A stretch of 58,969 bases of DNA. Source: a virus. Lineage: Duplodnaviria > Caudoviricetes. The stretch lies in IMG/VR virus record IMGVR_UViG_3300032053_000085, positions 1-58,969 of that record. One strand, given 5' to 3'. The notes under the pieces are model-generated. The model did not search any database and had not been told where the DNA came from. It saw only the letters and a list, made by a program, of their open reading frames with translations. Position 1 is the stretch's first letter. Every line of letters starts with the position of its first letter. Of the stretch, positions 1 through 58,969 are shown in pieces. A program made the translations under genes and the position numbers.

Positions 1-120
1 CCTACCCCCTGGCATACCGAACATAATAAACATTATCGGACGTTGCCTAGATAGTAGGCAGTAGTGCAAGGGTATTAGGCAGTAGATATAGTGAGGATAA
101 GGTAGGCTTACTATAAGCAG

Positions 121-187
121 TAGCTAGCTAGTACACTAGCTAGCTAGTGTACTAGCTAGCTAGTACACTAGCTAGCTAGTGTACTAG
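121..187. repeat. Palindromic CTAG tandem array: 16-nt units CTAGCTAGCTAG+TACA alternating with CTAGCTAGCTAG+TGTA
   Basis: Read directly. TACA and TGTA are reverse complements, so the array is self-complementary about several centres. A related inverted repeat GTGTGCTAGT-gt-ACTAGCACAC lies at 211-232. Confidence 0.95.
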
Positions 188-267
188 GAAGGGGGGTCAC
201 TAGCGTATGGGTGTGCTAGTGTACTAGCACACTAGGGGGGCATCAACCTCCCGGATTATTTTTTCAA

Positions 268-312
268 AATAATCCTACAAACCAACCTATTTGGGAATAA
301 TCCTACAAACCA
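268..312 (+). repeat. 17-bp direct repeat AATAATCCTACAAACCA (268-284, 296-312)
   Basis: Two exact copies, 28 nt apart start to start. Confidence 0.9.
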
Positions 313-490
313 GGGGACCTATCTACAGATCGGGTAAACAAGGTAATCCTCGCTACGCTCGGATTGCACAAAGAGAGCACACACGGACAGAATGTCCGGC
401 GAGAGGCAGAGTGGCCTAGATTTTTTAAGAAATAATGACCTGTATTTCTTAGGGTCTGACTGCTAGGGAAAGTAATGAAATCCCTGTGAA

Positions 491-527
491 AAACGAAAAA
501 AGCCCAGGAGAGCTAGTCCTGGGCTTT
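491..527 (-). terminator. Intrinsic terminator downstream of 563..1813
   Basis: Stem AAAGCCCAGGA/TCCTGGGCTTT followed by a T-run on the - strand. Confidence 0.8.
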
Positions 528-562
528 AATGATACTAGCTAATGGCTAGGAACCGATGTGGT

Positions 563-1813
563 TTATTGGACCTTACGACGGTAGGTTACGCCGTATTGTT
601 GAGGCATACCTGCTAGGCTAGATTCGATCCACCTGTCGTTTTGTCGGAATTCGTCACCTTTCTCGACTTTTTCTTTCGGATCGAGAAGCCGGTACTGCTG
701 CTTTGCTGGTTTTTCAAGCTTTTCGACTTGGGCCTCCAAAGTCGAGACCCGGTCGACTAACGTAGGGCCAGCGATCGTGGCTGGTAGGCCCCATCCTTGA
801 TCCCATTTGAAGGCGGCGGTGACTGCTGGTAGTTCCTTGAGTTGGGCCGATGGCTTAGTTACCATCGACTTACCGGCGGCGATCTTGAGGTCTTGTACTG
901 GGATTGGTGCAGAATTACCGAAAGTAATGGTTGCTTCTGGATAAGGTGAGACCTGCTCCGGCTTGCCTAGAGCCTCATTGCGCTCATTGGTTCGCTGGAT
1001 AACCAGATTGGCAAGACGATCTATTTCGGCGGCTCTAATGGTCGCTGTTTCCTTCCATTTCTTGGCTTCCTTTGTTGCCTGCTCGAACTTAGTTTGCAGG
1101 TGGGATTGATTGCTGTTTAGTTGGGCAGACAGCAACGCATTGGCTTTATTCAATTTCCCAGCCTCCGTGGCGACCGCCAGGAGGCTATCACGAGTACCGC
1201 GAATAGTTTTCTCGTACTGGGCTTCCTTGGCCTGGAGAGCCTTGGAATACTCATCCCGTTCCTTGGCGGCACCGGATGTTTGTAGTTCCGCTATCTTAGT
1301 GGCCTGTTGGCCGACTTCGCCGTACCACTTACAACATACTCCTTCCAGTCGATGGATTTCCTTGCGATCGTCCTCTGCTTTTTTGATGTAGCTATTGTTG
1401 GAGAATTCCAACTGGCTGATCTTGGATTCGAGTTGGTGCGTTAAAGTTTCTAGCTTCAGAATCTCATCCTTCTTTGCAAGGATCATCGACGCCTGGTTTT
1501 TACGGATTGTCTCCACAAAAGCCAGCCTTTCACGCAAATCATCCTGATTTTCTCGTAGATTAGCGATAGTGCTCTCCGACGCACGTCGGCACTCGATGCC
1601 AAGCGTCGCTTGGATCGAGTTCATTGATAATGGGATTCGCAGACGTGTTCCATCTTGCTGGCACACCATGTCAACCCTCGCCGTATAGTCACGCTTCGGT
1701 AATCCGGTGATTTCGTCCGTCTCTAGAGCGTCGTAGGACACGCCTACGACGCTATAAGGTATCGGCACTTCGATAAGAGTCGGGTGGTTGTATGATTTGA
1801 ACGATAATGCCAT
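563..1813 (-). CDS. Hypothetical coiled-coil protein, 416 aa
   Basis: Long ORF with a heptad-rich E/K/Q/A central region; terminator follows. Confidence 0.8.
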   Translation of the reverse strand: MALSFKSYNHPTLIEVPIPYSVVGVSYDALETDEITGLPKRDYTARVDMVCQQDGTRLRIPLSMNSIQATLGIECRRASESTIANLRENQDDLRERLAFVETIRKNQASMILAKKDEILKLETLTHQLESKISQLEFSNNSYIKKAEDDRKEIHRLEGVCCKWYGEVGQQATKIAELQTSGAAKERDEYSKALQAKEAQYEKTIRGTRDSLLAVATEAGKLNKANALLSAQLNSNQSHLQTKFEQATKEAKKWKETATIRAAEIDRLANLVIQRTNERNEALGKPEQVSPYPEATITFGNSAPIPVQDLKIAAGKSMVTKPSAQLKELPAVTAAFKWDQGWGLPATIAGPTLVDRVSTLEAQVEKLEKPAKQQYRLLDPKEKVEKGDEFRQNDRWIESSLAGMPQQYGVTYRRKVQ

Positions 1814-1892
1814 GGTTTAGTAGTTCCTGTGGTAATGAAAAGGGTTTCAACTGTAATTCTAGACTAGTCCGGCACGCCGGAATAGTCCTCTA

Positions 1893-1935
1893 GGGGATTT
1901 TTCTTGAAAAATCCCCCAGTCTGCTATGCTGGGAG
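1893..1935 (+). promoter_or_regulatory. Putative promoter (TTGAAA ... TGcTATGCT) overlapping two inverted repeats
   Basis: GGGGATTTTT-cttg-AAAAATCCCC palindrome spans the -35 and CCCAG/CTGGG spans the extended -10. GGGGATTTTTCTTGA recurs exactly at 56629-56643. The spacer is only 15 nt. Confidence 0.5.
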
Positions 1936-1971
1936 ACTTCCTTGTCCTAGTAATAGCCAAAAAGGTGTCCC

Positions 1972-2577
1972 ATGTTAATGAGTATGGCGGAAATCTCCGC
2001 GAAGTATGGTCCTATTCGTCGCATCATCCACGTTGGAGCACATTACGGACAAGAAGTTGGTGATTATCTGCGGGCGGGTGCCTCGCAAATTGACCTGTTC
2101 GAGCCGATCGATACAAACATCGAGCATCTAGAACGGGCGTTTGGTGCCAATCCAAGCGTCATTATCCACCATACCGCACTTGGAGATCACCAAGGTACGG
2201 CTGTCATGCACGTGGCAAGCAATGAAGGTCAATCGTCTTCGGTTCTAGAACCGAAGGACCACCTAGCCCAGTATCCACACATATCGTTCCAAAGCTCCAA
2301 AACGGTACCAATGGCGCGTTTGGATGACTTTAGGCTGTCGGGAGCCGACTTTCTCGCTGCCGACGTCCAAGGGTACGAATTGGAGGTTTTACGGGGTGCC
2401 CGGAAAACCTTAGAGAATGTTCGGATGGTTTATTGCGAAGTAAACCGAGCCGAACTCTACAAAGATTGTGCCCAGATAGACGAAATCGACACGTTCTTAG
2501 CCGAGTTCGGCTTTAAACGTGTCGATGTTGCTTGGGTTGGCGGTACTTGGGGCGATGCCCTGTATGTTAAGTCTTAG
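1972..2577 (+). CDS. FkbM-family SAM-dependent methyltransferase
   Basis: HVGAHYG motif I, FEP, ALGD, DVQGYELEVLRGA, YCEV. Confidence 0.92.
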   Translation: MLMSMAEISAKYGPIRRIIHVGAHYGQEVGDYLRAGASQIDLFEPIDTNIEHLERAFGANPSVIIHHTALGDHQGTAVMHVASNEGQSSSVLEPKDHLAQYPHISFQSSKTVPMARLDDFRLSGADFLAADVQGYELEVLRGARKTLENVRMVYCEVNRAELYKDCAQIDEIDTFLAEFGFKRVDVAWVGGTWGDALYVKS

Positions 2578-3131
2578 TTATCGGAAGTCTTGGGAAGGCC
2601 GTCTGATTTCTGATCTGCGGCTTCCCTAGCCATCTGTTGCATCGCGATGCCAACTGCCGCCTGGATGGTCGCACCGATGGCTTGACCCGAGATCGTTTCC
2701 GCTATCGCGGCTAGTTCCTTGGCTTCACAATCGTATGGCATCGTCGAAGCGACGATGCCAGCAGCGGCGATTCCGAAGAACTTGGCAAGTTCGATTGTCA
2801 CCTGCGACCTGTTCTCGGGCGACAGAGTCGCAGCTTTTCGCAAAAGCTGCGTCACGAACGCTTCCAGGAATTCAGCCAGTGGCTCAACCTTATCGTCTTC
2901 GAGGGCGACGACGATCGTCCATGCTAGTCCGTGCGTGAGTCTATTAGCGTCCTCGCTAGATAAGACTGGCTCATCTGACGTAGGATCGCTAGTCACGTCC
3001 AAGTATCCGAGTCCTGCTCCGACCATCGACGTGCCCATATCGAGCATTTCCTGAAGGTTTTCGAGTTCAAACCCCGTAGCGAATGCGACGATAGCGTCGT
3101 GAACTCTTTTTGAACTTTGTGTTTTTCCCAT
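2574..3131 (-). CDS. Hypothetical helical protein (probable start MGKTQS at 3131)
   Basis: C-terminal part of ORF 2574..3512; the upstream part is antisense to the HU-like gene. Confidence 0.65.
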   Translation of the reverse strand: MGKTQSSKRVHDAIVAFATGFELENLQEMLDMGTSMVGAGLGYLDVTSDPTSDEPVLSSEDANRLTHGLAWTIVVALEDDKVEPLAEFLEAFVTQLLRKAATLSPENRSQVTIELAKFFGIAAAGIVASTMPYDCEAKELAAIAETISGQAIGATIQAAVGIAMQQMAREAADQKSDGLPKTSDN

Positions 3132-3216
3132 GACCTGATTTTTCCTTGTGGGGGACTGAAATGTGTTATGTTGATGACTGTCAACGAAACCAGTGTAGCC
3201 ATAGGACCAGATAAAG

Positions 3217-3864
3217 ATGACGAAGTTTAAGAAAAAATCCGGAAATATTACGTCGATCGCCGACGAAGTCGCCGCTCTCCATGGGTTGACTAAGACAACC
3301 ATGCGGCCTTTGACTAAGTCGGTTTTCGCCGCCTTAGCCAAACAATTGTTTGAGAGGGGAGCTATTCGGATTCCCGGTCTTGGGTCCATGACCATGGAGT
3401 TCAGTATTAAGTCCGGTGCTCCGCGAGCGTTCGCCCGGTTCAAGTGGCACAAACACGTACGGGATCGTTGGAAGACGATCTTCGAGAATGCGGACAACCT
3501 AGACTTTATCAACTACATCCTCCAGCGAGACGAGACAAAAGATCGACTCCGGGAGACGAATCGTCTAAAAGAACTGGAATTTCGGGCCAGGAAGAAGGCA
3601 CTACGGATCGAACACGAGCGACGAAGGGCGGCTGAGTTAATCAAAGCCGCCACTGGTCTCGACGCAGACGTGTCACAAATCGATGTCAGTATCCTTATTC
3701 CACCCCTCTTATATACGCCTCGGTTACCGGCGCACCGTATTGAAGTACGTGACTTAATAGCAGCGACCGGAGTGTTTCCCCTTGAGAAATTACATCGCCC
3801 CGCACATCTAGAAGCCGGTATCCAGTTGGACCCGACTCTAGTCGACCGTGTTCTTTCTGAATGA
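3217..3864 (+). CDS. HU/IHF-like DNA-binding protein with C-terminal extension
   Basis: IADEVAALHGLTK...VFAALAKQL...IRIPGLGSM...RFK follows the HU helix-helix-strand pattern. Confidence 0.65.
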   Translation: MTKFKKKSGNITSIADEVAALHGLTKTTMRPLTKSVFAALAKQLFERGAIRIPGLGSMTMEFSIKSGAPRAFARFKWHKHVRDRWKTIFENADNLDFINYILQRDETKDRLRETNRLKELEFRARKKALRIEHERRRAAELIKAATGLDADVSQIDVSILIPPLLYTPRLPAHRIEVRDLIAATGVFPLEKLHRPAHLEAGIQLDPTLVDRVLSE

Positions 3865-4141
3865 GTTCATCGATCGTTTCGAAAACCGGGAACATTTCGA
3901 CCCAAGCATTGTCAACACTGACCGCGATATCAACCATATCGCGGGCAAGTTGAGCACAGGCACCATGTTTCGACAAAGCCAACGCTCGGTGGGCAATACT
4001 CTCGATCTGGCGTAGTTCAGATCGAGAGTATTTCCGCTTAGTGGCTTCCGGGCTCTTAAGCCCGGAAGTCACGAGAAGGCGGTGAGCACGTCGGCCTATC
4101 GAGGCCAACCAACCAGTATCGAGTTCATTTGCAGGTAACAT
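3695..4141 (-). CDS. Hypothetical protein
   Basis: 148-aa ORF with an AGGA RBS; overlaps the 3' end of the HU-like ORF convergently. Confidence 0.6.
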   Translation of the reverse strand: MLPANELDTGWLASIGRRAHRLLVTSGLKSPEATKRKYSRSELRQIESIAHRALALSKHGACAQLARDMVDIAVSVDNAWVEMFPVFETIDELIQKEHGRLESGPTGYRLLDVRGDVISQGETLRSLLLSHVLQYGAPVTEAYIRGVE

Positions 4142-4208
4142 TAGTATTCCTAATAGTGGATCGACCAGAATAACATATTCTAATCTAAGCGAGTGAATTT
4201 AGCAAGCC

Positions 4209-5630
4209 ATGGAAATCGATTATTACAAGGAACTTGGGGCATTATGCCGTCTTGACTACTTCCAGTTCGTCAAGACGTTTTGGCCCTACGTTTCGACTGA
4301 GAAACTCCAAATCAACTGGCACATCCCGTATCTGTGCAAGGAAATCCAGTATCACAGCGAGCGAATCTTCAACGGGCTGCCAAAAGAGAACGATCTGGTC
4401 ATCAATATTAGCCCAGGTACGTCGAAGTCCACGATCTTCACCACTCTTTATTTGCCCTGGTGCTGGACTCGGATGCCTGGATTCCGATATATCGGAACCA
4501 GTTTCGCCGAAGATTTGGCGTTCGAGTTGACGGTCAAGTCGCGGCGAGTGGTGCAATCGCCGCTCTACCGGAAGTTGTTCCCGGAGATCGAGCTACGCGA
4601 AGACTTGAACAACAAGTCGCTGTGGTCGAATACTCTTGGCGGTGACCGCTACGCCGCTGGTACGGGCGGTAACATCACGGGACGGCACGCTCACTGTATT
4701 GGGATCGATGATCCGCTCGATCCGAAGGGCGGGCGATCCAAGGCTAAGATTGAGGAAGCCGCCAAGTACATCAAGGAAACCTTACCTAGTCGTAAGGTTT
4801 CCAAGGAATTGTCGTGGACCTACATGGTCATGCAACGGATAGCCGTAGGCGATCCGACTGCTGTGTTCTTGGAGAACTTCCCAGGAGTTAAGCTAATCTG
4901 CCTCCCAGGCGAGGAAACAGACTTCATTCACCCGCCCGAGCTACGTCAATACTATGTCGACGGACTGTTTGACCCGGTACGGCTCAGTAGGCGTGTCCTA
5001 CTGAGCCTGAAAGCGGAGTTAGGGGAATTCGGTTATTGCGGACAAATCCTCCAACAACCGATCCCGATAGGTGGTGGGGCCATCAAAACCGACCGGATTC
5101 AGATTCATCTGGCCCCTCCGCCAGACAACGCATTTCGCAAGATAGTGCGATTCTGGGACAAGGCCGCTCTGGCGGATTCTGGAGACTGGACTGTCGGAGC
5201 GAAGCTCGGTATCACGCCCAACGGAGACGTCTGGATATTAGGGATCGTTCGCGGACAGTGGTCTACTGATGCTCGCGAAGCCATAATCAAAGCAACGGGC
5301 CACCTAGACGGTAAACACGTCAGGATAGGCATGGAACAAGAACCTGGTTCGAGCGGAATCGATGCCGTTAAGGAGTCGATTAAGCGACTCCACGGATTCA
5401 ATGTCACGGCTGTGAAAAGCACGGGAAACAAGCTACTTCGTATGGATACATTTGCCACTCAAATCAATGTTGGAAATGTGCATACGGCTATTTCAGGTAA
5501 GGTCTTAGATGACTACCTTAAAGAACTTCGATACTTTCCCGATGGATCAAACGACGACCAATGTGACGCCAGTAGCGGGGCTTACACTATGTTAATCCAA
5601 CACGGAATGAAGCTAGGCGTTATTAAGTGA
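4209..5630 (+). CDS. terL: Terminase large subunit
   Basis: Walker A-like ISPGTSKST, Walker B IGIDDP, MQR coupling motif; RNase H-like nuclease WDKA..DWTVG, EQEPGSSG, DDQCDASSGA. Confidence 0.96.
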   Translation: MEIDYYKELGALCRLDYFQFVKTFWPYVSTEKLQINWHIPYLCKEIQYHSERIFNGLPKENDLVINISPGTSKSTIFTTLYLPWCWTRMPGFRYIGTSFAEDLAFELTVKSRRVVQSPLYRKLFPEIELREDLNNKSLWSNTLGGDRYAAGTGGNITGRHAHCIGIDDPLDPKGGRSKAKIEEAAKYIKETLPSRKVSKELSWTYMVMQRIAVGDPTAVFLENFPGVKLICLPGEETDFIHPPELRQYYVDGLFDPVRLSRRVLLSLKAELGEFGYCGQILQQPIPIGGGAIKTDRIQIHLAPPPDNAFRKIVRFWDKAALADSGDWTVGAKLGITPNGDVWILGIVRGQWSTDAREAIIKATGHLDGKHVRIGMEQEPGSSGIDAVKESIKRLHGFNVTAVKSTGNKLLRMDTFATQINVGNVHTAISGKVLDDYLKELRYFPDGSNDDQCDASSGAYTMLIQHGMKLGVIK

Positions 5631-6287
5631 TGACTGTTTCGGGGGCGTAGTCAATGCTCGTACCGGGTCCCATCCCGCCCCAACGCGATCGTGAACAGTA
5701 CGGATTTTCATCTTATAGTGCCTTGCCCAGTTAGTCAATGTGTCTGTTTTATCACCGATTGTGACTAAGCGGTTGCTACGCCGATTATTGGCTTGCTCCT
5801 GGTTGGTGGACCATCTGCAATTTTCAGGGCAGTAATTCTCGGCGTTACGTTCGCGGTCGATAGAATGCTTAGGGCTTGGCTTCTCGCCCATGTCTGCGAA
5901 GAAATTCTCGAATTTCTTCCAGCGCTCACAGTAACCAATACCACGAGCGCCGTAGTCAGGGTAATCTTTACAATTCGGATTGTCGCACCTTCGTTTCATT
6001 GCCTGCCATGACCGGTACTCAGAAGTCTTCTGCATCCCGTGTGTGGTATTGCGTGCGATCATAGCCGCAGTTTGCAGGCACCCGCAGCTTTGTGTTTTTC
6101 CACTACGCAAACTACCGACACGTATTATCTTACGGTTCCCGCACTCGCATAGACATTCCTGGTGCGATCTGTGTTGTTTTCCATCATGTATCGCGAACGT
6201 AGGCCCGATTGTTTTCAATCGGCCAAAAGTTTCCGAGACAAATCCATTGCTAAAATCACCATTTTGTGCTACAATTAGTTCAGCCAT
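5613..6287 (-). CDS. Free-standing HNH-type homing endonuclease, copy 1 (start MAELIV)
   Basis: FGRL, CLCECG, SCGC, SWQAMKRRC, YGARGI, CERW, DMGEKP, SIDR..NYCPENCRW, C-terminal R..GW....ALT. Confidence 0.88.
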   Translation of the reverse strand: MAELIVAQNGDFSNGFVSETFGRLKTIGPTFAIHDGKQHRSHQECLCECGNRKIIRVGSLRSGKTQSCGCLQTAAMIARNTTHGMQKTSEYRSWQAMKRRCDNPNCKDYPDYGARGIGYCERWKKFENFFADMGEKPSPKHSIDRERNAENYCPENCRWSTNQEQANNRRSNRLVTIGDKTDTLTNWARHYKMKIRTVHDRVGAGWDPVRALTTPPKQSSLNNA

Positions 6288-6361
6288 TTGGAATAAGTAC
6301 CTATTTTGAGTGGATAGAAAAGCCACGGGATTGAGTCCCCGTGGCTTTTTGTATTATAGCA
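6288..6361 (-). promoter_or_regulatory. HNH leader cassette copy 1: TGcTATAAT, 12-bp hairpin, TTTTCTATCCA box, RBS
   Basis: Extended -10 at 6353-6361; stem 6318-6329/6338-6349; same design at 41404-41478 and 49853-49926. Confidence 0.85.
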
Positions 6362-6385
6362 CAGTTCTCTGTATTTCACCAGACT

Positions 6386-6417
6386 TTGTAACAAAAACAC
6401 CAGTGTTTTTGTTACAA
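6386..6417. repeat. Perfect 15-bp inverted repeat TTGTAACAAAAACAC-ca-GTGTTTTTGTTACAA (operator-like)
   Basis: Read directly; lies between divergent promoters. Confidence 0.85.
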
Positions 6418-6517
6418 CTTTGGCGGAACCTAATTACTCTGAACTGCCTCCAATTAGAGGGCTCCGCCCGATAATTGGCCCTTTTTATTCTTTTTTGTTT
6501 TTATTCCTAGAATTCTC

Positions 6518-6545
6518 TTGACAAGAATTGGCCTATCGGTATAAT
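6518..6545 (+). promoter_or_regulatory. Consensus sigma70 promoter TTGACA-N16-TATAAT
   Basis: Both hexamers are perfect; preceded by an AT-rich UP-like tract (6481-6505). Confidence 0.85.
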
Positions 6546-6551
6546 GGAATT

Positions 6552-6845
6552 ACTGTGTTTGAGGCGATAGCCGATAACACTAACGGGAGCTAACGCTAGC
6601 CTACATCCGATTAACTTGAATCGGCTTAGACGTTAGTCTCTAGTTTAGTGTGGTGCCGCCTTTTAAGGGCGGACACCACCAGAAGGGCAGTAGGAAGTGA
6701 CGATAGGCACTTCCTTATCTTTTGACCCGAATTCCAGACTGGCCCCATGGTTGAAAGATTCAACCATGGGGAACTCTGGTAATCTTTTGCATAATTAGGG
6801 CTACTTCTGTTACAATCTGAGTATTAGCCCTAATTATGCTCAGGA
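6552..6845 (+). ncRNA. Candidate structured ncRNA or long leader between terL/HNH and portal
   Basis: No ORF >=60 aa; consecutive stems at 6577-6651 (nested), 6650-6679, 6692-6715, 6743-6771 (13 bp) and 6789-6839 (15 bp), downstream of a perfect promoter. Confidence 0.55.
6787..6839 (+). promoter_or_regulatory. Portal-proximal promoter TTGCAT-N18-(TGt)TACAAT with the -10 inside a 15-bp inverted repeat
   Basis: Arms GCATAATTAGGGCTA 6789-6803 and TAGCCCTAATTATGC 6825-6839; AGGAG RBS follows. Confidence 0.6.
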
Positions 6846-6854
6846 GCACGACAA

Positions 6855-8363
6855 TTGGACAGCCTAGCCCATCTAACCAGCACATCGCAATTTATCACGA
6901 ATCTATACGACCGTGCCATGGCAGGTATCCCCGTTCTCGATGGACGCGACGGGACCCGTAGCATCGATCGAGAATGCGGCCACCCAGACGTAGTCACATT
7001 TTCGGATTACATGCAAATGTATCGCCGTGGCGACGTTGCCAAGCGGGTGAACAATCTCGAACCGGACGAGTGCTGGAAAGACTACCCAGAAGTCTACGAA
7101 ACCGAAGAAGAACGGGAAACTCCTTTCGAGAAAGCCGTAGACAAGGTAATTACCCAGTCGCGGCTCTATAGCTACCTACATCGACTCGACCGAATCAGCG
7201 GAATCGGTCGATACGGCGTCTTATTCATCGGCTTAGATGACGGCAACGACTTCGATACGCCTGCCCCTGGATTCGAGGATGACGCTCCCGGTAGTACTCC
7301 GGGCACCGCTAGAATCCTATATTACAGAGTATTCGGCGAAGAATCGGCCCAAATACAAGAATTCGAGACCGATCGAACTAATCCCAGGTATGGCCAGCCT
7401 AAGTTCTATAACCTGATGTTCGAGGATTCGGTAGGCGACGGTCAGACGACCCTAACCCTGGCAAAAGTCCACTGGTCACGTATTGTCCACGTTGCAGACA
7501 ACTTGATTGAGTCTGAAATATTCGGTGCCCCTCGTATGGAAGACGTATTCAATCGTCTTCTGGACTTGCGTAAGGTCTCTGGTGGTTCGGCTGAAATGTT
7601 CTGGAAAGGCGGGTTTCCCGGCCTTTCCTTCGAAGTTGACCCGAAGCAAGGTGAATTTGACGCAGCTCAGCGTACTGAACTGCGTGAAGACGTAAAAGCC
7701 TACGCCGAAGGACTCCAACGCTACATTACGATGGTCGGAGTCTCGGTCAAGTCGCTCGCTCCGCAGATCAGCGATCCAACCAATTGTACTACGAACCTCC
7801 TGATCCTGATCGCGATTACCAAGGGGATGCCACAACAGTCCTTCATGGGCTCGCAACAAGGCCAGTTGGATAGTCCGCAGGATACGATCACTTGGCGAGA
7901 ACGTGTTATGCTCCGAAAGGAACGTCACGTATCCCCAAACATCATCCGGGTAACGCTTGACCGTATGATCCAATACGGCGTACTGCCCCAACCAACTGCC
8001 CAGCTTGACCAGCCGCTCCCGTACGTTATTCGTTGGGAAGCTATGGCACCGCTCAGCGAAGCTGAGCGTGCCCAATTTGCCAAGGATATGACTGAGGCCC
8101 TGGCTCGCTACGCGACAGCCGGTGCCGAATCAATCGTCCCGCTCGGCGAATGGCTTGGTAAGTTCTGCTTATTTACAGCACAACAAGTTAAAGCCGTAGA
8201 AAATGCTGAATCTACCCGCAAGTCGCTCGTCTTCGCGCAACTTGACGGCATGACCGGTTCCGCTGGCGGAAACGCCCCTAGCTCGATCCCGAAGGTTCCG
8301 GGCGGCGGCCAGAAGAAAGACCCAGGCAAAACTCCAACTAACAATGTACAGAAAGCCAAATAA
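6855..8363 (+). CDS. Portal protein (DUF1073-like)
   Basis: Lies after TerL; GIGRYGVL, NPRYGQPKFY, VHWSRIVH, GGSAEMFWK; TTG start after AGGAG. Confidence 0.88.
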   Translation: MDSLAHLTSTSQFITNLYDRAMAGIPVLDGRDGTRSIDRECGHPDVVTFSDYMQMYRRGDVAKRVNNLEPDECWKDYPEVYETEEERETPFEKAVDKVITQSRLYSYLHRLDRISGIGRYGVLFIGLDDGNDFDTPAPGFEDDAPGSTPGTARILYYRVFGEESAQIQEFETDRTNPRYGQPKFYNLMFEDSVGDGQTTLTLAKVHWSRIVHVADNLIESEIFGAPRMEDVFNRLLDLRKVSGGSAEMFWKGGFPGLSFEVDPKQGEFDAAQRTELREDVKAYAEGLQRYITMVGVSVKSLAPQISDPTNCTTNLLILIAITKGMPQQSFMGSQQGQLDSPQDTITWRERVMLRKERHVSPNIIRVTLDRMIQYGVLPQPTAQLDQPLPYVIRWEAMAPLSEAERAQFAKDMTEALARYATAGAESIVPLGEWLGKFCLFTAQQVKAVENAESTRKSLVFAQLDGMTGSAGGNAPSSIPKVPGGGQKKDPGKTPTNNVQKAK

Positions 8364-8365
8364 CC

Positions 8366-8716
8366 ATGGTACGAGATTATAACCACGACGCCGCGAAGTG
8401 TTTCGCAGACTCCCTACGCGACGGGCTTCTGAACGCCGCACAGGCGTATGCAGAAGCCGTTACCTCCGACGAGAACGCCGTAAATTACGGCGTCGCCCCG
8501 GACAAAGAGTACAATGATGTAGAATTAGCCGAACTAATCGAAGCTAATCTGAAGGGCATTGACGGGGGTAGGTGGGATATGACCAACGCGGTCTTCCTAC
8601 CAAAAGTCATCGGTGCTGTTCTTTATTGGCTAAACAAGGAACACGGGAACGACGATGGAAAAACTGGTAGCGAATCTTTCGAGCAAGGTGAGGCAGGAGA
8701 CCCTCCAGGGTCGTAA
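8366..8716 (+). CDS. Hypothetical protein
   Basis: 116-aa ORF packed tightly after the portal gene. Confidence 0.6.
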   Translation: MVRDYNHDAAKCFADSLRDGLLNAAQAYAEAVTSDENAVNYGVAPDKEYNDVELAELIEANLKGIDGGRWDMTNAVFLPKVIGAVLYWLNKEHGNDDGKTGSESFEQGEAGDPPGS

Positions 8717-9983
8717 CTACCTAGTCGCTCCTATTTCTATGATGATGCCTGGAGTCTTCTCCGGGTCTGCTGGTCCCATCCTATATAAGGAACCGGACAT
8801 TAAGGCGTCTGTTACCGCCTGGAACGCGAAACCAATCACCATTGGGCACCCTGAGTTGCCCAATGGTGACAAAGTATCTGGATGCACGCCCGAATCTCTG
8901 GACCGTTTATCGGTCGGGATGATCTTCAACACCAAATACAATGCTCGCTCCAAAAAGTTACAAGCCGAAGCGTGGTTTGAAATCGATCGCTTCGCGCAAG
9001 TTGCCGGTGCGGACACGGTCCACACGGCCTTACTTGCGAATCAGAAGTTGGAAGTTAGCACAGGTCTTGTCGTCGAGGCGCTCGTAGCTAACGGAACCCA
9101 CGAAGGCAAGGATTTCGTTGCCACGGCAACGAATTACAAGCCCGATCACCTTGCCATCATTCTCGATGGGGAAGGTGCTTTCTCCCTTAAAGACGGTGCC
9201 GGGCTTCTCGTTAATAAGTCTACGAACCCAAAAGTACGTCCCGAACGCTCGATCAAGTTGGTCGGTAATGCGAAGTCACTTCTTGACCAAGTCGAGAACG
9301 TGACTGCGGCTATTCGCGCCAAGTACGAAGTCTGGTCACCAGATGGTCCTAATACATACGTGTATATCGAGGATATCACGTCATCTTACGTCATCTTCGA
9401 GTTGTACAACTCGAACGGCGACGAGCAGTACTATCAACAAAATTATGAAATTTCTGCTGGCGAAGTTACACTATTAGGAGAACTTATGCCAGTGACCAAA
9501 AAAGTCACCTACTCCGTTCAGAATAAGAAACAAGAAAACATGGAACGCAAAGAACTGATTTCTCGCCTTGGCGATTCGCACGCAGCCTTTATCACCAACA
9601 TGACCGACGAACAGTTCAAAGCAATCGAAGCGGTTGTTGCGAAGCCTGCCGAAGTCAAGGCCCCTGAAGTCTTGGTAGTCAATAGCTTAGACAAGCTTTT
9701 GACGCTAGCAGAGCCTGGCCTTGCCAATCAAGTCAAGGATGCGATGACTGCTGCTGAAGCCACCCGAACAGAATTGATTGACACCTTGGTGGCCAATCAA
9801 TCCCAATTTTCCAAAGAAGACCTCGCCTCGTTCTCCAGTACCATTCTCGGTAAGTTGGCCAAGGCGGTTGTTCCGGTACAAGCTCCAGCAAAGACCCCGG
9901 TCTATGCTGGTCAAGTTTTTGTAGGAAACGGCAAGGAAGTTGCTGTTACCGAAACCGGTTTCGCTCCACCTTCCACCCTCTAA
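8655..9983 (+). CDS. Prohead protease/scaffold (DUF2213-like)
   Basis: WNAKPITIGHP, EVSTG, PDHLAII; helical scaffold-like C-terminus; lies before the capsid genes. Confidence 0.85.
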   Translation: MEKLVANLSSKVRQETLQGRNYLVAPISMMMPGVFSGSAGPILYKEPDIKASVTAWNAKPITIGHPELPNGDKVSGCTPESLDRLSVGMIFNTKYNARSKKLQAEAWFEIDRFAQVAGADTVHTALLANQKLEVSTGLVVEALVANGTHEGKDFVATATNYKPDHLAIILDGEGAFSLKDGAGLLVNKSTNPKVRPERSIKLVGNAKSLLDQVENVTAAIRAKYEVWSPDGPNTYVYIEDITSSYVIFELYNSNGDEQYYQQNYEISAGEVTLLGELMPVTKKVTYSVQNKKQENMERKELISRLGDSHAAFITNMTDEQFKAIEAVVAKPAEVKAPEVLVVNSLDKLLTLAEPGLANQVKDAMTAAEATRTELIDTLVANQSQFSKEDLASFSSTILGKLAKAVVPVQAPAKTPVYAGQVFVGNGKEVAVTETGFAPPSTL

Positions 9984-10011
9984 TTCACGAAGCTGAAAGA
10001 CCCAGAGAACT

Positions 10012-10464
10012 ATGACAACCGCATTAGCACGTAAGATTGCAAAAGACACTTTCGAAGGACCACGAGTCGAGCGAACCATCGCAACTGGCCAGACTCTCAA
10101 GCCCGGTCACATGGTAATTATCAATTCGTCCGGTCAGTACACCGTCCAGGCTACGTCTGGCGGCGGTGACGCTCCCCAACTGATGCTTGAAGACAAGTGG
10201 CAAGGGGACGCTACCGCAGGCGGTGGTGTCGATAAGGCGTACACAGCAGGTAATACTGCTGAGGCCGAATATCCTCCAAAGGGATCGCTTCGATATGTTC
10301 GGGTGGCTACAGGCCAGACGATCGTCGTTGGCGACCAGTTGATTTTCAATGGTGCCGGTGCCTTGATTAAAACCACAGGCACACCTGTTCGAATCATCGC
10401 AACCTCCGAGGAAGCTATCACTACGGCGTCCGAACAACTCGTACTCGTCCGTATCGCTTCCTAA
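10012..10464 (+). CDS. Capsid decoration/cement protein
   Basis: 150-aa beta-rich G/T/A protein immediately before the major capsid gene. Confidence 0.7.
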   Translation: MTTALARKIAKDTFEGPRVERTIATGQTLKPGHMVIINSSGQYTVQATSGGGDAPQLMLEDKWQGDATAGGGVDKAYTAGNTAEAEYPPKGSLRYVRVATGQTIVVGDQLIFNGAGALIKTTGTPVRIIATSEEAITTASEQLVLVRIAS

Positions 10465-10493
10465 GACCTTAGAAAGAACCAGCAGAAACTAAA

Positions 10494-11597
10494 ATGGATA
10501 ACGTACAAATTCAAAGCGAACAAGCAGTAGTCGGTTCCGGTTCTATCGGTAGCCGCCTTCTAGCACACGGCGGAAACTACGACGCTTTGCGTCCATTCGT
10601 AGGTTCTGACGGTCGATCGTATATTTCCGTCGCGAACGGAAAGTTCAAGGAAGACGGCTCGCCCGTCTACGAAGCCCGAGTTGTCCACAATGCGGGCGCT
10701 GTTCTCTCGAAGAACGAATGGCAGTACCTTGATAATGTGTTGGTGAAAGTCGCCAAGCCCCGCCTCAAGTTGGTAAACTTGATGCGAGCAGGCGGAATGG
10801 CCCGAACCTTCCCACAGGCGTACAACCACTCGGTCTACCAATACGAACGAATCACCGACGTCGATGCGGCTTCGATCTCCATGTCGCCTAAGTCTCGCGG
10901 GACTAACGACCGTGCGGCTGTCGATATCGTCAACATGCCGTTGCCGATCATCCACAAGGAATTTAGTTTCGAGGCTCGCGAAATCGCGATCTCCCGAAAC
11001 AACGGACAGCCTTTGTCCACAGTGAACTTGGAGTTGGGTGCCGCTAGGGTAGCCGACGCCATCGAGTCTCTGGTTCTTGGAACCTGGGGAAGCTACACCT
11101 ACGGCGGCGGCGTCCTCTACGGTCTAACCAACTTCCCGAGCCGAACGACTGGCGGGTTCTTGAATCCTACCGTTAGCGGTTGGACTCCATTCATGCTCTA
11201 CAACTCTGTCATCAAGATGATGCAAGATGCGTTGGCCGTGAATCAGTTCGGTCCTTTCGACTTGTACTACAGCACTGGTTTGATGCAGTACATGCTTCGA
11301 ATGATGACTGATCAGTACGGATCGGGCTCGTTGCTCAAGAATATCAAGGAAATCCCGAACTTGGTCAATGTCGAAATGCTCGACTTCTTGACCGGTAACC
11401 AACTGTTGCTCGTACAACGAAACCCAGCTACGGCTTCGGTTCTCGTCGGCATGGACATGAAGTTGGTACAGTGGGTGTCCGACGGCGGCGAAACGGAAAA
11501 CTTCCGAATCATGGCGATGATCCTCCCATTGATTCAAACGGACGCTTCCAGCCAATGTGGCATCATCCACTATAGTGGAAATGCGACCACCGTCTAA
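10494..11597 (+). CDS. Major capsid protein, HK97 fold, encapsulin/Linocin_M18-like
   Basis: PLPIIHKEFSFEAREI..SR, AARVADAIESLVLG, YGLTNFPSR, GPFDLY; terminator follows. Confidence 0.9.
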   Translation: MDNVQIQSEQAVVGSGSIGSRLLAHGGNYDALRPFVGSDGRSYISVANGKFKEDGSPVYEARVVHNAGAVLSKNEWQYLDNVLVKVAKPRLKLVNLMRAGGMARTFPQAYNHSVYQYERITDVDAASISMSPKSRGTNDRAAVDIVNMPLPIIHKEFSFEAREIAISRNNGQPLSTVNLELGAARVADAIESLVLGTWGSYTYGGGVLYGLTNFPSRTTGGFLNPTVSGWTPFMLYNSVIKMMQDALAVNQFGPFDLYYSTGLMQYMLRMMTDQYGSGSLLKNIKEIPNLVNVEMLDFLTGNQLLLVQRNPATASVLVGMDMKLVQWVSDGGETENFRIMAMILPLIQTDASSQCGIIHYSGNATTV

Positions 11598-11623
11598 TTT
11601 CGGCGGTAGAATAGAAATCTCCT

Positions 11624-11651
11624 AAGCACCCGCAGTTGCGGGTGCTTTTTT
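11624..11651 (+). terminator. Intrinsic terminator after the major capsid gene
   Basis: AAGCACCCGCA-gt-TGCGGGTGCTT followed by TTTT. Confidence 0.88.
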
Positions 11652-11676
11652 GTGTCCTTAGAAAAACGAGTGTATC

Positions 11677-11889
11677 GTGGCAAAAAGTAAAGTAACTGCA
11701 GGCGAAGTAGAAGTCGATGGTGCCGCAACTGCCGCAGTATCGGAACCAGTGGCGAAAGCATTCCGATTTGAAGTCCTCGCAGGCGTCCATTACGTGGGCG
11801 ATGTGCCCTACGGAAAAGACTCCGTAGTAGCATCTGATGACGACCTTGTGGCAATCTCCGGCAATACTAAGTTCCGTCGGCTAGAATAA
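11677..11889 (+). CDS. Small hypothetical protein, possibly virion-associated
   Basis: 70-aa ORF with GTG start in the position after the capsid gene. Confidence 0.6.
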   Translation: MAKSKVTAGEVEVDGAATAAVSEPVAKAFRFEVLAGVHYVGDVPYGKDSVVASDDDLVAISGNTKFRRLE

Positions 11890-11896
11890 AAGCACT

Positions 11897-12178
11897 ATGG
11901 GAATCTTCAAGAAAAAACTGAATAACAAACTCAAATTGCTCGCAGTCCAAGTGGCCCGCGAGCATTTTGCCGCTGCGGGCGGAAATAAGGTAGAGTTCGA
12001 GCGACTCGTTCGCGGAGACTCGCGAGTCGCGATGATCGACCCTATGTTGATTATCCTGTTCATTAAGATTGCGTATCAGGTATTCGAGTACTTCCGCAAT
12101 CGGCCAGTAAATGGTGCCAGCACAGCCGTCGAAACCGACGTGGAAATCTACACAAATTCGTTAAGGTACGAGGAATAA
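11897..12178 (+). CDS. Small membrane protein
   Basis: Basic N-terminus and hydrophobic IDPMLIILFIKIAYQVF. Confidence 0.7.
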   Translation: MGIFKKKLNNKLKLLAVQVAREHFAAAGGNKVEFERLVRGDSRVAMIDPMLIILFIKIAYQVFEYFRNRPVNGASTAVETDVEIYTNSLRYEE

Positions 12179-12179
12179 A

Positions 12180-12497
12180 ATGGACCTGTCGAGCATTATT
12201 ACTATCATCGGCACCCTGATCGGCGGGTCAGGCGGCATTTGGCTGATCTGGACGTTCGTCAAGGGCAAGCTCCCGGCCAATCCTACGCGAGATAAAGTCA
12301 TCGAAGATATTCTTCGGCAGATCAATCGGCAGACTGTTCCGGCTGAAGGTCCATCGGTTCCCGATCGACCTACCGCTCTGCAATACTGCGAAGCAGTATT
12401 GCGGTATCTGGAAAAGAGTGAGACCAAGGCTGGCGTTGACGCCATGGTCAAAGTTATCTCCGAGATCGCAAATCCAAGCAAAGCAGCCAAGGAATAA
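12180..12497 (+). CDS. Membrane-anchored protein
   Basis: N-terminal TM segment IITIIGTLIGGSGGIWLIWTFV; GAGG RBS. Confidence 0.75.
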   Translation: MDLSSIITIIGTLIGGSGGIWLIWTFVKGKLPANPTRDKVIEDILRQINRQTVPAEGPSVPDRPTALQYCEAVLRYLEKSETKAGVDAMVKVISEIANPSKAAKE

Positions 12498-12503
12498 TCC
12501 CAA

Positions 12504-12893
12504 GTGGATAAACCATACGGACCAATTGCTGCCCTCGTTCTCGGGGGCATTTTGCTTGTGGGAGCGGGGCAGATGCCAAAGGCTGGCCCGGCACCCTCTG
12601 TAGCCTCCAATTTGGTGGGTACAACGCTCTTTTGCGTCACGGAGAAGTCTACGCCGTCCATTAACGAAACTATCGCCATACGCGATGCTAGGGCCTTCTG
12701 CGAGGCTAATAAGTTTGCCGGATTCCTTTACTTGGACGACGACGATCCGTCGATTCGACCGATGATCGTCGTGGGTGAGATCAAGAATATCCAGTCGCCT
12801 TTCCTGGCAGCCGGTAAAATAGAAAACGGCAAAGTCATCAAACTCGAACGTATCCGCAAGTGGGATACGGGATTATCGGACATACTCAAGTGA
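12504..12893 (+). CDS. Exported protein, possibly thioredoxin-like fold without CxxC
   Basis: Signal/TM peptide, Pro linker, alternating beta/alpha pattern with SPFL. Confidence 0.6.
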   Translation: MDKPYGPIAALVLGGILLVGAGQMPKAGPAPSVASNLVGTTLFCVTEKSTPSINETIAIRDARAFCEANKFAGFLYLDDDDPSIRPMIVVGEIKNIQSPFLAAGKIENGKVIKLERIRKWDTGLSDILK

Positions 12894-12898
12894 TCGAC

Positions 12899-13795
12899 AT
12901 GGAACGATTCATACTATCGGACGGAACCGAAGTCGGAACTGGACTTCAGCTACCTGACGCAGATTCTATTCGCGTATCGGCGGCTATGCCCATGTACGAC
13001 CCGAATCAGATTCTAGACCCTAAAGACATGGAAAAGTCCCTAGGCGGCGATAAGTACAAGACTTTTCGCCGACTACGCCAGCCTTTCGTTATCAACCAAG
13101 GCAGCCTCGGTAGCTGTAATGCCGCAGCTACGGTTGCGTGCTACCTAAATCGTCGATCGCTGGACGGTATGTCCTTCACGGCCCTATCCGTCAATCACCT
13201 ATATTCCAACATCAACGGCGGCCAGGACCAAGGCTCGCAGTTAGTCCACGGACTAACTGCTTCCGCAGAAAAAGGCGTCTCCCCGGTCGAAGTCCGAGTA
13301 AACGGGACGCTGACTAAGTTTCCGCTTAACGTCTACAACCGACGCCAAGTCAACTCTGCCCTCCTAAAGGCAGCAGACGAAGCGGCCAAAACATACGAAT
13401 CATTCGAAGCTTTTCGTGTTCCCACGACAAGCTACCAAGATTTTAAGATGACCATTGCCTCTGCTCTCGCTAGCGACCAGCAGTTGGTGATCGCATTGCA
13501 CGTAGGCAATGCGTTCATGAACCTCCGCAACGGTTACATCCAACAAGGAAACGGTGCCGGTAACCATGCTCTGTGCGTACACAGCGGTAAATGGGTAGGC
13601 GGTGAAGACCTTGTGCATCCAGATATTCAAAACTCCTGGGGACCGACGGTCAACCCGCTACTTGGACCTGTAAAGAGCCAAGGATGGGGAGATCAAGGCT
13701 TCGGGTTAATCACGATGAGCAGCCTGTGGCAATGTGCCAAATACCACGTATTCTGGGTATTCCCCGGAAACCGCTTAATCCCAGGTGCACGATGA
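12899..13795 (+). CDS. Papain-like (C1) cysteine peptidase
   Basis: NQGSLGSC (oxyanion Gln and catalytic Cys), NHAL (His), QNSWG (Asn), WGDQGF. Confidence 0.92.
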   Translation: MERFILSDGTEVGTGLQLPDADSIRVSAAMPMYDPNQILDPKDMEKSLGGDKYKTFRRLRQPFVINQGSLGSCNAAATVACYLNRRSLDGMSFTALSVNHLYSNINGGQDQGSQLVHGLTASAEKGVSPVEVRVNGTLTKFPLNVYNRRQVNSALLKAADEAAKTYESFEAFRVPTTSYQDFKMTIASALASDQQLVIALHVGNAFMNLRNGYIQQGNGAGNHALCVHSGKWVGGEDLVHPDIQNSWGPTVNPLLGPVKSQGWGDQGFGLITMSSLWQCAKYHVFWVFPGNRLIPGAR

Positions 13796-14439
13796 AATAC
13801 CTAAGTTTGATTTGCCTGCTTTTTGTAGCAGGATGCAACATAATCCCCAAGGCCGACGAGTCGATCATATTGCCAGAACCGGTAATTATCGACAAAGTCG
13901 ATCAAGTACCGTCTAAGCCGGTGCCCATGCCTGCACCGAAACAGGACAAACCGTCTGTTTTAGAACCGGAACAGCCGGTAAAAGTAGCGACAGTACCTAC
14001 CACCAAGGCAAACACAAAACACTGGTCGTATCCAGGATCAACGTCAGACGATGCTAATCGATCCAAACTACGTGTGCATCTAGCGGGAAAGCCGCATTAC
14101 TTATCTACTGAAGGTATGTCAGCAGTCCAGGTACTCGATCTACACGATGCTTTACATATCGCAGAACAGAACGGAACAGCCAGTACCACAGTAACGAGTA
14201 CAGTAACTAAAACGGCACCCGTTGTTCGTAGCACAGTGCAGCAGTATACGATCGCCAGTTGCGGTATCTGTAAATCTGATATGCGTGACGTCTTACCTAA
14301 CTGGACGCGACAAGGCTGGACAGTACTAGAACCGATCGACGAATCCGCGAATCCTCGCGGATTCTACCCGCGATACGAAATCCGTGGAGCAGATGGCTCA
14401 TTTCGGACCCACGTTGGAACACTAAAAAACTGGAAGTAA
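13792..14439 (+). CDS. Lipoprotein with C-terminal thioredoxin-like CxxC domain
   Basis: Lipobox FVAG-C; Pro-rich linker; His-rich LRVHL..PH..LHDALH; YTIASCGICK...YPRY. Confidence 0.75.
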   Translation: MKYLSLICLLFVAGCNIIPKADESIILPEPVIIDKVDQVPSKPVPMPAPKQDKPSVLEPEQPVKVATVPTTKANTKHWSYPGSTSDDANRSKLRVHLAGKPHYLSTEGMSAVQVLDLHDALHIAEQNGTASTTVTSTVTKTAPVVRSTVQQYTIASCGICKSDMRDVLPNWTRQGWTVLEPIDESANPRGFYPRYEIRGADGSFRTHVGTLKNWK

Positions 14440-14442
14440 GTA

Positions 14443-14829
14443 ATGGCAAGAACTACTGACGATCGGGTCGCACTGTTAATCCAGTACGACCGTACGTTTA
14501 TTACCGATCTTCAGCCGTTTATCGATGATGCTAGTCTCATCATCGATAACGTGGTAGCTATTGCGCCCTTACCGACCGATGCCCTCTTAGAACTCGTCGA
14601 GCGGTATCTTGCCGCCCACTTGGTTATGGTGACATCAGGCCAGGTTTCTATGGAAAAAGTCCGCTCCTTGCAAGTCCAATACGGAACTTTGCTGGACAAA
14701 GGCTTCGCCATCACACACTGGGGAACCACTGCCATGATGCTCGATACCACGGGCAGGCTGGCAGCTTTCAACACCCGCCTGATGCAAGGCGGCATAGGCA
14801 AGCAATTCTTCTGGGCCGGGACTGCATAA
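14443..14829 (+). CDS. Head-tail adaptor/connector
   Basis: LVERYLAAHL, T.WG..A..LD.TG.L; synteny. Confidence 0.75.
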   Translation: MARTTDDRVALLIQYDRTFITDLQPFIDDASLIIDNVVAIAPLPTDALLELVERYLAAHLVMVTSGQVSMEKVRSLQVQYGTLLDKGFAITHWGTTAMMLDTTGRLAAFNTRLMQGGIGKQFFWAGTA

Positions 14830-15173
14830 TGGGTATCATTACCAAAGCACAGAAACAAACCCTAGTCTACTGGCCGTATACCGGTGCCGATCTGTACGGG
14901 CAGCCGACTTACGGCACGCCCGTACAGATGACCTGCCGCTGGGACGATATGCTCAAGCAAGTCTACCAAATCGACGGCTCTCCAGTCTTCAGCAAAATCG
15001 AACTAATCACCCGGAAACGGCTAGAGCCCAAGGGTCTAGTCTGGAAAGGCGTCTTAGCCAAGTTCACGGCCACACTACGCCCAGACAACAGTACCGGCGT
15101 CCACGAAATCATTGCTGTATCCTCTACTCCGAATTTACGCAACACTGAAACCCTTTACGAGGCTTGGGCATAA
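14829..15173 (+). CDS. Head closure / head-tail joining protein
   Basis: D.YGQPTYGTP..CRW motif; synteny. Confidence 0.7.
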   Translation: MGIITKAQKQTLVYWPYTGADLYGQPTYGTPVQMTCRWDDMLKQVYQIDGSPVFSKIELITRKRLEPKGLVWKGVLAKFTATLRPDNSTGVHEIIAVSSTPNLRNTETLYEAWA

Positions 15174-15547
15174 TGGATATCGATTGGGAGAAACTAGGTT
15201 CTTTCGTCCAGGTAGTTGGCGTGCCCTTTGCCGTGCTATTGCTATTTGTAGGGCCTTTCGTTTATCTTATTTTCGGACTGGTCCGAAAATACGGTGCTCA
15301 GATCGCCGAGTCGCACATGGCATTCATGGAAACGGCATCCCAGACGCAAACAAAGAACGCCGATACACTTTCGCGATTAGAGGATGTGGTTGCCAAAAAG
15401 CACATCGATCACGTAGCTACGCATAGTGCCATCTATCTTATCGCATCGGCGGGTATCTCGCACTTAGATTCCGATCATGCAGCGGCTAGGGACAAACTCA
15501 CACAAGTCGGTCGCGTTCTATCTGCACAGGATCGAAAGAGCGAGTGA
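15173..15547 (+). CDS. Membrane protein, holin-like candidate
   Basis: N-terminal TM helix VGVPFAVLLLFVGPFVYLIFGLV and helical tail; TAATG coupling with the upstream gene. Confidence 0.55.
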   Translation: MDIDWEKLGSFVQVVGVPFAVLLLFVGPFVYLIFGLVRKYGAQIAESHMAFMETASQTQTKNADTLSRLEDVVAKKHIDHVATHSAIYLIASAGISHLDSDHAAARDKLTQVGRVLSAQDRKSE

Positions 15548-15915
15548 AATTCAAACTACAGGGCATCGCCGCCCTTACCAAGGCACTCAAGAAGTACGAT
15601 AAGGACGCCGGGCGGGCCTACGCCCGAGGTCTAGGAGGAGTGGCTAGGGCCATCTACGTCGACGCTGATTCCATGGTTCCAGTCGATACTGGTGCTCTCC
15701 GGGAGTCCGGGGACTATTGGATTGAAGGAACCGGCTGGAAATCAGTCGGTTACGTCGGTTACGGTTTTGCCGTCGAAGGATTCGCGCGTACCCCAGCCAA
15801 TTATGCCGTATTCCAGCACGACGAGCCATTTCTGCGAAAATGGCTCGAAGACGCTGTCGACAACCAAGCCGACGACGCTAGCTACCTCTTTTGGCAAGAA
15901 TTATCGTCCGTATGA
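15544..15915 (+). CDS. HK97 gp10-like neck/tail completion protein
   Basis: VPVDTGALRESG, YAVFQH, KWLE.A. Confidence 0.8.
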   Translation: MKFKLQGIAALTKALKKYDKDAGRAYARGLGGVARAIYVDADSMVPVDTGALRESGDYWIEGTGWKSVGYVGYGFAVEGFARTPANYAVFQHDEPFLRKWLEDAVDNQADDASYLFWQELSSV

Positions 15916-16301
15916 AAACTCCAGCCGAATACCTAGAACTCGTGATCCGTACCAAGTGTGCAGCGCTCGGCTACACACTTGCCATCGACCACATGCAGGA
16001 TAAACCCGACAAATTGATCGGGCTTATTAACGGAAAAGGTAAGTTACACCCCCGAAATCTCAACGGAAACCAGACTAAGTACGACTTGGTCGAGGTCCAC
16101 GTCCGGGGATTAGATTACGCCGATACCTCTGCCGTCCTCCCGACACTCTGGGAAGACGTGCTCAAAAACACGTATTTAACGTCCGCATACGGCAAAATTG
16201 TGCAGTGTATCAGTATGGCTAATACAATGGGATGCTTAGGACAAGAACCCCAGAATCGCCGGTGGCGATTCTGCCAAAACTTCTACATTACGGTGATATA
16301 A
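15912..16301 (+). CDS. Tail terminator protein
   Basis: Position; VHVRG, LGQE..NR.RF..NF. Confidence 0.7.
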   Translation: MKTPAEYLELVIRTKCAALGYTLAIDHMQDKPDKLIGLINGKGKLHPRNLNGNQTKYDLVEVHVRGLDYADTSAVLPTLWEDVLKNTYLTSAYGKIVQCISMANTMGCLGQEPQNRRWRFCQNFYITVI

Positions 16302-16305
16302 CCAA

Positions 16306-16764
16306 ATGCCAAATTCGATTCTAACAAATGGACACCGTACCCTCATTACTATCCAGGGCATCACGCCCCAGTTTGAGGAAGTTTCGGTAACGCCGCCCGG
16401 TATTAAAGCAGATGATCCGATAGAGCAGTCTAATATGCGGTCTGTTAATTACCGCACATTCCAGGGCGGGGCGTTGATGACTTTGAGCGAAATGACCGTG
16501 AAGGTCAATTATGCTGTCGGGGCCTTCTCCCTCTTGCTTCCGTTTATCCGCCAAAACCGATACGTCACAATTACGTTCTTCGACGGATCGAGTATCAGTC
16601 TTTACTGCATCATCACATCGTTCACGCCAGAAGAAACACAGACCAACGAGAAGCCGACCGCGACTCTTGTTCTGACCCCAAGCATGCTTACAACCAGTGA
16701 TCCACCAACGGCTACCGGCATCACTTATGCCACTGTTGCTGCGACCACTACTGTCGCTCCTTAA
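16306..16764 (+). CDS. Major tail tube protein
   Basis: VTPPG..DPIEQS, Thr-rich; precedes the chaperones and tape measure. Confidence 0.8.
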   Translation: MPNSILTNGHRTLITIQGITPQFEEVSVTPPGIKADDPIEQSNMRSVNYRTFQGGALMTLSEMTVKVNYAVGAFSLLLPFIRQNRYVTITFFDGSSISLYCIITSFTPEETQTNEKPTATLVLTPSMLTTSDPPTATGITYATVAATTTVAP

Positions 16765-16779
16765 TTTTAGAAAAGAACC

Positions 16780-17139
16780 ATGTCCAGTTTCAAATTCTCT
16801 GTCAAAACAAAGTCCGTCCCAGTGTATCTGGAAGACGGCGAAGGTGGCGAAGTCACCTACCAAATCCACCAACTCACTGGTGCCACAGCCGACGCTTTGC
16901 GTGCGGCCCAGGCAGCCAAGTTGGTGCTTGATTCCGAAGGTAACGTCAAGGAAATTAAGGACTTCACAGGTCAGTACACCGAGCTTTTAGCTCGGTGTCT
17001 GAAAGACCCCAAGGGCGAGCTTGTCGCACGCAACGTGCTCGAATCCTGGCCTGATGAAGCACTAAAGGGCCTGTATGACATCGCCGCTGACCTCAACGGG
17101 ATGAAACCCAAGGCCGCAGAGGCCGACCCAAAAAACTAA
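16780..17139 (+). CDS. Tail assembly chaperone (gpG-like)
   Basis: Ends PKN* on slippery A AAA AAC (17130-17136). Confidence 0.85.
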   Translation: MSSFKFSVKTKSVPVYLEDGEGGEVTYQIHQLTGATADALRAAQAAKLVLDSEGNVKEIKDFTGQYTELLARCLKDPKGELVARNVLESWPDEALKGLYDIAADLNGMKPKAAEADPKN

Positions 17140-17447
17140 TAACGGACGACGAGTACCTCTGGTACAAGTTGTCACACGAACTAGGCTGGCCACTCCAACT
17201 CGTTAAGGAACTCACGACCCTTGACGAGTTTGTAAAATGGCAAGCCTATTTTCATAGGCGAAAGCTAGAACACGAAAAACTGGATTGGTACTTAGCAAGT
17301 GTCGCACACACAGTTGCAGGAGCGCTCGGGGGATCAAAACTAGCCCTGGACAAATACCTGCTTCGCTTCGAAGCACCAGTAGTCAAAGTCCAAACCCCGG
17401 AAGAAAGCAAAGCCATTTGGTTGGCTAGCCTAGGAGTCCAAGTATGA
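17130..17447 (+). CDS. -1 frameshift extension of the tail chaperone (gpGT-like)
   Basis: The -1 frame is open from the slippery heptamer (LITDDEYLWYKLSHELGW...) to 17447, just before the tape measure gene. Confidence 0.85.
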   Translation, partial: KKLITDDEYLWYKLSHELGWPLQLVKELTTLDEFVKWQAYFHRRKLEHEKLDWYLASVAHTVAGALGGSKLALDKYLLRFEAPVVKVQTPEESKAIWLASLGVQV

Positions 17448-20400
17448 GCGGTCCAAGCCGAGAACTTCCACCACTCGTAGTCCGTATTGATGGTGACAAT
17501 AGCGGTGCTCTTAAATCATTTAAGGGCACCATCGAGGCGGCTAAAGCTACGGCAAAAACTTTGGTCGGGGTGGTTAAAGAGTATGTCGCAGGAAGCAAGG
17601 CTGCCTTCGAGCGGGATTTTACGAATTACCGCCTACTCCAAAAAGCCAAAGAAAAGGAGACGAGGGAAAACTATCGTCGCATGAAGCAGTTGGACAAGGC
17701 TGCCAGCAAAATCGTCATTGCCGAAAACAAGAAAAGCCAAGCGGCGATACGTGACGAGCAACAAAAGACCGTTAAATTCTTCAGGACTAACGCCAAGTCA
17801 CTAAATCGGGATTCTGAGCAGAATTACGGCAGGTTGACCCCTACGTTCAAGGGCACGAAAGGTGTTAAAGCCGCTAAGGGCGGCGTCGACCTAAATGCTC
17901 TCGTGGGTAACGCTGAAAAGACTGCCAAGGCGGTCGCTAGCAAGGATGCCAAAGTCATGGCCAAGGCGGATCGTGATCGTGCCCAGTCTGTCATGGGAGC
18001 ACGTAATGCCCAACGAGCCCAGACTGCCCAGACTAATAAGGAAGCCGCTGCCGGTGTGGCTGAGAAACTTCGCAGAGACAAACAACTAGATAAATCGGCC
18101 AAGCAAAGCCGTACTGAAGAAGATCAAGCGTCACGAAAACGGATGCGACTCTGGGGCCGTGAAAAGGCCCAGGAAATCAAAAACGACAACGAGTCCATCG
18201 CACGATCGAGACGTGGCTACGTCTCGCGTCTGCGCGATTCGACGCAAGAAGCACTTCAGAATGCGAAGCATGATGAAGCTGCGATCAGGGATACCAAGAA
18301 AAAAGAAGACGCGAAGCGAAGTGGCTACGTCTCGCGTCTGCGCGATTCGACGCAAGAAGCACTTCAGAATTCCAAGAACGATTTGGCGGATATTAAATCT
18401 ACCCAAGCCGCCGCTGAGAAGAAATCCAAAACGCTGCAAGGCATCCAGGATTTCTTTAAGAGTGCCCGTAACGAACAACTGAAGGCAGGGGTAGACGACG
18501 CGCTTCAGAATGCAAAGCATGACAGTGCCGCTATCGCCTCCACAAACAGAACTACGGAAAGTCGCGCTCGCGCTGTTCAAGGCATACGAGATCACTTCGC
18601 ACGTGCGAATCGTGAGCGGCTACAGCAAATGGGCCGCGAGCTTACGCAGCAGGCCAGGAATGACGCTGCCGATATTCGCTATCGGCAATCACAAGAACGC
18701 AGGGACGCTAGGGCTGCCCGCGCCGCTAATAGAGGCGGCGGAATGGGTGGTGGCATGGGCGGACGTGCCGACCTATACATGCACTCGGCTGCCGTACAGA
18801 ACATCAGCGGTGGTATTCGCAGCATCGTTGAGCCATGGGCGCAACTAGAAAGCCATATCACAACCATTAAGGTGTTCACTGGTTCAATGGAGAAGGCTCG
18901 CGATGTTGCTGCGCAGCAGCAACAGTTCGCTTTGGTGTCTCCATACTCCTTGAATTCTGTTATGGAAGCAACCGGACTCCTAATGAAGTTCGGTCAGTCT
19001 TCCGTGGATGCGGTTGCGACCGTACAGATGTTGGGCGATGTAGCAGGCGGCAGTTCCGAGCGATTGAAGCACGTGGCTCTGGGCATCGCCCAAGCGGTCT
19101 CGCTTGGCCGACTCCAAGGCCAAGAACTTCGTCAGATGACCGAAGGCGGTTTCAATCCGCTGCGTATCGCTGCTGAGCAGGCTTCTGGAGTAGGTGTTAA
19201 GTCGTCTTACACCGACGAAGAAGAAAAGTTGATCCAACATAAGATCGCAGAGTTTGATCACTTGATGCGTTCCAGAAAGCTGGACGCTAAATTTGCTGTC
19301 GCTGCATTGAAAATGACCACCAGTAAAGGCGGTCGGCACTTTGAGGCCGTTAAGGAAGCTTCCTTAACGCCTATCGGACTCGCAACGCAGATCATGGAAT
19401 CGGTCGAACTTGTTGCAATCGAAACAGTCAAACTGTTTGATAAAGAACTAAAGGCCCTACTCCAGACTGTGCTAGATACGGTTACGGCATTCATCAAATG
19501 GATGCGGGCTAATAAGGCACTTGTAGCCCAGATAGCTATCTTAAGTGCTAAGATAATAGGAGCGTTCCTGGTATTCCACTTGCTTTCGTGGGCTATCGCC
19601 GGGGCTAGATGGGTCTTAGGAGGACTTTGGGAAGCCATGCATGTCGGATACAATGCCATCGCCGGGTTAATTGGATTCGTAGTTTGGCTGGCAGGAGCAT
19701 TCACCGCAGAGGGGGCAGCCGCCACGTCAGCGTGGCTTGCGACGTTCGGGCCGGTAGCATTGATTACAATAGCGGTAGTGGCGGCAATTGCTGCCGTGAC
19801 CGCTCTCGGATTTGCTATAGCAGTGCTAGGTAACGATAACGGCATACAGGGGGTATTCGATAACATCTATAATTTCGGCATGTTTCTGGTTGGCTTTTTC
19901 TACAACTTCGGCCATAACCTGCCGCTAACTTTCGAATTCGTTGCTGCTAATTGGCAAGTCATGGCATGGGATATGATGGAGACGATAGACAAGGCAGTCG
20001 TCGCGATGGGAAAAATTCTCTACGATTTATTTGTGGTCCAATTACCCCAAATGATAGAAGCCGGAAGTGCAATGGCCGGTGAGGCGTTACTTGGTTTAGT
20101 AGGTATGGGCAGTAAAAAAGCGAGCACGGGAGAAAGCGGCACAGCGCTGTTTGGCAACGACAGTATGGTTACTAAAATCCGGGAATCGCTTTACGGGGGG
20201 AAGCCGAAGGGTGGCTACGACACTAGCATGCTTAAGTTAGACACGCCCGACCCTACGGCATTCCTTAAACCGTACATGGGCGGTAGTGCCCTTAATGAAG
20301 CTGCTGTACCTGAGTGGCTCAAGAAATACATGAAAGAAGATGGATCGTATGATATCAATTTCGAGGATTTTGTTAAGAGCGAAGCCGATGCAGGGCCGGG

Positions 20401-20635
20401 GGGTAAGGGTAAGGGCAAGAAGGGCGCAGTCGCTACTCGCGACCACGCCCTTGTCGGAAGTAACGAACAGGCCCAACGAACCTACGACTATACCCAGGCT
20501 ATGATGGGATCAACCGGGGCAGTGACCAAGGACAATGCACCATTGAAGCAAGTTGCTCTTTTAGAGCAAATTGCGCGTAACACGCAACCTGATAACGATC
20601 GAGGCGACTCGATCGGGGACATGGATATAGACTAA
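17444..20635 (+). CDS. Tape measure protein
   Basis: 1063 aa, helical; SPYSL..GDVAGG..GRLQGQELRQM tape-measure motif; hydrophobic segments. Confidence 0.93.
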   Translation: MSGPSRELPPLVVRIDGDNSGALKSFKGTIEAAKATAKTLVGVVKEYVAGSKAAFERDFTNYRLLQKAKEKETRENYRRMKQLDKAASKIVIAENKKSQAAIRDEQQKTVKFFRTNAKSLNRDSEQNYGRLTPTFKGTKGVKAAKGGVDLNALVGNAEKTAKAVASKDAKVMAKADRDRAQSVMGARNAQRAQTAQTNKEAAAGVAEKLRRDKQLDKSAKQSRTEEDQASRKRMRLWGREKAQEIKNDNESIARSRRGYVSRLRDSTQEALQNAKHDEAAIRDTKKKEDAKRSGYVSRLRDSTQEALQNSKNDLADIKSTQAAAEKKSKTLQGIQDFFKSARNEQLKAGVDDALQNAKHDSAAIASTNRTTESRARAVQGIRDHFARANRERLQQMGRELTQQARNDAADIRYRQSQERRDARAARAANRGGGMGGGMGGRADLYMHSAAVQNISGGIRSIVEPWAQLESHITTIKVFTGSMEKARDVAAQQQQFALVSPYSLNSVMEATGLLMKFGQSSVDAVATVQMLGDVAGGSSERLKHVALGIAQAVSLGRLQGQELRQMTEGGFNPLRIAAEQASGVGVKSSYTDEEEKLIQHKIAEFDHLMRSRKLDAKFAVAALKMTTSKGGRHFEAVKEASLTPIGLATQIMESVELVAIETVKLFDKELKALLQTVLDTVTAFIKWMRANKALVAQIAILSAKIIGAFLVFHLLSWAIAGARWVLGGLWEAMHVGYNAIAGLIGFVVWLAGAFTAEGAAATSAWLATFGPVALITIAVVAAIAAVTALGFAIAVLGNDNGIQGVFDNIYNFGMFLVGFFYNFGHNLPLTFEFVAANWQVMAWDMMETIDKAVVAMGKILYDLFVVQLPQMIEAGSAMAGEALLGLVGMGSKKASTGESGTALFGNDSMVTKIRESLYGGKPKGGYDTSMLKLDTPDPTAFLKPYMGGSALNEAAVPEWLKKYMKEDGSYDINFEDFVKSEADAGPGGKGKGKKGAVATRDHALVGSNEQAQRTYDYTQAMMGSTGAVTKDNAPLKQVALLEQIARNTQPDNDRGDSIGDMDID
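18213..18370 (+). repeat. Exact 50-bp direct repeat within the tape measure gene (18213-18262, 18321-18370)
   Basis: Encodes GYVSRLRDSTQEALQN twice, 36 aa apart. Confidence 0.9.
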
Positions 20636-21591
20636 TGACAACATACCCATATCTAGTAGGGGCACATAGCCAACGATTCCGACGGGATGACGAAGGTCAC
20701 CGCTGGTACGATGTGGACTGGCACGTACAGACAGAAACCAAGCACGACAGTCTTGCTTGGATTCTGTCGAACTGGCCTTTATTCACAGTCGGGTCGCCTT
20801 TTGATTTATCCGCTGCGTGGCCCGAAATACGGGGCACTGATCCGTGGGCATTCTGCACGCCGGAGCTTAATATCTCGGCGCACCGAGGTATTAAGGAACA
20901 GTCGCCTGTACAAGACTGGATTGTTTCGCAGACATGGTCTACGAAACAAAGTGGCCGCTGCCAGCAGATTCCTATCGCGAATCCGCTGTACGAGCCGTAC
21001 GAAATGACCGGCGACTTCGTCCATGAGAACCGCGAAGCGGCAGTGGATCGCTTCGGTAAGACTTTACAGCATCCGAACTTCCAGCCTATCAAAGGCCCGG
21101 CTGTCGAATACAAATACTCGTACCCGACGATCAGCTTTTCGTTCAATTCTGGAACACTACCATTATCGACTTACGTTGAACTAATCAACCACGTGAATGA
21201 TGCCCCTCTGTGGGGGCTACCTGCACGTTGCGTCCGGTTCACGGACGCAAAGTGGGCGAGGAAGATTTACGGGGCTTGCGCCTATTACTTCAACGTCTCT
21301 TACACGTTCGAATTCGACATCAAGGGATTCGACCGTGCCGTTCCGGCTGAAGGTAGTATGAAGTTGATGGACGGTGGAAATTTCGGCGATCCGCGAGCAT
21401 TCGAGCCCGCAAAATCGGCATCGGGTGAAAATATCATCGCGCAACTGGATATGTACGGTAGGCAACTAAAAATCGATCGCTTTGACGAGACCGGGCAGCC
21501 GGTCTTCAACGCAGTCCAGTACATCCAAACACCGCAAGTCCACGAGCAGGGCAATCTATTGCTTTTGGGCGTTCCATCTAGCTTAGCGTAA
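20635..21591 (+). CDS. Tail tip/distal tail protein (putative)
   Basis: Immediately follows the tape measure gene; aromatic, beta-rich. Confidence 0.6.
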   Translation: MTTYPYLVGAHSQRFRRDDEGHRWYDVDWHVQTETKHDSLAWILSNWPLFTVGSPFDLSAAWPEIRGTDPWAFCTPELNISAHRGIKEQSPVQDWIVSQTWSTKQSGRCQQIPIANPLYEPYEMTGDFVHENREAAVDRFGKTLQHPNFQPIKGPAVEYKYSYPTISFSFNSGTLPLSTYVELINHVNDAPLWGLPARCVRFTDAKWARKIYGACAYYFNVSYTFEFDIKGFDRAVPAEGSMKLMDGGNFGDPRAFEPAKSASGENIIAQLDMYGRQLKIDRFDETGQPVFNAVQYIQTPQVHEQGNLLLLGVPSSLA

Positions 21592-21600
21592 AATCATACC

Positions 21601-22083
21601 ATGGCAAAAGAAAAACAAACACTCCAGTCAGATAAAACCGGATTCATGGGAGATCGAGCGACCATCATCGTTCGCGCTCATTACCAGGAATACGAGACAA
21701 ATGAACTAACTACGGCCCAGCACGCCTTCGACTTCGTCAACGACGCATCCGATTCGGCTTGGCAGACTTCCCAGCGGGTCAGCCCGTCTAAGGCGACACC
21801 GCTGAATATCGGGCACTTGGACCCCGGTTCCTGTATCCTAACGCTGTCCCATGAAGTGCCTAAAATGACATCTTCCGTAGATGCCATCTTGCAAAATGCA
21901 CTCAAAAGGAATACAATTAGAATAACTAATGCAGACGGTGTTCAGGTAGGAATCCTCCGACCTCGCCGGGCGATGGTTGTCGAATACGGGTTTCCCGTAT
22001 TCGTACAGTCCAGCGATGCCACTGCCCTCCTAAGTATCACAGCGTTTCCGGTCCACAACAATGAAGAAATTCCTACTGAGTGA
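21601..22083 (+). CDS. Hypothetical tail-region protein
   Basis: 160-aa ORF in the structural operon. Confidence 0.7.
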   Translation: MAKEKQTLQSDKTGFMGDRATIIVRAHYQEYETNELTTAQHAFDFVNDASDSAWQTSQRVSPSKATPLNIGHLDPGSCILTLSHEVPKMTSSVDAILQNALKRNTIRITNADGVQVGILRPRRAMVVEYGFPVFVQSSDATALLSITAFPVHNNEEIPTE

Positions 22084-25000
22084 GTCCGACCGTCGTGAGC
22101 TAGTCGCTGCATTAGCAAAACAACGTAAAGGTCCGCCGCCCCGCAATATCGCCCGCACGCCAGTATTCCCTTCGCAAGAAGGCGATACCTACTGGGTAAT
22201 CCCGCCCTGTGAGCAGGGATTACCCGCTGCCGAAATCGTCAACGGCGTCCCTACGCCTATTGGCGTACAGGCGTGCCTGTATCGCCACAACTGGGAAACC
22301 ACACAAATGGAAGCAATGGTAGGCCCTACGGGCCTACCATTGCGTGTTCCAGTATTCAATTACTTCACGCAAGCGGAAAACAAGCTTACCCAGGTCTATA
22401 AGCAGAAGGACGGGACTTGGACTAACTCCCGTCCCGAATCATACAATATCGTAGAGAGCAACGCTGCTGGTGCAAGCTCGACTGCCACGACCACGATCCC
22501 GCTACAACAGAGCACGCTTGACCCACACTGTGCCAATACATGCAAGTGGGTAGCAGATGCTCAGGGCGTCTGGCAAGGACCGACGGGAGGATGTGCCAAC
22601 GGCACATCCTCGACTTCATCTACGACCACAGGCACGACTGCTGCCCCTACGACCACCGGCAGCGGCAGTGGCGGTAGCGGTAGTTACAGTACCGCACTTC
22701 CTAATCCCCCAACGCTAGCACCTTGTATCCAAAGCCGCTGTCGCCTGATGTGCGGTAAGGTTACGGGCACTGCTACTGGGACCACAGTTACCGGAACGGG
22801 AACCACTACACCTACGCCGATGATCTACTATCGATCGACGGCGACAGGTACAGGTACAGGAACAACCGGCTGCCCTGATGGTTGTTCGTGCTATGGATTA
22901 GGCGATACGTGTTGGCTACTCGACGGTGAGCTAGTCTCGCACTGTATCGGCCCGGCTCCGACACAGGCCCCCACCACAACACTAAATCCACACGCACCCG
23001 CATGCGATCTCGCCCAGGCTATTTTCGGTACGCCTGACGATATTATCTCGCGCGCTGCCGTACACGGCGGCGTTGCAGAAACCTGGGAAGTCTGCCAAGA
23101 TTGCGATACCGGGAAGACTCCATTGTTCCCGCTAGGCGGGGAGGAATTCCGTAATTCTGACCATCCTAATCTAGTCACAGTCTACGAATCGATCTGCGTC
23201 GAATCCCCATGCTCGATAGACGTCCCGCCTGAAGTTCCAGGACGTGCTGTTTTCCTAGCTTACAGCTACGAAAAACAACTATTCCGATGGGCCGGTGCTG
23301 GTCAGTGGCTAAAGCGGCAGACGGGCCGGTTTAGGGCTAACTGGTTCTCATGCACGCCGTGTTTGGGACGCCCCGAGACTTCACCACCGCATTGGATATA
23401 CGAAAGCACGATGCTGAATGCGGCTAACGGCGTTCGGTACGACGAAGCGGCTGGTGTCTACGTGTTCGAAGTCGAATGCAAAGACGGGCTCAGTTGCACG
23501 TCTTGCGGACGTGCTCCGTACGTCACTATCCCAACAACCATCCCAGCACCGACCACAACGGGCACTGGCACCACTTCGGCACCATCCTCCACCACTTCCG
23601 GCACTGGCACAACTACCGCTACGCCTACGACCACGCCAATCCCGTGCTCGTGTGAACGTCCGACACACTGTGGCGACCCAGGCGAATGTGCTTATACCAG
23701 ATGCTCGATCGGCGGATCACTACTACCTAGAAATTCTAATCTGGCATGCTTCCCAGATTCGACTACTGCTGGCCCGTATACCACTGGTGCCGGTACGACA
23801 CTAAGTCCGAATCAGTGCATTGACAGTTACGGTACTCTCTGTAATTGCGGCGGTATACCTACGACACGTCCCGCCACGGGCGGGACGTGTCCTCCGGGAC
23901 AGGTATTGGTTCATGGGGCAACACCCTGCGATCCGCCATACTGTGTAGACGCCTCAAGTGGACCACCTGCAACAACATCGTTCCCAATACCCTGTCTAGG
24001 TTACTGTAGCTATGTTTCGCGGGTTGTTTCTTTCGGGCCGCCGGTGACGTATGTCTGGACCCTGGAAAGTAACGGTTGTTCTAGGATAAGCAACTGCTTC
24101 TGCGAAGCCCCTAATTTCGATCCGGGCGGGTGTAATCTCCGGTATGAGAACGGGTGCACGGCCAGGGCGGGTGCCACTACCCTGCCACCTTGTAGTTGTT
24201 GCAGCTTTGCTACAACAACTGCTGGTCCTCCTTGTCTATCTGGCCGTTGCCGATATGCCTCCAACGGGGCGGGCGGCTGGACTAAGACCATTGACACTTG
24301 TCCCACCGGGACACAGTGTCCGTGTGCTTCTGCTGCTAGTATCGGAAAGCCGTCAAGTAATGACTGTGATGCGTTCACACTAGCATGCGGACAAGAAGGT
24401 CCGACAACGACTCCGAGCGGGACCGGAACTACGATCCAGCCTACCGGATACGGATGCTGCGTAGAAGTGTGCATCAGTGGAAGTTGGTTGTACAACTGCC
24501 AGCCGGTCGCGACCGCAGCGGACTGTACGGCACTAGGCGGCACAGTTAGTACGAATACTAACTGTACTGATACAGGTGGCGTGTCGCAATGCGACCAGAC
24601 GAATGCCGATGGTATCTGCTGCCGATCAAACGGATTGGGCGGTTATAACTGTTCTGAGCAGGATGCCCATAGCTGCATCGTGACCGGCGGTACCTGGCGT
24701 TCAAGACGATCAGGTGCCTATTGTGATGCAAGAAGTAATTCCTGTCCACACAGCAGTTGCCTTTCCACCACTACGGGCACCACCGGAACAGGCACCACAG
24801 CCGCTCCAACAACGACAGGTGGTGCCACAACGACCGGCGGGGCGACTACCACAGCCGCTCCAACAACGACCGGCGGGGCGACTACGACCGGCGGGGCGAC
24901 TACGACCGGCGGGGCGACTACGACAGGTGGTGCCACAACGACAGCCGCTCCAACAACGACAGCCGCTCCAACAACGACAGCCGCTCCAACAACGACCGGC

Positions 25001-25084
25001 GGGGCGACTACGACAGGTGGTGCCACAACGACCGGCGGGGCGACTACGTCGGGCGGCCTAACCACCGATCCTCCTCCAGGATAA
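22061..25084 (+). CDS. Cys-rich, Thr/Pro/Gly-rich mucin-like protein (putative tail/adhesion protein)
   Basis: Many small Cys-rich modules separated by TTT/TGT linkers; C-terminal TAAPTT/TGGATT array; last gene of the tail operon. Confidence 0.75.
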   Translation: MKKFLLSESDRRELVAALAKQRKGPPPRNIARTPVFPSQEGDTYWVIPPCEQGLPAAEIVNGVPTPIGVQACLYRHNWETTQMEAMVGPTGLPLRVPVFNYFTQAENKLTQVYKQKDGTWTNSRPESYNIVESNAAGASSTATTTIPLQQSTLDPHCANTCKWVADAQGVWQGPTGGCANGTSSTSSTTTGTTAAPTTTGSGSGGSGSYSTALPNPPTLAPCIQSRCRLMCGKVTGTATGTTVTGTGTTTPTPMIYYRSTATGTGTGTTGCPDGCSCYGLGDTCWLLDGELVSHCIGPAPTQAPTTTLNPHAPACDLAQAIFGTPDDIISRAAVHGGVAETWEVCQDCDTGKTPLFPLGGEEFRNSDHPNLVTVYESICVESPCSIDVPPEVPGRAVFLAYSYEKQLFRWAGAGQWLKRQTGRFRANWFSCTPCLGRPETSPPHWIYESTMLNAANGVRYDEAAGVYVFEVECKDGLSCTSCGRAPYVTIPTTIPAPTTTGTGTTSAPSSTTSGTGTTTATPTTTPIPCSCERPTHCGDPGECAYTRCSIGGSLLPRNSNLACFPDSTTAGPYTTGAGTTLSPNQCIDSYGTLCNCGGIPTTRPATGGTCPPGQVLVHGATPCDPPYCVDASSGPPATTSFPIPCLGYCSYVSRVVSFGPPVTYVWTLESNGCSRISNCFCEAPNFDPGGCNLRYENGCTARAGATTLPPCSCCSFATTTAGPPCLSGRCRYASNGAGGWTKTIDTCPTGTQCPCASAASIGKPSSNDCDAFTLACGQEGPTTTPSGTGTTIQPTGYGCCVEVCISGSWLYNCQPVATAADCTALGGTVSTNTNCTDTGGVSQCDQTNADGICCRSNGLGGYNCSEQDAHSCIVTGGTWRSRRSGAYCDARSNSCPHSSCLSTTTGTTGTGTTAAPTTTGGATTTGGATTTAAPTTTGGATTTGGATTTGGATTTGGATTTAAPTTTAAPTTTAAPTTTGGATTTGGATTTGGATTSGGLTTDPPPG
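24797..25048 (+). repeat. Coding minisatellite, 14 x 18 nt
   Basis: A=ACAGCCGCTCCAACAACG, B=ACCGGCGGGGCGACTACG, C=ACAGGTGGTGCCACAACG; order A C B A B B B C A A A B C B. Confidence 0.93.
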
Positions 25085-25099
25085 TAATCACTAAACCAC

Positions 25100-25145
25100 T
25101 TGCACAAAAGACCTCCATCAGCTATACTAATGGAGGTCTTTTGTA
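25100..25145 (+). promoter_or_regulatory. Promoter TTGCAC-N17-TATACT with the -10 in the loop of a 15-bp inverted repeat that is also terminator-like
   Basis: ACAAAAGACCTCCAT / ATGGAGGTCTTTTGT flank CAGCTATACTA. Confidence 0.7.
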
Positions 25146-25176
25146 TCACCTACACTAATACTACGGAAATAAACGA

Positions 25177-27201
25177 ATGGTTAAATACACCATTGCCATG
25201 TCCACGTTCGATGACTACGATGGCGTGTTCTTCACGATCCAGTCGCTTCGGATGTATCATGATCTCACGGATACTGAGATTATTGTCCTGGACAATAATC
25301 CGACCGGCCCGCACAGTCAAGACCTCAAGAACTTCATCAACAACATCCAGACCCCTGAAGTCCCGATCTCCTACCACATAATGGAAGGACAGACGGGTAC
25401 GTCGGCAACTCGGCACAAGTTGTTCGAGTTAGCCACAGGCGAACTCGTAATCGTGATGGATTGCCACATTCTCCTACAGGAAGGTGCCCTGGAAAAGCTG
25501 CATCGATTCTGGGAGTCTGCCGACGAAGATATGAAGAAGAATATATTCGCCGGGCCGCTCTTGATGGATGGGTTGAATTACACAATGACCCACTTCGATT
25601 GCGTCTGGAGAGACCAGATGCTCGGAACTTGGGCAAAGGCATGGAAGAAAGACGGTGAATACTACATCGCCATGCGTAACCCGGACGATGAGAAGACTAT
25701 CTTCATTAAGGAAATCATGGGCGATAAGCCTGTGATGACCCTTAATTGTATCTGGCCTGGACACGAAGCCGCCCTAGAACGTATGGGATTCGAGGGTGCT
25801 GGCATGAACGGCGATGACGTGCCGTTTGAAATCCCAGGCCAGGGCCTAGGATTGTTCATGGCTGCCAAGGAACACTGGCTAGGCTTCCACCCCGACCATA
25901 AGCACTTTGGCGGGGAGGAATGCTACATTCATGCCAAGTATCGACAAGCAGGTCGCAAGGCTCTCTGCTTGCCTTGGATGGTCTGGAATCACCGATTTGG
26001 TCGCCCAGGCGGACCTAAGTATCCTATTACCCGCGAAGGTAAGATGCGGAACTACGTCCTTGAGTTCCTGGAACTCGGCTGGGACTTAGAGCCTATTCGC
26101 CATCACTTCATCGACGAAGTTGGCTTGCCAGCTTCGGCGTGGGAGGCTGTAGTAGCCGATCCTGTAAACTTTGACCCCTATTTCGGGTGGTCACCAAATA
26201 CTGCCCCAAGCAAGATGGTCCCAGATGCCGTATCGAATCTTGGTATGTGGCTGCCTGTAGGACATGACGACTTGCTCGGCATGGCCGTAGCTACGGGAGC
26301 ACACGCACGTGATTTGAATCCACACTTTACGGTATTCATGGAACATGCTCAGAAGTCTCGATCGGTTCTGGAGATCAGTAAACGCCGCGAGACCACTTTA
26401 TGGCTCGCAGCGGGCCTAGCCCAGAGCCGTTGCAAGGGGTGTAAAAGTTCGGAGACATGCGACCGCGAAGGCTGTAGTATGCCCCGAATGGTCTCTTTCC
26501 AGATGGAAAGAGACACGTTAATTGACGTAGTAGCCGATCTGGCGAAAGACACGATCGACTTCGAAGATACGACGTATACGTCGTACGACGATCCGTTGTT
26601 CATGGGGGAAGATCGTTTCGATCTTCTCTACATCCACCACAAGCATACCTTCACTATGCTCAACAGCCAGCTTACTACGTTAGGTAGGCTGACTGACAAA
26701 TATATCCTCTTGACTGGAACAGCCCGTGGTGCCAACGGCATTAAGGGCGAAGATGAGTCTGTGCCTGGACTACTCCACGCAGTGCGTATGTTTGTTAAGA
26801 ACAATCCTGAGTGGTTTGTAAAGTCGCACACGGAGAATGCCTACGGCATGACTGTGTTGTCGCGAGTAGAGGAAGATCGGCCAGAAGTCGAAATCAAGCC
26901 GTGGCCACCAACTAACGACAAGGGCGAGGTATGTGGTGTCGGGCAAGAGATCAAGAAACTCCTGTCTATGCTGGGTATCGAATCCTCTGCCAACTGTGCT
27001 TGCAACGGCGAAGCGTTGCGGCTAGACGGCGAGGGGCCGGATTACTGTGTTGAGAATATCGAATCGATCGTCGATTGGATGCATACGCAAGCAGTCCAAA
27101 GACAGCTTGAGAAGTTCTTCTTCCGGCCTGCGGTACGGGCAACAGTCCATATAGCTATCCGGCGAGCCCGGAAAGCTATAGCAAAAAAGACTTGCTGGTA
27201 A
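25177..27201 (+). CDS. GT2-family glycosyltransferase fused to a degenerate class I methyltransferase-like domain and a Cys-containing C-terminal domain
   Basis: TIAMSTFDD, EIIVLDN, VMDCH, FGGEE; then VLEI..DLLYIH.H..KYILL..GL..AV..F...NPEW...GMTVL.R; then G.EIKKLL..LGI...CAC. Confidence 0.85.
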   Translation: MVKYTIAMSTFDDYDGVFFTIQSLRMYHDLTDTEIIVLDNNPTGPHSQDLKNFINNIQTPEVPISYHIMEGQTGTSATRHKLFELATGELVIVMDCHILLQEGALEKLHRFWESADEDMKKNIFAGPLLMDGLNYTMTHFDCVWRDQMLGTWAKAWKKDGEYYIAMRNPDDEKTIFIKEIMGDKPVMTLNCIWPGHEAALERMGFEGAGMNGDDVPFEIPGQGLGLFMAAKEHWLGFHPDHKHFGGEECYIHAKYRQAGRKALCLPWMVWNHRFGRPGGPKYPITREGKMRNYVLEFLELGWDLEPIRHHFIDEVGLPASAWEAVVADPVNFDPYFGWSPNTAPSKMVPDAVSNLGMWLPVGHDDLLGMAVATGAHARDLNPHFTVFMEHAQKSRSVLEISKRRETTLWLAAGLAQSRCKGCKSSETCDREGCSMPRMVSFQMERDTLIDVVADLAKDTIDFEDTTYTSYDDPLFMGEDRFDLLYIHHKHTFTMLNSQLTTLGRLTDKYILLTGTARGANGIKGEDESVPGLLHAVRMFVKNNPEWFVKSHTENAYGMTVLSRVEEDRPEVEIKPWPPTNDKGEVCGVGQEIKKLLSMLGIESSANCACNGEALRLDGEGPDYCVENIESIVDWMHTQAVQRQLEKFFFRPAVRATVHIAIRRARKAIAKKTCW

Positions 27202-27258
27202 GCAAGTCTTTAGTAGGTGATGCAAACACCCCCGGCACTAGCCGGGGGTGTTTTGTTT
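27186..27258. terminator. Tandem hairpins / terminator at the junction of the convergent operons
   Basis: 11-bp stem 27186-27211 and 13-bp stem AAACACCCCCGGC/GCCGGGGGTGTTT 27224-27253. Confidence 0.85.
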
Positions 27259-27275
27259 GGGTGCCGTAATCGGAG

Positions 27276-28040
27276 TTAGGCCCGAAATACCTTCGCCATT
27301 TCGTGCACTTCCAAAGCCTTCTCGCTGTACTGCGGGATCAAAGGCCCCGTAGCGGGAGATTCAGGAATCTCCCCATACTTCCAGACGCCGTTTTCGATAT
27401 GCCCAGACGAGTGGTTATCGTGCGTCATATCCCACATATAAACGTAGGTAGGGCTTACCTGATGACCAGCTTCACCGTATGCGACCCGCATACGGTGGAG
27501 GAACAACTGATCGAAGGCTGGATCAAGCACGTCCCGATAGACGTGGTTGTATCCGCCAATCCCCTCCAGGGCAGTTCGGCGGTACGCCGAACTGGCCCAG
27601 AATCGTCCACCAGAATCCTCTACCCGGAACTGGTGCATATAGGTCGAGTAGACGCGACTTGGATACGACCAGACACTGTCCTTGAGAACAGCAGCGTGCT
27701 GGGAGATATGATCCTTTAGGTAGATGTCGTCGTCGTCTACGACGCAGACGGCATCGTATTGGATGCCCTGTATTTCATTGGCAAAGTGGATACCGTGGGC
27801 GTACTTCGTGAGCAAGTTAGGAGCGCGTCCAGGCATCTTAACCATGTAGACACGGCGCTTTGCGCCAGTTGGCCCGAGGAACGTATGTGTGTATCTGTGC
27901 GGTTCGAATCCTTCCTTACGGTCATCAAGTATGAGGATATCGATCTCGTCATCGTGGTCCTGGTCGATGAGGGATCGAACCAAGGTCTCGATCCAGTGCT
28001 GCTGGTGATTAAAAACTGCCGCTAGTGCCAACATTCTCAT
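27276..28040 (-). CDS. GT-A fold (GT2-like) glycosyltransferase
   Basis: SLIDQD..IDILILDD, VVDDDDIY (DxD), IGGY, FDQ.F. Confidence 0.85.
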   Translation of the reverse strand: MRMLALAAVFNHQQHWIETLVRSLIDQDHDDEIDILILDDRKEGFEPHRYTHTFLGPTGAKRRVYMVKMPGRAPNLLTKYAHGIHFANEIQGIQYDAVCVVDDDDIYLKDHISQHAAVLKDSVWSYPSRVYSTYMHQFRVEDSGGRFWASSAYRRTALEGIGGYNHVYRDVLDPAFDQLFLHRMRVAYGEAGHQVSPTYVYMWDMTHDNHSSGHIENGVWKYGEIPESPATGPLIPQYSEKALEVHEMAKVFRA

Positions 28041-28336
28041 GATTTGCGAGCCTGTAGTTTCTTCAAAATTAAAGTGATTGGATTGGTCGGGCTTCGGCCT
28101 ACGTTGCCGAAGCCCTCGAAGTCATCCCGATCCTTCGGGTGGAAAAGAGGCTGCCGCTTGGCTGCCCTTTCCCGGTAGACTTCGATTCGTTCTGGCGTTC
28201 CAGGTAGTGTATACGACGGAAGCATAGAATTCGGAAAATCTCCCGAAATTTCTGGGCCAAATATCAGCATCGCTTCCTCGCGGCTGAATGGCATGAAACG
28301 CTCTGCTTCAGGTAAATGGTCTTGTGCTTTGGCCAT
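28037..28336 (-). CDS. Conserved hypothetical protein
   Basis: PGTPERIEVYRERA...PLFHPKD resembles a small family I recall from Planctomycetota. Confidence 0.7.
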   Translation of the reverse strand: MAKAQDHLPEAERFMPFSREEAMLIFGPEISGDFPNSMLPSYTLPGTPERIEVYRERAAKRQPLFHPKDRDDFEGFGNVGRSPTNPITLILKKLQARKS

Positions 28337-28932
28337 TAAAGTTCGATCACGTTCTCGATAGCGGCAAGTTCTGGCATGTGGGTAACGATTATGAATTGAA
28401 ACCCAGTCTCAGTAGCCAGAGATTCCAAGAGGCCGACCAGGCGGCCTCTGTGTTCTTTAGATAGGGCGATAAACGGCTCGTCAAGGACGAGCAGTTTACG
28501 TGCCTGGGGGACTCGTAAGATTAGCGTAGCTAATCTTAACGCGAAGCAAATGATGCTGACGACCCCGCCACCGCAAGCGGTGACTGGGTCATACTCGTTA
28601 CCATCGTCGTCGCGTAATACGCAACGTGCTTCGGTCTGCTCTCGTTTGCGTTCGAAAACGAGAGCAAAGGTGTACTTGTTTTCGGGGAAGATTGCCTGAA
28701 GGCAACGGGTCACTAGGTCCGCGATCGTTTTCTCGCATTGCTGCTGCGTTAGCAATGCGAGTTCTTGGACCTGTAGCATTACTGAATCTAATGCTGTGGC
28801 TTTAGATGCTAGTAATGCTTGCTTGACGCAGGCACGTTCTTTAGCAACAGCAGCGGCATCGTATTCGGCTTTTCGCCCGGCGTAGCGTTCGAGGTGCTGT
28901 TTTATGAACTGGTCGTAGAGGCTCATTGACAC
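28336..28932 (-). CDS. SbcC/Rad50-like ATPase, C-terminal half
   Basis: Signature-like CGGG, Walker B LVLDEPF, H-loop IIVTH. Confidence 0.88.
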   Translation of the reverse strand: MSMSLYDQFIKQHLERYAGRKAEYDAAAVAKERACVKQALLASKATALDSVMLQVQELALLTQQQCEKTIADLVTRCLQAIFPENKYTFALVFERKREQTEARCVLRDDDGNEYDPVTACGGGVVSIICFALRLATLILRVPQARKLLVLDEPFIALSKEHRGRLVGLLESLATETGFQFIIVTHMPELAAIENVIEL

Positions 28933-29150
28933 AGAGCCTCGTATTCTTTTTTAAGTTCTTCGAACTTAGCCAAACATGCGGCTTCAGAAGCCTCAAGTTC
29001 GGTAATCTTAACTTTAGCTTCCTTGATTGTGGCTACGCCAAAATCGGCCTTCATTCGTTTGAGGATGCTATCTCGCTGGCCGATCGTCTGATTGATTTTT
29101 GCCTTAATAGCGGCGAGTTCGTTTTCTAGCTTTTCAAGTTCTTTGTCCAC
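28923..29150 (-). CDS. Small coiled-coil protein, possibly part of the split SbcC
   Basis: 75 aa with heptad pattern; coupled to the SbcC C-half. Confidence 0.7.
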   Translation of the reverse strand: MDKELEKLENELAAIKAKINQTIGQRDSILKRMKADFGVATIKEAKVKITELEASEAACLAKFEELKKEYEALCQ

Positions 29151-29272
29151 AACAACGCTCTTTCTTCTGGAAGGTACACTTGCCCTTCACGTCGAATGGG
29201 CAAGGGATAGTAGAGGATAGTACCGGCTTATGGGAAAGTGCGATGATTTCATCGCACTTTTCGCAACGTATC

Positions 29273-30157
29273 TCAATCCGCAAGAGCGGCGTTGAGTTCT
29301 GTGTAGACTTTTCGCTGCTCTGCATCGCTGTTTTCCTCGGCCATACGTCGAAGTGATTCACGGAAATTTACCTGGGCATTATCTGCCGTCTTCAGGTATT
29401 CTACCACAGACTGCGTTTCGGCTAGCGACGAAACGGCTAGCGACGGCTGCCAGACAGCAGGGATAGAATCAGGAAACAGATGGGCGGCGTACCCATCGTC
29501 TGCGAGGACTCCTAGAAGCGGCACGTGGTTTTGCTGGTTTGAGGCGAAGCCGAAAAGTGATCCATGGTTGACGAACTTCCCCGAAGACCAGCTTTGGTGG
29601 TTGTCGCCGATTGCGATTCCTGTGAAATATTGGGCATAGCTTGATATGCCCAGCACATTGGACTCGCCGGTAGCACCCACATACTTCGTATTGTTGGTGA
29701 TCCAGGTATACTTATGCAAGGCAGCCACGCCACGCTTCGCGGGGCACGGCGTATTCGGCAGGGTATACTCTCCCCAGGGCATAGACCAAATCGCCACGCC
29801 GGGGTTTATCTCGTACCATGAACCGTGCGGCAGGTCGATTATGGAACCTGCCTTGACTAATGCACCGTAGGCACCATCCATACGATCTGCGAGAACGTGG
29901 TTCTTAAGATCATGCTGCCCTGGAATACAATAGACGTCACCGATAGCCTGCTCGAACATGCTGATCGCCCACGATACCAGACTCGCAGGCGGGTCTGGTC
30001 TATCGAACAGATCGCCTGCTATTAAGATGGGCGTAATCCCGGCTATTTGAAATAGGTCGAGTATCTTGGCTTCCATGACTTCGTACCACGAAGTTTCGGC
30101 CCGCGAGCAAGGAGGCGACTGGCGTAAATGCCAGTCGCTTGTGGTGATTAGGTGCAT
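29273..30157 (-). CDS. sbcD: SbcD/Mre11-like metallophosphoesterase nuclease
   Basis: SDWH, AGDLFD, PGQHD, LH, GDNH, NHGS. Confidence 0.88.
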   Translation of the reverse strand: MHLITTSDWHLRQSPPCSRAETSWYEVMEAKILDLFQIAGITPILIAGDLFDRPDPPASLVSWAISMFEQAIGDVYCIPGQHDLKNHVLADRMDGAYGALVKAGSIIDLPHGSWYEINPGVAIWSMPWGEYTLPNTPCPAKRGVAALHKYTWITNNTKYVGATGESNVLGISSYAQYFTGIAIGDNHQSWSSGKFVNHGSLFGFASNQQNHVPLLGVLADDGYAAHLFPDSIPAVWQPSLAVSSLAETQSVVEYLKTADNAQVNFRESLRRMAEENSDAEQRKVYTELNAALAD

Positions 30158-30335
30158 TATCCAATATAGTCCCAGGTTTTAATCCAACTACGTTCTTGTG
30201 GGCATGGACGCGAGCCCGGAGAATTCTCCGGGCACGTTCTAGTGTCTGGTGCCATGACCGTTGGTATTCAACCGTACCGGCCAAGCCGGTACGGTTGTGT
30301 GTTAGTCGCAGTGCGGACGTATGATTCCAGAGCAT
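30000..30335 (-). CDS. Small protein resembling the class I release-factor (RF-1/ArfB) domain, lacking GGQ
   Basis: NHTSALRLTHNRTGL....QRSWHQT.E.A.RILRARV versus the RF-1 pattern N.T.SAVRITH.PTG....ERSQH.N...A...L.AR; AAGGA RBS. Confidence 0.5.
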   Translation of the reverse strand: MLWNHTSALRLTHNRTGLAGTVEYQRSWHQTLERARRILRARVHAHKNVVGLKPGTILDNAPNHHKRLAFTPVASLLAGRNFVVRSHGSQDTRPISNSRDYAHLNSRRSVR

Positions 30336-30361
30336 TCTAGTCTTTTTCCTTGAGTAGCCAC

Positions 30362-30475
30362 TTATTGGAAATAACCTTGAATGCATTCCCCCGTTCCAGG
30401 GCCAAATACGACTACTTCCAATTCATGCTTAGCGGGTGCCGTGAACGGAAATTCATTCGGATCGAAGTAGTTCAC
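30362..30475 (-). pseudogene. Truncated N-terminus of an MBL-fold (ComEC-like) hydrolase
   Basis: GTG-started NYFDPNEFPFTAPAKHELEVVVFGPGTGECI, then an abrupt stop before any HxHxDH motif. Confidence 0.55.
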
Positions 30476-31037
30476 TGAGTTGCTTAACCTTCCGTGAGAT
30501 TTCATCATTTTGCGACTTAGACAATTTTGGCATACGGCGTACACGCAGCTCAGATGTCTTAATAATCGTTCCTGAAGCGCGGACCTTATATCCCACACTC
30601 CAATAGAAAACCGCTCCCTCGGCCAGCAAGGGTCGGTCAAATGGACTGAACTCTGCTAGGTAAACGTCCGCGAATTCTTGTGGAGATGTATCGTCTGTTA
30701 AGTCAAACATCTCGCAAGACACGATATCATCGTACACTCCGACAACTACGCACTCCCATTGCTGCAATACCTTCACGCGCTTGCCGTTCATTTCAACAGC
30801 GTAAGATTCTTTATGCATGGGGCGTTGCTTTTTTCGACGAGGAAGACGAGCCATTGTTATCGGAGATACTGACTCACCGTCGGTCGCGTTAATGCTCTCT
30901 GCTTCGGTGTTTTCGATGGCCCCCACCTCTCCGGTCGGTTTACTGAACCACCAATCGTCCGCTCGAAGTTTCCTTGTCTCGATGCTGAACTCTGGGTCTG
31001 CAACTCGAGAATCCGTTGACTGCATCAAAATGCTCAT
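30453..31037 (-). CDS. Bacterial-type conserved hypothetical protein (moron)
   Basis: LQQWECVV...D..LL.EGAVFYWSVGY...SELRVRRMP; overlaps the MBL fragment. Confidence 0.7.
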   Translation of the reverse strand: MSILMQSTDSRVADPEFSIETRKLRADDWWFSKPTGEVGAIENTEAESINATDGESVSPITMARLPRRKKQRPMHKESYAVEMNGKRVKVLQQWECVVVGVYDDIVSCEMFDLTDDTSPQEFADVYLAEFSPFDRPLLAEGAVFYWSVGYKVRASGTIIKTSELRVRRMPKLSKSQNDEISRKVKQLSELLRSE

Positions 31038-31046
31038 GATTTATCT

Positions 31047-32189
31047 CTACAATTTTCTACCACACTGAGAACAGGTAGCTCGCTCCGCGAGCACCTGTTC
31101 CAGCTTCCGTTCCGTGATTCGGTATTTAGTTACTTCATTTTCGTATTCCTCATACTGGTTGACTAGGTCGCGAATCCGACTTGAGTTCGTTGGTTGTGCA
31201 AGTATCTTAGCACAACTTTGCCGAAGCGTGTCAGAAATTCTCGATTTTTGCTGAACTATTTCTAGCGTCTGCTTGCCAACTTCCAGAAAATCCGCCTCCA
31301 GCGCCCGGCGTTGTCGGCGACATGCTACCAAACCTTCCAAAGCGGCACCTGCCGCTTCCAAAGTCGATAAGGCTGCAACAGCCTTGGTTTCAGCTACGAG
31401 CGATTCTAGGTCCTGTTTTGTGGCTTTGGTGGCCTGTAGTTTCCTACCGGCTTCTAGAGCACTGTCACAGGCAGCAGATAGCTGAACTAGAGCAGTCCCG
31501 CTACCCCGCAACTGGACTAACTCCCACGTATGTAGTCCTAGATCATTTATTGCATCGGCGAGGCGTGTGATGGTATCAGCCTCTATCTGTAGTAGCGTAA
31601 GCATATCCCCCATTCGGGGGATATGCTTATTGGCTTCCAGGTACGCTTCGAAGCCGGTTAGTTCCTGCTCCGTGGCCTCTAGGAGGATATTGTTCTGCTT
31701 CGACCGTTCCTTTAGCCAGCTAATGGCACGGTCAATGTCTTCCAGAGAAACGATCTTGTTGATCTCCCGGGCTACTTGTCCGGGAGTCAACGATAGGAGA
31801 AAATGAGGATCGTGTTGGGACTGGAAATTAGTTTCCGTCAGATTCAGTACCGTCGCGATCGGCAACGGCTGGTCGCGAGCACAGGCTAAGAACTTCGGCA
31901 GGTCGTTAAGCTGGTAGCCGTAGCCCCGAGTGTCCTTGAACCGTTCGATTACGTTAGGTCCGTCCGCGATTACGTTAGGTCCGTCCGCGATTACGCGGAC
32001 GGACATTTCTGATTCCCCATTGGTCGTCAGGCCCGTGGCGGTTTCATGCAAAGCAAGAAACCGCAACCCACGGACAACGGCAGACTTGCCGGTGTCCGAC
32101 GGTCCTGTAATGACGTTCAGTCCTGGCCTAAGCGGCAGGACTGAACGTCGGTGGGATTGAAAGTTCGTTAGCTTGATTTCTTTTAGCAT
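31047..32189 (-). CDS. SbcC/Rad50-like ATPase, N-terminal half ending at the zinc hook
   Basis: MLKEIKLTNFQSH, Walker A GPSDTGKS, Q-loop FQSQHD, coiled coil, terminal CSQCG. Confidence 0.9.
   Translation of the reverse strand: MLKEIKLTNFQSHRRSVLPLRPGLNVITGPSDTGKSAVVRGLRFLALHETATGLTTNGESEMSVRVIADGPNVIADGPNVIERFKDTRGYGYQLNDLPKFLACARDQPLPIATVLNLTETNFQSQHDPHFLLSLTPGQVAREINKIVSLEDIDRAISWLKERSKQNNILLEATEQELTGFEAYLEANKHIPRMGDMLTLLQIEADTITRLADAINDLGLHTWELVQLRGSGTALVQLSAACDSALEAGRKLQATKATKQDLESLVAETKAVAALSTLEAAGAALEGLVACRRQRRALEADFLEVGKQTLEIVQQKSRISDTLRQSCAKILAQPTNSSRIRDLVNQYEEYENEVTKYRITERKLEQVLAERATCSQCGRKL
31946..31995. repeat. 21-bp tandem duplication (VIADGPN twice) in the SbcC N-half
   Basis: CGATTACGTTAGGTCCGTCCG x2 plus a partial third copy. 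Confidence 0.92.
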
Positions 32190-33409
32190 CCCAGTTCTCC
32201 TGGCCTGTGGTAGCTTTGTTTGGGTAATGTGCTGGTCCAAATCTTGGTTTGCTTGCCCGCACAGTACATTTGCTGGATTCCTAGATCGAGTTCCGCGAGG
32301 GAATCGATCCCGTTGTAAAGCATCAAATCGTTAGGATCAATTCGATGAATCGAATTGAATCCGTCAGTTGTCTCAGTTTCGAACGCCTGTTCTACGCCTT
32401 TGGCGTAGAACGGCTGGCCTAGCTCCACGAACGCTTGGAATTTCAGGCCCGATACCGCAATCTGCGGATCGGCCATGTGTGCAGAAATCATCGTATCCCA
32501 AGTCCAGCGGTTTACTTCGACGCCGTAGAACTGCCGACTCCAACGATCCTCGAACTTAAGATTGGCGGCTATTTTGTAGGAATCAGACAGTAAGTAGTTT
32601 CGCCACGCATCAACGAGCATATCGTCCATCATGAATGCGACACACTTAGGTTTGTCGCCTTCCAGCCACGCCACGGAAGCTGAATATATTTTGGCCCCAG
32701 GCTTGGTGCATTTCAAGTGGTTGGTTTCGTAGTCAAACGCCGAGAAGACAGACTTTCCCGCTTCCTGCAAGGCACGGATGATATAGTTCTTCTGCCTAGG
32801 CATTTCCACCATCTTGGCGTAGTCGGGCACTACGTCATACGGTCGACCCGTCGACCGTAAGGCATACCGTAGCCAACGGAAGTGCTGTATCTTGCTTACG
32901 TCTGGATTCAAGAGTCGTCCGTCTTTCATCCGACCGGCAAAGCCGATCGGATAAACCCAGGCGTTGAGTTCCCGAGAGGGAATACGACGCCCGTACCAGC
33001 GATCCCGCATTTCTGCGGGATGCTGCCATAGGTAATCGATAATAGAGTCGTTTGCCTGCCGCCCTAAGACGATAACCGTCTCGGGTTTGATTGATCGGAG
33101 ATTCTCGATCAGCAAAGGCTGGCAATGTCTCCAGCTTTCAGGATTGTCGCCATCGCAGGATGATGCTGCCAGCAGCGTCACGTTACCAAGCATGGCCCCG
33201 TGCTGCTCCAGCATAGATGCCAGCTTGGGTTCGTTTATGAGACCGTCGGCCCGGTCTTCCGGTGAATCGATAACGATCACCGTCTTCCGGGCCGACTGCG
33301 GCATCTGCTTAGGATGGCGGCATTTGGATATCAATCCACATGCCGTACAGTCTGGGCCTAGTTTAATGGGTGCCTGGATTGTAACCTTGGGGGATAAGAA
33401 TGTGAACAT
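32183..33409 (-). CDS. UDG-like domain plus 3'-5' exonuclease (N-terminal part of the split family-A DNA polymerase)
   Basis: CTACGL..C, C....HC.P.L, IVLG; Exo I FDYET, Exo II NLKFED, DTM, Exo III YNGID. Confidence 0.85.
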   Translation of the reverse strand: MFTFLSPKVTIQAPIKLGPDCTACGLISKCRHPKQMPQSARKTVIVIDSPEDRADGLINEPKLASMLEQHGAMLGNVTLLAASSCDGDNPESWRHCQPLLIENLRSIKPETVIVLGRQANDSIIDYLWQHPAEMRDRWYGRRIPSRELNAWVYPIGFAGRMKDGRLLNPDVSKIQHFRWLRYALRSTGRPYDVVPDYAKMVEMPRQKNYIIRALQEAGKSVFSAFDYETNHLKCTKPGAKIYSASVAWLEGDKPKCVAFMMDDMLVDAWRNYLLSDSYKIAANLKFEDRWSRQFYGVEVNRWTWDTMISAHMADPQIAVSGLKFQAFVELGQPFYAKGVEQAFETETTDGFNSIHRIDPNDLMLYNGIDSLAELDLGIQQMYCAGKQTKIWTSTLPKQSYHRPGELGC

Positions 33410-34431
33410 TATTGCTTTGTTGCTGAGACTGCGTAGAGGAAACCGTCGCCCTTGATCCGTAGGCACGAATCGCAGATTGCGATTGGTGCCCCGTGCTTCA
33501 AGATCAATGATAACACGGATGGATTTACTTGTAAATCCATATCGACCCCGTCGTAGGTAATTGGCTTTTCTTCCTCAGTATCGCCAAAGACGGATTCGGC
33601 TTTGACGATCAGGGTGTTAGCCCGAAGCTGCAACATGACCTTCTGTTCTTCTTTCTTATCCAGGACGAACGCCATGGCCCGATCGACTACTTCCGTAGCC
33701 GATCCAGGCAGCACGATCTCCCTGATCTTCGCCTCGGTGAAGATCGACGTAATGTCTGGATATTCTTCACCTAGCCGACGTACGGAGATAATCAGCCCAG
33801 AGTAAGTCTTCCAGTGAATCCAGTCACGTGTATAGCTAACGGCAGCAGCACCGATTCCGTTCAGCGCTTTGCAGCTAGTTGCCCTAGCCAATATGTGCGG
33901 TTCCGTCGCACCGGTGGCGACGACGAACCGCATAGCCTGATACTTGTTAGTCGCCTGCATCCCGCGAGGGGTGAAGTCGACGCAATTCAAAGCAAACGGT
34001 TCGGCATCCACAGCAGCACAGGCTGCCACCATACCTAGGGCCTCTGAGAAGATCGGAGGCAGGTCTGTGAAGTCTCCAGGTTCTTCGACTTCGTCTGTTT
34101 CCAGCAGAATGTCGGTAGACACTTTGATGTTCTGGCGGCGACCGGTTCCCTTGATCGTAAGCTTCCCATCCACTAAGTCGATATCGACTTCTAGATCAGG
34201 ACTCTTGCGTAAGGTATCCAGTAGTGTCTTAGCTGGCACGGCACACCTATACGGAAACGGTTCCCCTAACGCATTGGTTACACCAACGCGACAGAGGATT
34301 TCCCCATTATACGTGTGTAGCGTCCCGTCCATGAACACGTAGCAACTACTTTGCTCCATGTTCTCTTTGGTGTTGAGTCCCGCAGAGCAGGACTCAAGCG
34401 TTCGTAGTAGGTCTTGTCGGTCAAACTTCAT
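33409..34431 (-). CDS. DNA sliding clamp (beta-clamp-like)
   Basis: 340 aa; AVPAKTL, ALNCV..ATN, YPDI; DnaX is encoded in the same block. Confidence 0.75.
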   Translation of the reverse strand: MKFDRQDLLRTLESCSAGLNTKENMEQSSCYVFMDGTLHTYNGEILCRVGVTNALGEPFPYRCAVPAKTLLDTLRKSPDLEVDIDLVDGKLTIKGTGRRQNIKVSTDILLETDEVEEPGDFTDLPPIFSEALGMVAACAAVDAEPFALNCVDFTPRGMQATNKYQAMRFVVATGATEPHILARATSCKALNGIGAAAVSYTRDWIHWKTYSGLIISVRRLGEEYPDITSIFTEAKIREIVLPGSATEVVDRAMAFVLDKKEEQKVMLQLRANTLIVKAESVFGDTEEEKPITYDGVDMDLQVNPSVLSLILKHGAPIAICDSCLRIKGDGFLYAVSATKQ

Positions 34432-34906
34432 TTTCGTTCCATTCGAATTTTATGCCGATGCCTGTTTCCGTGTGCGGGAAGACGGCTTCACGCAGCGGTA
34501 ACACTGCTTTGAATCCCACCGACTTGAGAAACAGTTGTGCGTCTAAATCTTCTTCAGGCACAGTATAGATCATTCGATCAACAGTTGGCGGTTTGTCCGC
34601 AATAACTCGTAGAAGTAATCGAGTTCCGATGCGTATGCGTCGAAACTCATCACCTACCAGTAGGCGGTCGATACGAATCGTATTTTCCGATGACCAAGTA
34701 GTCACAACATACCCGACAATTTGTCGGGTATGTATGTGTGCTGCTACGTGAACTACGGTATGTGATTCCTCGTCCATGTCCAGTCTATTCTGCCACCACC
34801 TATTACTCTTACGGAATTGCTTGTTGGTAGCATCTAGAGCCTGGATTGATCTCAAATCGAGTGGTCGCGCTACTCGATAATTAACGTAGTTTACTAATGC
34901 GGTCAT
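34421..34906 (-). CDS. GNAT acetyltransferase, RimI-like
   Basis: IVGY, L.V...FRRIRIGTRLL, AQLFLKSVGF. Confidence 0.85.
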   Translation of the reverse strand: MTALVNYVNYRVARPLDLRSIQALDATNKQFRKSNRWWQNRLDMDEESHTVVHVAAHIHTRQIVGYVVTTWSSENTIRIDRLLVGDEFRRIRIGTRLLLRVIADKPPTVDRMIYTVPEEDLDAQLFLKSVGFKAVLPLREAVFPHTETGIGIKFEWNENEV

Positions 34907-35403
34907 TTGTAATCTTGTAGCCAGTCACGGTTTGCGGGGGTTAATAGTATAGACAAGAGTCCGAAGCCATTGCGACAGACTATGCCCTGGTGGGATAAGC
35001 CAAGGTCGTTGGTGACGTATATTGCAGGGTGTCTATCGCGTTTGTGGATGAGTAGCCAGTACGGCGTACCGGCAAGCGAAGCCGCTTTCGCCGACTGTGC
35101 GACGAAAGCGTTCATGCCGCCCTTACCGCCTTCGAGTATGTCGTAGATATGCAACGTATTGTACCCACGCTTAATCTCGATGGTGAATAAGTCAAGTAGC
35201 TTCTGGCCTGCGGCATCTTGGGCACAAAGATCGCCACATGCGTTGGCGGTCTTCTTGCCTTGTTTGGCCCGTTGCGTAGCCCTGCCACCGCTCTGGGATG
35301 ATCTCCAAAAGAGATCATCCCGTTCGCCTACTGACCACCAGAGACTTAGTTCCTTGGCAAGGGTCCGCTCGTAGGCGGACCCTTTTGCTGCTCCGTTAGT
35401 CAT
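34903..35403 (-). CDS. Holliday junction resolvase, PD-(D/E)xK type
   Basis: KGSAYER..AK.L..W, SGG, GDL, IEIK. Confidence 0.8.
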   Translation of the reverse strand: MTNGAAKGSAYERTLAKELSLWWSVGERDDLFWRSSQSGGRATQRAKQGKKTANACGDLCAQDAAGQKLLDLFTIEIKRGYNTLHIYDILEGGKGGMNAFVAQSAKAASLAGTPYWLLIHKRDRHPAIYVTNDLGLSHQGIVCRNGFGLLSILLTPANRDWLQDYK

Positions 35404-35807
35404 TTGTATTGACCAGTCCGATCAAAAACAAGGGTACGACGTTCGCGGGCTTCTCGCTTAGCGTCGGAGATTTCTTCCCTGATCTCTTGGGGCGTGCCCG
35501 AGCCGCTCATATCACGCTCGGGCACGCCGTACTGCCTACGCCATGCCTCGTGAATCTTTATGGCATCCTCCTTCTCCAACACGCCCGACCCTGCTGCGGC
35601 GATGCAGACCTCGGTTGCTTTTTTCCAGGCTAGCATTTCGACTTCACTGGTGCATGGGATGATGTTAAGACTGCCTACCTTGATAGGCCAGCCATAATCG
35701 ATCATAAGTCCGACACGGACTTCCTCACTCATCAGGACAACTAAGTCAAGATCGGATGTTGGAGTTGGGATTCCGTACATACGACTACCGGTAAAGAATG
35801 CTTCCAT
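35400..35807 (-). CDS. Minimal nucleotidyltransferase (Pol-beta superfamily)
   Basis: TGSRMYG.....SDLDLVV. Confidence 0.8.
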   Translation of the reverse strand: MEAFFTGSRMYGIPTPTSDLDLVVLMSEEVRVGLMIDYGWPIKVGSLNIIPCTSEVEMLAWKKATEVCIAAAGSGVLEKEDAIKIHEAWRRQYGVPERDMSGSGTPQEIREEISDAKREARERRTLVFDRTGQYK

Positions 35808-35809
35808 GG

Positions 35810-36217
35810 CTACAGCACCTTCAATTCTAGTTTAGATTCCTTGGGGGCGTTCGCCTCGGCAACTTGTAGTTGCCAAGACAACGTAAAAGCATCGTTGCGA
35901 TCAGAGCGGATTTGCTGCTGCTCACGGATTGCTTTCAGCCAGTGGTTAAGTTGATACGGATCGATATTCCAGTTGCGGTCCAGGATACCAAGTCGTTCGG
36001 CAGTCTTCACTGGAATCTTGTCAGTTTCTTCATAGTCCAGCAATCGCTGTTCGTCACGAGGACGAACGCGAATGTGCCTAGGTAGCTTAGGCGTAGGGTG
36101 CGCTTCGGCAAACGCTTTCGCAGAAGCGTAAGCAATAGCCTTCTCGGACTTAGCAAACTTCCGCTTTTGTTCGCGTACACGTAGAACTCGTTGTCGTTTA
36201 GTTTTCTTGGAGATCAT
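35810..36217 (-). CDS. Hypothetical basic protein
   Basis: 135-aa ORF coupled within the operon. Confidence 0.7.
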   Translation of the reverse strand: MISKKTKRQRVLRVREQKRKFAKSEKAIAYASAKAFAEAHPTPKLPRHIRVRPRDEQRLLDYEETDKIPVKTAERLGILDRNWNIDPYQLNHWLKAIREQQQIRSDRNDAFTLSWQLQVAEANAPKESKLELKVL

Positions 36218-37065
36218 TCCACTATTCCTTCGGGGACGTAATTAGTCGAACCTATCGTCTCGGCGAGCAGGTTCCAGTTTAACCGCCGTGGCGGTTGTTC
36301 TTGTAGTACGTTAGCTTGCGTCCCTGGATAGGGGAGCGTCACTAACGGCTTGTTTCGAGTATAGATATCTAACCCATTGGAAAACAGATCATACTTTTTG
36401 TTTTCCGGTTTAATCTGGCCATTGAGCCACTTGATAGCAGTCTTCTCCGCTACGCCCGGAATGCCTTCGACGTTGTCGGAGGTACAACCAGTCCAAGCCT
36501 TGACGCTAGCCCACTGAATGGGGGATATCCCCCATTCAGTACGGAACGATTCTTCGGTGACCTGCTTATGGCTGACTGGATTATAGATCAAAACGTCGGG
36601 CCGGAGCAACTGGTATAAGTCAGCATCGGTGCTGACGATAACCAGTTGAACACTTGGATTGTTGACGATGATTGATCCGATCATATCGTCGGCTTCGTAG
36701 CCAGTCTGCCCGAACTGATTAAACGCACCCATTCGGCTAAGTAGCTGGGGCATGCGATCGATTTGTCGGTGCATGCCCTGGCGCTCCCTCTTGGCTTTAG
36801 GATCAGCCGCTTCCTTGGCTTCCCGCTCCGATCTACGCTTCTGCTTGTATGGCGGATAGGCTTCCTGCCTGATCGACTTCCGTGAATCGAAGGCGAAGGC
36901 GAAGTTATGCGTACGATAAATGCGTTCCAGTTGTAGGCAAGTTTGCCACAACTGGTAGAGAACGCCTGTATACTCGTTAGGGTTATCCGGGTGCGTAAGT
37001 TCGCCTACCGTGTGTAGGGCACGGTAGGCGAGATTGGAAACGTCTATGATTATACACTTTTTCAT
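36214..37065 (-). CDS. 5'-3' exonuclease / flap endonuclease (PolI N-terminal type)
   Basis: IDVSNLAYRA, FDS, YKQKR, EADD, STDADLYQL, SDNVEGIPGV.EKTA. Confidence 0.92.
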   Translation of the reverse strand: MKKCIIIDVSNLAYRALHTVGELTHPDNPNEYTGVLYQLWQTCLQLERIYRTHNFAFAFDSRKSIRQEAYPPYKQKRRSEREAKEAADPKAKRERQGMHRQIDRMPQLLSRMGAFNQFGQTGYEADDMIGSIIVNNPSVQLVIVSTDADLYQLLRPDVLIYNPVSHKQVTEESFRTEWGISPIQWASVKAWTGCTSDNVEGIPGVAEKTAIKWLNGQIKPENKKYDLFSNGLDIYTRNKPLVTLPYPGTQANVLQEQPPRRLNWNLLAETIGSTNYVPEGIVE

Positions 37066-37147
37066 TTTCGCCTCATGCACCCGCAAACAAGTAATGAATA
37101 CGCCACTAAGCAGGCGTAAAACCACCAAAAATCTTTTAGATCGACTA

Positions 37148-38203
37148 TCATTCGTATCGGCTTTTCCGTTCGACTGTCATTTGATTACGCCAGTCAGTGT
37201 AGCACTTGACGAGGAACTCGCCAAGTGCTGATTCCAGATTTGATTTCTCGATATAGGAAATCAAATCCTCGTAGAAGTACGACTTATCGCCCAGGAATGG
37301 TAGCTTGTATCTGCCACCTGGGCAAGTAATGTACTTGTTTGCTACAAGCCAGTTTAGTGTCGAGCCGGTCCCATCAACACCGAAAGTCGGATAAAAGTCT
37401 AGATCAAATGGAACCTTCGATCCATTCATCCGGTTCTTCACTACCCTGACCGTGACTACATCGCCGATCTGCGTCTTTGTTTTCTGGACTTCCTTCTCGA
37501 TCTTGCCGGATAGTTTAGTCTCAATCTCGATGTGGCACCAGAATTTTAGAGCCCGACCGCCAGGGACAACGTCACTCGGCGAATACTTATTCGCCTTGTT
37601 CACGTTGTCGCGGTGCTGCGATACTCCTAGGAGTATTGAGCCTGTCTCCTTTAGCTTCGGCACCAGCAACCGCAAGCGGTCGCTGTGGATGCGTCCGTGG
37701 GCCATACCGTAGCTACCGTCAGGGTCTTTGTCTTCGGCCCGTGCCTTTGCGGAGTCTTCGATATGCTTGATGGCGACGGCAGGCAGCCATGAGTCCCACG
37801 AGTCGACTAGCACGATCGCCGGTTCGCGATAGATAACATCCATCGCGTCGTACAGGTGGTCAAGGCTCTCGGCTTTCATGTGCTCTAGCCGGTTCGCCAA
37901 CTTCGACCCGAAAAAGGTTTCGGTGTCAAAGTTGCTACCGTTTTCCCCGTCGAAGATCACCAAGCGGTGATCGGCGTACGCTGTATTATTGGCGGCTTCC
38001 GCCAATAATACTTTGGTGTAGTAGCTCTTGCCGCTACCGCTGGGTCCATGGAACCAGCAGTAGCGGCCAGGGCCGACTGCTTGGCCGATCTTGCCGGATA
38101 CCATTAAATCAAACAGATCGCAACCTAACGATAGGTCTGGATCAGCAAGAATAGTATCCTGCATGTTCTCGACAGCTTGTGCCAATTTATCTAGTTTGTT
38201 CAT
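37148..38203 (-). CDS. RecA/UvsX-like recombinase
   Basis: GPSGSGKS, DGE, LVDS, SQ.R, PGGRALKF, VKNR. Confidence 0.92.
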   Translation of the reverse strand: MNKLDKLAQAVENMQDTILADPDLSLGCDLFDLMVSGKIGQAVGPGRYCWFHGPSGSGKSYYTKVLLAEAANNTAYADHRLVIFDGENGSNFDTETFFGSKLANRLEHMKAESLDHLYDAMDVIYREPAIVLVDSWDSWLPAVAIKHIEDSAKARAEDKDPDGSYGMAHGRIHSDRLRLLVPKLKETGSILLGVSQHRDNVNKANKYSPSDVVPGGRALKFWCHIEIETKLSGKIEKEVQKTKTQIGDVVTVRVVKNRMNGSKVPFDLDFYPTFGVDGTGSTLNWLVANKYITCPGGRYKLPFLGDKSYFYEDLISYIEKSNLESALGEFLVKCYTDWRNQMTVERKSRYE

Positions 38204-38351
38204 TAGTTACCTCGTCTGCTATCAGTGCGTTCAGTAGTTCTGTTACCGTCGCATGCCAACTACGCAATCGGCTTTTAGGGACCATACAGTGCGGCGATTG
38301 GAATGACTCAATTTCGCTTTTGAGTTCTTGAAGCTTAGTTATCTTATCCAT
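38187..38351 (-). CDS. Small hypothetical protein, 54 aa (not in the ORF track)
   Basis: GAGG RBS followed by MDKITKLQELKSEIESF...EQTR*. Confidence 0.55.
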   Translation of the reverse strand: MDKITKLQELKSEIESFQSPHCMVPKSRLRSWHATVTELLNALIADEVTNEQTR

Positions 38352-38366
38352 GTTTTCCTCAGAGTG

Positions 38367-38399
38367 TAAAAGAAAGTAGCCCGCTTTCGCGGGCTACTT
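38367..38399 (-). terminator. Intrinsic terminator after the SSB gene
   Basis: AAGTAGCCCGC-GAAA-GCGGGCTACTT followed by TCTTTT on the - strand. Confidence 0.85.
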
Positions 38400-38444
38400 G
38401 GCAGTCGTCCCCCGACAACTACTGTTTCAAAATGCCGGTGGGAA

Positions 38445-39317
38445 TCATTCCCAACCGGCATCAAAGGGTGCGTCTGCCGGGACAGACGACACGACTTCAA
38501 CGTCATCAGCAGGCCGGGTAGCCTCTGACTGTTGGCGTGTTCGGCTTGGTCTGGCCGGAGCATCTTCCTTTGTTTGGCTTTCTGGTGGTGCCGACTTGGT
38601 TACCGGCACACAATCGATGAAGCGTGCTTTCGCTTCATCGTAGGATAGTTTATTCAAAGCTGCGTCCAAGTTAACAACAGTTGCCATTGCCTTAGCTACT
38701 TCGCCGTCGAGTCCCTTGTGCGGACTGAAGTCAAAGACTCCGGCTTTATAGAACTTCGATCCCTCGTAGCTCCCTTCGGCCCAATCAAACTGAATGATCG
38801 ATCCTTGTCTAGGATCAGCAAAGACGCCCGCATGCTCTTGGCCGCGTCGCTTTTTCTTCTGGTTCGCTGCTTCGAACAACTGCTCTGCGAAATTCGCATA
38901 GCTGAAGTCGAGCACGTAGTTCTTATTGACGTCTTGACCGTCCATGGTCAAGACGTACACGTTCATCAATCCCATGCGTTGAGCACGTTTTTTGATGCCT
39001 GCTGCTGCGAGCGCATCGCCGATCGGACACTTCTCGTTGAAGGTCTGAGCACAGTCAAAGTAGGAATCTTTGCCCGCAGGGCCAAGATTCCTGTGCCGGA
39101 AGTAGTCACGGAAAAAATACATTTTTCCGGGAGCTACTCGCGGCGAGCAGGTCGTCTTGTATGGAAGCACTACCAATTCCATTTGGCAGGCTTTTGCAAT
39201 CTTCAGCCGTGGCACGGACTTCGGAATGTTAATCATGTAGAACCCAGGACCAGTGTCGCCAATGCGTGCGACTTCATCATCGATCGAGAGTACGTCAGTT
39301 TCGAGTTGTGTTGTCAT
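38445..39317 (-). CDS. ssDNA-binding protein, T4 gp32-like
   Basis: H..LG....C..TF...CPI and an acidic tail ending DAPFDAGWE; lies next to the recombinase. Confidence 0.7.
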   Translation of the reverse strand: MTTQLETDVLSIDDEVARIGDTGPGFYMINIPKSVPRLKIAKACQMELVVLPYKTTCSPRVAPGKMYFFRDYFRHRNLGPAGKDSYFDCAQTFNEKCPIGDALAAAGIKKRAQRMGLMNVYVLTMDGQDVNKNYVLDFSYANFAEQLFEAANQKKKRRGQEHAGVFADPRQGSIIQFDWAEGSYEGSKFYKAGVFDFSPHKGLDGEVAKAMATVVNLDAALNKLSYDEAKARFIDCVPVTKSAPPESQTKEDAPARPSRTRQQSEATRPADDVEVVSSVPADAPFDAGWE

Positions 39318-39731
39318 TTATTCAGCCATGCCTACGGGGTTTGAGTTGGTGAACCCGCGAATGACGAGTTCTGTAAGGTACTTGCACGCCGAACGCTTTA
39401 CGTCCAAGGCGTTTACGATTGCTCGTGTGTTATCCACGGCAAACTTAGCAGCGATCAAAGCTTCTTCCGCTGCGATAACCGCTGGTTGCACTACGACGAG
39501 TGTATCAACAAGATTTTCGGTCATCTTAGGAAAACCGTAAGAAAGTGGATCATTTCTGATCGCAAGTTCTGTCTTGGCTTTGATCAAGTTCAAAGCCTGG
39601 GCGGCTTTGTGTTGCTTGTTTAGTTCATCGGCCAAGGCCGATTCCCAAGTCGAGATATCTTGCGGCAGCACAGCTAGTGCTTCAGGAAGTCCGCCGACGC
39701 TCACTTCCAAATCTACATCTTCTTTTGTCAT
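39318..39731 (-). CDS. Helical protein, UvsY-like recombination mediator candidate
   Basis: 137-aa coiled coil, K.TE..V, ALDVK; synteny with SSB and RecA. Confidence 0.55.
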   Translation of the reverse strand: MTKEDVDLEVSVGGLPEALAVLPQDISTWESALADELNKQHKAAQALNLIKAKTELAIRNDPLSYGFPKMTENLVDTLVVVQPAVIAAEEALIAAKFAVDNTRAIVNALDVKRSACKYLTELVIRGFTNSNPVGMAE

Positions 39732-39794
39732 GATGACATTATACCTTACTGGGGGACACGTTTGGTCACACTCGGTGACCGTTATTGAGATTAA

Positions 39795-40724
39795 CTATAG
39801 CTGCTTGGCAGCAATAAGCTTCCAACAAACTGCTAAAAATCCCGCTTTTTTCGAATTAAAAAACGGCTCTCGCATTTCCAAAATGCAGCGAGCCGCCAAC
39901 GGAGCACTGTTTGTCTTAGCCATGCACGATTTGGCGTAAGCCAAAACGTACCAACGAGCCGGTTCTAACTGGTCATCAGGAATCGCATTTACTGTACTGT
40001 AAATCAAATCCCAAGTTCCTTGCTTGAATATAATCGCTTTACACAGATCACGCAAGTCCTGACGTGCTTCAAGATCGTCTTCGATCGACTTGAATCCTGC
40101 GATCACTTCAGTATCAAAGTCAACAGCGACGGCTTGTTCCAGCAGGACCAGAGCCGTTCGCATTGATCCATTCGCGGCTTTGGCAATAGTTGTTATCGCC
40201 TGGTCGGGTGCTGTTTTACCTTCCGATGCAAGCACGTCGGCCAATCGAGTAACCAGGGCCAATACCGATATTTCGTTGAGCGTGAACCCTGTGATTCGCG
40301 TACGGATTGCCTTGTCGATCTTTTCCGGTTGCGAGGAACATAGCACGAAATAAATATACGGGGGCGTGTCTTCGAGTAGTTTTAGAAATCCCTGTGCTGC
40401 GGCTTTGCTAATCCCGTGGAACTCGTCTAGAATATAGCAGGTATTCCCGCCGCCCAGTGGTCTAAATTGACTCTGTTGCTGAATCTCCCTGACTGCGTCG
40501 ATACCGGTATCCTGTGCCATGTTGCGCTCCACGATATTCATACCAGTGGCACCGGCTTTTGCTGCCATGATACGGGCTAGCGTAGTTTTACCTACTCCGG
40601 GCGGCCCCCAGAAGCCGATGACATGAGGCGGCGTATCTCCGAATCCGCGTAACTGATTTATGACAGCCTGCTGACCGGCAACAGCGTCTAGCGTTGTCGG
40701 CCTGTATTTGTGATATAGTCCCAT
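39795..40724 (-). CDS. Clamp loader, DnaX gamma/tau-like AAA+
   Basis: LYHKYRP, GQ, GPPGVGKTT, ILDEFH, LKLLED, GSMR.A. Confidence 0.92.
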   Translation of the reverse strand: MGLYHKYRPTTLDAVAGQQAVINQLRGFGDTPPHVIGFWGPPGVGKTTLARIMAAKAGATGMNIVERNMAQDTGIDAVREIQQQSQFRPLGGGNTCYILDEFHGISKAAAQGFLKLLEDTPPYIYFVLCSSQPEKIDKAIRTRITGFTLNEISVLALVTRLADVLASEGKTAPDQAITTIAKAANGSMRTALVLLEQAVAVDFDTEVIAGFKSIEDDLEARQDLRDLCKAIIFKQGTWDLIYSTVNAIPDDQLEPARWYVLAYAKSCMAKTNSAPLAARCILEMREPFFNSKKAGFLAVCWKLIAAKQL

Positions 40725-40737
40725 TAGCGTATTCTGG

Positions 40738-41403
40738 TTAGTGTTTTGATTGCATGGTAAACGCCGATAGTGGTTCCCATCCTCTATTTAGCCGCTTGCG
40801 AACTAGCTCAGCAGAGACATTGTAGTGTCTGCACCAATTAGCTAGCGTGTCAGTTTTATCGCCAATCATAATCAGGCGATTAGAGCGGCGGTTATTATTT
40901 TGTTGTTCGGGAGTAGCCCAGCGGCAATTACTTGGTTCGTAATTGCCATCCTTGTTCGGGAACCGGTCTAGTGTATGCTTCGGACTTGGTTTTTCGCCCA
41001 TGTCTAGAAAGAAATTCTCGAATTTCTTCCATCGTTCGCAGTAGCCGATTCCACGTCCGCCGTAATCGCTGTAGCGATTTCTTGCCTTGTTATCGCATCG
41101 CTGTATCATACCTGCCCACGCTGCATATTCTGGAGTGGCTGACATGCTGTGTACGGTTGCCATAGTTGCGGTTGTTTCGCGGCGGAAGCAGCCGCAACTG
41201 ACGGTGGTTTGTTTCTTTAAGCTCGCTACGCGGTACACTCCAGTAGCGCCGCACTCGCATAAACAGACTTGGTTGACGCATCTACTACCGCATCTACCGT
41301 ACGCCAATGTGAAGGGTGGACCCAAGGTCGTAAGACGACCATAGGTTTCCGGGACGAATTCGGTGCATACTCGCACCGAATGGACTACAATGTACTTAGC
41401 CAT
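40738..41403 (-). CDS. Free-standing HNH-type homing endonuclease, copy 2 (start MAKYIV)
   Basis: Paralogue of 5613..6287 sharing CLCECG, SCGC, CERWKKFENFF.DMGEKPSPKH, NCRW, IGDKTDTL.NW. Confidence 0.88.
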   Translation of the reverse strand: MAKYIVVHSVRVCTEFVPETYGRLTTLGPPFTLAYGRCGSRCVNQVCLCECGATGVYRVASLKKQTTVSCGCFRRETTATMATVHSMSATPEYAAWAGMIQRCDNKARNRYSDYGGRGIGYCERWKKFENFFLDMGEKPSPKHTLDRFPNKDGNYEPSNCRWATPEQQNNNRRSNRLIMIGDKTDTLANWCRHYNVSAELVRKRLNRGWEPLSAFTMQSKH

Positions 41404-41499
41404 TTGAAACATTCCTAGTGTTTTGATTGGATAGAAAACCCAAGCGGTAACAGCCGCTTGGGTTTTCGCATTATAGCATATTTCTCGTATATTCTTCAA
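41404..41499 (-). promoter_or_regulatory. HNH leader cassette copy 2: TTGAAG-N18-TATAAT with TGn, 14-bp hairpin, TTTTCTATCCA box
   Basis: Stem 41434-41447/41454-41467 has a different sequence from copy 1 but the same position and flanks. Confidence 0.85.
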
Positions 41500-42077
41500 G
41501 AATTCGCCCATTGGTGCAGAACATCTTCGACTTTGTCGTAGAGTTCTTGAAGTGATCCGTTATTCTCGATAGTGTAGTCCCCTTCTGCCCAATAATCTAG
41601 TTGCATTTCTGAACGATGATCAGATTGGGGAGTTTCGCGATCGGACCAGACGTAAATAAACAACGAATCGAGAGACCGGCCCCATGCGACTTCGTTTGCA
41701 AATCGAGTGTCGTAGAATGCAGTGCGGTAGTCACCGCGACTGCGTTCTTCGGCTATTTTGACCCAGCAATCCTGGCCATGGATATCTCGACCACATTCCG
41801 TGCCTAACAGTTGTAGCCATTTACGAACTTCTACGAAGTTACGTTTAACGTAGTCCACACCAAATCGCCATACCAAAGCACGATATTGCTCGTGCTGTGC
41901 TTTAGTGATCGATACGCCAGTATGAATCCAGGGATTCAAAATGGCTAGTTGTTCGTACAGTGGGTCGGCAAAGCCTCTCGCTGTGAAGTGGTGCGTATCT
42001 TCCAGGTACTTCGCAATGACGGATTTACCGGCATTGCGATTGCCCATGAGAAATACTGCTTTTGGTAGATTATTCAT
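41496..42077 (-). CDS. Deoxynucleoside monophosphate kinase
   Basis: GNRNAGKS, FADPL, R..LQ.LGTE.GR, D.RF.NE, H.SE. Confidence 0.9.
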   Translation of the reverse strand: MNNLPKAVFLMGNRNAGKSVIAKYLEDTHHFTARGFADPLYEQLAILNPWIHTGVSITKAQHEQYRALVWRFGVDYVKRNFVEVRKWLQLLGTECGRDIHGQDCWVKIAEERSRGDYRTAFYDTRFANEVAWGRSLDSLFIYVWSDRETPQSDHRSEMQLDYWAEGDYTIENNGSLQELYDKVEDVLHQWANS

Positions 42078-42172
42078 TGTTTCTTCTTCGGTCCTGTGGG
42101 TCCTGTTGGTGTTGACAGGGCTGTTGCTTCGGTCCAGCCTTTTCTTATCCTACGCTTTACTGTGCTGGACTG
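42074..42172 (-). pseudogene. 3'-only remnant of the same HNH family (copy 4)
   Basis: QSSTVKRRIRKGWTEATALSTP...* matches the HNH C-termini; no start codon; stop overlaps the kinase ATG. Confidence 0.65.
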
Positions 42173-42187
42173 CTAGTTATTATTCGA

Positions 42188-43579
42188 TCATTCTCGACCA
42201 GTATATGCGACTTTGTCGAACCAGGATACATCAGATATCTCAGTCTCGGTTTTAAGCGGCAGGATAACCCATGGGTTATCTTGTTTGATTTTTGTCGTCA
42301 TGTGGTAATTAGCCATTGCAACATAGTCATGCAGTTCGTTTTTCGGTACTATCGCTAACAACGAATCGTGTACTTCTAGGAACAAGCGGGACCGCATTCT
42401 AGTTCGTCTGATCTCGGCATCGATCGTAGTAATTGCCCGGAGCAATAGATGAAAGGCGGAACCTTGAATAGGCATGTTGATTATGAAATTACGCTTCTCT
42501 GCTCCCCACCAAGTGAATCCAGATAACGTGTGGCAATACCCCTTCTGCTGGTACGATTGATACCAGTCACGACGCCACTGATCGTATTCTGGGTAACGCA
42601 CCTTCCAGAAGTCGTGCTCGACTTCCTTGATGTGCGTTACCATCGCGTCAGGTCCGGGCTGCTCGATCCATTTCTTCTCTACGAAGTCGTAGGTCAAGCC
42701 CAGTCGTTTGATTCCCTTGCTTGCAAGGTAATCAACCATGCCCGTCTTTACGGCTGTCTTCCACAGCCGTAAAGCCACGTCGACGTAGTAGTTCCCGTAG
42801 AACCAGGAAAACACAGCGTCCGATTTAGCCGCAGTCCGTAGGACTTTGGCTAACTTTAGGTTGTCCCTGATCCAATCATCGCCGTACTTGTAGCACTGCT
42901 TACTGACTGCCGTGTGCATGTCGTAACCCGTGTTCAAGTTATCGATCATGGTCGGGTCTTTGTGGTAGCAGGCTGCCACGTGGACTTCTAGAGCCGAGTA
43001 GTCAATTTCAACGATATACTGCCCATCAGGAGGGCAGATAGTGCTCTTGACGTATCGCGTAATGCCTACATTACGCGAAGGTAGATTGTTCAGATTAGGT
43101 GCTTCGGCTGAGCCACGGAATGATTTAACCGTGTTCAGGTTCAAGCTACCGTAGACCCTACCATCGACGATTTCTCGGGAGAAAGCGTCGAGATAGGTGC
43201 CTTTGAGTTTCTGGAACTTCTGGAGTTTCAGAAATTCGGTAACGTAGTCGTTGTCCAGTGCGAGCAGGGCGTTCTCGTCTAGCTTGTATCGCCCGGCCTC
43301 TGACTTAGTCGCCCCCGGCAATTGCATGTGGCCATACAACACCCATGCTAATTGATCGCGAGAACCGAGCGAGCATTCCTTGCCGAATTTCCGTTGTTGG
43401 ATTTGGTAAATCTCGTGCTTCCGTAGGATAGCACTTGATTGCCTAATCTTGTCGGTTACTTCGGCTTGGGCAGTCGCCAGCTTGGCTGGATTGACTGGGA
43501 GGCCGACGCTCTCCATACGCGAAAGGGCAATAGCCCCTTCGTGAAATAGTCGATAAGCGGAACTTGTGGCCGGACGCAC
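42188..43579 (-). CDS. polA: Family-A DNA polymerase, polymerase domain only
   Basis: R.S...PNLNNLP, motif A DYSALEV, motif B R..AK....F..FYG, NMPIQGSA, motif C VHDS. Confidence 0.93.
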   Translation of the reverse strand: MRPATSSAYRLFHEGAIALSRMESVGLPVNPAKLATAQAEVTDKIRQSSAILRKHEIYQIQQRKFGKECSLGSRDQLAWVLYGHMQLPGATKSEAGRYKLDENALLALDNDYVTEFLKLQKFQKLKGTYLDAFSREIVDGRVYGSLNLNTVKSFRGSAEAPNLNNLPSRNVGITRYVKSTICPPDGQYIVEIDYSALEVHVAACYHKDPTMIDNLNTGYDMHTAVSKQCYKYGDDWIRDNLKLAKVLRTAAKSDAVFSWFYGNYYVDVALRLWKTAVKTGMVDYLASKGIKRLGLTYDFVEKKWIEQPGPDAMVTHIKEVEHDFWKVRYPEYDQWRRDWYQSYQQKGYCHTLSGFTWWGAEKRNFIINMPIQGSAFHLLLRAITTIDAEIRRTRMRSRLFLEVHDSLLAIVPKNELHDYVAMANYHMTTKIKQDNPWVILPLKTETEISDVSWFDKVAYTGRE

Positions 43580-43582
43580 GGG

Positions 43583-43984
43583 CTACTTACCTTTGGTTGG
43601 AGTCGATGAACGTAATGCATAAGTCCCACCGTGAACAGTCGCGGTCTGCGTTGCACGACCGCGACTATCGCGAATAGTAACAACGCCGTTAGGTCGGGTC
43701 TGAATAGACCCGACGATCCTTCCTTGGTTGTCTCTGATTTTGATAGGTGCCTGCGTCACTGGCGGTGCGTTGAAGCGGTTCCTGTTTGGATCGGGTAGAT
43801 CAACCAGAGCCGGTAGCTGGCGGCTTAAGGGAGCTAGATCGCGTCCCATGGCGTTCAAATCCAAGCGAAACGTCTGCGCTTGAACCGGTGCCTTCGATGC
43901 GTCTGGGTAGCCAGGATATGGAGGGAAGCCATTCTGGCAGAATGCGGTTCCCGTTAGTAGTAAGAATGCTAGTAGTGTTTTCAT
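43583..43984 (-). CDS. Secreted hypothetical protein
   Basis: Signal peptide MKTLLAFLLLTGTAFC; IRD..GR repeated. Confidence 0.7.
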   Translation of the reverse strand: MKTLLAFLLLTGTAFCQNGFPPYPGYPDASKAPVQAQTFRLDLNAMGRDLAPLSRQLPALVDLPDPNRNRFNAPPVTQAPIKIRDNQGRIVGSIQTRPNGVVTIRDSRGRATQTATVHGGTYALRSSTPTKGK

Positions 43985-44105
43985 TCTGGTAGACTGATCC
44001 AATCGTAAAGGTCTTGTTTAGTATAGAACACCGGTTTGCCGAGAATAAGAGCGACTCCTACGCAAATCTCCGCGACAAGTGATTTTTCGCCTTCTCTATC
44101 CATGA

Positions 44106-44855
44106 TTAGTACTTCTTGCCTCCTGCCTTTTGGCGATTCTCTGGCTTGTGATCTGCCCGTGTCGCGTTGTACGCTGCTTTCTTCGCAAGCAGCGTACCTA
44201 CGTTAATGTTTAGGAAGCCGCACAGATCGAATACTCGGATAAGAACGTCGGCTAACTCGACTCCGATCATTGTTTCATCGGTTAATTTATCATCCATCAG
44301 TCCACGTCGATGCCCTTCCAGGGCTTCGACGCACTCGGAAATAATCAGAGCGATCTTGGTGGGCACTACCAGCGGGTTATCCATCTGGTCCCACCAACCA
44401 GCGGCGACATTATCGGTGTTGATGCGTTCGCACATAGCGTCCAGCACTCGTGTTTCGAGTGCTGCGTAGTCGACTTCCGGTTCGGGCTGTTCGACTACCT
44501 TAACACCGTCAATCGGAAACGTCTTGGCAGTCGTTTCGAATTGCACGCCGTACTTGTGCTTACCGTAGTAATCGTCGATAAACCGTGCTGGTTCCGTAAG
44601 CCCGGTTTCCGGGTTAATTGCTAATCCGTTGTAACTTGACATTCTTAGTCTTGCTTCTCTGCGTAAGGGGGAACTGATTAAGGCTTCTTCGACTGAAAGT
44701 CGTTTCCAGCGTGGCCATGTTGCTATCATAGCTTTGGCTCGCTCGCCTGCTGCTATGAATTCTCCTCTTTTCTTGATTCTTTCGGCTTTTTCGCGGTTTC
44801 GGCGTACTATTTCCTTATCGGAACTAGCACCCCACTCGCGTCCTGAATCGCTCAT
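44106..44855 (-). CDS. Multidomain protein with C-terminal MazG-like NTP pyrophosphohydrolase
   Basis: KIALIISECVEALEG.R...DDKL, ELADVLIRVFD, K..YN..R. Confidence 0.82.
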   Translation of the reverse strand: MSDSGREWGASSDKEIVRRNREKAERIKKRGEFIAAGERAKAMIATWPRWKRLSVEEALISSPLRREARLRMSSYNGLAINPETGLTEPARFIDDYYGKHKYGVQFETTAKTFPIDGVKVVEQPEPEVDYAALETRVLDAMCERINTDNVAAGWWDQMDNPLVVPTKIALIISECVEALEGHRRGLMDDKLTDETMIGVELADVLIRVFDLCGFLNINVGTLLAKKAAYNATRADHKPENRQKAGGKKY

Positions 44856-46237
44856 TAAACAAACTCGCTTTTCAGGTGGTAACGTCCGATCGAAGGCGAT
44901 CCCGCGACCGCAATCTGCCTAGTAGGCAGATTGAGTAAGTATTCCTGCTCACGTAGCTTGATCCAGTTGAATCTTACTACCTGTTGTTGGCGTTCGTACT
45001 GATCGAGATTTATCCCGATCACTCCGTTGCAGTGGGCGTTAATACCCTTCGATCCTTCGAAGTCAGCTAAGCCCAACCACCGAGTAGTATAGCCACTAGC
45101 CTTGGATTGGGAAGCGGTAAGTACGAGAATTTTGTATTTACTACTAATCATGCGAAGCATGGCGAAGTTATGGTCGATCGCTTCATGTGTCTGCATGGCC
45201 GGATCGCGGGCGATCAGCCCTGCGTAGTCCACTGCTACGATCTCTGGTAGCCATCCTTGCGTAGCCCAAGCATCCAGCTTGTTGTCGAGATCAGCTACGG
45301 AAAACGTCCTCGCAGGCTTCGAAATAATTCGAAGCCTGTTTGGATCGCCCTTGGAAGCAACAGCCGCCCAGGCGGCTGTTGCTTCGTCTTCCGTGTAGCC
45401 TTCCTTAGCGTATCGTTCGCTGAACGATACTTTGATTTCCTTTTCTTCGTAGCCGATTGATTCCGGTATGCAGTATTTACCGGGAAACATCGGTTTCCCG
45501 ACGAATGCTGTCGTCCATCGCTTTAGGCATTGCTCACGACTCAAGTCACCTAGATTGAAGAATGCAACACGTCTGTTCTGCAACACTGCTCGCTGGCATA
45601 AGGCAGCCAAGTGACTGCTTTTACCGGAACCGTCGGTTCCGATAAAACTCACCAAGGCATCTAGGTGGAGCGATGGCCCAAACCATTGGGCCATTGCCGA
45701 TCCAGGCGGGAACTGAATCACGCTCTGGTATTTGGTTTGGTTGAACGCATCACTGACTGCCGTAGCATCTTCGAGCGGACTGATGTAATCAGACTGCTCG
45801 GCAAATACTGGCATCTTGAACTGTGATAGCGTATCAGCCGCCCGCTGCGTTTCGCCATTGCTCAACGCAGCATTAGCTCGATCGATAGTAGACTTGACTA
45901 CGTTACGCGAAACCGTACGTTCGATCAGGTCCACGCAGTAGTCGGCATTCATGTCGACCGGCTTGAGCGACGACAAGAACTTCTCCACGATCGCTTTGTT
46001 GGCACGGTCTGCCGTAATGCTCCACTCGCCGTAGATTGCGGTGAGCGTAGCAGGTCCGGGCGCTTCATTAAACTCCCGGTAGTGTTTGGCTGCCCAGCCA
46101 AACACTAGATTTGCCCAAGTATTAGCAAAAGGCTTCTCTGGGACGTGCTTGCATACTTTTGCAAGCACGTCCGTCTGTAGGCAACATGCGGCGACGGCGA
46201 GCCGTTCGTCTGACCCATCGTAATTTTCTACTTGCAC
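44855..46237 (-). CDS. DnaB-like replicative helicase
   Basis: Walker A GTDGSGKS, VDYA, TASQ; adjacent to primase. Confidence 0.85.
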   Translation of the reverse strand: MQVENYDGSDERLAVAACCLQTDVLAKVCKHVPEKPFANTWANLVFGWAAKHYREFNEAPGPATLTAIYGEWSITADRANKAIVEKFLSSLKPVDMNADYCVDLIERTVSRNVVKSTIDRANAALSNGETQRAADTLSQFKMPVFAEQSDYISPLEDATAVSDAFNQTKYQSVIQFPPGSAMAQWFGPSLHLDALVSFIGTDGSGKSSHLAALCQRAVLQNRRVAFFNLGDLSREQCLKRWTTAFVGKPMFPGKYCIPESIGYEEKEIKVSFSERYAKEGYTEDEATAAWAAVASKGDPNRLRIISKPARTFSVADLDNKLDAWATQGWLPEIVAVDYAGLIARDPAMQTHEAIDHNFAMLRMISSKYKILVLTASQSKASGYTTRWLGLADFEGSKGINAHCNGVIGINLDQYERQQQVVRFNWIKLREQEYLLNLPTRQIAVAGSPSIGRYHLKSEFV

Positions 46238-47115
46238 TATCGTTCCTTTGGTAAGCCTGCGAGGGCGCGAAGTTCATTTATTTCTGCGTCACCGGCTTCA
46301 CCAGGATCGGCAGCATTGAGATTCACAACTGTTGTGCGTCCGGGGAAGCCGCTCAGAGCAACGGCCAGTTCCCTGGCCTTCTGCTGTGCCGGAATCGAGT
46401 TATCGAATACGATAACTCGATTCCAGATATCGGATAGCCAAGCTACCTGTTCCAGCGTGTACGCCAGTCCGAACGTAGCCACAGCACCCCTACCGACGTT
46501 GATAGCTGATAGCGGACCTTCAGTAATGATACAGCTATCGCGGACGAATTGGTTCCCGAAAACTAGGTGCTTTTCGTGATAAGATTTTTCCTCGGTAGTC
46601 GCGGTCTGATAGCGGGGCTCCTGCCCGACGGCGGCTCTTGCAGTCCATGCAACGAGCCGCCGCCCGTGATAGATCGGGATGAATGCACGTCTCGGGTAAT
46701 TTGAGAAATTACCCGTGGCTTGCATTCCCCAGACCTGTTCTAGGTAGTCTAGATCATACCCGCGATCTTCAAGGTACATGGACACCGCTGGCACGTCGCG
46801 TAACGGCTGTAATTGTGTTGGTGGTGTGTACACACCCATAGCCGTCGGGCCTTCGGCTACGACGAAGGCACGGTCCCCTAGAAGGGCGTTAATCTCGACT
46901 CTAGGTGCGTTGGTCAGTTGGTGGAGAAGTTTGGGTACAAACTTTCCTCCACACTGATAACAGGATGCCCGTCGCATGTCATCGCGGATACCTAGGTGGT
47001 AGTTCTGCGAGTGACATTGAGGACATTCGCGAATCTGGCACCAACCTGCTCTACTATGTTTATTTTGTTTAGACCAGTCGATACGGTACTTATCGAGAAA
47101 TTCTGTCAGCATCAT
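46237..47115 (-). CDS. DNA primase (Zn finger plus TOPRIM)
   Basis: CPQC...CYQCG, YL..RG, IPI, TEGP, FDN, DPG. Confidence 0.9.
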   Translation of the reverse strand: MMLTEFLDKYRIDWSKQNKHSRAGWCQIRECPQCHSQNYHLGIRDDMRRASCYQCGGKFVPKLLHQLTNAPRVEINALLGDRAFVVAEGPTAMGVYTPPTQLQPLRDVPAVSMYLEDRGYDLDYLEQVWGMQATGNFSNYPRRAFIPIYHGRRLVAWTARAAVGQEPRYQTATTEEKSYHEKHLVFGNQFVRDSCIITEGPLSAINVGRGAVATFGLAYTLEQVAWLSDIWNRVIVFDNSIPAQQKARELAVALSGFPGRTTVVNLNAADPGEAGDAEINELRALAGLPKER

Positions 47116-47414
47116 TGGGTAATTATTACCTCGGATTCAGTTTCAATCCAGACGTGGGCACCGGCAGTGTGGTTTTGTTCTTCTGGTTTGCTTTGATTAC
47201 GTGCTGATTTACGTGAATTATGGTTTTCATTAGGTTTCGGTTCTTCTATCCAGTCATTACAAAAGGTAGTATTCTCACCACAGCAGAATGGCCACACGCC
47301 GTCTACTTTATCGTGGCAGGAGTACCGAAACCGGACTCCCGCGAAAATGCGTTGACACTTGCGGCATCGCATTGATCCTGTGGCCCAGCCGTGTTTGAAT
47401 TTTTCGTAGTTCAT
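47112..47414 (-). CDS. Hypothetical Cys-containing protein
   Basis: CRKC...CCG; ATGA coupling to primase. Confidence 0.6.
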   Translation of the reverse strand: MNYEKFKHGWATGSMRCRKCQRIFAGVRFRYSCHDKVDGVWPFCCGENTTFCNDWIEEPKPNENHNSRKSARNQSKPEEQNHTAGAHVWIETESEVIITQ

Positions 47415-47504
47415 TATCGTTTTCTAATCTTCTGGTACAGTTTGTAGCTATAGCCACGCACAGCAAACACCAGTACAATCAGCAATAAAGCAATGTATTC
47501 CATC

Positions 47505-48059
47505 CTATCCTCGTCTTGCCGCTCGGGCAGTTAGCTTGATGAATTCCTTAAACCGCGAATGTTCCAAGTGGAACCTTCGCATACGTGGCGTGCCATTTGG
47601 CATGATTTCCGTGAACCATTGCAGGATAAATAGTCTCCCTGGAGGCAGATGGTTGTAGAGAATGTCGTCCACTGGTGCATTTTTAAGGTAGTCTCGGTAC
47701 TTGGTCAAGGCGTCTTGGACGTACTCGGCTTCGATTTCGCAGCCTGCGTCGGCAATCTTTATGGCCATTTCGAATGCTTCAATGGATACATTGACGCATG
47801 TCGCCATGGGGTCGCGGGATGCTAGCTCTGCGTACCACTTAGCGTTTTTGGCGATCGTTTTGGCGTGAGGAAGATCAGGCAGGCCCCCATGCTGAAGCCA
47901 TCGAATGATGGCTTCAGCGTCCGAAAAAGAAACCCCAGCGGCGAGCACACTTGACCAGTAGGAAATGCCCGAATTCTGCGGCGCTATTTGCACGTACTGT
48001 TTATGTAACTTGGCCGCTGGGGTAGACCCGTTGGATTCTTGTAAGCTTTTGAATGACAT
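47505..48059 (-). CDS. Hypothetical protein
   Basis: 184-aa ORF. Confidence 0.7.
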   Translation of the reverse strand: MSFKSLQESNGSTPAAKLHKQYVQIAPQNSGISYWSSVLAAGVSFSDAEAIIRWLQHGGLPDLPHAKTIAKNAKWYAELASRDPMATCVNVSIEAFEMAIKIADAGCEIEAEYVQDALTKYRDYLKNAPVDDILYNHLPPGRLFILQWFTEIMPNGTPRMRRFHLEHSRFKEFIKLTARAARRG

Positions 48060-48101
48060 TCGTTATTCTATCGTTTCGTCTCGGGGGTGTCTGATTTTGC
48101 G

Positions 48102-48338
48102 TTAATCGTCCAGTTCGGACGGCCTAGGCCAGAATGGTAACTTCCTGTACCATTCGATGTTCTTTTGGCGGAGTTGCCGCTGTTTTATGACCTTGACCAC
48201 TATGTCCACGTCTTCCTTGATGCAGTCGAGCATGGCAATCGTGAGGACTTCGGCTTCGGTCCAGTCGTTGGTCTTGCAGAAGTTAGCGAAGCATTCGCTA
48301 ACTTCTGCTGGTACTTCGTCTATTTGGCTACTGCTCAT
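48102..48338 (-). CDS. Small protein, ribbon-helix-helix-like
   Basis: VPAEVSECFANFCKTNDWTEAEVLTIAMLDCI; AGGAGG RBS. Confidence 0.55.
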   Translation of the reverse strand: MSSSQIDEVPAEVSECFANFCKTNDWTEAEVLTIAMLDCIKEDVDIVVKVIKQRQLRQKNIEWYRKLPFWPRPSELDD

Positions 48339-49669
48339 GGTTCTAGCATAGCCTCCTGGAGCATGGCAAGAGTATTTAATTGATTTTGTTTTTTTCCATC
48401 CACGATGGTATCCGAAATAGTTGATTTTTCTTGGAGAACACGGCAAAGCTTTTCTTCGATCGTATTGGCAGCGACCAGGTAGATTACTTCGGTCGCATTT
48501 AGTTGCCCGATTCGGTAGTTGCGGTCCTTGGCCTGGAGTATGTGCCTGGGTGCCCATGGAAGCTGCGTGAAAACGGTTCTTGTAGCCGCATTGAGGGTGA
48601 TACCCGCACCGGCAGCCACTATCTGGCACACTATGATATCGATATCTGGATCGGTTTCGAACTGTGTGATGATCCGCGTTCGTTTCTTCGCGGGCACCGA
48701 GCCGTCTATCACTAGTGACCTACCGGGGGTAACTCTACGGTGGATCACATCAATCATCTGTGTGTTAATAGCAAAGACGATTATTTTTTCGCCTGGGCGA
48801 TCTGCTAACGCCTTTCGAAGCCACTCGACGACTGCCCTGGCTTTACCACGGGCAGTCGTCATAAGCATCTGCGTAGTTAGACTGAGTCTGTTCGCCCCTT
48901 GATTACCGAAGCGGTTAAACTGCCCCGTGGCTGATTTAACGTACTGTTCGTGTAAGACCCGGTAATCGCTGTCGTTATCGAGAGGCACTGTTTCCATGCG
49001 TATGTGCTGCTCTGGTAGGTCTAGTATTTCCTTCCTGCGTCGGATCATAAACGGCGAAATACTTTTGTGTAATTCACCGAGATTCGTCGCCCCTGTATAG
49101 TCCCATCTACCTTGGCTATCGATGAATCGCGGAGCACAGTATTTCCAAGCATACTGATTGAATGAGGGGAATAGATCGGGACGAATAATGTGCAGAATCG
49201 CGAAGAAATCTTTCGGCCTGTTAGCCACGGGCGTACCCGACAATCCAAGTACTCGCGGGCATCGCCGTGCAAGCGAGATAGCGGCTTTAGTCCAACGTGC
49301 TTCAGGGTTCTGAAGTGCGTGGGCCTCATCAAACGCCAGATATTTGAAGTTTTGCTCCGCCAGCCACGGTAGTTGGTCTGCTAGAATATCGTAGTTGATA
49401 ATCGTTAGCGGTTCCTCTACGTCTCCCTCATAAAGAGAGCGACCGTCAACTACGAGCGCTTTACGTCCTGTCCAGGCGTGAAATTCTTTGGCCCAGTTGT
49501 GTTTAACAGACGAAGGGCATACCACTAATGCAGGGTAGCTATTTTGCCGCTCCATGTAATTTATGGCGATCGCTGTTTTGCCAAGTCCTGGGTCGTGGGC
49601 CAGTAACGCTCGTCCGTTGGCTTTTTCGATGAATTGGATATCTTCGATCTGGTAGGGGAATAATTCCAT
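48335..49669 (-). CDS. SNF2-family (SF2) helicase
   Basis: DPGLGKT, CP.S...NW..E, DEAH, LSGTP, G.GITL, QA.DR.YRIGQ. Confidence 0.93.
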   Translation of the reverse strand: MELFPYQIEDIQFIEKANGRALLAHDPGLGKTAIAINYMERQNSYPALVVCPSSVKHNWAKEFHAWTGRKALVVDGRSLYEGDVEEPLTIINYDILADQLPWLAEQNFKYLAFDEAHALQNPEARWTKAAISLARRCPRVLGLSGTPVANRPKDFFAILHIIRPDLFPSFNQYAWKYCAPRFIDSQGRWDYTGATNLGELHKSISPFMIRRRKEILDLPEQHIRMETVPLDNDSDYRVLHEQYVKSATGQFNRFGNQGANRLSLTTQMLMTTARGKARAVVEWLRKALADRPGEKIIVFAINTQMIDVIHRRVTPGRSLVIDGSVPAKKRTRIITQFETDPDIDIIVCQIVAAGAGITLNAATRTVFTQLPWAPRHILQAKDRNYRIGQLNATEVIYLVAANTIEEKLCRVLQEKSTISDTIVDGKKQNQLNTLAMLQEAMLEP

Positions 49670-49678
49670 GCTGGTTAT

Positions 49679-49852
49679 CTATACTGATTCTGCCTTCGCG
49701 GCATTGTAAGTGCTAGTAGCGGTTCGATTCCGTTGTTTATGCGGGATTTCACTGTGGAGTAGTTGGCGTTGTAGGGTCGTGAGACGACCATATGTTTCTG
49801 GGGTGAATTCGGTGCATACTCGCACCGAATGGACTACAATATACTTAGCCAT
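49679..49852 (-). pseudogene. Internally deleted HNH (copy 3)
   Basis: First 27 codons nearly identical to copy 2 (MAKYIVVHSVRVCTEF.PETYGRLTTL), joined out of frame to the C-terminus YNANYSTVKSRINNGIEPLLALTMP. Confidence 0.85.
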
Positions 49853-49926
49853 TTGAAATAATTACCTATTTTGATTGGATAGAAAAGCCACGGGATTGAG
49901 TCCCCGTGGCTTTTTGCATTATAGCA
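49853..49926 (-). promoter_or_regulatory. HNH leader cassette copy 3
   Basis: Hairpin and loop identical to copy 1; TGcTATAAT at 49918-49926. Confidence 0.88.
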
Positions 49927-50292
49927 CTATTTTTGCTGGACTTCAGCAAATTGATACCACCGCGACTCCGAGGTACGCCATTTCATCTGGCCGGGACGGT
50001 ACTGTACTATTAAAGTATAGGTCCACGGTTCGTCGACGTGGTTCCGCACCCTGCCTTTGAGCGGCTGGTAGGCCCACTGCATCGGCCACAATTTCTGCCA
50101 ATGTGCTTTACGTTGGACTATGGCTACTGGACACTCAAACGAGTCGCATTCTTCTAGTTGCTTTTCCTCTACGACTACGAGTAGCTGATATGATTCGTAC
50201 TCGTATGCGATGTAATGCTCGCCTATAGAAGGTGAGCCTATTCTTACGATTTCCCAGCCGTGGGGCACTCCGACTATGCCGTTATTACCCAC
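49927..50292 (-). CDS. Hypothetical protein (start uncertain)
   Basis: VPHGWEIVRIG.P..GE ... RVRN...EPW. Confidence 0.6.
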   Translation of the reverse strand: MGNNGIVGVPHGWEIVRIGSPSIGEHYIAYEYESYQLLVVVEEKQLEECDSFECPVAIVQRKAHWQKLWPMQWAYQPLKGRVRNHVDEPWTYTLIVQYRPGQMKWRTSESRWYQFAEVQQK

Positions 50293-50792
50293 GCCGCCGT
50301 CCGCTTCGTGCGTTTGGTTACTTTCTCCTTGATCCCCTCGATCGTGTCCAGGAGTTTGTCCTTGTTCGTTTCCGTTGCTTGGCATAGTCGTCTAGTTAAT
50401 CCTATTGCTTTCCGGCTTTCTAGCCGCTCGTACGCTTCAATGACGGCGAGTTCGTCTTTGTCGAACTCTGCCGGTATGCCAGTAACGTCCAGCGTCACGC
50501 ATTCGCCGTACGCATTTGTACTGACGTATTGAATCCGTGAGCGTCGATCTGACTTTTTGATCTGGGCACGAACGAAGTTGAGTGCCACCGTACCAGCAAA
50601 TGTAGTCATCTGACCACGGGTCGGATCGAACTTATGCTTGTATTTTAGCCAAATAACTACGAAATCTTGGAAATAATCGTCGTAGGATACACGATTTTGT
50701 TGGCTAGTATGCCATCCTTTGTATAAAATCTTATGTATCAAAGGACCGGCACCGCAAAACATTGGCTCGCTAAGGATTGTATTCAACAACAT
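50274..50792 (-). CDS. Sigma70-family sigma-like factor (region 2)
   Basis: DDYFQD......KFDPTRG.MTTFA. Confidence 0.75.
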   Translation of the reverse strand: MLLNTILSEPMFCGAGPLIHKILYKGWHTSQQNRVSYDDYFQDFVVIWLKYKHKFDPTRGQMTTFAGTVALNFVRAQIKKSDRRSRIQYVSTNAYGECVTLDVTGIPAEFDKDELAVIEAYERLESRKAIGLTRRLCQATETNKDKLLDTIEGIKEKVTKRTKRTAAWVITA

Positions 50793-50837
50793 GATTCGAC
50801 TGTCTCCGAAGGGGGATGTGGGGGTTAAGTTGCTTTG

Positions 50838-50865
50838 ATTGTATCGAAACGCGAACTGGTGGCAA
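50838..50865 (-). promoter_or_regulatory. Promoter TTGCCA-N16-TACAAT for the sigma/replication block
   Basis: Near-consensus hexamers in the divergent intergenic gap. Confidence 0.65.
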
Positions 50866-50901
50866 GGGGTTGCTACAAATAATTTTCGAAAGTCCGTCTA
50901 A

Positions 50902-51582
50902 ATGCGAAAACAAAACGTACTGGTGCTTGGCGATACTCACTGCCCCGGAATGCTTCCGGGCTACCCGAAGTTCTGTGAGCATGTAGGAAAACAGTACAAA
51001 TGCACCAGGGTCGTACACATTGGAGATTGCGTCGATAACGCCGCAATCTCTTTCCACGACAAGCACCCCGGACTCAGTTCCGCCGCCGAGGAATACAAAA
51101 AAGCCAAGAAACAAGTTCTGGAACTCTGGCGACGGTTTCCTAGGCTAACTCTCATCACCGGTAATCACGACGCTCTTACCGAAAGGCAGGCAACAGCCGC
51201 AGGCTTATTGCCTGAATGGATTAAAGATTTCAACAATATGTGGTTTACGCCCGGATGGACTGTTGTCCCTCGCTTCGGCCATCTTGAGATCGACGGTGTC
51301 CGATACGAACACGGCGATGCGGGCAAGACAGGTAATTTTGCTGCTGTTAAAACGAGCAGGGCACGCTTTCAGAGCGTTGTTAGCGGTCACTGCCACTCTG
51401 AAGCCGGTTGCTGGTTTACGTGCAACGGTAGGGCCAAGGTGTTCGGCATGAACGTCGGCACTGGAGTAGATCACGATCTACTCCAGTTTGAATACGGCCA
51501 GAAGTTCACCGCCAAACCCGTTGTTGGGTGTGGCGTAGTTATTCAAGGCAAAATCCCTGTCTTTATTCCAATGGACTTGTAA
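50902..51582 (+). CDS. Calcineurin-like metallophosphoesterase
   Basis: GDTH, GD.VD, GNHD, HG, GHCH. Confidence 0.9.
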   Translation: MRKQNVLVLGDTHCPGMLPGYPKFCEHVGKQYKCTRVVHIGDCVDNAAISFHDKHPGLSSAAEEYKKAKKQVLELWRRFPRLTLITGNHDALTERQATAAGLLPEWIKDFNNMWFTPGWTVVPRFGHLEIDGVRYEHGDAGKTGNFAAVKTSRARFQSVVSGHCHSEAGCWFTCNGRAKVFGMNVGTGVDHDLLQFEYGQKFTAKPVVGCGVVIQGKIPVFIPMDL

Positions 51583-51584
51583 TC

Positions 51585-51851
51585 ATGGCAATGTGTAGTA
51601 AATGCGGCTGGTGTAACCAGTTGGTTTCGTATATCTGTGCTGCCCAGTATCGGCATGGCGGCCAGCAACTCGTGCTCTGCTCGGGTTGCTGGAAATCCGG
51701 CAAGCGATGCTTCGTGCATCCTGATTCCGGGGAGATACTGGCCGCCCCAAAGGAATCGATCTTTCAGGAGATTCCTGTCTGGTACGACGATGGCGGATAC
51801 GTGACTGGTGAAGGCGGAACTTGGTGGGAGGAACCTTCGAATGCCAACTAA
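51585..51851 (+). CDS. Small Zn-finger-like protein
   Basis: CSKCGWC...CSGC. Confidence 0.6.
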   Translation: MAMCSKCGWCNQLVSYICAAQYRHGGQQLVLCSGCWKSGKRCFVHPDSGEILAAPKESIFQEIPVWYDDGGYVTGEGGTWWEEPSNAN

Positions 51852-52140
51852 CATCGTGGCACGTCTAGCCAACAAAATCAGGCGTAAATACCCCCATTTG
51901 AAGTTTCGGATACGGCGACAGCGCCTACTCGACGCATTCGCCACGGCTCATCTACAGGCACACGACGGGACGTACATAATCACCATCGATAGAGAGATCA
52001 AGCCTGATCTCGCAGCGTTTTTGCTCGTCCATGAGTGTGCTCATTGCGCAAGCTACAATATGGAGACGGAAGAACACGGCCCGTCATTCTGGCTGGCTTA
52101 TCGCGATATGTACGCTATCTACTCTGAATTCACCGCCTAG
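51841..52140 (+). CDS. Zincin-like metallopeptidase (HExxH)
   Basis: LVHECAH....EEHGPSF. Confidence 0.78.
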   Translation: MPTNIVARLANKIRRKYPHLKFRIRRQRLLDAFATAHLQAHDGTYIITIDREIKPDLAAFLLVHECAHCASYNMETEEHGPSFWLAYRDMYAIYSEFTA

Positions 52141-52205
52141 ACGAGGAGTAGCGGCTATAATCAGATAGGTCATTTACCTAAAACACCAACCGAAAGCCCC
52201 AAGTC

Positions 52206-52865
52206 ATGGCAAAACGAGCAAGGAAAGTCCCCGATTCGCAGGTCAATGATGCCTGGGAAATACCAAAGCGAGTGACTCTATCCTCATACCAGCAACTAGC
52301 CTACAAGGTTATTGATACCAACAGCATTTCCATTTTGGGCGGAGAGGCCGGTTGTGGTAAGACTTTTACTGCCATGTACTACGCAATTGAATCTATTAAG
52401 TCTGGGCGATACGACGATCTCGTGGTTATCCGTAGCCCAGTTGAAGCCGGGCGTAGTCGCCTCGGCTTCATTCCGGGCACCGTGGGCGAGAAGATGGCCC
52501 CGTGGTGCGTTCCTATGCTAGATATCGCAAAGGAGCTACGCTTCGACCGCGAGATCAAGTTCTTACCGCCCGGATACATCCAGGGGATGACCATCAACGC
52601 ATTCGTTCTAGTGGATGAATGCCAGAACTTAGATTTGTCCGAGTGGGAAATGGTTGTCACTCGACTTGGTAAAGGCGGTAAGATTTGCTTCACTGGGGAT
52701 GCCCATCAGGACACTAGACGAGTCGGCGGCATGCTTCCATTTATGGAAGCAACCGCTGACGTTACCAGTATCGGGCAATACGTGTTCCCGGATGACGCTA
52801 ATCAGCGCCATCCGGTTGTACGCGACGTAACTAGGGCATTACGCAAGTACCGCGAAACACACTAG
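52206..52865 (+). CDS. phoH: PhoH-family ATPase
   Basis: GEAGCGKT, R..VEAG..LGFIPG...EK..PW, G.T, DECQN, TRLG, GD..Q, RHP. Confidence 0.95.
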   Translation: MAKRARKVPDSQVNDAWEIPKRVTLSSYQQLAYKVIDTNSISILGGEAGCGKTFTAMYYAIESIKSGRYDDLVVIRSPVEAGRSRLGFIPGTVGEKMAPWCVPMLDIAKELRFDREIKFLPPGYIQGMTINAFVLVDECQNLDLSEWEMVVTRLGKGGKICFTGDAHQDTRRVGGMLPFMEATADVTSIGQYVFPDDANQRHPVVRDVTRALRKYRETH

Positions 52866-53035
52866 AACTGCTTCAGATCGTTTGCTCTGTTGACTTTAAT
52901 GTCGGTTACGCCTTTTTCCTGTAGCTCACAGACGAACGTGTGGCATGCCACACGTTCGTCTTTCTTGAAGGATTTCGACGACGGTACGTCGAAATCTGGG
53001 TCTGTGTACGCGACAGTCCAGTATTTATCTTCCAT
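52862..53035 (-). CDS. Small hypothetical protein, 57 aa (not in the ORF track)
   Basis: MEDKYWTVAYTDPDF...KQF*. Confidence 0.5.
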   Translation of the reverse strand: MEDKYWTVAYTDPDFDVPSSKSFKKDERVACHTFVCELQEKGVTDIKVNRANDLKQF

Positions 53036-53219
53036 CGCCGATCGCCTTTGCTCCCATAAAAAAACCTATAACACAGGCGAATAAGGCTGTGCCGATAAGC
53101 TGGGTAATACTGAGTCCCCCTATCAGTAATGCTAGGCCGGTAGCACCCATCGCGATAAGTGCTCCAAATACAGCGCAGGCTAGTATTGCAGTCCGTGCGT
53201 CGTCGTTTATTTTACTCAT
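53025..53219 (-). CDS. Small two-TM membrane protein
   Basis: Two hydrophobic helices. Confidence 0.65.
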   Translation of the reverse strand: MSKINDDARTAILACAVFGALIAMGATGLALLIGGLSITQLIGTALFACVIGFFMGAKAIGDGR

Positions 53220-53400
53220 TCTTTGCTGCCTGCTTTAAGTCCACGTTTTCTAAGGTTAGTTGGTTGCATAAGTCACAGAGTTCATTGACTCGTGCGTCCC
53301 GATGTTTGATTATGTTCCGCTGATCGACGGCTAGTGCCGTAATTAGCAGTAGGGCGAACAGCATTCCCCAATGCAGGGAATCGATTGATCTATTTTTCAT
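53212..53400 (-). CDS. Small TM plus coiled-coil protein
   Basis: WGMLFALLLITALAV. Confidence 0.6.
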   Translation of the reverse strand: MKNRSIDSLHWGMLFALLLITALAVDQRNIIKHRDARVNELCDLCNQLTLENVDLKQAAKNE

Positions 53401-53495
53401 TTTGGTAGCAAATACGAGTAGTTAAAAGGCAATTCGATATCCTGATCTTTACTTCCGGCGATCAAGTTCCTTGAGGATAATTACAGAGTTGATCT

Positions 53496-53717
53496 TCATT
53501 CTAGGTCCTCAGCACAAAAAGCCAGAACACAGGCAACAACACCCAGGAACCCGGTGATAGCCTCAGCCCCGACGAACCAAAGAGCAATGCATATCCGGCT
53601 CTTTGGTTCGGGTTCTCCGACTAGGTGGGCTGCAACCAGGGAAACGGTAAGTAGGCATAGGCCCAGTAAAAATGTTCTTATTCGCACAGTTGCCATCCTT
53701 TTGATGAGGCCACCCAA
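53496..53717 (-). CDS. Small membrane protein
   Basis: Two hydrophobic segments. Confidence 0.55.
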   Translation of the reverse strand: MGGLIKRMATVRIRTFLLGLCLLTVSLVAAHLVGEPEPKSRICIALWFVGAEAITGFLGVVACVLAFCAEDLE

Positions 53718-53923
53718 GGCCCCGATAGTTTTTCTGTTGATCCGGTACTAACTTCTCGGATCGCCCCGTTGAAAAATACGCCGCAGGCAAACGTCTTGCC
53801 TCTCCTGATGTGGACTAGAGCTTTGTTTGCTACCACGCAGGCAGCAATCCAGCCATCTACTTCCCACTCGGCACTATCTGGATTGAATGCTAGTTTATTC
53901 GTCGGTGGTTTGGTTGTCAACAC
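53678..53923 (-). CDS. Hypothetical protein
   Basis: 81-aa ORF in the tightly packed - strand cluster. Confidence 0.5.
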   Translation of the reverse strand: MLTTKPPTNKLAFNPDSAEWEVDGWIAACVVANKALVHIRRGKTFACGVFFNGAIREVSTGSTEKLSGPWVASSKGWQLCE

Positions 53924-54317
53924 GTTTTGGTCCTTTCTGCTTCAATGGTAGTGCATGACGCAACGATTCGGGCCAAACTTTTTTATTTAATCGCTCGGGA
54001 TCGCTGTCGGAATGTGTCCATGACTCGCGGAACAATCGACTATGTAGTCGATAGTCCTTATTCTCGAACTTGGTTATCCCATCAAAAGTGATGGGATACT
54101 CTTTGTCGCAGAGGCACCAGCCACGGACTTGAAACTTGCCGTTGGCCGGATTCCATTCCCATGCGATCATCTGATCGTATACCGGACGGCCTTTCATATC
54201 GAATATATGGCTTAATTCGATGCAGTCTACGTGCGTGCTGGGATGTTCGGCAAGGCCGAACATCCCAATGCCTAGCGATAATAGCCATGCTAGTTTCATC
54301 ACGGCAGTGGCTTCCAT
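53895..54317 (-). CDS. Exported conserved hypothetical protein
   Basis: Signal peptide; VD.IEL.H.FD..G..VYDQ.I.W...FRESWT..DPE resembles a family I recall from Planctomycetota. Confidence 0.72.
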   Translation of the reverse strand: MEATAVMKLAWLLSLGIGMFGLAEHPSTHVDCIELSHIFDMKGRPVYDQMIAWEWNPANGKFQVRGWCLCDKEYPITFDGITKFENKDYRLHSRLFRESWTHSDSDPERLNKKVWPESLRHALPLKQKGPKRVDNQTTDE

Positions 54318-54718
54318 CTAGTGGGCTGGTTGTCTCTGTCCCACTCTAGGGTGCGGTATCCTTCTTCGCCAGTGGTTACACTACTGAACGCTTGGGGCAC
54401 GGTTGTTCTATCCCAGCCTCCCCGTACCCACTCGCCGCCCATGAAAAGCATTACATGCCTTGCTGGATTCAGGCCGTAGTGCCCTGAGTTAGCAAGACTG
54501 GTATGTCGGATGGTTTCTATCGGATAACCATCCTCTGGAACTACTTCTACTGGGCGGTCGATCGTGATCGACCCCCAGATCGGGAACGCCTGCGACCACC
54601 ACTGCGACGATGGCATTCTGCCGTACTCCACGGCGTGCCGTCGTATTATTTCTGGGGTCATTAACTGGCCCGAGAACGCAGTTTCGGGCTCACGTATAGT
54701 AACAGGTATATTTGGCAT
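54299..54718 (-). CDS. Hypothetical protein
   Basis: 139-aa ORF. Confidence 0.65.
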   Translation of the reverse strand: MPNIPVTIREPETAFSGQLMTPEIIRRHAVEYGRMPSSQWWSQAFPIWGSITIDRPVEVVPEDGYPIETIRHTSLANSGHYGLNPARHVMLFMGGEWVRGGWDRTTVPQAFSSVTTGEEGYRTLEWDRDNQPTRWKPLP

Positions 54719-54884
54719 TATTTAGAGTCTTTCGGTTGGAGGATTTCTGTTGAGCAGATGGTACGATTGTTACGTCCATCGACAGTGTGTCGTAGTTAAT
54801 CATAGCCAGAATCAAGTTTCCGGCAAGTACGCCCCATGTGAATGATTTCATTTGGGAGTCCCGGAAGTACAGGGGGAGGGTCAA
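54690..54884 (-). CDS. Small hypothetical protein
   Basis: 64-aa ORF with ATGA/TTGA-type coupling. Confidence 0.45.
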   Translation of the reverse strand: MTLPLYFRDSQMKSFTWGVLAGNLILAMINYDTLSMDVTIVPSAQQKSSNRKTLNNAKYTCYYT

Positions 54885-55327
54885 GTTTTTCGTTTTTTAG
54901 CGTTCGCCCGCTTGCGTGCGTCCGCCTGATAGGAACTGAGACCTTGGAGCACACCGGCAGGATTTGCCAGCCTAATTGATGACTGAAGCAGGTCGTTTGT
55001 TCCTATCAGGCGTAACAGGGGCACGCCTGTGGGTGCTAGTAGTAGGTACTCCGTAAGGTGCCTGAACTTCCTAACGAGCACCAAATCAAGACCGGTCTGC
55101 GTAGCGACCTCGTCTACCCAAACCGGTCGCTGCTCGCTTGGTGGGATTTTCGGAGCACCAATCTTTTTCGGGCGGCCTCTGTGCTTACGAAGGACTTGTG
55201 CGATGAGAGGCTGCGGGAAACCTGTGAGTTCTTTGATCTTATCCCATGTACGTTCCGCAGGCGGAAGGGACATGGCGGCTGATTTTATCTCCGCGATAGC
55301 GCGGCGGGACGGCTTGATTTCTGTCAT
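54881..55327 (-). CDS. Putative DNA-binding protein (HTH-like plus AT-hook-like RGRP)
   Basis: WDKIKELTGFPQPLIAQVL..HRGRPKK. Confidence 0.55.
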   Translation of the reverse strand: MTEIKPSRRAIAEIKSAAMSLPPAERTWDKIKELTGFPQPLIAQVLRKHRGRPKKIGAPKIPPSEQRPVWVDEVATQTGLDLVLVRKFRHLTEYLLLAPTGVPLLRLIGTNDLLQSSIRLANPAGVLQGLSSYQADARKRANAKKRKT

Positions 55328-56127
55328 TATTGATTCTCGCAAGGTGCACTCGCGTGCCAATCGGCTGGGAATATAGGCGGTCCCGGCTTATTGTCCGTAA
55401 GCCAGTTCGTTGGATAGACCACGCCCTGGGTGGTATTGGATAGGTAGGCACCGAGCCACCCAAACGTGGAATTTCCAATGATATGGTAGTCGAACTTAAT
55501 CATATAGCTCAGATCGATCCACGGGTCTCGATCTTCGACGGCAATCAATTGTATGCTACGGCTAATCTCGTTCCACATTCGCGGGACGAGGGTATATTGG
55601 CACCATTCGTAGTCGTCGGAATAGATCACAAAGCGATCTATTCCCTTGGATTGGTGGAGATTCTTAGCATGCTTGATGAAATATTCAGCAGGCATGACTC
55701 CGTGCCAAGCGGTCGAACATGGATTGGTCACGTAATCGCCACGTCTTACGTGGATACAGGCACGTTTCGATAAGCCTCGCGGACGCCACTGGATACGTCG
55801 ACGGAACCAGTCCCTGACGTCTGACGTCCAGTAGTCCAGGGATTGGAAGTAACCTTCGAGACGATAGTTCTTGGCAGGATCGTAGTTTGCCGGAACTGAT
55901 TCCTGGTAACGCTCGTCACAAGGCACTTGGCGTGCGCCAGGACGCACGCCAAGTGCTCCGAGCCGGAAAGGGCGGGGTGTTATACCTGGAGTGTTCTGGT
56001 ACGCTTCCAGGAGGCTACAATCGGCTTCTATCAGGTGTTCGTTGCCCGGGCCGACAACCGATAGGGCGGCGGCATACTGAAAAACTTGATTACCCAACCC
56101 CCCCATTAGGGTTATATGCACTGTCAT
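55327..56127 (-). CDS. GT11 alpha-1,2-fucosyltransferase-like glycosyltransferase
   Basis: GGLGNQ.FQYA, GYFQS, HVRRGDY, SDD, NSTF.W.GAYL. Confidence 0.93.
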   Translation of the reverse strand: MTVHITLMGGLGNQVFQYAAALSVVGPGNEHLIEADCSLLEAYQNTPGITPRPFRLGALGVRPGARQVPCDERYQESVPANYDPAKNYRLEGYFQSLDYWTSDVRDWFRRRIQWRPRGLSKRACIHVRRGDYVTNPCSTAWHGVMPAEYFIKHAKNLHQSKGIDRFVIYSDDYEWCQYTLVPRMWNEISRSIQLIAVEDRDPWIDLSYMIKFDYHIIGNSTFGWLGAYLSNTTQGVVYPTNWLTDNKPGPPIFPADWHASAPCENQ

Positions 56128-56149
56128 TGAATTATGCACTCCTGTACTA

Positions 56150-56630
56150 GGTCTAGAATTCGGGTCAAAAGATTAGTAACTGACTCACTACGTTCGTTAG
56201 TACTAGATACTGTAGCAGAGGGGAGCAGTGGTGTAAACACCACTGCTACTAGGTTTTGCTGACTTTTCCAAAAGTCATGTCAAACCGCTCAGAGCGGTTT
56301 CACGAAGGAAGCCCATACCCACGTGACTAAAAAGCACGTCGGTTGGACTCCCTGAGAACTTGCATACGGTCAAGACGACGTCGCTAGCCCCACGATCCGC
56401 TCCGCATTTTCGCGGTCGGACCAGCGAGATTTATATGGCGAAAATGCCAGTAGCCAGGGCTCTCGCTCACCTTTAGGAAGGCTTGAGTCGCACCCTTGTC
56501 GCTGAGGCTACTCCTGGTAGCGACCGGTTCTAGACTTGCGCCACGTAGATTACCCCGCCGCAAGTAAGACCAGTATAGCCACATTCAGCGTTTCGGGGCA
56601 GGAATTTAGGTGATTCCTGCCCCGAAACGG
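56150..56630. ncRNA. Candidate large structured RNA or structured DNA element
   Basis: About 480 nt with at least ten stems, two mutually complementary loops and a terminal 17-bp inverted repeat; no credible ORF. Confidence 0.5.
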
Positions 56631-56639
56631 GGATTTTTC

Positions 56640-56668
56640 TTGAGGTCTGTATTAGTTTGTGTTATACT
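56640..56668 (+). promoter_or_regulatory. Promoter TTGAGG-N17-TATACT with TGn, for the tail-fibre gene
   Basis: Extended -10 TGtTATACT; upstream 15-mer shared with 1893-1907. Confidence 0.65.
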
Positions 56669-56711
56669 GGTGCCCTAGCCACGCCACTACCGTACTTATT
56701 TTGGATTGCCC

Positions 56712-58969
56712 ATGGACTCGCCTGATATCGTAGAAGTAATTCTGGAAGGAACTTCGACCGTCGTAGAGGTCGAAGTTCCTGGTATTCCGGGTCCAGCCGG
56801 TATTATTGGCAATATTGCCAATAATACCATTGTGGGCAATATTGCCGGAAGTACGACCGTTCCTGTCGGGCTTACGGCAACGGAAGTGAAAGCGCTTCTA
56901 GCCACAACCCCCTCCGATTTAGTGGGTCTAGGTGCCGGTGTATCTGCTGCCCTAGCAGTAGCTATCGGTGTTACTGGTGGTTTAGTAGTAAAAGATGGGG
57001 ATGTAGGCTCTAGCACTGGTAGTGCTCTATCCCTATCAGGATTTCTATCAGCTTCAGGTGTGAGAACGAGTTCAGGCAATGGGTTACTGCTAGCTACCAG
57101 TGGCAGCTACAATGCGGGTACTCGACTCCAAAACTTGGGAGTGGATGGCAAGGCCAGATTAGCCAATTACGCAGGTACCGGCGGGGTGTATTTAGATACG
57201 ACAGTTGCCGACACGTTGTCGATTCGCAACTTGGCTGATAGTGCTGGTGGCTCTCTGGCTTGTTTAAGGGCAACAATCGGAGGGACAATACCGGCAGGTC
57301 CACCGTTAAGCCCTTTGAACATCGTATCTGATGGCGGCGGCAGGTTGGTATCGTTTGTTTACACCGGAACCGAGTACATTGATACTTTGGCTGGTGGAGT
57401 GCTCAAAGGTTTCAAGGCAACCGGAACGGTTCCGTTTGTTATTGATTCAGGGTCAGCGACACTAAATCTGCAAACGGGCGGAGCGAATCGTCTTAGCATC
57501 GATGGCACTGGTAACGTGACAGCAAGCGGAACGGTTAAAGCAGGAAACGGCACAGGTGGAGTTGGCTCAGGTGATCGTTACACGATCTACCACACTGACA
57601 CGACTTTCAATCGATCAGTTGGGTTGTATCACGCTGAAGACGGTACAGAAGGTGGACTAAAGGCAACAAGCCGAATCGTGATGAAGCCGGGAGGGAATTT
57701 TGTAATTTCCCCTACTGGTCAATCAACGGTAACTGCGTCAATGGCAGTAGCCTCTAGCGAGTTCCAATGGACTACGTTCAACGGCACATTAGTATTCTTG
57801 CCAACGGCTACAAGCGTCGTCCCTGCGAAATTCAGGGGCCTTGCGAGTCAAACGGCTAACTTGCTTGAGTGCCAAACAAGCACACCGACAACGGTATTCT
57901 CGGTTAGTCCAACTGGAGACATCACGGCAAGCGGAGTAGTTGATGCGAGGACTGCAACTAGCGGACATAGGCTAGGTCATTTTGGTGTCGTAGACGCGGT
58001 TACGTTTGGGGTGCCTGGAACTAGCTATGGGAGCTTTCAAGCTGGCAGTAACGGAGGGTTCACATGGCTTAGTGGGGCATTAGGTCTTTGGTATCAGTCC
58101 GCTAGCGTGATGCAGATTAGCAATAGCTCGACTGTATCCAATGCCCTTGGCTCTCTGGCTTGTGCTAATGTAACGGCAAGCGGAACGCTAAACGTCACTG
58201 GTGCAGCATCATTCGGAACAAACCTAAGTGCTACATCGGTAACAATTAGCGGCTTGCTCGATCTTCGCCCAGCGGCAACAGCCAACATAATCCAGTTCGC
58301 AACAAATGGTTTTCTTCGCTCGGATACTTCACAGCTCACGCTTTACAACGCTGGAACAGCGACAAACGGCATTAGTTTCAATCGCAACGGAACAACCCTA
58401 AACCTATCATCTACATACATGCTTGGTTGGGGATCGGCGACGCAGGCCGATGGTGGTGTCATTGATACTACACTGTCTCGATTGGCAGCCGGAGTAATAG
58501 GGGCGGGAGGTAGTATCCAGTCAACTGCAGGAACTTGGTTGATTGAAAACTCTAACGGTTCATTCAGGTTTTGGACCGATGTTTGGGCATCAAGGCAAAG
58601 CAATGGGGTTTTGCAGATCGGGACGACGAATAACAATGCACTTGGCTCTCTGGCTTGTGCAAACGTAACGGCCAGCGGAACGGTGACAGCCTCTAGCACT
58701 GGCACCCACACGTTTGGCACGACTAATACGGTGACGATGGCTGCGGGTTCGTTAACAGCAAGCGGCAATGTTAGAGCCTCTGGAAGTAGTAGTTTTGGCT
58801 CAGCGTCCAATGGCGGAAGTGCTTTAGAGGCTTATGGCACTACAGGTATTCTCACTCCCTTTCGTGTTTACGTTAATGGCTCGCAGAGTTTCCGAGTGAC
58901 GGATGCTGGGGTAGTCGAAGCTTTATCTACGGGAACTCACACATTCGGCACGACTAATACGGTGACGAT
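56712..58969 (+). CDS. Tail fibre / receptor-binding protein, 3'-truncated by the window end (not in the ORF track)
   Basis: I translated it open from ATG 56712 (MDSPDIVEVILEG..VEVEVPGIPGPAG) to the end, 752 codons; G/T/S/A-rich with repeated GSLAC and NVTASGT motifs. Confidence 0.88.
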   Translation, partial: MDSPDIVEVILEGTSTVVEVEVPGIPGPAGIIGNIANNTIVGNIAGSTTVPVGLTATEVKALLATTPSDLVGLGAGVSAALAVAIGVTGGLVVKDGDVGSSTGSALSLSGFLSASGVRTSSGNGLLLATSGSYNAGTRLQNLGVDGKARLANYAGTGGVYLDTTVADTLSIRNLADSAGGSLACLRATIGGTIPAGPPLSPLNIVSDGGGRLVSFVYTGTEYIDTLAGGVLKGFKATGTVPFVIDSGSATLNLQTGGANRLSIDGTGNVTASGTVKAGNGTGGVGSGDRYTIYHTDTTFNRSVGLYHAEDGTEGGLKATSRIVMKPGGNFVISPTGQSTVTASMAVASSEFQWTTFNGTLVFLPTATSVVPAKFRGLASQTANLLECQTSTPTTVFSVSPTGDITASGVVDARTATSGHRLGHFGVVDAVTFGVPGTSYGSFQAGSNGGFTWLSGALGLWYQSASVMQISNSSTVSNALGSLACANVTASGTLNVTGAASFGTNLSATSVTISGLLDLRPAATANIIQFATNGFLRSDTSQLTLYNAGTATNGISFNRNGTTLNLSSTYMLGWGSATQADGGVIDTTLSRLAAGVIGAGGSIQSTAGTWLIENSNGSFRFWTDVWASRQSNGVLQIGTTNNNALGSLACANVTASGTVTASSTGTHTFGTTNTVTMAAGSLTASGNVRASGSSSFGSASNGGSALEAYGTTGILTPFRVYVNGSQSFRVTDAGVVEALSTGTHTFGTTNTVT

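What the first reader, a model, noticed from the sequence alone, without database searches (positions are those of the whole stretch)
6518..6845. Candidate structured ncRNA from a perfect promoter between terminase and portal
Seen: TTGACA-N16-TATAAT is followed by ~290 nt that are mostly paired. There is a nested domain (ACACTAA/TTAGTGT, CTAACG/CGTTAG, CCGATT/AATCGG), then GTGGTG.CCGCC/GGCGG.CACCAC, AGGAAGTG/CACTTCCT, a 13-bp stem and a 15-bp stem. The portal gene appears to have its own promoter at 6787, which argues for a separate RNA rather than just a leader. Known: phi29 pRNA is a precedent for an RNA in the packaging motor. Inference: an abundant, undescribed phage RNA with a packaging, anti-defence decoy or late-gene switch role.
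Basis: partly seen in the sequence, partly recalled or inferred. Interest (0 to 1): 0.72.

Follow-up and report, generated by a model that had tools for sequence, protein, structure and literature searches.

The report
Orphan promoter-terminator RNA unit before portal
A perfect bacterial-type promoter followed by a folded, non-coding 173-base stretch and a terminator sits in a variable slot before the portal gene of an uncultured phage, but the phage's whole genome is crowded with perfect hairpins, so the folding alone is weak evidence for a special RNA.

Summary

The interval splits into two parts:
- 6518-6724 is a self-contained unit: promoter, a 173-nt ORF-free folded transcript, and an intrinsic terminator whose T-tract lies only on the + strand.
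- 6782-6854 is the ancestral portal promoter and leader, ATCTTTTG-N21-TACAAT, kept in 4 of 4 portal-upstream sequences. Two perfect hairpins overlie or adjoin it.

Two results weaken the ncRNA case.
- No homologue turned up anywhere. The three closest relatives carry other inserts in the same TerL-portal slot, so covariation cannot be tested.
- The whole genome holds 103 perfect inverted repeats against about 1 expected, and 79 of them lie inside ORFs. Measured against that background the region ranks 4th of 1174 windows.

There is no Rfam match and no RNA run is listed.

Best reading: a moron-like RNA gene, confidence 0.45. A phi29-pRNA-like role is not supported. The genome-wide hairpins are the more surprising result.

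The parts
5613..6287 (-). HNH homing-endonuclease gene. The likely ATG is at 6287; the listed ORF runs on to a GTG at 6326, inside the leader hairpin.
   Evidence: phrog_374, E 5.9e-62. Translation. The start MAELIV aligns with MAKYIV of paralogues.
6318..6361 (-). Promoter and leader module of the HNH cassette: TGcTATAAT (6361-6353), then a 12-bp hairpin (6349-6318) followed by TTTTCTATCC.
   Evidence: The same module occurs at 41.4 kb and 49.9 kb and in L010, with compensatory stem changes. On the + strand the hairpin is also terminator-like.
6386..6417 (.). Perfect palindrome with 15-nt arms and a 2-nt centre. It lies upstream of the HNH promoter and outside the region shared by the HNH module copies.
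6480..6511 (+). T-rich tract immediately upstream of the -35 hexamer. An UP-element-like role is inferred.
   Evidence: Read directly. The UP-element consensus is recalled, not tested.
6518..6545 (+). P1: TTGACA-N16-TATAAT, a perfect sigma-70 consensus promoter.
   Evidence: the only one in the window; 0.01 expected.
6552..6724 (+). Predicted P1 transcript, about 173 nt. The start at A6552 and the end in the T-tract are inferred. No ORF has support.
   Evidence: Fold -68.8 kcal/mol, z -5.68 on the + strand, against -59.4, z -4.41 on the - strand. ORFs.
6577..6651 (+). Domain 1: a 75-nt irregular nested hairpin of 28 pairs.
6650..6680 (+). Hairpin 2, GC-rich: GTGGTGCCGCC/GGCGGACACCAC.
6692..6724 (+). 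Intrinsic terminator: an 8-bp stem (6692-6715) plus a TATCTTTTG tail. The tail on the - strand is not T-rich.
   Evidence: The minus-strand sequence can be read.
6705..6739 (+). Stretch containing ATCTTTTGACCCGAATTCCAGAC. It recurs in the same orientation relative to the downstream operon at 56185-56151 (- strand).
   Evidence: 86% identity over 35 nt, E 4.8e-6 within the genome..
6734..6779 (.). Hairpin 4: a 13-bp perfect stem (6743-6771) inside a 5-bp outer stem. It is followed by TAATCTTTTG.
6782..6816 (+). P2, the ancestral portal promoter: ATCTTTTG-N21-TACAAT. The -35-like TTGCAT is at 6787-6792 and the -10 TACAAT at 6811-6816.
   Evidence: The register is identical in the window, L001, L007 and L008 (4 of 4). 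TACAAT lies 38 nt from the TTG start in 3 of 4.
6789..6839 (.). Hairpin 5: 15-bp perfect arms that enclose the -10 of P2. It is absent from relatives.
6842..8363 (+). AGGAG ribosome-binding site (6842-6846) and the portal gene (TTG start at 6855). This is the first gene of the roughly 20-kb rightward structural operon.
   Evidence: phrog_146 E 3.7e-48 and PF06381 E 1.6e-21. Gene map.
56151..56185 (-). Second copy of the ATCTTTTGACCCGAATTCTAGAC stretch, just upstream of the first gene (a GT11 glycosyltransferase) of the roughly 29-kb leftward operon.

Best explanation
Positions 6518-6724 form an autonomous, moron-like transcription unit that encodes an RNA rather than a protein. It consists of a consensus sigma-70 promoter with a T-rich upstream tract, a roughly 173-nt folded transcript (a small 5' hairpin, a 75-nt nested domain and a GC-rich hairpin), and a strand-specific intrinsic terminator.

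The unit sits in a hyper-variable slot between the large terminase (TerL) and the portal gene, beside an HNH homing-endonuclease cassette. Host RNA polymerase would make the RNA soon after infection, and most transcripts would stop before the portal promoter.

Hairpin 4 and hairpin 5 are perfect palindromes of a class that pervades this genome, and 6782-6854 is the conserved portal promoter P2 and its leader.

Shown: the promoter, the terminator, the absence of any supported ORF, the variable slot and the conservation of P2. Inferred: that the unit is transcribed, the transcript ends, and any action in trans (a protein-binding decoy or regulator). The function itself remains open.
For: - P1 is 12 of 12 and unique in 59 kb, with 0.01 expected.
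- A terminator-like hairpin with TATCTTTTGA follows 140 nt downstream, and only the + strand has the T-tract.
- The 173-nt stretch folds better on the + strand: -68.8, z -5.68, against -59.4, z -4.41.
- No ORF of 30 aa or more in the interval has a PHROG match, 0 of 7 tested.
- The portal has its own promoter, conserved in 4 of 4 sequences, and relatives that lack P1 keep it. P1 is therefore an add-on that the portal operon does not need, and an add-on with its own terminator looks like a separate gene.
- The slot is variable. L001 and L008 carry minus-strand ORFs and L007 a different non-coding element. In Brevundimonas phage MaInes, TerL and portal abut.
- The similarity between the HNH cassette copies fades about 6380, so the unit is not part of that cassette.
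Against: - No transcript evidence: no RNA run is listed.
- No homologue in 50,697 phage records, in 22 fetched loci, or by exact or gapped patterns in viral and genome contigs. Conservation and covariation are therefore untested.
- The only population variants seen are at 6423 and 6515, outside the RNA.
- Stems are nearly all Watson-Crick, with 7 G-U in 102 pairs, and fold on both strands.
- The genome makes perfect hairpins everywhere, ORFs included, so structure may be a by-product.
- The terminator is modest: an 8-bp stem, -11.4 kcal/mol, with an interrupted T-tract. Read-through into the portal gene is possible.
- No target stood out. The best duplex with 76 translation-start regions was -63.7, against a shuffled mean of -63.9.
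Confidence: 0.45

Rival explanations
1. Cis-acting leader. P1 is an extra promoter of the portal (structural) operon. The folded leader plus terminator works as an attenuator or antitermination site, like lambda pR'-tR' or HK022 put, or carries a boxA-like site in the ATCTTTTGA stretch. Polymerases leave it only when modified or regulated.
For: - It has the same orientation as the 20-kb structural operon and lies directly upstream of it.
- The terminator is promoter-proximal.
- The 35-nt stretch at the terminator tail recurs at the head of the other long operon, in the same orientation.
- In L007 a different structured, conserved element occupies the same place before the portal gene. In the window that element heads the leftward operon.
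- A genome with about 100 hairpins in transcribed DNA might need processive antitermination. This point is inference only.
Against: - No Q-type antiterminator was found: PF03589 and PF06530 gave 0 matches at E<=1. The record is only 81% complete.
- Relatives run the portal operon from P2 alone.
- TerL, also a late gene, lies upstream of P1.
- No antiterminator alternative pairing was seen by eye.
- The boxA resemblance is recalled, not tested.
Confidence: 0.2
2. No dedicated RNA function. P1 is simply a strong early promoter, or a fortuitous one, in a junk-tolerant spacer. The stems are products of the same process that fills the whole genome with perfect palindromes, for example template-switch homogenisation of quasi-palindromes or a DNA-level requirement.
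For: - 103 perfect inverted repeats against 0-4 in 20 shuffles.
- 79 lie inside ORFs, against 0-2 after synonymous codon shuffling.
- Relatives have 1.3-1.4 per kb, unrelated loci 0-0.36 per kb, and MaInes 0.08 per kb.
- Hairpin positions turn over between relatives without indels.
- Perfect stems of 12 bp or more (45) far outnumber one-mismatch stems (10).
- Hairpin 5 was built over the conserved P2 region in this phage only.
- There is almost no strand asymmetry.
Against: - Domain 1, hairpin 2 and the terminator are imperfect or short stems, not of the perfect 10-bp-or-longer class.
- The region still ranks 4th of 1174 against the genome's own background.
- A 12 of 12 promoter paired with a strand-specific terminator is unlikely to be accidental.
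Confidence: 0.2
3. A DNA-level element: a cluster of operator palindromes, a transcription-activated replication origin, or a packaging site placed between TerL and the portal gene.
For: - The palindromes are symmetric and fold equally on both strands.
- Hairpin 5 encloses the P2 -10, and the palindrome 6386-6417 adjoins the HNH promoter. Both placements are operator-like.
- The location is beside the packaging genes.
Against: - There are no iterons and no direct-repeat families beyond 8-10-mers.
- A better terminus or origin candidate exists at 121-232, a palindromic tandem array.
- The element is absent from relatives that share TerL and portal at about 71-78% identity, which argues against an essential packaging site.
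Confidence: 0.08
4. A packaging-motor RNA like phi29 pRNA.
For: Only the position between TerL and portal and the similar length of about 170 nt.
Against: - No match to any Rfam family, pRNA included, at gathering score or at E<=10.
- TerL carries the classical RNaseH-like nuclease domain (PF17289) and a standard portal.
- Close relatives with the same motor proteins lack the RNA.
Confidence: 0.02

Closest known systems
Phage morons: autonomous promoter-gene-terminator inserts between conserved late genes (concept recalled from the lambdoid-phage literature, not read here)
   Same: It has its own sigma-70 promoter and its own intrinsic terminator. It is inserted between two genes that abut in a distant relative, in a slot that carries different cargo in each close relative.
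   Different: The cargo has no supported ORF, so it would be an RNA moron. The phage looks lytic (DNA polymerase, helicases), not a prophage.
Lambda pR'-tR' unit and its 194-nt '6S' transcript with Q antitermination (recalled)
   Same: A strong constitutive-type promoter, a short terminated transcript of similar length, and structural genes directly downstream.
   Different: No Q-family gene was detected. The portal gene has its own conserved promoter. TerL lies upstream of the unit, not downstream.
phi29 pRNA (Rfam RF00044)
   Same: Size class, and a location near the packaging genes.
   Different: No covariance-model match, a classical nuclease-bearing terminase, and no conservation among relatives that share the motor proteins.
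HK022 put RNAs and other cis-acting processive antiterminator RNAs (recalled)
   Same: Promoter-proximal stem-loops at the head of a long operon, followed by terminators.
   Different: The two long operons carry non-homologous structured elements and share only a 35-nt stretch.
Perfect inverted repeats made or kept by replication template switching (PMC8794818, PMC5941160, PMC8604942) and coding palindromes in Nematomorpha mitochondria (PMC6649704). Only the search listings and the starts of the abstracts were seen.
   Same: Many perfect inverted repeats, including inside protein-coding sequence, with rapid turnover.
   Different: Here it is a tailed dsDNA phage lineage, with about 1.5 per kb in ORFs. 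The mechanism was not tested.

Membership tests
phi29 pRNA (RF00044) | Match to the family covariance model | tested here: not met
   No family reached gathering score in the whole window. pRNA is not among the 23 weak matches at E<=10 in 6200-7000.
phi29 pRNA (RF00044) | Phage with a phi29-type packaging ATPase that lacks a nuclease domain (recalled feature) | tested here: not met
   TerL matches phrog_38 and the Terminase_6C RNaseH-like nuclease domain.
phi29 pRNA (RF00044) | Intermolecular loop-loop complementarity that builds a ring on the portal | not tested
   Not examined. Four-base loop matches would not be informative without homologues.
Lambda-type pR'-tR' / Q antitermination unit | Strong promoter followed within about 200 nt by an intrinsic terminator, upstream of late genes | tested here: met
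   P1 at 6518-6545, terminator at 6692-6724, portal operon downstream.
Lambda-type pR'-tR' / Q antitermination unit | A Q-family antiterminator gene in the genome | tested here: not met
   PF03589 and PF06530 gave 0 matches at E<=1 in six frames. The record is 81% complete and a third Q family was not searched.
Lambda-type pR'-tR' / Q antitermination unit | Q-binding element and a sigma-dependent promoter-proximal pause | not testable with these tools
   A -10-like TACTGT lies at the predicted start, but such hexamers are common.
Phage moron | Own promoter and own terminator, inserted between genes that are adjacent in relatives | tested here: met
   with variable slot contents.
Phage moron | Cargo is a protein-coding gene | tested here: not met
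   Only ORFs of 33-54 aa, none with a PHROG match.
Any Rfam 15 family | Score at or above the gathering threshold | tested here: not met
   0 matches in 58,969 bases on both strands.
Conserved structured ncRNA (generic criterion) | Homologues with compensatory base-pair changes | tested here: inconclusive
   No homologue was found, so no alignment could be made. Four sediment runs hold near-identical copies with no variant inside 6552-6854 where covered.

The most novel reading that the evidence does not exclude
The folded RNAs at the heads of the two long convergent operons are cis-acting antitermination or elongation-control RNAs. These are the P1 RNA before the portal gene and the conserved 56-kb element before the leftward operon; the 56-kb element replaces the P1 RNA before the portal gene in L007. 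They would let host RNA polymerase travel through a genome that this phage lineage has filled with about 100 perfect hairpins, and the shared ATCTTTTGACCCGAATTC stretch would be the factor-loading site. If so, the hairpins and the leader RNAs are two halves of one system, possibly a barrier against host nucleases or defence systems that unmodified polymerases, or competitors, cannot cross.
Probability: 0.1. Interest if true: 0.8.

Novelty: new member of a known kind. Interest (0 to 1): 0.4.

Why it matters
If the unit is transcribed as predicted, it would be a non-coding cargo in the kind of slot where phages usually carry protein morons. It would be made from the strongest host-type promoter in the genome, which makes it a candidate for an early-acting decoy or regulator in an uncultured sediment phage.

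The more significant result is the context. This phage lineage carries about 60-100 times more perfect hairpin-forming repeats than chance allows, inside genes as well as between them. Three literature searches found no description of this for a tailed phage. It changes how any 'structured RNA' call in such genomes should be judged. It also raises a testable question: is a mutational process (template switching) at work, or a selective need (DNA- or RNA-level protection)?

Tried and rejected
- Rfam at gathering score and at E<=10: only chance-level hairpin matches. tRNA/tmRNA scan: none.
- blastn of 6300-6900 against phages: no match.
- Exact or gapped pattern scans:
  - hairpin 2 in viral contigs and genome contigs: 0
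  - domain 1 arms in viral contigs: 0
  - a conserved block of the 56-kb element in viral contigs: 0
- The 18-mer ATCTTTTGACCCGAATTC hit 3 viral contigs. All three hits lie in coding sequence of unrelated phages and are taken as chance.
- Flanks of 15 HNH relatives: no similarity to 6327-6854 apart from the HNH promoter in L010.
- Sequencing runs: no RNA holder listed. Contigs of 4 DNA runs laid on 5300-7300 were near-identical fragments and gave no variation usable for covariation.
- sRNA target search by duplex energy against 76 start regions: no better than shuffled RNA.
- G-U versus A-C asymmetry among one-mismatch stems: 4 versus 1, too few to use.
- K-mer search for a shared promoter motif in 30 intergenic regions: only TTTTTCTTGA, found in 3 regions.
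- T7-type RNA polymerase family search: empty, but its control was silent too, so it is uninformative.
- The 56-kb element was not found in the rest of L001's contig. L007-L009 are not held as records.
Supplementary files of papers were not consulted.

Full report
CONTEXT. The window is a single IMG/VR virus record of 58,969 bases, estimated 81% complete.
- It encodes a tailed-phage structural module on the + strand (portal at 6855 through about 27.2 kb).
- It encodes a replication module on the - strand (about 56.1 down to 27.3 kb), with a family-A DNA polymerase, a DnaB-like helicase, an SNF2 helicase and PhoH.
- The finding lies in the 528-nt spacer 6327-6854. To its left are the large terminase (TerL) at 4209-5630 (+, phrog_38) and a convergent HNH homing endonuclease at 5613-6287/6326 (-, phrog_374). 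To its right is the portal gene at 6855-8363 (+, phrog_146, PF06381).
- The phage is far from isolates: the best portal match among 50,697 phage records is 33% identical.

OBSERVATION.
- TTGACA-N16-TATAAT at 6518-6545 is a 12 of 12 match and the only one in the window, with 0.01 expected. A T-rich tract precedes it.
- The 303 nt that follow fold to -128.7 kcal/mol, z -8.86.
- The reverse strand folds to -118.8, z -8.20, and only 7 of the 102 pairs are G-U. The structure is essentially a set of DNA palindromes.

ANATOMY. The interval is composite.
(a) 6552-6724 holds a small hairpin, a 75-nt nested domain, a GC-rich hairpin, and then AGGAAGTG/CACTTCCT followed by TATCTTTTG.
- The scan calls the last element a terminator. 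The T-tract is present only on the + side (the minus-strand sequence is).
- This 173-nt stretch favours the + strand: -68.8, z -5.68, against -59.4, z -4.41.
(b) 6734-6779 is a 13-bp perfect hairpin inside a 5-bp outer stem.
(c) 6782-6854 is the portal promoter and leader.
- ATCTTTTG-N21-TACAAT is present in the same register in the window and in L001, L007 and L008 (4 of 4).
- TACAAT lies 38 nt from the TTG start in 3 of 4. L007 has a 31-nt insertion.
- In the window only, a 15-bp perfect inverted repeat (6789-6839) has been built around the -10 of this promoter.

LEFT FLANK.
- The HNH gene has its own module on the - strand: TGcTATAAT (6361-6353), a 12-bp hairpin (6349-6318) followed by TTTTCTATCC, then an ATG at 6287.
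- The same module heads a second HNH gene at 40738-41511 (phrog_374) and a 57-aa remnant at 49679-49852.
- It also heads an HNH relative in another viral contig, L010, with compensatory changes in the stem.
- Similarity among the copies fades about 20 nt upstream of the -10. The P1 unit is therefore not part of the HNH cassette.

COMPARATIVE EVIDENCE.
- Portal-based searches found three distinct relatives at 78% protein identity plus a fragment.
- None has the P1 unit. L001 and L008 have minus-strand ORFs in the slot.
- L007 has a different non-coding element, 73% identical to window 56560-56180 read on the - strand.
- In a distant isolate, Brevundimonas phage MaInes, TerL and portal abut.
- blastn and nhmmer of 6327-6854 against 22 fetched loci gave only chance 12-19-mers, apart from the HNH promoter in L010.
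- The phage collection gave nothing, and pattern scans of the viral and genome collections gave nothing.
- Four sediment runs hold near-identical fragments. The only variants are at 6423 and 6515, outside the RNA.
No RNA run is listed.

GENOME-WIDE HAIRPINS. This is the result that most changes the reading.
- The window contains 103 perfect inverted repeats with arms of 10 nt or more and loops of 2-25 nt. Twenty block shuffles gave 0-4. The repeat tool confirms this independently on 42-49 kb: 16 pairs, 13 of them perfect.
- On a crude map of 76 ORFs, 79 of the repeats lie wholly inside ORFs, against 0-2 after synonymous-codon shuffling. Density is 1.47 per kb in coding DNA and 2.65 per kb in non-coding DNA.
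- Relatives share the trait (L001 1.43 per kb, L007 1.31 per kb). Seventeen unrelated viral loci have 0-0.36 per kb, and MaInes has 0.08 per kb.
- In TerL and portal the hairpins are not at the same positions in the window and its relatives, and they are not insertions. The homologous stretch in the other genome is an imperfect palindrome of the same length.
- Perfect stems of 12 bp or more (45) outnumber stems with one mismatch (10).
- Against this background, 6552-6854 ranks 4th of 1174 overlapping 303-nt windows, robust z -3.7. It comes after the palindromic array at the left end and the 56.5-kb spacer.
- Heavy pairing is therefore weak evidence for an RNA gene here. The strand-specific signals (promoter, T-tract) carry the argument.

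WHAT IT MOST LIKELY IS.
- I read 6518-6724 as a moron-like unit with RNA cargo (confidence 0.45). It has its own promoter and terminator and sits in a slot that takes different cargo in each relative. It is not needed for portal expression, because relatives use P2 alone.
- The function is open. No target in the phage stands out, and no known family matches.
- The main rival (0.2) is a cis-acting leader. The 35-nt stretch at the terminator tail recurs, in the same orientation, just before the first gene of the leftward operon.
- The structured 56-kb element that heads the leftward operon sits before the portal gene in L007.
- That element shows 17 of 85 predicted pairs with changes on both sides. 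It folds better on the strand of the downstream genes (-85.5) than on the opposite strand (-68.7). This rests on two sequences only, the structure was derived from those same sequences, and template switching could mimic compensation.
- No Q-type antiterminator was found. A weak sigma-70 region-2 match lies at 50541-50744.
- A third reading (0.2) is that the stems are by-products of the hairpin-making process and P1 is just a promoter.
- A DNA-level site (0.08) and a pRNA-like motor RNA (0.02) are unlikely, for the reasons given under the rival explanations.

VERDICT.
- As an orphan, unconserved and unexpressed-so-far candidate, the RNA deserves moderate interest.
- The lineage-wide excess of perfect hairpins, and the structured elements at both operon heads, are the items most worth following up.
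- Papers were seen only as search listings and the starts of abstracts. Statements about lambda, HK022, phi29, morons, boxA and UP elements are recalled knowledge.

Noticed in passing
whole window; also L001, L007, L008, L009: Extreme excess of perfect hairpin-forming inverted repeats.
- 103 with arms of 10 nt or more, against about 1 in shuffles.
- 79 lie inside ORFs, against 0-2 after synonymous shuffling.
- The trait is shared by relatives and absent from unrelated loci and from Brevundimonas phage MaInes.
- Positions are not conserved, and the repeats are not insertions.
   Followed up: partly
window 6318-6361, 41434-41477, 49883-49925 (all - strand); L010 165-212: A repeated module, (TG)nTATAAT plus a hairpin plus TTTTCTATCCAATCAAAA, heads two HNH endonuclease genes (5613-6287 and 40738-41511) and a 57-aa remnant (49679-49852). 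It has compensatory stem changes between copies. It could be a promoter-proximal attenuator or a 5' stabiliser of a multiplied homing cassette.
   Followed up: partly
window 56180-56560 (- strand); L007 1-380: A conserved (73%) ORF-poor structured element. In the window it heads the leftward operon; in L007 it lies directly upstream of the portal promoter. 17 of 85 predicted pairs change on both sides, and it folds better on the strand of the downstream genes. No Rfam match.
   Followed up: partly
window 6705-6739 (+) and 56151-56185 (-): The 35-nt stretch containing ATCTTTTGACCCGAATTCYAGAC lies at the head of both long operons. The relatives' portal promoters share ATCTTTTG-N12-GAC. Whether it is a promoter, a factor site or a recombination joint is unresolved.
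   Followed up: partly
window 121-232: A tandem array of interlocking palindromes (CTAGCTAGTACACTAGCTAG...) with arms up to 29 nt, the most structured spot in the window. It is a candidate genome terminus or origin.
   Followed up: no
window 5754-6205: One low-depth contig in run X2 joins 5754 to 6205, skipping 450 nt of the HNH gene. It could be a deletion variant or a cross-match to a paralogue.
   Followed up: no
window 50274-50792 (-): A 172-aa ORF with a borderline Sigma70_r2 match (23.9 bits against a cut-off of 24) and no PHROG match. A phage sigma factor could explain the non-consensus P2-type promoters.
   Followed up: no
window 55327-56139 (-), 1972-2577 (+), 52206-52865 (+): Auxiliary genes: a family-11 glycosyltransferase, an FkbM-type methyltransferase and a PhoH-like protein.
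   Followed up: no
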